DNA of 59,466 nt, filler included, from Bipalium vagum (lineage: Eukaryota): NCBI GenBank assembly GCA_037834085.1. It is 3 parts of 3 records of this genome, joined end to end, with 100 filler letters (N's around TTAATTAATTAA, not from the genome) between each part and the next. Parts side by side here need not be neighbours in the genome. Positions count along the whole stretch, not along the records: positions 42,394 to 59,466 come from JBBMKC010079724.1; 2 more parts are not named here. One strand, 5' to 3'. Every line of letters begins with the position of its first letter. The stretch's first letter is position 1. A program made the position numbers and the translations under genes. The notes under the pieces are model-generated. The model did not search any database. It was given only the letters and a program-made list of their open reading frames with translations, and was not told the DNA's origin. Positions 1 to 59,466 of this stretch are shown piece by piece.

Positions 1-120
1 GTATACAGGTTTTCAATTAACACAGGTGACAATAACTTATATTTACAGTGTACGGAATTAAATATTCAAATAAAAGAGGTGTTCAGCTAACAAAGGTATT
101 CAATTATGCAGGTTTCACTG
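1..120. mobile_element. Right end of a pogo/Tigger-like DNA transposon or MITE
   Basis: Ends in ...GCAGGTTTCACTG|TA, the reverse complement of a TA|CAGTGAAACC Tigger/pogo-type TIR. The left end is outside the window. Confidence 0.4.
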
Positions 121-1099
121 TATATTCACTACTGAAAACTCTTCTATTGTCAAACCTGGTCAAGTTGAACAAATTTTGAAATGAATAAGTTTTTTAATGT
201 TTTGGAACGTATGTTGAACATTTTTTATTTGAATAATATTGAAATATTGGTCCATGGTGTTCAACTTAAAGATGTTTGACTGCAGTTTTAAGCAATCGAT
301 ATTCAGTTTCTAGATATAAAAGGTATGTTATTACAAAAATCTTTTGTGAAAAGAAATACATTTATAGACGATATGCTAAAAGTTTTATTTATCAGATAAA
401 AAATGAAATGTTTGCAAGATTCATTTGAACTTTTTGAGATTAAAAAGGAGAACATTCTCTGATTTTAACATTATAAAGAACAGTACATAAGTCAGAAAAT
501 AAGCTGTTAGTGAGAACATGAAAAGAAATGAAATTAGCCTTATACACTTAAAAAAATAAATTAAGGGCGATTAACACCATTGCAAACTTAAGAACCCACA
601 GAATAAGAATTATAAGGTCTGTATGAATGATTTCGTGATTGAAGTTGACTTTTTCAATTCCATTCAGTCAATAAGTCAGAATAAAGCTATGTTAGAAAAT
701 GAATAAGAAGAAAAATACAAGGCAAAACAACTTCATAAAAAGAAGTTATTTCAACTTACATTATAAAGAAAAGTCTCCTTAGTAATAGAATTTTAAAAAT
801 ATGATATACTATTTAGACATGACTCTTTGGAATCAAATCAATAAAACCGTTATTTCATGCTTGACTGGAAAATAAAAGCTTATAGGACTTAACAAGCTGT
901 AGTTCTCTTTTTCTTAGAAATATTTTATATAGATTCAATTTGTTTAAGGAGTTAGAACAAAAACAGACCTATGATATCGTTTCCCCAGAAAACTTTCGAT
1001 TATTGTCAAAATTTCTAAACACGATTTAAACAAATAAAATTATTTTATTTTGGAGGATTAAATATTATAAATAATAATATTATTCCCACACATCTGCTA

Positions 1100-1750
1100 T
1101 TATATATAATATTATTAAGAACTTTTCTGATCATCAGAAAATATTATTGGTGAGGCAACCACTCATCTGTGTACTGAATACTTTTACAATATCGGTTCCA
1201 TTCCAGTTTGACAAACATTCACCAATCAAACATAATAATATCTGAACTGTAAGTGGATGATGTAGCAAAGTTATTTCTTTTTCTTCAAGGAAATTGATTA
1301 AAGAAGCAACATAATGTGAACAAGCATTATCGTTCTGTTATAATTGATTGCATATGATGTTTGAACTTGTAATTCATTTTTCAAAGGAACTTTAGATAAT
1401 ATTCTCTTGTAATATATTCTTGTAATATATTCAACTGCTGGAAGGACATTATCATGTACCAATATATGCACAATCTTCACAATCTCATCATGTTGAGAAG
1501 ACCGAGGCGTCCAAATCTGGTTTTGGTTTTCTAAAGAAATTCGTTTTCCAGATAGAAGGTCTCAAAGCAAACGATAAATGGTCGTCAGGAATATCGAGTC
1601 TTTGTCCCATGCTTTGCAGATGAACTCATGACAATCTTTAGTCTCCAGGTCATTTCTGGAACATGTTTCAATAAGGAAACAGACTTTTACTTGTAACTTG
1701 TAAAATATTGCACCTACAACATTACTCATAACTTTAACAGGACTGCATCA
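1100..1750 (-). mobile_element. Heavily decayed mariner transposase relic
   Basis: Minus-strand fragments ITREYYLKFL and DNACSHYVASLINFLEEKEITLLHHP/TYSSD match mariner HDNARPH...LLHHPPYSPDL. Many stops and frameshifts. Confidence 0.55.
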
Positions 1751-3432
1751 AAACAAATGGGATTTTATTTACATAATATTGTAATCATATCCTACACAAT
1801 CATACTCTAGATGATTAAATATTTTCATAGGTTAACTTATTTTTCTGCCAGTGACAAAATTTGGTAATATAATAATAATACTATAATAACAATATTTCAA
1901 ATGTTTCAAAAAAGATTACAAACTCGAAATACATGTTCCGTTTGTTGACAGTATTACTCTGAAGATATGGTTTCGTTGCTAACAAGAACATTTATATTTA
2001 CATTTCACTTCTTGAGAATTTTCAATCAATCTAATCATATAAGGTTTATAAAAAGTTTATAAAATTATATATTTATTTATTAATATTTACAGAATTGCTT
2101 CACTCAGAAAAAGCTTACTCAAAGAGATATTTACAAGATAAACAAAAACTGAACCCGATCAGGTCAACAAAAGGTTCAACGAACTTTTAATTTTAAATAA
2201 AGATGATAGTAAAATTCATTGAAATAAATAAAATCATGTTTTACTGAGAAAAATCGTGAAAAAATAAAATTGTTAAAAAATGTTATTTTCTAAAACGACT
2301 CGGAAAATATAAACAAATTATAAATATAATTCAAATTATTCAAAAAACAAAAAATAATAATAAATATTGACAATGCTGATGAAATTGTTTAACTTCTCCG
2401 TGTTTAAGGAATTTTTTTACTCTTTTCTAACGTTATCACATTTGTGTACTTATTTCTTTGCTACCGATTTTTGTAGTTTTTAATGTCATTAAAACAAAAA
2501 TATTTTCAGTGACAATAAATTGAATTATTCCCAACGACAGAAATAAATAAAAATAATATATTCAAAACTGAATGTGAATATATTTTTTTTATTTTCATTT
2601 GATGTCTCTTAATTATTAGATTTTCTTTCTGATTTTACAAATTGCATTACCAAACATAATTCAAGTAAAACAAAATATTACAAATGTTGAGCTTAACATA
2701 AAATAATTAAAAATAATAATTATTCTCAACAGATATCAAAGCTGATGATGGAAATGGGGAAAAATATTTAGATTTAGAGAAAAGTAAATTAATCTTCATT
2801 TGAACAAACAATACTTTAATTAACCATGATTTACATACCAAAATTATATTTAAAATAAAATATCTCATTTACATAATTCATCCATCAAAAACTAATTAAT
2901 TTAAACAATTTTAAAATTAAAAAAATCCCATAGATCATTTATAACATAAATATATAAGTAATATATAAATATTTATGTTAAAGGAAATATTGGTCGTAAA
3001 GTATACAGAAAATTCACTGCAACAAGATGGTAATATAATCCATATTGAGAAGGAAGTCATATAGGCATAAAATGGAATTTATCCCCTTTTTGGGACACGG
3101 GAATAATTCTGTCGCAACGAGTTTTTATTATTCCAACAAAAACAATTCAACAACTAAACTCAGAATTTGATTTATTTAATTTAAACGAAAACAAATCCCA
3201 AATACAACAACAACCACTGGCTTAGACAGCTTAATTAGAAATAAATTAAATTAATAAAAACTAATAAAAAAAATTAAATTACCCTATTAATTTAAACAAA
3301 AAAAACCGTTTACACAATTAAGTAAAAACAATGAAACTTACTGAAAACGAGCAAAGCAACAATGGTGGATTGCGTTTTGCAAAACATTGGAACTGGATCT
3401 TGACCGAGAAACCTTCGAATGGAGGAGATAGC

Positions 3433-3454
3433 GAGAGAGAGAGAGAGAGAGAGA
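3433..3454. repeat. (GA)n microsatellite
   Basis: Direct read of gagagagagagagagagagaga. Confidence 0.9.
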
Positions 3455-4829
3455 AAGAAAGAAATATTTCGTTTTTCGGGGAAATTTTTTTAAAAATAAA
3501 TTTTAAAAAGTCTTAAAGATTTTTAACTGTAAAAAGAAAACCGGTGATTAAATTTCAGCACTTTGATTGGTTTATATTTTTTTAATTCAAACAAGGAAAA
3601 TTGTCGATCATAATTCGAAATAAACCAGTAAACAAACAGTGGAGGAAAATCGACCTACCAGAAAACCCTTTAGTTCATATGCAAATCATCAATGCAATTA
3701 CCCTCAAAATGGACATATCCACCACTGGTGGGAAAATTGTTGATAATTTTGCATTTCCCTGGAGATATTAATTTAGGAATGAATTTCATGAAGAACACAG
3801 GCTTCATTATGCAGAGCTAATTGATGGAATCATCAAACTGATCAAGTTAGGTCGATAAATTGAGGTTTATTTTTCATTATTTTATATGGCTGCGGTGTGA
3901 AAATATACTTTCCGGCTGGTGGTTCATAGATGAATTAATCAATGCCTGAACTTTACTAGAAACACTGTTTAATTTCGATTTGATAGTTGGAAACGGCTTC
4001 CAATTTTCAGGGGGAAAATTGTCTACATATATATATTTTTTTTTGATAAAACGGATAAAATTTAAATAAATATATCTCCATGGTGATCGTTCTGTAAATT
4101 TTTCCCTGATCATTACGCTCTCTGAGATTTTTAGTGCTTTATATTAATAATTCAATTGACCGAAGACGTTATTGATCGGTAAATAAATAAATAATATAAA
4201 ATCGTCAATTATCATAATGGAAAAATTTTATTTTCTAAACAATTTTTTGTTTATTGATTTGCTGATTGGGACATTGTTGTGATTGATTTTTTATAAAATT
4301 TGAATGACAAGGGTAACGATTTCGGCTGGGCTGTGAAGGTTCTCTGTTGATATAAATCGATAAATTGGTATGAGAATTTTATTTTAATATTATCTGAAAA
4401 TGAGCTAAAATGTACAGAATATATTATATACAGTGGTGATCTTAAAAATTTCATTGTAATGAAAAAACAGTTCAAATTTAAACAATAAAAATTTATGACA
4501 TTTCAATTTTAATTTATTAAATAATAAATTTGTTTTAATGTAATTAAACAAAAAAAATAAACCGTATTCGTACAACGGCTTGAATTTTAGAATATTGTTT
4601 GCGATTATTACAATTGTTGAATATAAAAATACTTTGATTAATAATTAAATAATTACTAATTAAGTAATTAAATAAGTGAAATATATAAATAATTGATTAT
4701 TGGAATAAAAAATTTCAACTAAAGATTAAAATGGAAACGTCGGCTGGTAATGAATTTGTGGTCCAAGAAAATTAGAAAAAATGGGAGAAACCAAAATACT
4801 TTGAAAATGAAAACTAAAACAGATGAAAT

Positions 4830-5800
4830 ATACTTGGGCGTCAAGTATGAAATTTTTTTAAAAAAGAGAGTTTATTAATAAAATTCAAACCCAAAGAATT
4901 AATCTAATCATCGAAGTATGCAGCCATCGATTCTATGCACTTTTGCCATTTAAGCGGCAGCTTGTTCAAAGCGGTTGTATAAAACCCTGGCAGACGGAAA
5001 TGAATTCCTGAATGCCAATTGTACAACATGAGAATTGAATTGCTTTCCTATTAAAATGTTCTCCAAATTTTGAAATAAATGGTAGTCGGTAAGAGTCATA
5101 TCTGGTGAGTATGGAGGATGGTGAAGAAGTTCCAACTCAAATTCCTGCAGTTTTCTCAAATTCATTTGTGCAATGTGTGGTCTAGCGTTGTCATGCATTA
5201 AGAGAGGAGTCTATTGACCAATCTTGGCTGTTTTTGTATGTTTTCCCATCATATCGTCCAATTGTTTGCAGTATACTTTTACTGTAATCGATGATCCAGG
5301 TTTCATGAATTCAAAATGGATGATATCTGCGCTAGACCACCAAACATTTACCATCAGCTTCTTTTGATGAATTTTAAGCTTTGAAGTGTTTTGGTGCTTC
5401 ATCTCTGTCCACCCATTATGCCAAACGTTTTCGATTATCATATTTGATCCATTTCTCGTCACAAATGACGATGCGATTCAAAAATGGATCACATTTGGGA
5501 TGAGAAAGCAGCACCAAATAAGCTTTCAAACACTTTAATTTCTGCTTTTCATTGAGTTCTTGAAAAAAACATTTATCCAACTTTTTCACTTTGCCTATTT
5601 GAGACATCTTTCAAACAGAAGGAAACGTAATCTACCATCAAAATGAGACAGTCTCAGAAATCTGATATTGCAACAGCGATAAAGTTTTACTAACTAAAAC
5701 TTGAACTGTTATCACATCGATCATACTCTCTAGATTTAGTCCCAACTGGTTTCTTTGTGTTTTTTTAAATGCTAAAAAATTGAAGAATCATTTCATGTTT
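4830..5800 (-). mobile_element. Decayed mariner (DD34D) element
   Basis: Frameshifted ORFs 5416-5607 (IVICDEKWIKYDN), 5211-5462 (KLMVNVWWSSADIIHFEFMKPG) and 4950-5198 (HDNARPH...HPPYSPDMTLTDYHLF). Confidence 0.9.
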
Positions 5801-7139
5801 GGAAAATTTAGATAAATCTTACTAATACTCTAATTTTAAAAAATCAATAAATGTACGTAAAAATATTGATATAAATAAGCTTTGTTGAATAGATATATAT
5901 TATTTCTTGCTTACTTAAAATTATAATTAAAATATATAATATAATTAGTAAGCTAAAAATTAAGATTTACGGTACATGATTTTATAGGGTTAAACAGAAA
6001 GTTGGTTCGTTTTTTTAATAGTAAAATTCAACGTAATATTTTGAAATGAATATTTATTACAATTCGATAATTTATTGAATAGTAAGTGTATGATATTTTG
6101 AAATGTGAAATTGTAAAGTTCTCTTCAAAGCAATAACGAAAAACATATCTTAATCAATATTTGAATCAATTAATTATACTTTTTTTAATTGAAAAGATAT
6201 TGATTAATTTTTTCTTAAAATAATATTTTTTAAAAATTAAATCATTTTTTGATATTTTAAAATTTCTGGTTACAACAAAAATATAATTTTTTAAAAAAAC
6301 CTAATAAAAATATAATTAGAATTTTTGATTTTCTCAATAATAATAAGCCAAAATTCGAACTCTGCTTACTAAAATTAATTGTAACTTATTAAGATTTAAT
6401 AAATTTTATCAATACCATAGTAAACCTCTTTCAGTATGCTGTCCGTTTTCTTTTAGTCTCGTCTGTATTTCTTCAATATGAATATTTTAATGAAAATTAT
6501 ATTTTAGTAAATTTAATAAAAATATGTTTTAAATGTTTTTTTTTCTAATTTTATTTTTGTAAATATTTCCATTAAAAAATTATAATTTATTTTCAGTTCA
6601 TTAATGATTTTATTTTAATTTTTAAAAAATTCAACAATGTCTATTAATAATTATTTTGATAATAAATTCCTGAAATTTTTATAAATTTATTCAATAAAAA
6701 AATACTTAATATTTTAATAAAAAAATCTTATAAATCTTAAAAATGATAAAAGTTTAAATTATTCAAAAATATGTTAATACAAAAGTCTGCTCTAATTGTC
6801 GCAATTGTTTTCGGAAAACTGTTTTGAATAATAATCAATTGATTGTTTTAATTTCTAAATTATAGCAAAAATTATTATTAAAAATTGAATTGTGAAATTT
6901 AAAAATTGATACAAAAATAAATATTTTTAATAATTATAAATAAAATATATATTAAAATATTTTCATCCAGATTTATTTAAATTAAGCGATTTCTAATTCT
7001 AAAATGAAAGGAATTGATTTATTTAAATGTAAATTTAATTAAACCATTTTTCATTATTCCGATCTTAGTTACGTTTTTTTTTATTTTTATCTAACATTTT
7101 TTTGTTTAAAATGTTTTCTTTTTGTGAACTTTTACTCTA

Positions 7140-7337
7140 TAGCTATAAATTTTATTACCTGAAATTGAGGTGGCTTTCGAATCAAAACAAAGAAATTGGT
7201 ACTTTGATCAGAAAAGAATGCTCCCAGATCGGTGGCGCAAACTCATTGAAGCTTGTGGACTTTATTTTGAAGAGTAGTGTTATTGTTGTAAATAAATAAA
7301 TATATAATTTTGAGTAAGAACTTATGCATTACCATAG
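7140..7337 (+). mobile_element. Mariner 3' end fragment with right TIR
   Basis: RMLPDRWRKLIEACGLYFEE* C-terminus followed by AACTTATGCATTACCATAG|TA. Confidence 0.7.
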
Positions 7338-7869
7338 TATTTTTAAAACCTTTTGATTTATTATCTTATTCCATTAAGAGGAAGGGTCGACATTTCTCAC
7401 AAGCAAAGCTGTTTCAATTAAATACCTGATTTGAAATCCATACTTTATCAATATATTTCTTCAAAGTATCAGGTTCAGACGACTAGACCTGTAATATGGT
7501 AATATTTATTTAAAACTATTATTTTTTTAAAAAGGGTTTTTTCCTCAAATTAAATTTATTATTCTATTATTTGTGGATCAATATTGACAAAAATAATTTT
7601 ATTTGATTTTATTAATTTATTATATATAATATTTCATGAGATCAAAAATATTAGAAAAATAATTCCTTAAATAAAAAAATCATTAAATATTTATTTTATT
7701 AATTTTAAAATTTCTAATTTTTAATAAAATTTAAAATTAATATATAATAAAATAAAATAATTTAAAACTCTTTAAAAATATTTTGTGTAAATTTTTACCA
7801 AAAAATTTTAAAAAATATTTTTTTTATTTTGTATTTTTTGTTTGAATAATCTTTATTAAAAAAATTAAA

Positions 7870-9520
7870 ATGAAACTTTATATTTTATTTATTTTGAATT
7901 TAATTTTGGGATTCACTTTTTCGGCAGTAAATTCTCTTGTAATTAGAAAAAAAAATGAGCCTGTTTCAAAGGATGAAATGTCCTTTTCACAGATTATTTC
8001 ATTATACCTCAAAAAGATCAATAGTATTAATATATATTCAAGGATTTTCATTTACGTTGTTCTGGTAATTATTGTTCTTGCTATTGTTCTTAAAATACTG
8101 TATACCATTTACGAAATTTTCTTACATGGCTTGGTTTCTCTTGTCTGCAAAAAGTGCAAATGTTTAAAAAAAACGGGAAGCACGTCAACATCTTGCGTGG
8201 ATACCCAGGGGAATCCAAGTTCCACGAATGAGTTGGTCCAGCATTCTCAGATGGGAAATATCAATCAAAATCATTTATCTAAATCCATTCCAAATGGGAA
8301 AATGCCAGAAAATCATATTTCTGAATTAAATAGATCAAACTTTAATCAACATTGTCAAAATAATGCAACTGGTAACAACTATGTAAATCAAGGGAATCCA
8401 AGACCAATGTATAACCCTAACTCTCAAATGATGAATTCTAACATGACCCATTCTATGCAACCAGGAGGAAGTATTGCCTTAAATCAAGTTAATCCTAATG
8501 GACATTTCCAAAATTTCGCAACTTGCAACAGTTCCTTAAATCAGGGGAATCCAAGACCAATGTTTAACCCTAACTCTCAAATGATGAATGGTAATATGCC
8601 CCATTCTTTGCAACCAGGAGGAAGTATTGCCTTAAATCAAGTAAATCCTAATGGACATTTCCAAAATTTCGCAACTTGCAACAGTTCCTTAAATCAGGGG
8701 AATCCAAGACCAATGTTTAANNNNNNNNNNNNNNNNNNNNNNNNNNNNNNNNNNNNNNNNNNNNNNNNNNNNNNNNNNNNNNNNNNNNNNNNNNNNNNNN
8801 NNNNNNNNNNNNNNNNNNNNCCCTAACTCTCAAATGATGAATGGTAATATGCCCCATTCTATGCAACCAGGAGGAAGTATTGCCTTAAATCAAGTTAATC
8901 CTAATGGACATTTCCAAAATTTCGCAACTTGTAACAGTTCCATAAATCAGGGGAATCCAAGACCAATGTATAACCCTAACTATCAAATGATGAATGGTAA
9001 TATGCCCCATTCTATGCAACCAGGAGGAAGTATTGCCTTAAATCAAGTAAATCCTAATGATCATTTCCAAAATTTCGCAACTTGTAACAGTTCCATAAAT
9101 CAGGGAAATCCAAGACCTATGAATCAGTTGGATTCTCTCTCTCAAATGACGAAACCAAATGTACCCCATTCATTGCAACCAATTTCGAATGAGAAAATCC
9201 CAGAAAAGTGTATATCTAATGTAAATCAAAAAAACCCCGATGGACCATATCAGACCCCTACCAACCCAGAAAGGAAGGTCAGTTTATTTGTTGAACGCGA
9301 TGAAAACCAAAAACATTTCATCAAATTTTCCGACTGCAAGTTCTTTCTGAAACAAGAAAAAAGTGGAAAGGCGTACTTTAAAAGTGATAAAGAAGAAAAA
9401 TTTTACTTGAAAAAAGATATAGATGGAAAACTCTTTATTGTGATCAGTGAATTTCAGGTATTCATAAATAATTCTGATTTAATTAGATCCATTTTGAAGC
9501 CAAGGGACAACAGAAGTTAG
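7870..9520 (+). CDS. Intronless orphan type I membrane protein: signal peptide, short ectodomain, TM helix, Cys/Lys juxtamembrane motif, 51-aa N/Q-rich tandem repeats, small beta-rich C-terminal domain
   Basis: ORFs 7870-8826 and 8834-9520 join in frame (TTTAA|CCCTAAC) when the 100-N gap is removed, giving at least 516 aa. Signal-like MKLYILFILNLILGFTFSA, TM IFIYVVLVIIVLAIVLKILY, then CKKCKCLKK. AATAAA lies ~50 nt after the stop. Confidence 0.8.
8386..9121 (+). repeat. 153-bp (51-aa) coding tandem repeat array, at least 4 full units
   Basis: Unit starts (AATCA[AG]GG.AATCCAAGACC) at 8386, 8539, 8692, 8945 and 9098. Spacings are 153, 153, 153+100N and 153. Confidence 0.95.
8721..8820. other. 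Assembly gap (100 N) inside the tandem array
   Basis: Plain run of N with flanks in exact repeat register. Confidence 0.98.
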
Positions 9521-9949
9521 AGCGAAAAAATCTATGAAATATTTATTTTGTATAAAAATGAGTTAAAAATAATAAAACTTTTGAAAAACTTGACTTTTTA
9601 AAATATTTTACATAATGTTTTTATTATTTGAAAAATTACATTAAATACGTCAACTGTCAGCAAAGCTTGTGGAATAAAATACTTTTATATATGGTTACTT
9701 TTATTTAAAAATAATCGATTTTTTAAGTCAACACTATTTTGAATGAGACTGAGCCAATTTTCAAAACATTTTTTTCTATAGCTGGCAACCCAGATTCCAA
9801 TACTCGATTTTTGCAATAGCTGCTTCAAGCATCGAAAAGCATTACTGCGTAGTTTCATTTTGGTGGTTGAGAACTAAAGGAAATCATAATGTGATAAGAC
9901 AGGAGATCTGTTGTCTGTGTCTTAAATTAATTCTACATTTTAGTGGCTG

Positions 9950-10600
9950 AAATCGTTGATATGGAATGTTGGAAATTATATATCCTTCAGTATTGACACT
10001 TATTTTATTCTTTAAAGTTATCGTTACCACGTGTCTTTTTTGATCAAAGAAACATAGAGTCGTTTTCTTTGTAGTGTTTTCACATTTTAATAAGCAAACA
10101 GTAAGTTGTTTCTAGGTCATGGGAATAAACCCAAGTTTCTGTGGTATTTAAGCAAAATTAATATGATTTTCTATTTAAGAAGATGGTGTTTGGTCCAACT
10201 GTATCAAATCTTAAATACCTTCAGGTGGTCATGCAAAATAGTTTCAATAACTATCAAACCAATACCAAGGGATATCTCAATTTCACGATATATTTGCCAA
10301 TCATTTCATACACATCATCAATAATGTGTGTTGATGGAAAACCATCGAGGAATTCGTTTTCCACACTTGCGTATCATCTCTGTTGCCATTTGTAAGTGCA
10401 TTTTGTCAATAGGGCTTCTTACCTGGGGCTAATGAAGCTGATTTGGACATCCCCCTAGTGTACGGTGACATTTACTACTTAATCATAGTGAATTATTGAA
10501 AGATAATCTTCACGTGATTATTTAATATTTTATCTATAAGTCTTATTTCAGATGTTTACTTATTGAAAAAAATCAATAATTTTGATTTAAATGATTTATA
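9950..10600 (-). mobile_element. Decayed mariner relic (N-terminal HTH region)
   Basis: Minus-strand SVENEFLDGFP and YREIEISLGIGLIVIETILHDHLKVFKI*YSWTKH resemble mariner SLEDE.R.GRP and ILHEHL..RK...RWVPH. Confidence 0.6.
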
Positions 10601-11489
10601 GTAAATGGAAAATCGAATTTTGAATATTGGTTATATTAAAAAATAGTTATCATTTGAAAAATCAGGTTTCGAAAATATTCCAGGCATCCCAAGCATTCAG
10701 TTGCTTTACGTACACGAAAGGGTATCATTTAATCAAACTTTCAGAATAATTGATATAATTAGGAAGAGTTCAATGTAATATCTTTAAAAGGATCATTCTT
10801 GAAATATATTTATTATAAATAATTATATCATATTTTAATAATAATAACTAAATTGATATGAAACAATATTTTAAATAATAAGTAATAGAAAATCATCTCA
10901 AAAATATTCAGGAATTTATTGTTTTAATTAAAATAATAAATATATGAGGGTGCATATATATTTACGAATATCAAAAGATCTTAGTGAAAAGATGAAATGT
11001 TTACAAATATGCTCATTCATAATTAAAAGGGAAAAACTTGGTTTCTGGTTATGAAATTCTACGAAACAATTTCGTTGGATTAGATTTAATTCATCATTTA
11101 ATATTTTAAACCTTTCAAGTGTCCTTAAGGAGTTTTTTATTTATCTTTATAAATATAAAATATTCAATGTTTTTAAATTCTGTCTCTTACTTTACAAACT
11201 TCTAAAACCATTTAGATCCTTTATTCACTGAGATTATCATTATATTTTTGTTTCATTATTATTTTATTTTTTTCAAACTTAAAATATAATTATTACCCTT
11301 ATAATAATATTAAATTTACTAAAGAAATTGGCTGGATTTTCACATACATTCTTATTTTTATTGATATTTAAAAATCAGGTCTTTTCAAAATCCATTTTTA
11401 TTGAGAAACAAATATTTTATGGAAAATGATAAATAATATTACTATTATAAAATAACTAAATAACACTTCATTTTGGAAAGTAATAATCT

Positions 11490-12533
11490 AAATAGTCAAT
11501 TATTTCTAAAAATCATTTGGAATCCACAAATTACCCCCAAAATCATAATTGAAACAATACTTAATCTCCAATATTTGCTCTCAGGATATAAATGAATTTC
11601 GAATAATTTGATATTCCTGACTGTATAAAATAACACATAATGAATCTTTTACCTATTGTGCCAAACTACCTCAACAGATTTAAGTGTTATGGCATATTCT
11701 ACAAATGTAGATTCGAGCTCCTTGGTTTTCAAACATATATGGTATGTTTCCTTAATCACCAAATTACAGATTTCTATAGACAACTTTTTCTATAAACAAG
11801 ACGAAGTAAATGATTGAATCTTTATTTGGATTTTTTTCTGTCCCATGATCTTCTTTAATTTCTGAAGAATAAAGATTTAATTTAACTAATATTATTATAT
11901 AATATATTTTATTTATCTTAATAAAAACGATCATAGCATAAATTACATATGAATCCCATAAAAACTAATGTATGGAGAAGAATAAAATGCAATGTCTTCA
12001 TTATCTATTTTATTATTAAAATTTTGATTCTTCCAAAAATTCAGTTTTTTTAATATGTAACCACAATAATTTATAAAAAATTGTGTAAAGCTTTCGATTT
12101 TCTCTTTTAATGATAGAAATATTGTTTTCATACACATGCAAATCTTACCTACTTATCATTACCATAAATAATATTGTGAGTTTTTAATTGTATGGAAAAG
12201 AACTTTTAATTAGTCCTGGTAATTTGAGTATTTTTGAACATGATTTTATAATCAGAAATTAATTGAATGATCAAAATGACCACTAGAGTAGAACTTTAAT
12301 TTTGAATTTTGACGACATGAAGAACCTTTGTCAAAAATATTATTAATATGAAAAATTGTGGCGCTTGTTGAGAATGAAATATGGGCGAGATTTAAAATCT
12401 CACAAGTGGCAATAAACTATATCTCTTGATATTTAATTAATCAAGTTAACGCTTTTAAATATAGTGTGTTAATTAACGTAACTGTACAAGTGTTATTATT
12501 TAAATTTGTCAATTTTATAATTTCAATTGTCAT
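11490..12533 (-). pseudogene. Possible spliced gene or pseudogene of unknown function, head-to-head with SERP1
   Basis: Exon-like minus-strand blocks with GT..AG boundaries (e.g. ...IIY/EKIESFTQFFINYCGY..., and a terminal hydrophobic WRLSIVSIMILGVICGFQMIF). I could not assemble a single stop-free model. Confidence 0.25.
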
Positions 12534-12717
12534 TTATTCTAAATTTACGTTAATTAAATTTTAAAAAATCTCAAATTTTTCTTTTATGGAATCAAAATAC
12601 TATTTAACTAATTTAAGTCTCTAAATATATTTTATTTTTAAAAATTCAAACTTGTTTATCTGAACTAAAATTTGTTGTCGTACAGTTGTAAGTTTCAAGT
12701 TTTATTGTTGTATCATA

Positions 12718-13011
<294 letters not shown>

Positions 13012-13689
13012 TCTTTGGCAATTCTTCAAATGTGATAAATTGCAATTTGCTTTTTAATATAAATTCATATTTTGATTTTGGAAACATAATTTGTAATTTT
13101 TTGATTGTTGAATATTTTTTGAGAGGGATAATTTAAGGTGTTAAAATAAATTCTATGATTGGACGTTAATTCTATTAATTTTTATTTTAGCTACAATTCT
13201 CTTTTTTCTATTTATCAATTATAAAGATGTTTTGAATTTTATTTTGATTTGACTAAAAATGATTTTAAAAAATTAAAAACCAGTTAATTTTGACTGCTTA
13301 CATTGGAATTGGTTTTTCTCATCTTTAGTTACGATTATTAGTCCTTTTAGTGTACTGCTAATTACAGAGCAACTTTATACGAGTTTATCACTGGTTAAAA
13401 ATGTTAAGTTTACTGGTTAAAAGTAAAGAGATGTATTAAAGTTTGTGTAGAGTTTCTCGATATTAATGGAAGGGAAGTTAAGATTATTTGATTTATTAAA
13501 CTTATGATTTGATTATGGAAAGTTTGTAATGGTATATTAATATTATAGAACCTAAATAAATTAGAGTTTAAAAATTGAATAAAGTACTTTTTTAAATAAA
13601 TATTAAAAAAAATTGGAAGTAAGAATTTTTCAAAAACATTTGTTATAAAAATTTATTTACAAACTTTTCAGTTTAAAAATCAATTGACG

Positions 13690-14140
13690 AAATAAATCGA
13701 TGAAAGAATGGAAAGAATATTATATAAGAGAACGCATAATCAAGATTTACCACATTTTGTAATCTTTTATAAAATAGATTGACACTTGAAACAAAACTTG
13801 ACCATTGTGTCAGGATCGCTGTCAATCATTTTCAACATGCAATCGATGATAAAATCCATCATTTTCGGAATAATAAGAAAATTATTGTAATTATGCATGA
13901 TATAACACTCTACCTCATTATTTTTAATAAAGCTGAATCGATTTCGAAGAATGTTTATTTATCAATTTGAAGTACCATGTCCTCGTAGGAAATTTAGATC
14001 GAGTTAAATAGAATAGGAGTACCGATTTATACGACAAGTTTTGAAAATATGGTACACCCAGATTGATGAAACAAAAATAGGAAATGATTTAATTTTTGGT
14101 ATATTATTGTGAATATGGAGTGAAATGAAAAAATGACAAA
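13690..14140 (+). mobile_element. Possible Merlin/IS1595-type transposase trace
   Basis: QIDETKIG at ~14059-14082 and a degenerate IEN.WSEMKK-like stretch at ~14103-14133. Otherwise decayed. Confidence 0.3.
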
Positions 14141-14235
14141 ATAAAAGTTAGTATCCCATAAAACAGTGATAGAGTCTAAAGAAACAAATGTTAATCTGTA
14201 AATCACTTGTATTTTCTAGAAAGTTAAAGTTAGAG

Positions 14236-14475
14236 CAGTGGCCTTCAACCTTTAGTATCTTAACGCCCACTTTTGCTACATTCCCGTCTATAAAAAATCT
14301 ATCGTCCATCCAAACTTTGAAAAGAGAATGCAATATCTACCACTAGTATAGTAGTTGAAAGAGTTAATGAGACTCCTGTACTTGATGTTTCGATGCCAAG
14401 GACTTCTTCCTAACGTCCAACCAATATTTCAAAATGCCCACTACTGGGCGATATCGCCCAGGTTGAAGGCCACTT
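14236..14475. mobile_element. hAT (Buster/Charlie-type) MITE, 240 bp
   Basis: TIRs CAGTGGCCTTCAACCT / AGGTTGAAGGCCACTT (15/16 match). 8-bp TSD AGTTAGAG / TGTTAGAG with central TA. Confidence 0.85.
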
Positions 14476-15499
14476 TGTTAGAGTGAAGAATCTTAACATG
14501 GTTTCAATTAAACACCTAATTATGTATCTGATCTAATGTTACATAATTTGGAAAGATTGACTTCACGGCAATCAAAGTGAAATAAAACTAAAAGGTTGTC
14601 TGAAACATCAATAATAACACTTATAAGAAACACTTATAACATTACTCTTCATATTCAAGTGAAAAGTATGTAAAAAAGGTTAGATTTCGCACGTTATCCC
14701 GTGAACATCAGCTGTGGGAACTAATGAAAGTTTACAACAAGTTATAAGAACACACAGTACACATATTGTTCATGAAGATCTTGAATGTTCAATAGAACGC
14801 TCCTGTTTTTAACTGTTATTAATGAAGCCAAATCATATTTTAATAAAATGAAAAGTCAAAACTTTACTGTACTTTTGCAGAGCAGAAAAATATCTTTCAA
14901 ATAAGTTTATTTAATATTAAATAAATACGATACCGTAAAACAAAAGCATAAATTAATAAAATCACATAGATTGTTACAGCCTAATAATGAGTTCGTTTTT
15001 ATATTCATTTTTTAAACTTCACATTAAAGTTTCATTGTAATTTTTAACTTGAATTTCCACTAGTGACAGTGTTCAAGAAAATTTAATGATATGATTGAAT
15101 ATTTTTAAAATTATTAAGAAATATTTTTATTTGTACAATTATCGACGTATCCCGATCTTTGAGTATAAATTGAAAATCTATAACTCTCAAAATAGTTTAT
15201 ACATAGAATGCTTCACTAATCGATGGTGCTCCATTCATCTCTAAAATCTGAATTTTGAAAAATAAGACTCAGATTGTTTGGATTGCTGGCAGTGTCTTTA
15301 TACCTAAAAGGATTATAGAAGTAGTAAACTTGGAAATATAAGTGAGTTTCTGCGCTATTTAATTTTAAAAGCTATTAGTACTAAAATTAAACCATATAGA
15401 AAGGTCAAAAAATACAAATTAATACTAAATAAAGAACACGACAAAACCAAGCAGTTTTAATATATTTCAATTTTTACTTTCCAGTTACTTCCCATTTTC

Positions 15500-15640
15500 T
15501 TTGGTTTTTAACAAAACATTGTTGAATATAACGGTTTCAGGTATACCACGAAATATTTTGGATGCCTGTCTGATTGAGATCTTACGAACTACCATCGGTT
15601 CACTAACTGCATCAACTCCATAAACATTTTTGTTGTTTAC
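15500..15640 (-). mobile_element. pogo-type HTH_psq transposase fragment
   Basis: Minus-strand DAVSEPMVVRKISIRQASKIFRGIPET resembles the psq helix-turn-helix (SIR.AA..YGIP.TT). Confidence 0.35.
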
Positions 15641-16382
15641 AAATGAAACATTATTTTAGTATTTATTGACAAGATTTCCAAAATCGATAAAAAGATTCTC
15701 AATCGGAAAACAATCTTCACATTAATCAAAATTAAAATATTTTTGAATTCATATTTTAATCAACGGTTTTAACTAATTTGGTCTCTTTCGTAAATGGTAA
15801 TCATCAAACTCAGAGAAAATCAAAATTCCATATGTATAACCCCACAATAATCGTAGGTAATTGACTCAAATAATGTTACTGTTGTTATCAGGATGGCCTT
15901 ATCATAAAATATTGGCTTCAGTGGGAAAGTTAAACTCAAAGAATATTCGTTATTGAATGAAATTCAACTCATTAACACATAAATAGCATGTAAACATATA
16001 AAACAAATAAATATGTTGGATTTCACAGTAGAAGATTTGCTACCATTCTTCCTAACAAATAGAATAACGGGTGTGTCAGGGAATAATCCTAATTCAGCCA
16101 CCGCTAACATTCCGGTGATTAAATCATTCTTTCTCATTAAGTCAAACAGAAATTACCAGAAAGAGAATGAGGATCAGGAGGTTGCTACATTTTCATCTAA
16201 TATGTTTCCCCTTCAGATAGGCATTAGAAATTTTCGAAAATCGACAATCATACTTCTTTTTGTTCTACAGTTTTATGATCAAATAATTAAAGGTAGATTT
16301 TTCTTTTCTTTACTTTTAATTATAAATTATTTCTTTTTTCATTTTTTGTAGATTATTTTATTTTTTTTATTTATTCATTATA

Positions 16383-16735
16383 CAGTCCTTGTAAAAAGTT
16401 TGTTCACCCCCTATAGAATATACAAAATTAATGGAAATGAATAAGTTAAAACTCGAAATTTATTAAATAAATAGGTATTTAATATTAAGTGGGATATCCC
16501 TTTGATTTTTGGACCAATACTAATCTTTTTGGCAAGGAGGATACAATTTTCTTGCACAACTTAGCAGAAAGTTTGTACCATTCGTCTTGAACTGCTTTCC
16601 ATAATTCATCAGCAGAGTTGTGTGTCATTGTGGTAACTTTTCTTTTGATGGTACCCCAGACATTTTCGATGGGATTTAGGTCATGTTAAACTATATATTT
16701 TTTAGAGGGGGTAAACAAACTTTTTACAAGAACTG
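16383..16735 (-). mobile_element. Internally deleted Tc1 element, 353 bp, both TIRs present
   Basis: TA|CAGTCCTTGTAAAAAGTTTGTTCACCCCCT ... AGGGGGTAAACAAACTTTTTACAAGAACTG|TA. Inside is the transposase C-terminus DLNPIENVWGTIKRKV...LWKAVQDEW...SLPKRLVLVQKSKGYPT*. Confidence 0.92.
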
Positions 16736-17179
16736 TAAGCAAGAAGATTTTGTGTAAACATTGATAATTAAATAACTGATACTTCATATGATAATAATTT
16801 TGTTAAGGGCTTGGAGAAATTGATTGATCAAATGCAAGCATCCTGATACGCCAATAAAATTTAAATTCCGAAGGTTGTTTTAAGTATGATCCCAGCCCTA
16901 GTTTCGGGAGCCGATTTTATTGGTTCAATTGTTAAACATTGAAATGAATGATGAAATCATTTAGGCAAATATACTGCAACTTTTCTTCTATTATGACTAT
17001 GCATGTACTCATTTGTTATTAAAGATGATCCCTCATTTCCTTACATATTCGATAACTCTTCAAGATTTACAATCGAAGAAGTCTAAGATTAGGGTTACAC
17101 GTTGATAAAAAATAATCATAATAATATTTGTTAAACATTAATTTTAATGTAAATATTATAGTTAGCAGTTTTGAATATA

Positions 17180-17250
17180 CAGGGTGCGTGCGATATTTTC
17201 GGAATAAATTTGAACGTTAAATACAATGTTATTTTAATTTTGTCATTAAA
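17180..17250. mobile_element. Terminus of a Tc1/mariner-superfamily element cut by the contig end
   Basis: TA|CAGGGTG TIR start just before the linker. Confidence 0.45.
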
Positions 17251-17350
17251 NNNNNNNNNNNNNNNNNNNNNNNNNNNNNNNNNNNNNNNNNNNNTTAATT
17301 AATTAANNNNNNNNNNNNNNNNNNNNNNNNNNNNNNNNNNNNNNNNNNNN
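17251..17350. other. Artificial contig linker (44N-TTAATTAATTAA-44N)
   Basis: Symmetric 100-bp spacer with stops in all six frames. The same spacer recurs at 42294-42393. Confidence 0.95.
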
Positions 17351-17569
17351 CCTTCACCACAGAATCCAGCATCAAATTGCACTTGGAGAATTTCCTAGAT
17401 CTAAAAGACAAACAATTCTTCAAAAGTAGAATTATGGCATTATCTGATAGATGGAAGTAAATTATTGTACAGAATGGTGCTTATATTTGTTAATAAAATA
17501 TATTTTTCTGTAAAAAAGCAGTCTTTGTTTTTCTAATAAAAAAACGCACCAACTTTCCGGACAACCCAA
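17351..17569 (+). mobile_element. Mariner 3' end with right TIR
   Basis: LENFLDLKDKQFFKSRIMALSDRWK*IIVQNGAYI followed by CGCACCAACTTTCCGGACAACCCAA|TA. Confidence 0.8.
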
Positions 17570-18276
17570 TAAAAAAAATTATTTATATTAAAATATTTTA
17601 AATTCTATGAATTTTTTATGAATTTTAATTTATTTATACATAATCATAAAAAATAATATTATAAATTTTATATCCCATAAGGAAAAAATCAAAATCTTTT
17701 AACTGTCAAAATAATTTTCAGCTTTCTACCACAAAACTTCATTCCATGTGTTTGGTCGGTCATATCTTGTGATATTGATTTTCTCTTAATAATATTTTCA
17801 GGCAGTGAATTTTTTTATTTCCGTCCTTGGTGATATTGCAATTGTCAAAGTCGGTAACAAACTGAATAATAAAATAATCATTGTCTTTTCCAACAGACGA
17901 GGTTTCTCAGAAATGTTTAATGAAATACTTTGCGAAACCCAATATTCGTCTTTAATATTCTTCTTTTTGCTTGTTTAAAACCATTAGAAAATTTTACGGT
18001 TTCGGAATGTTTTTATTACTTCATTTTTATCATGTAAAAATTTCTCTTAAACATTGTGATAGATATTTAATGTGATTTTTAATTCGAAGCTGATTTTTTC
18101 ACTGTGATAAATAAAAATCTAAAGAAATTATAATGATAATTTAAAAATAATATTATTAATTTTTAGTTTTTAATAATACAAAAAAGAATCGTACAAAAAT
18201 AAAAATTGGATAATTTAATATTTTTCTTGATACTCAAATGGAAATATATTATTGGAAATTATTATTAAACCCCATA

Positions 18277-18930
18277 CATGGGTTTTTTTATACTCGTTTT
18301 ATATTTTTTATTTAAGATCATGATAACTGTGCAAGATAAAGCGCGGTTTGTATGGTGATTTGCGGAACTTGTCTGAAGTGCAAAGAAAAGAAGCATATTA
18401 TGGAAAAGAGTCACTAGGTCGTGAATCAATTTATATATGAGAAGCTCAGTTTCTGGAAAATGGGAATGTAGAGAAAGAAAAAAGTACCGGAAGACCGATT
18501 ATTTATAAGAAAAAGATTGATCATATTCGACAGAGCTTTTCCAATTATTCCAAGCAATCATTGCGATGTGTAAGCAGGGAATTAAAAATACAGTGTTTTA
18601 CAGTGCACAAAGTAATTCGTAAGCGCCCTCACCTTCTCCGTACAAAATTCAACATTTTCATAAGGACAAGAATAATCTCGCTAATTTAGCTGTGAATATG
18701 TTGGAACGATTAGGTAACGGTCCGCATTTCCCGATTCCCTTGCCACCACGATCACCAGATTTAATCCTACTGGTTTTTCCTCTGGGGTTATGCAAAAGAT
18801 CGCGTGTATTCAATCAAAATAAAAACATTGGAACATTTGAAAAGTAAAATTACGGATATTATTGCATCAGTCACTCCGGAAATGCTTGAAATGTATTGAT
18901 AATGTTTAATGTGCTACAAATTTTATACAT
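18277..18930 (+). mobile_element. Decayed, internally deleted rosa/DD41D-like Tc1-mariner element
   Basis: MITVQDKARFVW..., QFLENGNVEKEKSTGRP and LPPRSPDLILL..F.WGYAKDRVY (family motif WPPRSPDLTPLDFFLWG). Confidence 0.7.
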
Positions 18931-21900
18931 ATTTTATGAAATAATTATATATATACAAAATTCCATCGAACTCCACAGTGAAAATAGAAATATCCGACAT
19001 TGGCAAAGAGTTGAATATCATAAATTATTTGAGAAGCAAGGGCTATGATTTATTAATGGAATATACTCAAAAATTGTCATCAGCTCCGTTTTGTGATAGA
19101 ATTAAAAGTGGTTTAAACTGGTTTTAATTATCAAGAAAAAATTAATTACATATCTTTAAAATTATTCTGAACAGTCAGATTGTCAATTACGAAATATCTA
19201 CTTAATTAAAAGGGGCGTGATAGGCTTTGGACATTGTGGATACCATAACAAAGATTAAAAATTATGTTAAAAATGAAAACCGGGGGATGTTGAGACTCAC
19301 AAATCTTACAATAGTCTCTACGGAATATATAAGAACTCCAAAATTGTTTCAGTAATACTGAGTCGATTGATCCTAAATTACTTATATTATTTTAGATCAG
19401 TTCTTGAAAGACACTTTAACATAGTGACTGCTCTAATGGACTGCTTTATAATAAATAATAAAAATGAATATAAATATTTAAGTGAATTAAATACTTTAAA
19501 ATGTAATTATAAAAAATGTATTTAAAATTCTTGATTATAAATCGTAAATGTATTATCAGAAAGGTGGAAACACGTTGTACAGAAAGAGGGGACATATTTT
19601 ATTTAATAAATTTATCAAAAAATCTTCTTTTTTGTAGTTTAAAAATGTTATGACAAAATCGTAATACTTATGTTATACAATTTAAACAATACAATTTTTA
19701 CGAAAAGGGTTCCCTTATGGTGCCAATCACGATTAAATCGCAAAAACCAGTGCTACTTTCTACACAGATGTAAAGTTTTTATTTTGTTTATCTAAAATAA
19801 TTCAAATGAATTCTTGTTAACGAAAGTTATTACATGTCCTTGTTTTACAATTTTATTAGAATTAACCTGTTAGAAAATATATAATATTCCTTGTATATAC
19901 TTTTTCAGTTCCGACATAGTAGCAGTGCGTCTTAAATCTTTTTTGTATGTGTTGCAGAGGTGTTACTCATATATCACATACTGTTGAGGGTTCTGAAGTT
20001 TTCATGAAGAAACTTATAATCTTATTAATACACCATATCTTAGCAAATCCGTTGAGAGTGGTGCAGCCATTTATTTTAGCTAATTAAAACAATCGAAATA
20101 GAACATCTCGAGAATGGAAAATTTCTGAAAATATATCTATCATCAGTCTCCGGAAGCATATATATGGAGACTTTCTTATTTTATATTATAAAACTTTATC
20201 TGTTTGGTGGAGAGCTTTTATTGTTTACCTTTCATTAAGTTTACTCAGAAAAAAAGGATCAAGAGAAATTTTCGATAGTGATCTGTTGTATTCCTTTCAT
20301 CTTTAGAATTAGTTAAAATTAATTCATCCTCATATTGCTTTTAAAAATATAAATTAAATAAAAATAATTAGATTATAAAAATTAATGTATCATTGAAGAA
20401 TTAAATTTTCTTCCTTTTCAGTTAAGTTGAAAATGAAAAAATTAAATTTCTTTATTAAAAAAAACTATAATTTGTTCTATTTACTACATTTACATATAAT
20501 TATAATAATAATTATTATTATTATCATTAAATATTTTTAGGATAAAGGAGAGTAATAATTATTTCCATCAAGAAAACAAACTTGAGTATCTTCTGGATTT
20601 TGAAAAAGATTAAATTTATATTAATCAATTAATAATATCGATTATTTTTAATTCAATGATTTAGAAATTTATTTATTAGAGACCTAGAACCTCTTTGAAG
20701 ATAATTATAGAAATTTTAATTTACTTATTTACGGTTAAATAGACTCCTTTTGCTTTGCCTCTCCTTACCGTTGAGACTGATGTATATGTTATTATGATTA
20801 ACAATGGAAAATTGCAACGTTTATTTGACGGAGAATAGATTTACTAAATAAATTAATTATAAATAGTTAGGAAAAATATGGATTGAAGTATAATTATGGA
20901 AAACTATTGATTCATCATTCTACAAAAATTTCCCAGTAAAATATTTTATTATTATTATTATTTTTTTAAAAAAAAAATTTTTTTTACTTTTATTATTTTA
21001 TTATTATTATTTTTATGATTTTCATTATTATTATTACTATTTTATAAATACAAATTAATTTTGTAATTAATTTTTTCGAAATGGTATTTTCAGATTTTTT
21101 TTCTAATCTTATTACAGTTTAAATTTAAATTATATATAATATAAAAAAAATTATTTTTTTAATTAAAATTAAATTTTCTAAGATAATATATTAATCAAGA
21201 AATTATGAATAAATTCAATACATAATAATAAATGTTAAATTAATCTTTTAATTGATACATCAAAATTTCAAAGAAATTATAATAAGTTTTCGAAAAAATA
21301 ATAAATATTAATTAATATTACGGTTACCTCTAACATGATAACGTATAATAATATAAAAATTGATGTAAAATGAAAAGCATCCATTGCATATTTGTTGATA
21401 AATGAATTTATCCTTTATGTACAGATTAAATATTATTAAGGTATGTGTGAGAAATATTTTTTCTAAGGAATAAAGGGATCTTGGATAAAAGACCATAACC
21501 TTCAAAGTCTAAGTGACTTTTTTAATGAAAATTTTTTCCAAATTCAAGTATTGTTTTTGGATCTCAGAACAATAATTTTGTTTTAAAAAGTCTCTGGAAA
21601 AAAATAACAAATATTCATAAAATAATTTCTGTAATGCCCTCGTGCATTCTTTAGAAAAGAAGAGAATATTTCAAAATATGATAATTATTTCCATGGTAAC
21701 CTCAGTCAACAAATGTAAAATTATCAGGAAACAATTGATTTGATACATTGTGTTAAAGAATTAAATTCCATTACTTTTCATTTCTAAATATTCTGAATTG
21801 AAAATAAAATTATTTAATTTGTCGTTCTTTGATTCCGAACATAATAATATTGATGGAAAGTTAATCTTTATTAATTATTCTAAGCACAAATTGAATTCAG

Positions 21901-23289
21901 ATTTTGTAGAAAATTAAATTAGTTAGAGTTTCCAAACTCTTGATATTGACAGCATTAATAAAGCCGAACGTTTTCTTTTAAAAAGTGATAATAATAATAA
22001 TAATATTATTAGAAGTTACATTATTAAACAAATATTGCACCAAAGACTATGTAAACACAGAGAATATGTAAAAGTAATGATCGTAATCGTCTATTTTTTT
22101 TTGAGAAAACAACAAAGTTTTCAATTTAAATCGATGAACAACATTATAACCTTTAATAAATAATTTAAATTATTTAAACAAAAGACTAAAGCCTTCGAAA
22201 ATGACACTCAGTATTCCGGTACTTAATATTTACACTAAATATAAATAAGACAGGAATTAAAAAATTATTGTAAAAATTCTTAAATAGAATTTTTTATGTT
22301 TTTGTATTAATTAATTAGAAAATTGCTTTCATAATTTAAGTAGAAGAACATTTGATTTATTCTTAGAGTATTTTTCATTTACTAAATTGTCAGATTTTAC
22401 AATTAAGAAAAATAGGGAAAATATTATATTATGGCATTAATTTATTATATTTTTTAGTTTTAATAGAAGAAAATATGAATTTACCACTGAATTATACAAA
22501 ATATTAAATAATTTTTTTTCTTTAAAATATTTTAAATAAATAATATTTTTCATATATTTTAAACTATTTAAAGCTGTGTTAATTATGATATAAATTTAAT
22601 AAAGAAATTATTCATTTTATTTATGCTAAAACGTGTAATAGTTATTTTTGTACAAAATTTTCGCTTTAAATAAAGAAATAAATAATAAATATTAATAGTA
22701 GTTTTTAAAACATCTAAACCCTACCTGTTAAACCCTTCCCATCTATGACATTAAATATTCTTTCACCCAGTTTAATTTCCAATTTCCAGTTTTAAAGTCG
22801 GATTAGGTTGATCTTTAGATCCCTTCGGACAAATGCAAATTTTAAATTTCTTCAAATATCAAAACATTTTAATATTAATTCTTACTTATTTTCTCAATTC
22901 AGTAATATTTCTTCCTTAACAAAGTTTTATTTTATAAAGAATTTAGTAACTATAGTCTAGTCAGGATATATGAAAATCAGCTATTACGAGAAAAATTACT
23001 GACAACAGCTCCCGGTCGAAGAATTACATTTTTATTTAATTGTTATTATGAAATCGTTTATTACGAATATTTTCGTGGCACATGAAAATAAAATATAAGT
23101 ATTTCATGAAGGATAATATGAATTCTAATAAATACTTAAATATTTAAAACAAGGAAGATAAAGTTGTTTAAATCTTCATAGACATTTATTATTAACTTAC
23201 TATTATTTAAACTGGAATATCTTTTAGATTAAATTAAATTTGGTTTGTATTATTTAATTTAATTCTTTATTTATTTCTTAATTATTCTA

Positions 23290-23870
23290 ATACATCATGT
23301 AAGAAAAGCGAAAGGATCAGCGAATGCTGAAAATTTGAACATTATTCAAGCTCTGGAACATTAATCAAATGGAAACTGATTGATATTGCTGCCGAAATTC
23401 ATATCAAACCTTCCACACTCTCGGCACTGTAAAAATAAAGTTAAGTCGTTTCTCACTCACTTACAAGTAACCTTTCTCCATCTACCAAACGTTTTCATGA
23501 AGATGATAAATACGAAAAAGTTGAGAATGTTCTATTGCATTAGTTCACATTATTTCGTGCTTCTCTCATTGCAATATCCGACGAACTATTAAATATAAAG
23601 AGTAGTTCTTTTGCAAAAGTTTTGAAACTGAAGAAGCTATTCTTATGGCAATAAATTCCGAAAAAGAGGACTGGAATGAGCAGGGGACGGAATAAATAGA
23701 CAATGAAGCTGCGAGAATGAAATAACTCCACCAGAAGCTATCAATTTTGTCCAAAAGATCCAATTGACTTTTCTTAAATATTCTAATTATTCAGCTGATT
23801 TTCAGAGTGTAAATAAACTTCGTTCTGCCCACATAAAGTTTGCTAAATCATTCATTAATGAAAGTACCCG
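23290..23870 (+). mobile_element. Decayed Tigger/pogo (CENP-B-like HTH) transposase relic
   Basis: LNIIQALE and KLIDIAAEIHIKPSTLSAL resemble the CENP-B N-terminal HTH. Many stops. Confidence 0.45.
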
Positions 23871-24091
23871 ATATTTTGAAAATAAATAAAATGTTAATGA
23901 AAAATTGTTTTTTGATTGTAATATTTTTTAGTCTATAAGGCAATCGGTTATTAATAATTTTTCTTGTGATAATAAATGTTTCATAATATTCGGAATAAAC
24001 TGTATTTATATCATGTAATTTTCATTTTTTGTGCATTTTTTATTTATTTATTTTAATGACATCCCTATAATACTTAATGATCTGAATTCAG

Positions 24092-27000
24092 AATAACAAA
24101 ACCAATTCAAATCTTCAACCAAATAAAGATGTGTATGGATCTCCAGATTCACAAGAAATCCCTGAATCCTTTAGCAACATGAAAAGAATTTGGAAGAAAG
24201 CCGTATTATCCATCAAGAAAGATTCCGTATGTATTTCATATTTCGTGGAAATTTATACACAAGGTTTTAATTCAAATATTAAAATCGGAATGGTTTATTT
24301 TAATTTCAAATTATTGTTCATATTATTAGGTGTAGGCATAAGTTTTAGTCCATTTTTTAAAAAAATTAAATGTTTTTAAAAAGGTAATATATATTTATCT
24401 TTATACGACAGGGATTCAAATAATCAGTCATCAACATAATATCCATTATTGGAAATCACTTTTTGCCATCTTTCAGGTAATTACTAAATCCCGGATATAT
24501 TTCTATCGTAGATATTGGTTTTGACGCAAGATAATTCTTGACAAAATCTCGTATCTGGTCAATATTTTTGAAACGACATCTGGCTAATTCATGTTGCATT
24601 GAGCGAAACTAATGAAAATCTGAAGCAGCAAGGTCAGGAAAATAAGCTGTGTGAGAAAGAACTTCCCAGCCTAACTGTAAAATGTTTTCCTGAGTTTGTT
24701 TTGCTTTGTGCGGTCTGGCATTGTCATGTACCAGGACAATTTTATGCGATTTTTTCCGGAAAAAGTATTTTTTTCTCGATTTGTTTAGCCAAATTTAGTA
24801 ATTGTTTGCTATAACCTTCCGCATTAATGGTTTCACCAGCTTTGATGATGTCATAATGAATGGGTCCTTTCATATCCCACCAGATGCAAAGGAGTACTTT
24901 TTTATTGTGAATATGTGTTTTGACAACTGAAGTAGCTGGCATTCCAGGGTCCACCCATAAATGTTTGCTTATTGGATAATTCTAATTAATCATTTTTCAT
25001 CTGCAGTGACGATTTTCCATAAAAGTCTTTTTATTTGTCTAGCAATAAGAGATGCACATGTTGTTAATCGGCATAAAATATTGCTTTCGGAAAGTTCGTG
25101 CTGAAACCATTTTCCAGCCTTCTGAATTTTTCGCATGTCTTATAACCGACTCCCAATAGTTCTTTGATCAACGGCAAGTTGTTTTGCGAGTTCTGCTTGC
25201 GTCTAGGCTGTATTTTCATTCAGCAGCTCTTCCAATTTGGCTGATTCCAATATCTGTGGAGACCACTACGTGGTCGATCGGTAACATCAAAATTTCCGTC
25301 TTTGAATCGACGATACCAGTATTTACAAGTACTGTTGGAAACGGCATTATTACCAAGAATAAAACATATTGATTTAAATGCCCGGGATGCATTTTTGCGT
25401 TGATTAAATTCAAATCTTATGCAACACAGAACGTACAAATTTTCATCACTCATTTTGAAGACTGATAATTTGGTTTTTATAAAATAACTTAAGTATAAAA
25501 TTAATATATTTATAAAATTTAATATATTGATTACTAATGTAAAATTTCGTGGTAGTTATTTGATAATATTTGGATTAGTAAAGCAACGATAAAAAATGGT
25601 TTAAAACTTATGCATACACCTAATATTTCTAATTACTTTTATTTCATCTATATAAATATTTCATAAAAATAGAATATATTTTTCATTTTTCATGATAGCA
25701 ACAATATTATTGTGTATATTATTACACTATATATGGTATTGAAATGATCTTTTCCCTATTGAATAACAATATATAATATTGGATGTACAAAAAAATAAAA
25801 ATACAAACATTGATAAATATCCATTTATAAAGTCTTTGTCACAAAATAATAAAATTATTATTACAAAATAATATTAAATATTGTTATTATTATTGATATT
25901 AACATTACTACTAAATTAGTAATAATAAAATTGTAATGATAATTGGCATTCGAGTCGATTAATAGATATCAAGGAATGTAACCATCTCCATCCCATTGTT
26001 CGTGCTAGTTTTAAGTCTTTGTAGATTACAGAGTTAATGAGTTTCTCTATAATTATTAAAAACGTTGGATTCTGTCTTTACAACATGTTCTGATAGAAAT
26101 TCTAGTTAGAGATATTTTCTTTCTGTCTGGACTCTTTAGTGACAGATTTATCATAATATTCATTTGAAGTTGGAGTATTAAAAAATATATACGAAAATAT
26201 TTTCAAAAATAAAATATATTATGTTTAGTTCGCAAATTAGATCCATTTTCCAAATGATCCATAAGTATATTAGATCACAATTATGAAATTAAAATGCATG
26301 CTTTCAAATTTTTGTGAAAATAAAAATTAAAAAAAATAACGTGTAGATTATTTTAAATTTACCCCGATTTAAAAATTAAATTTTTAATAATGATATTAAG
26401 GTATTATTAATTTAATATTGTCCTTTTAAAATAAAAAAAACCTTTCATAATATAAAATATTGCATTAAAATATGATTGATAATATAATATAACAATATAA
26501 TATAATACAGGGTAACAATTAAGTAGATTTACAACTTTAAAGTCTAATAAATCTTTCAATATTTAGTTTTGTTTAGCTGAACTGTTCCCACTTAGGTAGA
26601 TGTAATATTTAAAATGTTAATATAATTATTTTTATTTTAGATAATTATTGATTGTGACAGACTTAGTGTTCAAGAGTGAGTCAAAATTGTTCAACTGAAA
26701 TATAAATTTATTTCACTCATAAAAATTCAAACAATATGGAAACAGGAAATAAATACTGATCCACCAGATATAAATAATACCACCAAATAAATACTAATAA
26801 CGATCAAGACAATATTTAACAAATTCTAGAAAACTGAAAGTGCCTTGGATGTACCAAAAAGAAAACGTCAATCAAGCAAGAGTGGGAAACTTTTGAATGA
26901 AAAGATTGATCGACTATTGCAAGTTAACCCCAGCACTTAGTTGCTGTTTAATGAATGTAATGTTTTACATGAAAGATTCAGTAGAAAAGTGAAGAAATTG

Positions 27001-30000
27001 CATTTTAAACTTTACATCTCCAGATTGGTCAATCGTTGACAGAAAATGATTTTGACAGAAGAGTGACATTTTTTGAGGAATTCCTTTTTCGAATTGATAG
27101 AGATGCCATTCTTTGTACCCTTTTTTCTGTGAAGCCACAATATTAAATTTCACATCTATGATTGTGTGAACAGATGCATTAGCGTTTATTGATTATTGTA
27201 TAATCTTCATCTGAAAATACGTCAGGTGTCACTGATTGGGTCTCTGTTTATGCTGGTGGCTTGATTAGATCCAATCTCGTCTTTAAAAAATGTGATAGGC
27301 ACAAATTACTTTGATATTTTTAAAGTTCATTTTGACTTGATTTTAATCAAATACTCTCAGCTTGCTCAATGGTCTTTACGCTTTGTACATTGGTCTTTAT
27401 CAGTTTGAGAATGATTATGTCAAACTTTTCCTCGAAAGTATATTGGTAGAAGAGCAACTATTAATTGGCCACCAGGGTCACCGGACCTTACTCCAATGGA
27501 GTTTTTGCTGTGATGGCATATTAACAGATAGTTTATTCACAACCAGTTCTTTTGTTATAAAATTTGAAACAAGGAATAATTGATGCATTTACAAATACAC
27601 CAAAAGAATTTTGTGAAAAAGCTTGTTTGTCTGTTTCTGGTAAATTAAATCGTTTCAAGGTAACTAAATGAGTACATTCTGCAAATATAAATGTTGCATA
27701 TATTTGTCTTTGTTTTCATATAAAGAATTATAATTTGCATATTGACGACTCTTGTGATATTCACTAATAAAGTTGTAAACCTAATAAATTGACACAGTGT
27801 ATAATAATATAATAAAATGTAATTTAAAAATGAAGAAACTCTTCACGAAGAACTGAAGACGTTTTTTGATTTCAGACCTGCAGAATGGTATAAAAGTTGA
27901 AACCAAAAGATAGGCTTTTATCTGTGAATACAATAGATTTTTTTTTCGTTCATGAATTTCGTCTTGTAAAATAAAAACTGTCTGTTTAGAATTTCTAACA
28001 AAAAGCTTCTTCTTTTATGGACAACATAAAATAGCAGAAAATATTTATTAATATCAATAAATTTAAAACAAACAAGGATTATTTTTTTTTGTTATCATAA
28101 ATCTGAATATTCAGAATATTTCTAATTATTTAAATATATAATAATAGAGAATTTTATAAATATATAATATATTAGGTCTACAAATATGACTCCGCCGTTT
28201 TTACCCTTATTTAAAATCAAATAAATAAAAAACAACCAAAGCAAATTTATAAAAGATTTTTATTAAAAATATTTTCCTTCACCCATGACAAAGTTTACCC
28301 AAAGTTGTGACATTTTATGTATGCCATCATAGAAAAAATTATTTGATTTAGAGGCAATCCAATGATCTAGCCATTGATTTACATCCTCATAAGTCATAAA
28401 ACTCTGACAGACCATGTGCCATCGAACGGAATAAATGATAATCCGACGGAGAGTATGGCGGGTGGGGTAAGACATCCCATTTCAACTGTTTTTGAGACAT
28501 GAGGCCGAGCGTTGTCATGAAGCAATATTATCTTCCCATGTCTATCAGCCCATTCTGGTCGTTTGGCAGTGATTTCTTCGTTTAGTTGCATTAACTGCTG
28601 TTGATAGCAATTGACAGTTACGGTTTCACCAGGTTTCAGAAGTTCGTAGTACAGGATACCTTTTTGATCCAACCATATGCATAACAATACTTTTTTCCCA
28701 TGAATGTTGCACTTTGGGGTTGACTTTGTCAGCTGACCTGGATCAACCCAAGATCTTTTTCTTCTGGGATTGGAGAAATATATCCATTTTTCATCTCCAG
28801 TTATTATACGATGAAGGAAAGATTTTTTTTGTTCATTTTGATAAAAATTTAGCATGTGGTTTTTCTCTGCTCTTGGCTTTTTGGCATCCACTTTCCCACC
28901 TTTAGAATCTTTCTTAAACCGCGTAAACGATTGGATATTGTTTGTTGGGAAAAATTCAATGAAGCAGCTAACTGTACCTGAGTTTGACAGTAGTCTTCGT
29001 CTAACATTTCTTGCAAATCAGGGTCTTCAAATTTTTTTGGTGGATTTCCGTGGACATTGTCATTAAGGTTAAACATGCCCGTTTTGAATTTTTGAAACCA
29101 TTCCCTACATGTTCTTAAAGCTAAGAAATTGTTGCTATAAGGCTGTACTAGTAATTTATATTCTTCGGCAGCATTTTTCTTTAAATTAAATAAAAATAAT
29201 AAAGCTTCCCGCAAATGGTTATTTTCCGGTACAAATTTTGTCATCTAAAATAGTAAATAATTAATGATGTGCAAACTATGTAAAAAATTATTATATTTTT
29301 ATAATTAGCGCTCAATGTGAATATTATTTAAACAACAACAAATATACAAAAAAATAATTTCATTTTAATTTTAATTATAAAAAAATAAAAACGGCGGAGT
29401 CATATTTGTAGACTTTATAATATAGATATTCTTACATTATTTATTAATATTTTTTATTCTTGGAGATGGAATTTCATCAATAAATGATGAGGGTCTGTCT
29501 GTTGTATTAGTTTAACTTTTTTACTATTATAACTCGACACAGTAACGTGCGCACGTGTACCCGTAACTACTCACTTTTAAAATGTTGTGTTTGTTTCTCC
29601 AAATAAAACTTTATCTATTAAATCAAAACACCCACGATAATACTTTATCCGCTTCCTGTGAACTGAACACAATCACAGTTAAATATAACGATCACAACCA
29701 CAAGTCACTCTATAAATAACCAATAAGTTCAATAACCAAAAATGTCGCCAAAAATAATGATAAAAATGAATAAAATTACTGTTATAATGAAAAAGATGAA
29801 AGAAGTGATCATAAACAGGTAAGGTTCCAAAAAGTAAAAAAATAAAATAAAGGATCTCACCATGATCGACAAGGGTTTTCCGGGTCGCCCTCTATGCTCT
29901 TCACAGGTCTCCTAGGGGTTCCCAAGCTCGCTTACTAGAAGAAAACCTGGGTTATCTCGCAGAAAATTGTCTAAAGTTTTTGGTCAAATTGATGGGAATT

Positions 30001-33000
30001 GCCGTCTCTTTATATAATCACATGGATTGGGTTACGATCACTAATCCCTACGCTTCGAGAGCATCAATATTTCCATCAATAGCCACTAATTACTATCTCT
30101 GTCTCCACGACGAGACAAAAGTAATTATTAACTCCAACGGCGGAGTATAATTCCCCATTTTCAACCTTGACGCCGTGGCTGATCATTATCTTATTATTAC
30201 TATAATTATTATTATCTGCTCAATTAAAATTTGAAACGGTATTTCCGTTCTATATTTTCATTATTCCACTATTATTATTATGAACTTATATTATTAATTA
30301 TTATTATTATGAACTTATTTTTATTATAACCCAAAAAAATTCAAATTAAATGTCAGACATTCTTATGAACGATTATCTATGACATTAATCGAACCTAATA
30401 GTATATGTGAAAAATGGTTTAAGAAGTTTCGGAACAAAGATTTCGAAATACATGACAAGTTAATATCTGGTCGACTAGTGGAAGAGAATCTTTGTCGAAC
30501 AGCACGGGAATTGGAAAAACTCAGGGAACTTCTAAAGCAAATGTTCATCTCCATTTAATTCAAATGGGAAAAACTTCTAAATGCGGAAAATGGAATCCAC
30601 ATATACTAGATGAACAGCGACTTTTGAATCAGGCAATTAAGTGAACTAAGTGATAAACTGAAACTCACCAGACCCACTATGCTCAAACAACGAGGCGTTA
30701 TTCTTCAACAAGATAATACAAAACCGCACATATCAAAAATTACCAGGGAGAAATTAAGAGTTTGGCTGGGAACTTCTTTCTAATCCACCATAGATCAGAT
30801 ATGGCTTCAATAGATTATTATCTTTTCATTACACCAATTCTTAAATGGAAAAGAATTCAATAGCAAATGTACTGTCGAAATTGCCATCTCTGCGTACTTT
30901 GCCGGAAAGGACCAGAAGTTCTTCAAACATGGCACTGAACTTTTGCCTGAATGTTGGACAAAGATAATTGATAACGATGGGCATTATATTATCGAATAAA
31001 ATATTCTTGTGCTTTTATAAAATAAATTTTTATTCTATACATTTTTTCTGTAAAGACTTATGAAACGACCTAATATATAATATATCATTTAAAACAAATG
31101 CTTGTAATAAAATTATAAATATTGTATTATTATTTAATTTTTATATTACTACTAAACAATTATATTAAAATTAAAATTATCAAGTTGGAATTTAAATTTC
31201 CCATGGTCTTATTATACTTCTTGTAATATTATGGAATTTTCTAATTGAAAATAATAATTTGAAGGTGACCTGTATGTGACTGTTTTTCAAATAAATTACT
31301 CATCTCTTTAATATTAAAAGATCGGTTTCTTATTCTTTTATTAGAAAATACTTATGTAAAAAACATATATGTAGTAAAATTTGCCAAATACTTTTTTGAA
31401 TTATCTTATTATCCCTTGTATCAGTAGCCTTCGATTTGTTGATATAATGTTCTGAATTCCACAAGGTTTGGTGAAATTCAGTGTTGAGAGTTGAATTTTT
31501 TCTAGAAATAATTTTAGATTATCCATGGTGTCTTTTCAATAGATATCACAGAAGAATTGATTACCGGACTGTCAAGATCAATAATCTAAGAGAATAATCC
31601 ACTAGAAAATGAAAATGAAATATTTCCTCATACCTTCTCATTGACTCTAGTTTCAATGTCATTATCGATTATATATTCCATTACAAAAATGAATAAATTA
31701 ATAATATATATTCATTGTATTCATCATACAAAATTTATTTTATCTTTAGTTTTTACAATAGAAAAATTTATAATATAATATTTTTTTATCTTTATCATAA
31801 ATATTATGAGAAATAATAGTCCAAAGAAAAATAAAAAACATTTGATCAAAAATAGAAAAATAATTAATTTCCTAAAATAAATCAGAAAAAAACGAAAAAA
31901 ATATTTCAAGTCAGACTCAAGAAAACTTTTCTCCCTTGTTCTCCCATTTTGTAAAGTTGATTAAAAGGCAATGACAGATATGTAGATACTCAGGATGCAT
32001 TAGGAAATTTATTTGAGACAGAATGTAGCAGACTAAAAGAAATACGAAACGCATTCTTTTCCATTTCTATTGAAAATTCGATTGGTTTTATAGAAATAAG
32101 TTTTTTCTTCTTTTAGCACTCAGAATTTTGAATCCCTAAAAGGATGACAAAAATATTTAATCAAAAACTTGATAACTTTAGAATAAATATAAATCATTAC
32201 GAATAAATATTATATTATATTTATATTTTCAATACTTATATTGCACTTAATTAGATTTTTATGATATTTATTCTAGTTTAATTTATCTATACTATTTTTA
32301 TATTTTATTTATATTATATTTATAATTATAAATAAAAATATGTATTAATTGAACTTACAGGAAGTTTGTCCTGTTTTCCAGAACAAAACTATTTGGCAAT
32401 GTCATATTATTATTATTATAATTAATATTAACATTGAAGAAAAGCTAAGATTTTCTTTGTGGAAATATAAGGCCAAATTATTATTTTATTAATTTTCCCC
32501 ATATTTTGTTAAAATATTTATCTTTCTTTTTTGCGTCGTTATTTACTTTATCCACTGTTTTTGTTTACCATCTCCATTTATTGGCCAATAATTCAAAGAC
32601 AAAAAAGTGAAATAAAATATCTTCTTCATTTGATTAAATTAATTTTCAGAAAACTAAATCAGGCATGGATTATTCTAAATCAGATATCGAAATGCCTATT
32701 CCCACTGGAGACATTTCAAAATCCAAATCGAATCCTGGTAAGATTCTTCTTTATTATGATGATTAAATCATTTTCCTATATCAGCAACTCCATGAATAAT
32801 TTATTTCTTCCTTTCTGCTAACATTGTCAATTTATAAATTGATAATTACGTTGTACAACACCAGGAAGTCATAGAATATTAATTAATTATCATTAAAACA
32901 ATTTTAAATTACCAAATTAAAAAAGAATAAATAATGTTGGCTGAAAATGCAAAGTTAATTTGTAAATTATTAAATAACTCTTTTTGGTGTGGATAATTAT

Positions 33001-36000
33001 TAAATATTTTTCAATAGATAAATATAATAATTAAATGTTTAACATTTGAAATATTAAAGTATATTGAGGGGAAAAAAGTAACCAGCTTGCATCCAATTCA
33101 ATTGTAATCATTTCCTTTACAGCATTGCGATACTGAGCTTTTTCTCTGCTTGGTTACACCTGTAATCAGTTGCTCACTTATCAAATCGTATTAATAAATT
33201 CACTTTTCATCACCAGTAAAGTTGTTGTAAATTAAATTTGAACGACCTCTGGCAACTTTTAGGAACATATCTTGGTATCATTTAACATAAAATATTATTT
33301 CAAAAGATGTTAAACTGTTTGGAATAAAACTACTGTAAAGTTTCCGTATCTTGAGATTGTCGTTCAAAATGGTTTCAATTGGTGTCATACAAATACCAGA
33401 ACATGTTTGAATTTCACAAGAAATCATCTATTAATCTCTTTCTTTTATTTCACATATGTGATCAATATTAGTTTCTGAGACGGATGTTGACGAACAACCC
33501 TAACAAAATTAGTCATCTTCACTTGTGCGTCCACACTGGTTTTCAAATTGAAAGTTCGATTTTTAAATAATATTTAATACTGTTACCTAAATCATCAATA
33601 ATAAACAAAAATTTTGAATTCAAATTAAAATCAAAGAACGATGTTAAGTATAAACAATAATAACAAAATTTGTCGTATTAAATTTATTTCATATTTAAAT
33701 GAAAATTTCCCAAATGACTCTCATATTCAGCATTGTATATTGTCTGAGTTCAAACGATGAACAAATGTCACCGTTGTCACCAAAATTCTTCTGGGACTGC
33801 AAAGGAATAATTCACTTTGAATTATAGGAAATGAGTCAAACAATAAATTCCGATATATATTGTAAAATTCTTGAACGTTTGAGAGATGCTTATATCAACA
33901 GAAACAAAATAATTTTTCATCACGACGGGGTTAGGCCTCACATTGCAAAAGTGAAATACCAAAACCAGAAAGCCTTTCAATGAGGAATAATACCTTATCC
34001 TCCAAATAGGTCAGACATCGCGCCTTCAGATTATTATTTGTTTCAATCCTTACAACATTTCCTTCGTTGCAAAACGTTTGAAAGATTTCGAAACTGCCAT
34101 AACCTTTAATGAAAAATCAATCACTGGCCTGGCAATAGCATCGAAAATTTGATCAAACGTTGGAAAGAAATTGTAGATAAAAATTGAGAATATATTTTGA
34201 TTGACTTTCTTTTGTTATTTGTATAAATAAATTTAAATTTAAATGTTTAAAAATATTCTTTAATTTAGATTTATTCAAACGATTTATAATAATTCAATGT
34301 CGAATTTCATGTCAGTTTCTACATACATAAATCATTTAAAGTATCAGATTTCACATACTTTAAATATTCATTATATTAATTTTGTACTCAATATTGATTT
34401 TTTTTATTAATTTTAATATAAAACATCCATTTATATTTTTCTTTGATAAAATTCTAAAGATGTTTTAAAAATATTTCCTAAAATGAAATACATTGGGACG
34501 GTATCAAAAAAACCTATTAGTGCTTCCTGAAACGAGTTAAATATAATTTATTCTCCCAAATAATTAATTTTATTGATTTTCTTATGACACTAAAAGAACT
34601 ATAAATATTTTATTTATTGTTAAAAATTCATAATAGCATAAGTGTTGAGTATTTTTTACCTTTAAAACCTTTTTATTTTATGTATAAAGCAAAATAAACT
34701 TAAATAATAATAATAATGTAATTTTTTAATTTTAATAATATTTTATTGTTTATTTTTACATTTTTTCTACATATCAATTATATTTTAATGAAATTTATGT
34801 TGTGAAATAAATAAAAACTGTAAATAATATAATATTAACATATATATTTAATAATAATATTTAATAGCATAAATTTAAATTATTTGAACATGTAATACTT
34901 ATAAATGATGATAACAGGTGACCTCGATGTGGATCCAATTTATTTAATGCTTAGAAGTGCAGCTTTCAAGGCAAATGATGGTAATGATCCGGGTGTGGAA
35001 GATGGTAATTAGAAAATTTTAATATATAATTATTTAAAGTGCTTAGATAAAACTAGTCAGTTTTATGATGAAAAAAATGAAAAAGACATCCAACTCCGAG
35101 TATCTTCAAATAGTCTCCATGTCAATTACCCTGAACATAAATTATCCCAAAACGATGATAATCGAAAAAATCACGAATCAACTTCAGGTAAGGCGTTAAA
35201 GTATTAAAAATAATATAATTAATAATAATTATTAAACATATTTTTATGCAATTATTTTCTGTATTACTTTTCTTTTATTGTATTTCTACATCTTATTCTA
35301 TTATTATGTGTATGCATAAGTTTTAGTTATTTTTTGGACATTGTTTAAATAATCCAAATAATAATCTAACAAGTTCCTCAAAATTATATTTCGGTAATTT
35401 AGATATTAACTTTTAGTGAAATTTTATTATTTTGATTTAATTTTTTATATAATATCAAAAATATGGTTGAAAATGAGATTCATAAAAACATATATTCTAC
35501 ACTGCATCAGATATGAGTTTTAGCAAGGCAAGATAATATAGAGGCATCTACATGGATATGCTTTATTCTTGGGAAGATTGCAGTTTACCAGAGCCCATGT
35601 AAATTTTGATTCTGTAGATTCAACTAAGGGAATTTTGATGTCACTGATTGAGCACACTTGGGTGCTCCACGAAGTTTGGAATTTGAAAACTTGGAAGTAC
35701 TGCTGAGTTAAAATACTGCCCAGATTCAAGCGGAACTCGACAAAGAACTGGAAGTAAACCAGGCAACTATTAGAAGAAGGTTACACAAGAAGGGATAAAT
35801 TCAGAAGCCTGGAAAGTAAGTGCCATATGAACTGTAAGAAAGCAATCTTTTTTGCCGATTAACAACATATGCGTCACTTTTCGCTGGCACGGAAAAAGAC
35901 TATTGAATATTATGACTGGAGACGAAGAATGAATTACTTACGATAATGCTAAGCGCAGACATTTGTGTCAGCTACATAGGTTGCAAAAGAAGATATTGTC

Positions 36001-39000
36001 GCCAAAAGGTGCTACTTTGCATGTGGTAGGCTATGAAAGGTCTTATTCACTATCAAGTAGATGAGACTATTAATGTTGAACGTACGAAAAGAGTTGCGTA
36101 AGATTTTTTTACTACATGACAATTCCAGGCAACATGTAGCTAAGCATAGGCAAGAAACAATCTTCCAATTAAGATGGGAAGTTCTTCACTCTGCTTATTC
36201 TCCGAACCTAGCTCCTACAAATTATCATTTGTTTCGTTCAGTACAACAATTATTTTAATGGCGTTTCAATCAAATTTAAGATTCACCATAAATAAGTTTT
36301 TCTCTGGTTTCAAAAAAGTAATAACAAAAAGTCATATCATTAAATAAATTATAATATAATTGAAAGATGGCTAATTACAAGGAGTGATTAAAGGTTTCAT
36401 AAGATAAGACTAAAACTTATGCATACTCCTAATATTATGGTAAAATAACTGTGATTTTCAATAAAATATATAATTTAAACTATTTTTATAAATTATGTTT
36501 AAATCATTAGGTTAAAGAAGAGCTTTGCAAGTGCCGCCTTTTACTTTACTTTAAAATAATTAGCTTGTCAAGATCAATAGAGAATGATTGAAATGCGTAA
36601 TTTTGCATATCAGATGAAATATTGGACAATTTAAAATGAAATAAAATATAAAAGTAAAAATAAATATATAATAAAATAAAAAATTTAATTACTATTTTTT
36701 TAAGATTATGTACAATCTACAAACCTCTTAAATAATCACATAGAAATCATTTTAAAATCTATATAAATAGTTATAAATTAATTAGTAGAAATCTAAAAAT
36801 TATGTTCAATTAAATTTTCGAGAAATATATTACAAATAATATATAAAAAAAGGTACATCTTCAATAATGTGGCGTAAAATTGACATCAAGTTCCTGAACG
36901 ACGTTAAATAAATGAGATTAAGATATTTTAATAAAACTGTATTTAACATAAGAATATACATTTAAAAGTGTTTAGTGGCGACTAAGCCTACAAACAAAGG
37001 CAGAACACGTCGAACTGTTCACCACAACACATGAATTTGTAAATTTGAGATATGAACAACGTCTCATATGAGACAAAGTGTATACAAAGTTTAAAAGGTC
37101 TTCAGTCTTCTGAGTGTGGATGGTGTCATGATTAGAATCATCATTAGAATTGTTTGTGTTTGTGATTTTCTTATATGTATTTATAAAAGGATTTCATAGC
37201 CGTTTACCGTTCTGAACAAGCAAGATTATGGCGGTTCAATCCAATTGAATGTACATTTTAAAATTCACAATAAATAAATATTTTGTTTTAATGACGTAAC
37301 AAAAAAGTAATATCATTAAATAAATTATAATATAATTGAAAAAGGAATGATTACAAGAAGCGATTAAGGGTTTCATGCAAATTTATATACATGATAATTA
37401 TTACATGATAAAAATTATTTAAATTGGTTACATTTAAACAGTTTCATTTAATATTTTATTTTTTATTAATATTGAAACTTTGATAGAGGTATGAAAGAAT
37501 TGTTACACTATTCAGTGTTTTATGTTAAAAGTTATGAAAAGTTATTTTTGAGGACGGGTAGGGACTGATCACTGAAACTCTGATCGATTTGTTGAATTCC
37601 AACTGAAATAGGAATTGATCCTCAGAAGAGCGTGAACTGTTTGCTTAGAAAAAGAAAAAAAAATAAAAAGAATTCACATAAGCTTCTAAATTTAGAAAAC
37701 TTTATGTAAAGCATCAGATTATTTTATCATTTCCAAATTATCATCATTCACTAAAAAAGGATCCAGATGATCACATCATATAGAAATGACATTATGAATT
37801 TTACTTTGAAAGGAAAATACTTTCAAAATTCTATTGAGGAAATAAAATTTCATAAATGAGTGTTATTAATAATAAAAGTATAATACTTTTTCATTATTCA
37901 CTTTGGTGAACAGATTTTTAATTATCAAAATATTTCAATAATTATTGAATTGTATCACAGGTGGATATCTAGTAAAGCAAGGAAAGAAGATCGCAAGTTT
38001 AAAAATAATAAACAAACTAAAATTAGCAAATAAAAGATCAATAAAATACAATATCACCATAAAACAGTATATGAAAAGGAAATGTCATTATAATACAAAT
38101 GACAATAAAATTTTATTATTAGCGATCTTAGATTCCTGGAGAAGATAAACAAAAATAAGTTATTCTTACTGTACTAATAGTTTTGGTTTATCATGTTAAA
38201 TAATATTTCTGGGTAATCAAAAGAGGTTAATAAAATTTTATTTTTTCATAATGCCATCAAAGTTATTAATTAACTGGTTATTTGATAACTCAGAAATATT
38301 AGGGTGATTCATAAGTAATATTGTTTATTATTTAAAATAATAAAAACAAAATAAAACAAAAACAACATTATATAATGTTTCAAAATAAAGGCCATTTGAA
38401 TCAGTAGTTTTAAGCCATCTATCTGCTAGTTGTTGGATCCCTTGTTTGTATCATTCCTTGTCCTTGGACCTGAAAAACTCTTGGCCGTTTAGATTTTGTC
38501 CGAGTTATTGAATCTACGCCCTCGAAGAAAATGTACCATTGATAGAAAAAGATGGTAATCCGATGATGCAAGATCGGGACTGTAAGCTGGATGTCTTAAA
38601 AAGTTCAATAGATTTACATTCTCTGATTTTTTTAATTGTATTATTCTTGGCAGTGTGAGGTTTTGCATTATCTTGCTGTAAGACCATCCGCTTTCGATTG
38701 ATCAATGCCGGATATTTCAGCTTTAATTTTTGAAACATTCGATCCAATTGAGCACAATATAGGTCTGTGTCTAGTGATATACTATTTGGAATCAATTCGA
38801 AGTGGATCATGTCTTCGAAATTCCACCAAATGCATAATAATTTCTGTGAAAATCGGACTCTTTTTGAAACAGGTTCTGCCATTTGTCCTGGGTGCAATGA
38901 CTGATTATTTTTGTGAGGATTGATAAAATATATCCAATTTTCATCAGAAGTTACAATTTGTCGAATGAAACGATCATCCCGATCATCATGACAATTCAAT

Positions 39001-39815
39001 ACCTCACGTAGCACAGTTGATCCATCTTTGGTTAGCAGAAAATCGCGTGTATTTTAACGACTCTATTAAAAAAACCACCATACTCAACTGACAAAAACCT
39101 AGTGAAGAGTTTTTTCTTCAGAAACTGCGAGTACTACAGACGTGGAAAAAACTTCAGTAATTCAGGAGAAGTGAGCAATGATTTCCCCCAATATCTGAAA
39201 TTATCATCGGAAGCCAAACTCACACATGATTTTCAAATGTTACATGTCACCTCCAGAATGTCATTGAAGCTGAGTAGACTATGTTTAGGCTCTATTATGC
39301 TTTGCTAACACTTTTAATATAATTGTACACGCGATTTTCACAAATAAAGGTTTCAAATTGTATGATTTTATTAAATTTTAATAGGATTTTAGACTCAGAA
39401 AATTATTTTTTTTATGGCGGCCCCTTTACTTTTGAGGAAAATTTTTAAAATTGAAATGGTTATCAAAAATATTATTAAAGAAAAAATTAATTTAAAATAT
39501 ATATAACTATTTTAAAAACTATTATTTTCTATTTTTTTTAATGTTACTTTTTAATTATTCTTAATAAAATTAGAAAAGATAAACTATCAGAAAAATAATG
39601 ATATTTTTCATAATCAAATATTTTATATTTTATTCAAAATCATTTAGTCTCTAAGACCGGTAACAGAAGAAAAATGGACTCAAGAATGAAAAGTCTGTCT
39701 GTTGATAATCATGAAATAGAAATCCATCAAGAAGAAAGTGAAGATCCAGACGATAGCATATACCACCAATCTCGACAATTTAGTAGTTCTTTTACAAATA
39801 CTAATGTTCTTGAAT
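24092..39815 (+). CDS. Partial multi-exon gene, probably a STAC-like (SH3 and cysteine-rich domain) adaptor; 3' exons lost at the contig end
   Basis: Exons 24092-24226 (possible ATG at 24179), 32650-32737, 34918-35004, 35047-35187 and 39648-39815. All are AG..GT bounded, phase-compatible (0,1,1,1) and stop-free: [32 protein letters not shown].../[16 protein letters not shown].../[14 protein letters not shown]. The gene model is well supported. The STAC label rests only on my recollection of the STAC linker motif VDPVYETLR; no C1 or SH3 domain is visible. Confidence 0.7.
24326..25623 (-). mobile_element. Full-length decayed mariner element (1298 bp), intronic
   Basis: TIRs TA|TTAGGTGTAGGCATAAGTTTT and AAAACTTATGCATACACCTAA|TA. 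Transposase pieces MSDENLYV...[19 protein letters not shown] and [16 protein letters not shown]. Confidence 0.95.
26508..27799 (+). mobile_element. Full-length decayed rosa/DD41D-like element
   Basis: Imperfect TIRs TA|CAGGGTAACAATTAAGTAGATTTACAACTTTA and TAAAGTTGTAAACCTAATAAATTGACACAGTG|[15 protein letters not shown] at ~27466. Confidence 0.8.
28172..29417 (-). mobile_element. Full-length Mos1/mauritiana-subfamily mariner (1246 bp), frameshifted
   Basis: TIRs share a perfect GTCTACAAATATGACTCCGCCGTTTT core, with TA TSD. ORFs [27 protein letters not shown]...[10 protein letters not shown] and [14 protein letters not shown]...HDNARPH are collinear with Mos1 transposase. Confidence 0.96.
29583..30331 (-). 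mobile_element. Possible solo LTR
   Basis: Locally GC-richer non-coding block that starts TGTTGTG, has a minus-strand TATATAAAG at ~30008-30016 and ends ...TTATTATAACC. The TSD is ambiguous (TAAAA/CAAAA). Confidence 0.4.
30350..31073 (+). mobile_element. 5'-truncated, deleted mariner
   Basis: [25 protein letters not shown] and [18 protein letters not shown], then right TIR AGACTTATGAAACGACCTAA|TA. Confidence 0.85.
33060..33620 (-). mobile_element. Decayed mariner relic, same type as 9950-10600
   Basis: Minus-strand [44 protein letters not shown]. Confidence 0.6.
33720..34230 (+). mobile_element. Decayed mariner catalytic-domain relic
   Basis: [38 protein letters not shown] and [24 protein letters not shown]. 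Confidence 0.85.
35304..36432 (+). mobile_element. Decayed mariner, same TIR family as 24326-25623
   Basis: TIRs TA|TTATGTGTATGCATAAGTTTT and AAAACTTATGCATACTCCTAA|TA. Motifs MTGDEE and HDNSRQH...[18 protein letters not shown]. Confidence 0.9.
38299..39050 (-). mobile_element. 5'-truncated mariner
   Basis: ORF 38514-39014 ([34 protein letters not shown]) and TIR TA|TTAGGGTGATTCATAAGT. Confidence 0.9.
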
Positions 39816-41191
39816 GTAAGTAAGAAAGGATATATATCACCTTATGTATGCATTTTTTAAATAAAATAAAATAATAATTATTAATTTTAATCTAGTGAAC
39901 AATAATCTTTTTTTACAAATTGATTTCTAAAAAGATTTTGAACAAAAACTTGTATTTATGATATTATCTTGATACATGTTTTATTCTTTTCATTCAGATC
40001 TTCTATAGTCAATTTTAATATTCTTCTCCAGTATTTTCAAATGATATCGCTATCATGATTTGTTATAAAATTATCTGTATTATTCTTGAATAAAAGTAAA
40101 AAAAAACATTTTTAATCCTTAAAATTTTCCAAACTTTTTTTTAAAAATTGTAATTTTTTCTTAAATGTTTTTTCCAAAATATTAATTATCATATGATTTC
40201 TACTTCCTCTATTTTGTGAATTAATTTCTAGTTTAAATTTCTTAATTATTAATGATTCTCATATTTTCGTTCTTTTTCATTATCAAAGTTTTTCATTAAC
40301 AAAAAATTCGTTCTTATTTGCATATATTCTGCCTTGTCTTTCTTTGTGTCCAACACTTTATTTATTCTACTTTTTTGAAATGCTTACTAATTAGAGTTTT
40401 CAGATGACATTGTTTCTCCCATATGTATAGATAACCATATCTATGACATGGAAATTTTAACACGTCATTATTCTGCATTAGTTTTAGAGTCACTGTTTTG
40501 ATTTTTAAAATATATTCTCCTTCACAGTTACCTTTAAGCCTTCTTCATTTATAGTATGTAATATTTCACTTTGGATTTTTTTTTTGGATCCATCGAATAA
40601 AGAATTTTAATAATTTCATATATTCACTTTTTTCTTTTTTTATACTGAATTCTTTGTTACTTATAAATTTATCCACGGTAACTTCTATCACCTTTTTGAT
40701 TTTTCAATCTGGATAGGCACTATTTTTAATCTTCTTTTAAGTTCATTCAATTAGATTTCGATCTACCTATAGTCTTATGTTAATGACCAAACTCTGAGTA
40801 TTAATCCTTTCATTAGTCTATTTTTATACATTTCCTCTCAGTAGCTGTTATTTAATGTGTATAAGTTGGTATTTGTTCTTTTCTGAAAACTGAGGTTCTC
40901 AATATATTATTTTGTTTTTCTTTTATTACTATTACGTCTATTATTGGTAATTTGTTTTCATTTTCTTTTTCTTATTATTAATTTCTTCTTATTATTTATC
41001 TATTACTTATTTTTAAATTATAGTCTGATACATTAAATTGTCCAGTACAAAAAATTCAACCTGTTTTTCAATTAAATATTTTTTTACATATATCAGATTA
41101 TTTATAGTTGTCAATTCTAATTTAAAGTTTTGTAATTCATTTTGTTAAACCATGTAAGTGTTTTTTTCTTTATAATTCAGCTAGAATATTA

Positions 41192-42160
41192 CAGGGTGCG
41201 CCAAAAGTTACAGATAGTCAGTACTCTTGATTTGACACTGTCTGCTTTCAGTAAATATTGCCAGTGAAACATCAATAATGATCTGTCACATGAAGGAAAC
41301 CGTATCAAATGTAAGAGAACGCAAAAAACAACAGATACGTTTGACACGCATATTGCAAAATATGTCTAACAACATCGGTTCAAAGGAACTCGGCAAGTAG
41401 CATTAGACTTACCTGCAATCCAAAAAGTATCATATGACACGACCAATCGCCGCTTGAAGGATATTGGTTTTCTTTCTTTTTCTTCAGCACACAAGCCCTT
41501 CCTTTCAAAGGAAGCAGTGTGTTTGTTGTAGGCACAACACCATTGCCAAACAAACTGTTCAGCAATCATCTTCAGTAATGAATCAAAGTTCCAGATGAAT
41601 AATAGACAACAGTTCATATGGCGTAGGAAAAGCACTAGACTGCAAGATCGGTTTGTTACCCATCTTCCAAACAGACGTTCATGTCACTGCATGGTGTGGG
41701 CATCGTTTTCTAGAGATGGTTACAGTAATTTGGGTAAAATTCAACAGCGACTTAATTCTGAAGGATATGTTGAACTATTAGAACAGAACCTCGTTCCTTT
41801 CTTCGATCAAATGAACAACATAGAATTCTACCAGCAAGACAATGCATCAATCCATACTGTCAAATTTACAAGATGTTGGTTCGATGATCATGACTTACCT
41901 CTCCTGCCGTGGCCGGCAATCAGTCCGATGCTTACCCATCGAAAAAGTGTGGGGGCGCATGAAACATCAGCTAAATGATATGCTCATAAAGTCAACTACC
42001 TATGAAGCCCTGTTCAACAAGTGTCAGGATTTGTGGACCCCTATCATGAGAGAAGAGAATTACCGGTACAGCCTTGTAGATTCTATGGAGCAAAGGCTTT
42101 CCGGAATAATCGATGCACTGGAGGATATACCAAATATTAGCAATATATTGTTTTCTGTAT
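41192..42160 (+). mobile_element. Decayed Tc1-family (DD34E) element
   Basis: TA|CAGGGTGCGCCAAAAG start. Motifs IIFSNESKF, MVWASFS, YQQDNASIH and WPAISP/PIEKVWG. Confidence 0.9.
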
Positions 42161-42293
42161 ATTAATATAATATACATATAACGGGTGTTCACTTGAAATT
42201 TGGAATGATATTATATCTGCTATAAAAGTTAAATAATCGAGTTACAAAAAATTTATTTCAACACAAATTTAACAGCAGACATCAGAGAATTAG

Positions 42294-42393
42294 NNNNNNN
42301 NNNNNNNNNNNNNNNNNNNNNNNNNNNNNNNNNNNNNTTAATTAATTAANNNNNNNNNNNNNNNNNNNNNNNNNNNNNNNNNNNNNNNNNNNN
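42294..42393. other. Artificial contig linker (44N-TTAATTAATTAA-44N)
   Basis: Identical to the spacer at 17251-17350. Confidence 0.95.
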
Positions 42394-42527
42394 AACAATT
42401 GACTCAAAGGTGGCTCCAAGTAACTGAAAATGATGGATTGTACTTTGAGGAATGATTGTGATTTTTTTTTTATTCTTGTAATTGAATATATTGAATAAAA
42501 ACGCTAATGACTTTTGACTCAACCTGG
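42394..42527 (+). mobile_element. Mariner 3' end with right TIR
   Basis: QLTQRWLQVTENDGLYFEE* followed by GACTTTTGACTCAACCTGG|TA. Confidence 0.75.
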
Positions 42528-42742
42528 TATATATGTAGAGTTAAAAAAAGAAGTATTTTGAAAAATTGATTTTAATCTGGTAACCACAAATAAGGAAAAC
42601 AAAATTAAATCAGTTAATTATTTTATTATTACATTATATATATTATTATTAATTTTATTGTTATTAAATAATCATAATTTCGTTAAATAATAATTTTTTT
42701 ATCCATTAAATCAATATTTTAAAACGTTATTGGTTTTTATAG

Positions 42743-45700
42743 CACGCGTCTTTTAATGGACGAATGAATGCATTAAATGAGTTGAACAAGCTTATAAAAT
42801 CAATGTCATCCACCATGTATCCGTCACATTCATCCGATGAGCACATTCTGAAATGGATAAAAAATAATGAAGTGTGTTTTCGTTTTTTTTCCTTGATCGA
42901 TTCGACTATTTTTTCTCTCACTGTGGGTTCTATTTTTATTGTTTGTCAGGTGTTGAACATTGTATTGAAAGAGAATCTTCATCAACCGCAGTATGTGGAA
43001 AAGGTAGAAAAACTTATTCAGTTTATGGTAAAATCAAACGGTCTGACTAATGAAGACTTGGATAAGTTATGGGATTCACAAATTGGTAAACACGAAGCTA
43101 TCATAACAAATATTCATGATTTATTGGCCAAATTGGCATACGACTTCAATCAGACTCAACTGCACCATCTGTTCGATTGTTTCCAGGCAAGTTATTTATT
43201 GATTTTTTAATACAAATTTATTGATTAATTATTGATCTATTATATCGATAAAGTATGTATCATTATTTCAATCATTGAATTTTTTCATATATTTTCAAGG
43301 TATTTTAATTTGTTTTGAATGAGTGATTTTTTATAAAATTATCAATTTTTATTTTTTTCCTCTTTATAAAGCGAGGTTATAGTAAAGATTTTAACTCCAC
43401 TATTGGCAAAGTTCAGATATTATCACATACAGACCATTTCTCCATAAGACCCAGTACAATATTCATTATTTGATTGTGGATTATTCAAGAGAGGATTAAC
43501 GAAATCTAGATTTGGCCGATGTGGCCAAACCACGCTATAGTGGGCATGATAAGACAGCACAGGATGCTGTCAAGTAATCAGATCAAAGGACAATTAGAAG
43601 AGCTGGGGATGAATATGTCAATACCTACGGTAAATTTTCATTTCAATGAATTAGGATCCAAGTCTGTGAATCCTACGAAGAAGTCTAAGTTGACTTCAAC
43701 TTTGAAAACCAAGCGTCTTAAATTTGTTTGTCAGTTGGTTGATAGACCAATTGAATTCTAAAGGAAGGTGTGCTTGAGTGATGAAAGATATCCGAGTTTC
43801 ATTCAGCTAATTAGAAACGTGTTTTGAAAACCCCGTGTAGTCCACCACCGGTGACAGAAACCGTTAAGAAGTCAGCCAAGGTATTGTTGTGGGGCTTTAT
43901 CAGTTCTAAAGGCCCTAGATGTCTTTTTATGATCGAAGGCATGATGAACAAGATGCAATATCTAAAAGGCATGAGAACACAATTGTTGTCACCGATCAAG
44001 ATTTGTTCGGATCGATTTCTGACTGCATATTCATGCATCATTCCGCGCCCTGCCATAAAGTCCAAGCCGTTTCCAATTTTTTGTCTTCCAACAATGTTCG
44101 CAGGACCCTGGTCAGGAAATTTGCTGGATCTGGACCCAATGACTCACACAATGAAGAAAAGTTTCATCAGCAGGATCAACAGTATCTGATTTCACATTGA
44201 AAATTTTTATGAGATGCTTCACAGATTTATTGGCAGTATGCCAAGCGTTTTCAGCAAGTGATCGATACTAAAGGCGGTCATACGTCATAGTAGTTGAAAA
44301 TATTGTTAATTGTTAATTATTCTTTTTCAGGCTCAACTTATGATCAACAAAAAACACTGTTCACAAAAATATAAATTAAACACATATAGTTAAGATAAAT
44401 TGAAAAAACATGAAGAATTGCAGTGATTATAGTAATGTGACGCATACTGTATATATACTATGGATATTCGATTTTTCGTTATATTACTTTTTGCCAATTT
44501 TTTCTTATTTATAATTTAATATGTATATTCTATTTTTCGCCAAAAAAATTTGCTCATTTATTCCTGGTTATTTAAAAGGTCATCATATTATTAATAATTT
44601 ATAATATTAGTAATATTTAGTTAATTTGTTAAGTATAATTTTCTTAAGTTCTAAATTGCTTTGAAAGCAAATTACTCAGAATGCATAAAGTTTTATGAAC
44701 AAAATTAAAAAAAGTCATCAGAATCGAAGATGAAAATTCAAACAAATCAAAAGAAATATGTAATATTATCTGTAAACATTAAACATTTTTCTTGATAACA
44801 AAAATGATATAACTAATAATACAATTATTTTTGACAGAAAAAAGAAAAAAAAGAATTCGAAATCGAAGGAAATGATGCAGCTGGATATTAAATCTTGAAT
44901 AAAAATTTTGAATTTTGTTGTTTCGCTTTAGTTACGGAGTTTTTAGACTGATATTCCAATTTTCGCTAAATTTTGTTTCTTCACATTTATCTTTTTTAAA
45001 GTACAGTCCTTGATGAAAATTCAAATATCTATTGTATATCAATCGATAATTGATTTATTTCTTACTTTAGTATTTTAAAAATTTTTAATAGTAAAATATC
45101 TGTAATTTTATTATTATTTATTTTAATTAATTATTTATTTGGATTAATTAAATTATTAATTTCATATTATTTAAAAAACTAATAAAAATAATTATGAAAT
45201 AATAATAAAACTAATGATTATAATAATAGTAAAAGTGAAATAATAATAAAAATTTATGATTATAAGTATAATAATAAAATAAATAATAATTATTTCAATT
45301 TTATTTATATATTATCAAACGAAAAAATCGTTACAAGATCTGTAAATATATAAAATAATTTTATTTTACAGCCATTTTGTTTTATATTATTCAACCGTAA
45401 AAAATATATGTCCGTAATATATCGATTCTAATTAGTTAACAAATGAACAATTTTCAGACAAGTACTATCAGCTATATAAATAGAACTAGAAATTATTAAG
45501 TTAATCCAATTTGTTTAAAATCAGATAAATATTGACATCATTGAGACAATAGTATTTAAGATTACTTTATAAATTATAAATCAAAAAATAATTAAACGAT
45601 TATAATATAAAAAGAAATAATTAATAATAATACATCCATCGTAATAATGATAATGATAATAATATTAAAAATAATATTAATAATCAATGATAGTAATAAA

Positions 45701-48700
45701 AAATAATAATAATCAGGAAAAATAATAATCAATAATAACAATAATAATAACAATAATAATAAACAATAATATTAATAAAAGTTATCAATAATACAATGTA
45801 TTAATGGTAATCAATAAATAAAGATTTATCAGTAATACTGTTAATAATCAGTATAAAATAGTTATGATGAAAGGCAACAGATAAATTCTCTAAGTTGTAC
45901 CAGTGCACTATTGTTTAAAGAAGTCTTTCAATGATTTATTGATTTTATTTCATTGCGTATTTTTTCTTACAGAACAGTTGGTCGAAAGCCTCGAAGAAAC
46001 AAAGAGAAAGACTGATCGATTTGATAAGAAAACTAGCCGAAGAGGATAAAGAAGGAAGAATGGCCAAAACAGCTTTGAAATTGCTCTGGGATTTGGCGAT
46101 AAAGAACGACAGTCCATTGGACATTTTAGAATCAGCTTTACGAGCTCATGTCAAAATTTTAGATTTCAGTTGCATTCAAGTGAGTCATATTTCTGGGTCA
46201 ATTCTTTCTACAGAAAATACAAGCCATGTCTACTGTTTTGAATTCAAATCATTTTTATATTGATTTTTTTATTTGATTGCTTAGTGATCAACCGGGATCT
46301 CAAAAATGAGAAAAAGAAAGAATATTTGTGTTCTATTATTAATATCCATAAAAATAATGATATCAATCAATCAATAATGATAAGAATTAAGTAAGAATCT
46401 CTATAATTGAAAGAGGTCTTACATACTTTCCACCAATGGAAATATGCTTTTTATTATCCATAAAAATAATTATATCAATCAATCAATAATGATAAGAATT
46501 AAGTAAGAATCTCTATAATTAAAAGAGGTCTTACATACTTTCCACCAATGGAAATATGCTGCTAATGAGAAAATGTTTATAAAAATATTTTATTTTTATC
46601 TTTAGATAGGAACATAAAACAGTAAAGATAATCATTAAAAGATAATTATAATTAAAATCACAATGTTCTTTTTATTCGTTTAAATAATATAAAGCTTAAT
46701 ATTTAAATAATAAAGTTTAATATTATTTACGGAAAAATCAATTAATTTTTGACTTTTATAAAAGTGATTTATATATTTTAAACGCAATTACTTAAAATTT
46801 ATATTTAAAAAATATGCAACATCTGTGATATAAATAACAAGTCTTTAGACTCATGCAGAAATAAAATTAAATCCAGAAAATTATATTAAATATATATATT
46901 ATATTATAAAATATTATTTAATCTGTTTTAAAAAAAATCATTTAATTACATTATTTATCACATTTCCTTTAATATACCAGAAAATCGAATTTTAAAGCGA
47001 TATTCGTTTTTTTGCTTCTGCTGAGGAAAGAAAAGAAAGATATTATTTGTCAGCTACATAAAGCATATGAAAATGAAGTTCCTATCAAGGCTACTATTTA
47101 TAATTGGACCAGAAGAGGTTTCTGGCTGGAGAAATATGTTTGATGAAGAAAGAAGTGGACAAAAATATGAAATAGGTGACCAGAAATTTGAAGTTCTTGA
47201 AGATTATTGTGAAAGAAGAAATTAATTACTCATACAGAGTTTGTAATATATACAGGACTGTATATAACAGGCTGGAATCAGAAAATTATGCAGTGGGTTC
47301 ATCTCCCATTTTCTAACAACAGATGTGTGAGAAAAAGGAATGCAAGCTTTCTCAGAAATGTGGCCTTTTTCTATTCTTTTGGATAAAATTTTCTTGAAGA
47401 ATATTATAACCAATGAAAAGACGCCATTAAGTCTTCGTGTTCCATACAATCTCGTGAATGGGTTTTTCTATTGAAAATCCACCAAAAATGCTTTGTTCTA
47501 AGATATCTCATCGACAAATTTTCATGCCTAGTGTGATTTAGGATGCAAAAAGTGTAATTCAGACTGACTTTACTCCGAAAATTATCGATTTGAATTAATA
47601 CTGCGCACTTGTTAGTGCTGTGAAAAAATTACGAAGGAACCCAAAGAATCAAGATCTTTTCACTCCCTGTAGTTCATACAACTTGCCAAACTATGGATGT
47701 AATCGCTGTAAAAGGTTTCTCTCTGTTTTCACACTCACCTTATAATTATGATTTTGATCCTATCGATTTCGTTTTGTTTAATCACTTTAAAAAACAGAAA
47801 AGAGATCCCGCGTGGTTATTTATAAAGCTCATTTGTTATAAACAAATAGTTTCTTTTTAGTATCATTCGTATTTCTATGAGTCTAAGGGGTTTATCCACG
47901 TCTCGAGTCTTATTATTTTTGGTAGAAAATAAAATTTTTACTCAAGGAAAAGAAATATTTTGAATATTATTTTAGCTTCGTCCTTTTCATTGTTTCACTT
48001 TAAAATGATTATTATAAGATGCAAAAAATTAATTGATTTTTTAATAATAAATTTTCAATTATTTAATGCGGTTTTAACATTATTTATCATTATATACAAC
48101 TGGTTTTTGAAAAATGCCATAATTCATTGATTTTTCATAATATTAATAATTTGTTTGATTGATTTTATTAATAGTTTTACAATTATCATATTTTATAATT
48201 TTCCACTAATAATGAAGTATTTTCACTCTATATTTATTTATGGACTATTATTTTGGAATATTAAATAATCATATTCATATTAGTATTATTAATGGTTTTT
48301 GTTTTTATTAGAGTTATTGATTATTTCATTAATAATATTGATTATTATTTATATTATTTATATTATTATTATTATTATTATTGAAAAATTAAACAGTAAA
48401 TGAATTTTTTTGAAATTTTTAATAATTTCAAACACTTTTTTCTTCTAAAATCAACTAATTGTCCATGTATAACTGAAAGTGGCTTTAATAATAACACATT
48501 CTCCCTATTGATTCTTCTGTATTATTTTTGGAAATGATTATTGAAATAATTTACACAACGAAACCTCTGAATATTTACAATTAATTATTGATTAATTTTT
48601 AATGTATATATAAATCTTATGTTAAATCATAATCAAATAAAATATTCGTAATCGGTTATCTTAGACAGTTTTTACAAAATGAGATAAAAAAATTAATATA

Positions 48701-51700
48701 TAAATTTCATAGAAAAACCTTTAACTTTCACCTTTAATTCAATTTTAGATTGATGAAAATTATAACTCAAATTAGATCAGAAAATCATATAATTAGTAAT
48801 GCCAATACTTTTTTTGAATTCCGTGATTATTTTTGTATACTTTCTTTTTCGAGCTTAAAAATATCTTAAAATTAAGGACAGAGATATTCATAGAAACGAA
48901 TGGTTAAATAATTTAATAAATTATTTGAATGATCAAAATATTCGAAAAAATGCTTTGTCTGCTCTTCGACAGATCAGAGAAATTATTAAATTATATCAGG
49001 TAAAAATTTTGTTATTTTATTTATATTTTAAATATTTGTTAGTTTGTTTTTTGAATAATTTATAATTATTTTTTATATTTTTATTATAATTTCACAATTT
49101 ATTAGTTTTTAAATTGAAATTATCTTTTTAATAATAATTATAAATTTTTTTATATTTTTTCTACAAATTATTTATATTCATGTCTATATTAATAAAGAAA
49201 TAAATATTTATTTGTTTCTTATAAATATATATTTTTAAAATTACTTATTTATATTTATCATAATTTTAAAAAAATATTTTTAAATAATTTATTGGATTTT
49301 TATTAATAGCAATTATAATATAAAGCATTGACTTAGCCATAATTTTATTATTTTTTTATATTATTTATTTAATTTATATTATTTTTAAAAATATATATGT
49401 AATGATTTTTTTATCAATATGGTTTTCATAATTGATTATTTTATATTCTGTTAATTTTATTTATCTCATATTTTTGTATTATTTTATTTAATGATGAATT
49501 ATGGTTTCTGGTCACTTTTAATAACTACTTAACAAAGGAGGCAATCTTTTATGTAAATAAAATCATGAAAAAAACGTATTCTAAATTGGTCTAATGAAAA
49601 TCAAAAACTGCACATCTTTACTATAAATCAATTATGAGTATTTCACACTTCTGATTGTAATTGCAAATCAATATCATCGTGCTGTGTGATGGTTATACGT
49701 TGAGTATGTGCAAAAATTCTTTTTGAAGATGTTAAACGAATTCATTAAAGAAGAAATTGTCATCAAATGAGATAACACTTTTCTCCAACAGTATTCATGA
49801 GAAACGGAAAACGATCATTGATATTTTCTCGTATTTATTTCAGATTTTATTGAAACAGAAATTTTTTAATTTTTATTATCATACAAATTATAATGTGATA
49901 TACGTGTTCAATGAGAATAGAGTATATGAAATTATGTATGTATGTAAAATTTTTAGTCTTATGCAATTATATAATCAAATATATATTAATTAAATATATA
50001 TTAAAAAATATTAATATATAATATAAAATAATAAAACTTTTCACTAAGGATTGAAAAAATGAGAATAAATGATCATATTTTTCAATTAAATTTGTGATAC
50101 TCTCAAACCAAAAAATAACGAAATTATAGCAGTAATAATATTGACACCAATTCCTTTTAACTTCAGCAAGCAATTTTTAATTCCAATAAAAACATTAGTC
50201 GCTCAATGATCATTCAACAATTGGAAAAGGATCATCAAATATTAAACTTGATAACCAATAATCTCATCGAGTATGTCGATAATTTTCGAAAATCAGGTTA
50301 GTAAAAATTGAACGTTTGCAAAAATTTCTAATTCATTTTAATTAATCAAAATAAATAATAATAATACACCCATTATCACTGAGATATCTAAATATAAAGA
50401 GTAGTACTTCTTGATTACTTGCCAAAAATAATTTTAGTACACTTAATTGTATTATAATTGAAATAAAATTTTATATCTCAACTCAGTCTCAAATGATTTC
50501 TCTTTTTGTTTCTGTGGAAAATAAATAGTCAACATTTTAAGTAATCTTAAATTAAATAACATTTTCATTGTTTCCTTTCAAGCTGCGAATAAGTAAATAA
50601 AGATAGCCATTATATATATTTATTTTAAGAATATTTTAATAAATTAAAAATATTTCTGAATGTTATTTAGTTTATTAGAATTTGTGAAATCATCGTAAAT
50701 CAATTTCCAAAAATCATAATCAATATGTCAAAGTCTTCTGACTTTTTAACTGACGTGAAAGCAATTATAAATGGTAATCAACATAAAATATTTATTGTTA
50801 TTCTTTACATAAGTCTAAATATTATTATTTATTTCTATTTTGCCGAAAACCTGTATTTTGAAACAAATTTAATTTTCAATTTATTTATTTATTACATTTG
50901 TTGATTAATTTTAATAATTAAACAACAGCTTTTGTTGTCAAGGAGAAAATGTGCGTATTTGAAAAATAAATTAATATAAATAATATGATATAATATTAAA
51001 ATCATGGTATTTAATTTTTAAACCATCTTTTAAAATTTACTGATTTAATTTATTTATAAAATTTAATATATTACAAATTAATCATTTCATAATTTTATCT
51101 AAATCTTAAATTTTCATTATAATTATTTTTATTAGTTTATATTATTAATTATTATAAATTTTATTATTATTATTATTAAAAAGTATAATCTAAATTATAA
51201 CTTTAAAATTAAAATTTTTTGTAATGAATAAATAAATTTTCTCCCTTTTTCAAGTTTTAAAAAAAAATTCTTCCAGGTCTTTAACATTATCATCTTTGGC
51301 CATGTACATACTGCACTAATTCATAGAATCCTTCGTATTTCCAACTTTTTTGTTTCGGAATTTGACTTTAACTACAACATTTTCCAGACTTTCAATTTCC
51401 TTTTTTACTATTTCCAAGTGTTCTATTCATTTTCTATAGATCTTTATGTCCAACCTTATTTCTAAGAGACTCATTCCAATTGTCTGTTACAGTGTAGAAT
51501 TACTTCCGAGAGAAACATTCTTTCCATATATAAGAAAACCAATAATTTAGCTTTAAAAAGAATAATCGAAGTTATCTCCAATAATCAATTATTCGTTTTC
51601 TTTCATTAATGCGTTGTATTATTTTTTGACACCTTGTTTCCTACAATCAGAATGAATAATTGACTTAAATAATGGAATTAAATAACAAAAGAATATCAGA

Positions 51701-54700
51701 ACATAACCTATTTTTATATTATGAAAAAAAAGCTTTCATACTATATTCAAAATAATAATGGCACAAAATTGTCTGTCAATTATCAGTTTTCATCTTCTAA
51801 TAATTGGGATCTGTAATGCTTTGAGTTAACAGGGATCTTGTTTGGTATTAAGAAATTTTTATAAAATCATTAAAATAAATTAATTTACTAAAGTAATATA
51901 AAATTTTATTTATTAAATACTTACCATGAAAATGTAAATTTAATTTAAAAATTACTTGTAATGCTTTAGAATTTTTATTAAATAATCATGTTTTCATTGA
52001 AATTTTTCAATTTTTATAGTTAAAATTAAAAATAATCAATAAATAATAAACAATTAATTACTTATATTAATAAAAATCTTTAAAATATTGATTTCTCATA
52101 AATTTAGTGTGATTAGTTTTGATTTAATATTGTTAATAAATCAAAATTTTTAAGCTTTTAATTGAAAATAATCTTAAAATAGTTCTAGATGAAATCTATT
52201 TTATTGATTTATTTATTATTATCAAAATTAAAATATTAATAAAAATATTTATATATTATATGAATTGGAATTAAAACCCCGAATCAATTAAAAGTTTCTC
52301 ATTTCAACGATAAATGTTTTAAATTTCAGAAATCGATTTAAACGATAACAATTTCTGTTATTTGGATGAAAAGTTTCCTCATGAAATCCAGATCGATGAT
52401 CGATTAGAGCTTTTGAAATTCCTTCTTGTGGAGGGCTCTTTGATATTAAATAATAATCTTTTATCGTCGATTTGGACTTGTCTTGTAGTGTGTCCTCATG
52501 AGTGTAACAATTCCAGTATTTTGTCAGACAGAGATCAATGTTTCAAGTGGTTGGCAGGTCTCATGGAAATTGACAAAATTCCTTTCGAGGAACAAATGAT
52601 GGAAAATTTTTTCCTGGACAATTTCCTCAAATTGGACCCTAAACTATTGACTTTAAGTGGAATATTGTAAGAACTTGTTGTCATTTATTCCCCATTTAAT
52701 GGATTTCCAATATCTATTGACCGAAGATTGTTTGAGCAGTTTTTTCGATCGATAAATCAAAAGAAAGGGTTTATTCGAGAAATCGATTCCGACAATTACG
52801 TTGTTATTCACACTGAACTGATTGGGCTGGATTATTTGTGGCGATGTGCTATGCACTGTGTTGATGATGAAGTGTTCAATAAAATCATCCACATTTTGAA
52901 AATGATCACCACTAACCTCAGTTTCGGTTTAATCGATAAAAGAAATTCGATCAACGAGGAATTTATTCAACATTGTATTCACATCATGTCGAGTGCTTTC
53001 GATACGGTATAAGTTCTTTTTTATTTGATTAATATATAAAGTTTTTAATGTATTCTTTGTCCTACATTTTTTAAAATTACTATTTCAATATTTACAAAAA
53101 TTATTTTTGCTTACATAATGAAAATTATTAAACTAATATTTTCACAAGAGAATAATTGATTTTATAAAACTTCCCAATTATATAAAATTATTGATTTCTC
53201 GTATTTTAAAAAGTTTAAATTTGAAAAATCAATAAAATTTTACTTTAAATGCCTTTGTTTTAATAATAATAGGTAAATATATTTTTATTTATTAAAGTGA
53301 TTGATCTATGTGATACAAAAGGGATAATATATTATAAAGCATAAACTTTTTATCTTATTTTTTATGTTCACCTCCAAAACCCTTAGTAAATAATATCACT
53401 TTTAAACTATAATTGTTTGTTTTATACTATTCTAATATTAATTTGGAATTTCCATGGATATTGAAGCGATATTAAGTTTTTAATGTTGTGAAATAAAACA
53501 ATTTAAATTATTTTGGCCGATTTTAAGTGAATTATTATTATGGCAACCAAAAAATTCTGAAAAAGTGCAAAATTTCTTAAGAATAATGCAAAAAATGCAA
53601 CTACTTTGCAAAAATTTTCAAAGCTATTTAGAAAAATTTCATTAAAAATTAGATATGAATTACAAAGTTTTATTCAACTGTACCATCATTTGCTAAGGTA
53701 AAATTAACTCATGTGACTAAATACTTTTGACCATAATTGTATTTAATTTTCAAAATTGCATTTAATTTATGTGATGAAGATCTATTATGAACTATTGATT
53801 GTAGCAATAATTTTCTGTGATATTTAACCATATTCGGTGTTATTAGCTTGTATAAAGATCTTAATTATATTTATCTAGCATGTAAATTTGTTTTTGAAAT
53901 AAAATTTTGTATATATAATTGTATTTATTATATGACAAAATTATTTTTAAATTCTTAATAATTAATTATAAATAATAATTACGTGTGATTATTTAAAATT
54001 GAAGCTTTACATATGTATTATTTAAACAAAATGCAAAAAATGCAATTGGTTGCCCTACTTATTACTTATCTCTGGATTGGTTAGATTTTAATAACCAATA
54101 ACAAATAGTATTGGTTAAATGTAAATTATTTTCAACAAAATATCATATATTACTTTTGTAAAACAATCATTTTACTAATATTAAAAATTGAACTTGTCAC
54201 AAGAATATCAATTAATTTCGTGAAACGTTCCACAAAACTAAAATTTGTCGATTTTACATATTTTATTATTGAAAATTGTTTTGGCACTTTATTCGTACTT
54301 AAAATATCTCTTTAATTTAGAATATTAATAAATTAAAACAATTAAAAAAACTTATGTTAAACAGAAAAATGATCAAATTGTAATAATTTTTCTTATATCG
54401 TCGTTTTTTATATTTATAATTATTTAATATTTCACGTATTTTTTGGAGTTCTGTTTATCTAAAAATCTTTCAAATAAGTGTTTATGGCATTATTGTCACT
54501 TATCGCTTATCTGTTTTATTGTAAATATATTTTTTAATTTGCTTTATGTTTATAAGAACTGACTATTGATTTTAAAATCTTTTAATTCTCAATGATATTT
54601 AAATTAATAAAAATTAAAATCAATAAATGAATAAATTTGTTGTGAATGAGTTTTATTTTCTAATTTCTAGCAAAGCAATCAACTCAAATGTTTAATAGTT

Positions 54701-56301
54701 TACCAAATCATAAGATTCCTTGCAGTTAGGTAATGTTAAATTATGAATGGGAAATTTTTTATGCATCATTATTATGTCAAACATGACAAATCATCCAAGA
54801 CCTGATGCCAGAAAATCATTACATTGGTACTTAATTATATAAATCTTATAAAATTATGCATATAAGTTAGTTGTAAGACATGATTCATTGAGAACTAAAA
54901 AAAAATAAAATCAATGCAAGAAATTGAAAGACGGTGTCAAAAAACCAAATATCGTCATACTAATGAGATGGTTTTGAAAAATCGAATTAGAAGCAAATAA
55001 ACGTTGAGATTTCTAGTGATTCCTAAAAATCAATAATCGGTTCTCAAATTCTGTGATAGATTTCACGATTTTTCCCAGTGGGAGTAGTGATTCTTCTATT
55101 TGATGATTAAAATATTTTAATGTTTTGAGAAAATTAATTATTGGTTAGTTTTGCTGTGTAATCTCTAATACCTTTATAATTTATTAAGAGCAATTAATAT
55201 CACATCTTAAAATGCTAAAATTAAACTAAAAAATTCAATATTCATGATTATGTCTATCATCTGTTTGGTTGAATTGATACTTTTAAAAATTCTAAATAAG
55301 TATTGATTATTCTGTTTTTTAAAGTATATATATATATATATATATACACCTTTACAAATTGATGTAATTTGAATTTATAATACCAGATTCTTAAGAATAA
55401 CATTTTAAATGAATCTGATAAATATTGATTAAAGACACTGAATAAAAAAAGAATGCGTTTCAGGAGAAAGAAAGAAAATTTTTCCAATTTTTATCTGTAA
55501 GAAAAGAATTTAGGAATTTTAAAGCTAATAATATCTTTTTCAATGGATAAAAAGTACTTTCTATGTAACACTATAAATAATTGAATAATGAGAAAAATAT
55601 TTTACGAAACCAAAGTTTCATTTTGAATATTGAGATGAAAAAAAATTAACAAAAAAAGTAACACGTCCAAATAAATGAATATAAGGTTGTTTCATAAAAT
55701 AATCTTCGAAAAGAATAGAACAGATTTCATAGTGCATTTATGTTTATTGGACGTTCCACGATATATAAAAGTCATCTGTTCTATGATTATTAATAATATT
55801 CAATACTTAGGGTAATATCATGTAAATTATTCTTTGGTTTTTAAGCGAGTTTACTCTAATATACTATGCAATTTTTGATTTTATTATAAATTTCTCTACT
55901 TTTAAGGCATTTTGATTTTTGAAATAAATTAATTAAATATTGATTTTGAGTTTTAAGGTCATGTAATCTTTAATTAAAAATGTTTTACTTTTATTCTAAA
56001 GATAAATATTTATTTCACAATTATTATTGTGTTGTTATTGATTTTCAATTTTAACCATTACTATTCAATATTTAAAAGAAAATAAATACTATTTGTGAAT
56101 TTTCAAGGCCAAATGCCTACTGTCAAAGTTTCACGTAGTATCAACACCAGAAGATAATTATCAAGAACATTATTGCGAAGTGTCTTCGGAAATGGAAGAG
56201 TCGGTTAATAAAATGACAAATATTATTCAAATTTTATGTGAATTTGTCCGAGAATGTGACAATCGATTTGTTATGGAACGAAAAAATCCAGCTCTTTGCA
56301 G
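42743..56301 (+). CDS. USP9X: Ubiquitin carboxyl-terminal hydrolase USP9X / fat facets, eight internal exons (5' and 3' parts absent from the window)
   Basis: Exons 42743-42871, 42950-43186, 45973-46179, 48877-48999, 50167-50296, 52330-52666, 52727-53006 and 56108-56301, all phase-compatible. Diagnostic motifs [85 protein letters not shown] and [10 protein letters not shown]. Confidence 0.93.
43251..44448 (+). mobile_element. Decayed Tc1-family element in a USP9X intron
   Basis: [21 protein letters not shown] and [10 protein letters not shown]. Right TIR ...GACGCATACTG|TA with a degenerate match near 43251. Confidence 0.8.
46343..46560. repeat. Near-perfect tandem duplication, 112-bp period
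   Basis: 46343-46448 equals 46455-46560 apart from 2 substitutions. Confidence 0.95.
46960..47900 (+). mobile_element. Heavily decayed mariner relic
   Basis: [23 protein letters not shown] and [21 protein letters not shown] follow the mariner transposase layout. Confidence 0.6.
53539..54057. mobile_element. Probable MITE (hAT-like TAGGG terminus), ~520 bp
   Basis: Termini TATGGCAACCAA / TTGGTTGCCCTA. Candidate 8-bp TSD ATTATTAT / CTTATTAC. Subterminal AAAATGCA repeats. Confidence 0.55.
55325..55346. repeat. (TA)n microsatellite
   Basis: Direct read. Confidence 0.9.
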
Positions 56302-56465
56302 GTATGAATATTATGATTATTATTGATCAACTGAACTAATCTATTTTTCTTAACAAAAATCAATATATAAACTTGAAGCAGTGGTCATACAAAATTTTAG
56401 GGAATAAATATTTTCCATTTGATTCATCAATTTTCTTTGTCTGGAAATTTTAATCATGTTTTTAA

Positions 56466-56612
56466 AAAATTCCAAAATTCTCTCAATTTTTGTTTGAATA
56501 ATATTTAAATTGGATACAATGATTTATAATTAGTTTTAAATAAATATTAAAACAGCCGAGAATAATATAAAAAGCGACATGATTGAAAAAAAAATTCTTT
56601 AAAATAATTTTT
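56466..56612. repeat. Left copy of the ~147-bp direct repeat flanking MAK16
   Basis: Matches 57338-57484 with 4 substitutions and two 2-bp indels. Confidence 0.95.
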
Positions 56613-56615
56613 TAT

Positions 56616-57310
56616 TTACGATTTACGATTTTCAATAACAAGTTGCTTGTCGAATGATTCTTCGATGTCCTCCTCGGACTCGATGTCTGATGCTTCCACA
56701 TATTTGCAAACTTCATTTTCATCCTTATCACAAGCAGAAGACTCATAATCATACTCTTCCTCGTTTTCCGACATTTCCATCTCGTTCTCCTTCAAGTAAC
56801 TATCAAGCATTCCTTGTTCAAATTAAACATGCTATTTTTCTTCATTAATCTCTCTAACAATTCAGTCTCGATAGATTTTACCATCTTCGCTGCTCTTAAG
56901 GCTTTCATTTCTCTGCGACTTTCATTCCTTTCAATTTTTCGAGATTTGGCTATCAGGACTTTTTTACTGTCCAATTCCATATATCTTCGTCTTTTGACAA
57001 CTTTTTTGAAGCATGCAAATCGCGTCTTAACCTTTTTAATTATGTGTTTGGGCCAGTATATCAAATGGTGATTTATTTGCTCTAATGCATCATTTAGTGA
57101 TTCTTTTAATTTTATAATATCCCAATGTTTTGCTGGATAAGGCATTCTTTCAGGTTCTCTAATGTATAAAGAAATTATGTTATCCTTTTCTTTGATTGTC
57201 GCGTAACGACTATTAGCCAATGGATAAACTGTAAGGTTACACAGTCCATCTAAATTATATTCATTTTGGCAATGTTTTTGTGTTTTTGTTTTATTTAAGA
57301 AGGAGCAATG
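56616..57310 (-). pseudogene. MAK16: Intronless MAK16 (60S biogenesis factor) pseudogene, antisense within a USP9X intron
   Basis: HCSFLNKTKTQKHCQNEYNLDGLCNLTVYPLANSRYATIKE...ALEQINHHLIYWP...IETELLERL plus an acidic tail identifies Mak16. No start codon (in-frame TAA just upstream), the conserved CPLANS reads YPLANS, and there is a 1-nt frameshift near 56810. Confidence 0.9.
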
Positions 57311-57337
57311 TGATTAATATTAATTTTGATTAATATT

Positions 57338-57484
57338 AAAATTCCAAAATTCTCTCTTAATTTTTGTTTGAATAATATTTAAATTGGATAAAATGATTTA
57401 TAATTAATTTTAAATAAATATTAAAACAGTCGAGAATAATATAAAAAGCGACATGATTGAAAAAAATTCTCTAAAATAATTTTT
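57338..57484. repeat. Right copy of the ~147-bp direct repeat flanking MAK16
   Basis: Matches 56466-56612. Confidence 0.95.
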
Positions 57485-57934
57485 GATTTTATATATTAAA
57501 TGGCCTTGAAAACTGGATCAGGTGTGATAAAAAGGCTCCACAAACGATTGCAAAGTCCAGTTTGTCTTCAAAAAAAAGAATGAAAAATATCAATAGTTCA
57601 ATTTTTTCTAAAAAAATTTCTTAAAATTGTTCTATTGATAAAAGTTAGAAATTAGTATTTTTAACGTTGAACATCTAGATCTTGCTTTAAAAAATCACAT
57701 TATCATTTATAAACAGAAATCTGTTTTTTTAAAAAGACATTGTATATAAATCGATTTAATATTTAAAACTGATTATTTCTCGAAAGTGATTTTAAAATTT
57801 TTGTAATCTACTGAATTTAGGTAAGTTTTCAAGTACATTTTAAAGAAACAATATTAATAGTTTCATTTATTTTATGAAGGTGGATATGTGAATAATTCTA
57901 TTTTAATTGCCTGATTTTTTTTGGGTAGTTTTTG

Positions 57935-58483
57935 TAATATTGTTAATATTCACACAAATATTAAACAAACTGAATTTTATTCTGACTCTAAATTCCAAAA
58001 TAATGGTTCGTTCGAGTCAATTTATTCACCAAAAAGTTAAATCACATCGTAATAATATCACTTTCAATCAAATCGTTTTTGTCCTTGTTATCGGCTTAAT
58101 TCTAATTTTTTTCTGGCTTTGTCCGGCTCGAATTTGTTCTCATCAATTTTTTTGCTTTGATTTGGTTCTGCTGTGGAAAATCTGGTAGTTGCTTATATAA
58201 TCTCCTGTTTACCTCCATTGGGGCCAATCACTCACCATAGCAGAGACATCTGCCCTCTTTGGCTTGTGCATACGTAGAACCCCGAGCTTTCAATTATCCA
58301 GCTCAACCTGAACTTAGTTGCCTGATCTGATTGCTAAGCTCAAAAGCTCTTCATCTCTGCGTGGGTCATCCTCATCTCTTTTCCATTAGGACAATGTCAA
58401 CCCGGGAGCTTTAATTATTCAGGTCAGGCCAAGTTGAATAATTAAATGGATTAAGTTTCCTAAAAATCATCAATAAAAATACA
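57935..58483 (-). mobile_element. Possible solo LTR or other repeat fragment
   Basis: GC-richer non-coding island with minus-strand TATATAAG (~58192), downstream AATAAA (~58021) and an internal diverged ~35-bp repeat. No clear TSD. Confidence 0.3.
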
Positions 58484-58639
58484 TATTTTTTTAATATGGA
58501 AAAGTGGTAATTATAATTTATCATTTCTCCATTTGTTATCATTTTATTATTATAGTATTAATAATTAACCGAAATTATATAAGATTATCGTTATGATAAA
58601 ATAAAACCAAAACAGAAAAGATATAAAATCTTACTTTCT

Positions 58640-59000
58640 AAAACCAAATCCATTTGAAACAGCATCATAAAATATATAAATTTTTCAATATTTCCAACAA
58701 TATATTTCATAAATGTAAGAACAATGGCGATGATTTATTGTTGCGACCGATAATACATAATATCCAATAAGCATATCTATCAGTAAACGTTTGACCAAGT
58801 CAACCAATATTAAACACCATCTCACAAACAGACACAATCCAAATCTTGATTTTCCGATAAATGTTCAATCAAATGATGCATCCTACAATTACTCACCACG
58901 CACCGACGCAAAACACAAATACGTTTTAACGGTTCCAAATGGATCCGTTGGGAATTCATGTCACTTCTAGTCTCAATATCACTACATGCAAAACGCAACA
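58640..59000 (-). mobile_element. Possible piggyBac-like transposase trace
   Basis: Degenerate VFVFCVGA...GCII*LNIYRK, loosely like piggyBac K.FVLCD..GY...FEIY.GK. Confidence 0.2.
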
Positions 59001-59400
59001 TGATTATCCTTCACAGAAAATTTAAAAATTTAACTCAATTTTTACTTAAATATAATATTTAACATATTGGTATATAAAAATAATAATCAAATAAATCTGA
59101 TCACTAATTATCACCTGTAGTGTTAGAAAAAAGGCATTTTAATCAGAACTATATTGACCGGTTGTTATTAAAGTTTTAAAATTGTTAAAAAACATTCAAT
59201 ATTTCAAAATAATTTAAATTATTTAATTAGTTAATTTTCTAATATTTAATTCTCTTCATTAATATTGGTTTAAAATACTTATTACAAATATCTCATAAAA
59301 GAACGAGATGCTATAACAAATTTTTATTTTTATATTAAATTTATAAAAATATAAAAGTAATAATTAAATAGCGACGAAAATTGGTTTTACATTTCGATTT

Positions 59401-59402
<2 letters not shown>

Positions 59403-59466
<64 letters not shown>
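59403..59466. repeat. (ATT)n microsatellite running off the window end
   Basis: Direct read, about 21 units. Confidence 0.95.

Follow-up and report, generated by a model that had tools for sequence, protein, structure and literature searches.

Long target duplications are made by RTE-1 of C. elegans. In bdelloids, R9, a derivative of R2, cuts the two strands 126 bp apart (cited in PMC6895275, PMC2861651 and PMC5035012). R9 and RTE-1 both duplicate the target around the element itself, R9 doing so at a fixed rDNA site. Tailless retropseudogenes are described as therian, L1-made sequences with duplications of 8–30 nt (Noll et al. 2015, PMC5322556), and they are attributed there to internal priming. 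Class 2 templated sequence insertions, reported from human or mouse, are defined as being without a target-site duplication (Onozawa and Aplan, PMC5110952), and break repair is described as capturing sequences that are truncated at both ends and show microhomology (Ono et al. 2015, PMC4516963). In 'cycles' of templated insertion host sequence is re-replicated (Li et al. 2020, PMC7025897), and 3′-protruding breaks give rise to tandem duplications, sometimes with templated inserts, microhomology together with locally templated filler being given as the footprint of polymerase-theta-type joining (PMC5730883).

The locus considered here lies on a contig (C79724) that occupies positions 42394–59466 of the window, which is the whole 59,466-nucleotide stretch of Bipalium vagum DNA that was analysed, filler included (assembly GCA_037834085.1). 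It consists of a decayed fragment of the housekeeping gene MAK16 set between two copies of a 147-bp sequence, with the following features:

56108..56301, plus strand: USP9X-like exon upstream of the insertion (start placed at a candidate acceptor; donor 56301/56302; open reading frame 56099–56326)
56466..56612, no strand assigned: left repeat copy (alignment reaches 56617 across the junction microhomology)
56606..56632, minus strand: 3′ junction of the copy, where a 7-base repeat of the parent matches the target edge
56613..57314, minus strand: decayed MAK16 fragment, about nt 39 to 729–733 of the 768-nt parent coding sequence
57315..57337, no strand assigned: 23-nt filler at the 5′ junction, containing a short unit present twice
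57338..57484, no strand assigned: right repeat copy (alignment reaches 57489)

With class 2 insertions and break capture, as characterized in PMC5110952 and PMC4516963, this locus shares an origin from distant sequence, truncation at both ends and the absence of poly(A), as well as microhomology at one of its junctions and extra bases at the opposite one. Class 2 insertions are from human or mouse and free of duplication, whereas here a decayed insertion with a 147-bp duplication is found in an invertebrate; the locus works like a class 2 insertion but carries the duplication that the definition precludes, and is not filed as one. The layout of repeat, insert and repeat, the distant template and the re-replicated host segment are shared with cycles of templated insertion (PMC7025897), and tandem duplications from 3′-protruding breaks (PMC5730883) likewise re-replicate a host segment around a templated insert. 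In the accounts given, however, both are somatic or induced, and the cycles are mostly of larger scale; the template here may have been either DNA or RNA. Tailless retropseudogenes (PMC5322556) resemble the locus in their 3′-truncated RNA-type sequence, A-rich internal end and direct repeat, but no L1-type partner is evident here. The likeness to R9 and RTE-1 lies in the length class of the flanking duplication. The structure is real and tidy and most likely ordinary, the kind of scar being already known.

The two repeat copies, with a GC content of 16–17%, align over 145 columns with four substitutions and two 2-bp indels, and the alignment continues five bases beyond the unit at the cost of one further mismatch. 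This confirms an earlier note on this DNA, which had described two direct repeats with four substitutions and two short indels bracketing the insert. BLAST with the 147-bp unit returns two matches in the 441-Mb assembly, a count obtained with a DNA search that ignores simple and very common words. A 20-nt pattern taken from the unit, with one mismatch allowed, also has two matches in the assembly, and its reversed control has none. Beyond these two matches the assembly yields no further copies or solo LTRs of the repeat, and TG..CA ends, a PBS-like TGG and a polypurine tract are absent from the repeats in either orientation. The proposal that the repeat does not look like an LTR or TRIM is therefore upheld, and membership of a dispersed family or TRIM is rejected because there are only two copies, neither with LTR hallmarks. 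The repeat is a duplication confined to this locus and linked to the insert.

The insert itself (56613–57337, 725 bp) is composed of the 23-nt filler and about 700 nt of MAK16 in antisense orientation to the host gene, and its minus strand contains both MAK16 domains (Pfam PF01778, E=1.4e-21; PF04874, E=2.6e-9). Start codon, parental stop, UTR and poly(A) are all missing from the MAK16 copy, whose two ends lie inside the coding sequence and whose longest A-run is six. Relative to the parent, the copy has a 1-bp frameshift near 56806, two in-frame indels and 51 substitutions over 680 cleaned columns (55/700 uncleaned), with a pN/pS of 0.75, and residues kept in 9–11 of 11 outgroups are gone from it. 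The copy is dead and decaying. It comprises 90% of the coding sequence and no flanking DNA; an equally long DNA fragment placed at random stays wholly inside the coding sequence in 74 of 768 placements (10%). Measured against processed pseudogenes, it has neither 3′ UTR nor poly(A), and its flanking duplication is 147 bp rather than about 8–30 nt, but no parental flanking DNA was copied, the alignment ending inside the coding sequence on both sides. On the MAK16 strand the differences between copy and parent are biased, with G-to-A at 16 of 152 G against C-to-T at 2 of 90 (p=0.02) and in mixed contexts. This bias is possibly linked to transcription of the host gene; editing of a cDNA was set aside as its cause, the sequence contexts being mixed.

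One other MAK16 locus was found, spread over two contigs (L004 and L005) that overlap exactly by 77 nt. Read through this overlap, it encodes an intact 255-aa protein in a coding sequence without introns, with an AATAAA 64 nt beyond the stop and, directly before the ATG, a T-run and AG that would constitute a candidate intron or trans-splice acceptor. The parent is thus a separate, intact gene on other contigs. Since its coding sequence is itself intronless, the absence of introns from the copy is uninformative about an RNA origin; the earlier description of the copy as intronless stands as an observation but loses its bearing on mechanism. Many of the best kinase matches in the assembly are likewise single open frames. 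The flanks of the parent show no resemblance to the repeat (85–146 of 200 shuffles score as high), so that a segmental duplication of the parent locus is rejected as the origin of the copy, and the earlier concern that the 147-bp unit might also flank the parent MAK16 is removed. Reads covering the 3′ part of the parent have a depth of about 32, with short side branches near the start, and give no hint of a third MAK16 copy.

The site of insertion is a USP9X intron. Exons upstream of the adjoining exon match human USP9X and PF25010, and the following exon, on contig C261624, has a UCH_UBL1 domain (PF22900) and joins the 56301 donor in matching 2|1 phase; the adjoining exon (56108..56301) has no direct PDB match of its own. 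The assignment also draws on a likeness of the host gene to human USP9X. Neighbouring contig numbers in this assembly do not denote genomic neighbours. The left repeat begins 164 bp past the splice donor at 56301, in agreement with the antisense position about 170 bp downstream of a USP9X exon that had been noted earlier.

Both ends of the insert bear traces of how it was joined. At the 3′ junction, 11 of 12 bases match the target at parent nt 716, beside the breakpoint, a score equalled or exceeded at 3 of 756 coding positions when nine target offsets are allowed. The junction falls on an A-rich site within the gene that can pair with a T-rich end of the target, as in tailless retropseudogenes, and repair predicts the same. 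The polarity of the T-rich target strand primes copying from the 3′ side of the gene and is therefore compatible with reverse transcription as well as with repair synthesis. At the 5′ junction, the filler agrees at 17 of 19 bases with sequence that lies 30–47 nt into the adjoining repeat; the repeat edge supplies 6 of the 19, and one of 137 control windows does equally well. Both junction tests were picked after seeing the data, in DNA that is very AT-rich.

The repeats and the copy differ in apparent age. The repeats show 4 differences in 145 columns and the copy–parent comparison 55 in 700 (Fisher p=0.03); with per-base rates applied to the composition of the repeats, 8.6 differences are expected (P=0.07–0.14). 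The repeats thus look younger than the split between copy and parent, but the gap is non-significant after this correction for composition. The best matches available as MAK16 outgroups are 58% identical, and polarization of 23 amino-acid differences in the N-terminal part therefore used 11 distant proteins; it assigns 10 as new in the copy and 8 as new in the parent, with 5 tied. As 8 of the 23 changes fall on the parent side, either the parent lineage has also been fast or the donor was another allele. The parent MAK16 itself has changed residues kept in 7–10 of 11 outgroups.

How often short two-copy repeats occur in this genome was surveyed in 117 contigs (1.35 Mb, 0.3% of the assembly), a non-random set picked from kinase, RT and repeat matches, with direct repeats of 45–600 bp, at least 85% identity and a spacing of 30–8,000 bp as criteria. 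Eleven rows were returned, and besides the present locus two pairs are two-copy genome-wide:

C234339 (L164) 4228–4322 and 6263–6357: 95-bp pair, 96% identical, in two introns of an intact PB1-kinase gene
C197276 (L227) 7833–7898 and 8818–8883: 66-bp pair, 89% identical, bracketing a 5′-truncated mariner and 117 bp of other DNA

The remaining exons of the PB1-kinase gene, presumably MAP2K5-like, lie outside the 95-bp pair, each copy of which abuts a piece of dispersed repeat; the 66-bp pair is possibly a second scar of the form duplication, insert, duplication. Because short two-copy duplications arise around non-retro DNA, two copies alone do not prove the target-site duplication of an element. 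The lengths of 95 and 66 bp also lend no support to a significance of the near match between 147 bp and the nucleosome core, which the earlier note had itself put forward as perhaps coincidence. The other rows were set aside. The pair at 36275–36400 and 37257–37376 looks like a long flanking repeat but is made up of two mariner 3′ ends, both decayed and separated by 860 bp. The C244692 pair belongs to a tandem unit, the C271084 pair to a dispersed family and the C706 pair to probable LTR ends; three short-gap pairs (C2, L154 and L235) were discarded, L154 alone having been viewed.

The assembly is rich in reverse transcriptases (5,450 candidates, 150 of them scored), among them non-LTR enzymes with long open frames. 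An R2-like family, native to AT-rich contigs, is dispersed outside rDNA, with 153 matches listed and a best PDB match of E=2.5e-124. Its copies show a conserved 3′ hairpin followed by a T-run (C27580, C91762, C43926, C195292, C82671, C253073 and C220830; L262–L268; L013, L017 and L018). Non-specific R2 families are known in a planarian and a fluke (PMC5035012), and the S1 supplement of that paper gives only 20 nt of flank for planarian R2NS-1, too short for long duplications. As R9 with its 126-bp stagger derives from R2, this family is the best suspect for an element that makes long duplications. None of the seven R2-like loci analysed, out of 153 matches and four of them with both flanks in view, has long flanking repeats, and the loci therefore lack the duplications that surround R9 and RTE-1. 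Two of the four with both flanks have an intact 3′ hairpin end, and the only self-match is of 29 nt, inside one element. The same procedure recovered the present locus in 50 of 50 trials after mutation to about 20% divergence. Because the tested copies are few and old (75–92% identical to the nearest intact contigs), the idea of an R9-type element is weakened rather than excluded.

RTE-like elements, a clade that we assign from motifs rather than from a tree, are represented by seven fragment clusters in three contigs of 37–40% GC, two of which were chosen for that match; no such fragments occur in the 108 lower-GC contigs of the survey (117 contigs). Their 3′ ends give 27 matches, 26 of them in contigs of less than 500 bp, so that the flanks are not comparable. 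RTE-like fragments (L108, L109–L110, L237 and many contigs under 500 bp) are concentrated in contigs of 37–40% GC and in tiny ones, most long contigs having 25–30%, and may come from a second organism in the sample. None of the 14 RT-fragment clusters in the 1.35 Mb is bracketed by a surveyed repeat pair. Neither the R2-like loci nor these clusters provided LINEs with flanking repeats of 100–200 bp, for which the earlier note had proposed a scan. The open literature searched, which leaves subscription papers to one side, names no gene copy with a duplication of more than 100 bp.

The 147-bp stretch is duplicated locally and occurs twice; the insert lies directly against it, the parent is a separate, intact and intronless gene, and the copy is decaying. 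We take this structure to be a patch left by a single repair event, the break having been staggered or re-replicated, a reading to which we assign a probability of about 0.55, and prefer this to the activity of a new jumping gene. If the ends of a break lay 147 bp from each other, or a fork restarted 147 bp back, a T-rich 3′ end would be exposed; this end would pair with the short repeat close to the 3′ terminus of MAK16 and prime the copying of about 700 nt; the new strand would then rejoin the other end through the 23-nt filler drawn from nearby sequence, in polymerase-theta-type joining, and fill-in would leave the stretch in two copies. On this view the break, and not the endonuclease of an element, would set how long the duplication is. 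Support comes from the truncation at both coding ends, without tail or 3′ UTR despite the AATAAA of the parent; from the 3′ microhomology and the locally matching filler; and from the lack of long repeats at the R2-like loci, together with the two other pairs found around non-retro DNA. The chances that the template was MAK16 mRNA or cDNA and that it was genomic DNA are about even: the missing tail and a duplication far beyond the ranges of LINEs favour DNA, whereas a fragment made wholly of coding sequence, which so few random placements on DNA would give, favours RNA. Several observations tell against a repair patch. The microhomology lies on the side, and on the T-rich strand, where target-primed reverse transcription starts; the fragment is 90% coding without flanking DNA; the R2-like family is abundant and dispersed, belongs to the clade that includes R9, and was tested on a small sample; class 2 insertions are by definition without duplication; and the repeats are less diverged than the copy is from its parent, at the significance given above. 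Of the mechanisms in the earlier note, the best fit is repair that copies sequence into a widely staggered break, while retroposition by a long-TSD retroelement, which it placed foremost, is not supported: an intronless parent offers no intron loss as evidence, there is no poly(A) and no 3′ UTR, the seven R2-like loci are without long repeats, and RTE-like fragments in the survey occur only in higher-GC contigs.

A non-LTR reverse transcriptase, R2-like or of an APE-type LINE, could instead have nicked the T-rich target and primed inside the MAK16 mRNA, a sporadic distant second nick producing the 147 bp and leaving a tailless retrocopy. We consider this unlikely, though it deserves to be taken seriously. 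The polarity of the microhomology, at a T-run then A, suits target-primed reverse transcription, the MAK16 insert is wholly mRNA-type sequence, enzymes with long open frames are present in the assembly, and internal priming yields tailless retropseudogenes (PMC5322556); published duplications, on the other hand, are of 8–30 nt, 10–20 bp or 12–18 bp in the accounts available, neither intron loss nor a tail marks an RNA origin, and the R2-like loci gave 0 of 7. It is a long shot that a dispersed, non-site-specific element of the R2 clade copied the MAK16 mRNA in trans by internal priming and made its second cut about one nucleosome (147 bp) away in the manner of R9. A dedicated R9-like or RTE-1-like element that routinely makes duplications of about 150 bp and moved MAK16 mRNA in trans is distinctly improbable: the 126-bp stagger of R9, the R2-like family native to AT-rich contigs and RTE-like frames in the assembly (their clade again taken from motifs) would suit it, but own copies with duplications of more than 100 bp number 0 of 7 R2-like loci (4 with both flanks), none of the 14 RT clusters is bracketed by a listed pair, and the 7 RTE-like clusters are confined to 3 higher-GC contigs that may belong to another organism.

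The structure might also have formed in two steps, an older MAK16 copy having been followed later by duplication or homogenization of its 147-bp flank, or the donor might have been a diverged allele or paralogue. The younger look of the repeats, the polarized differences (judged by 11 distant outgroups, the copy keeps the ancestral state at 8 of 23 and the parent at 10, with 5 tied) and the occurrence of short two-copy duplications around native exons of this genome are in keeping with such a history, to which we give only a slim prospect, as gaps of 0 and 23 nt separate the repeats from the insert, a closeness that random placement would seldom produce, the age gap is non-significant after correction for composition, and only one other MAK16 locus was found. 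TRIM LTRs with a captured MAK16, or an error of short-read assembly, are barely credible. The assembly is fragmented (272,664 contigs) and a single sequencing run contains this DNA, but the repeat has two copies without LTR hallmarks, these copies differ at six places, and 51 of 680 sites distinguish the insert from its parent. The longest exact run common to both repeats is 36 nt, shorter than the 77-nt contig overlaps in the assembly, which makes misassembly unlikely.

As a repair patch, the locus matters little beyond being a clean germ-line invertebrate example of a kind of scar already described at induced breaks and in cancer genomes. It also carries a caution: where the parent is itself intronless, finding an intronless copy flanked by a two-copy repeat is no proof of retroposition. 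Were the reading with an R2-clade element true, an R2-type enzyme acting outside rDNA would have produced this retrocopy of a host gene together with its giant target duplication; this would mean that R2-type enzymes copy host mRNAs with a nucleosome-scale stagger at ordinary sites, and would bear on how LINEs choose the second-strand cut, a question raised in PMC6895275.

Elsewhere in the window, the surveyed pair at 8415–9121 was set aside because it spans an N gap. At 8343–9181 a repeat of 150–300 bp lies on either side of the 100-N gap 8721–8820, and is probably an unresolved tandem repeat at a scaffold gap.
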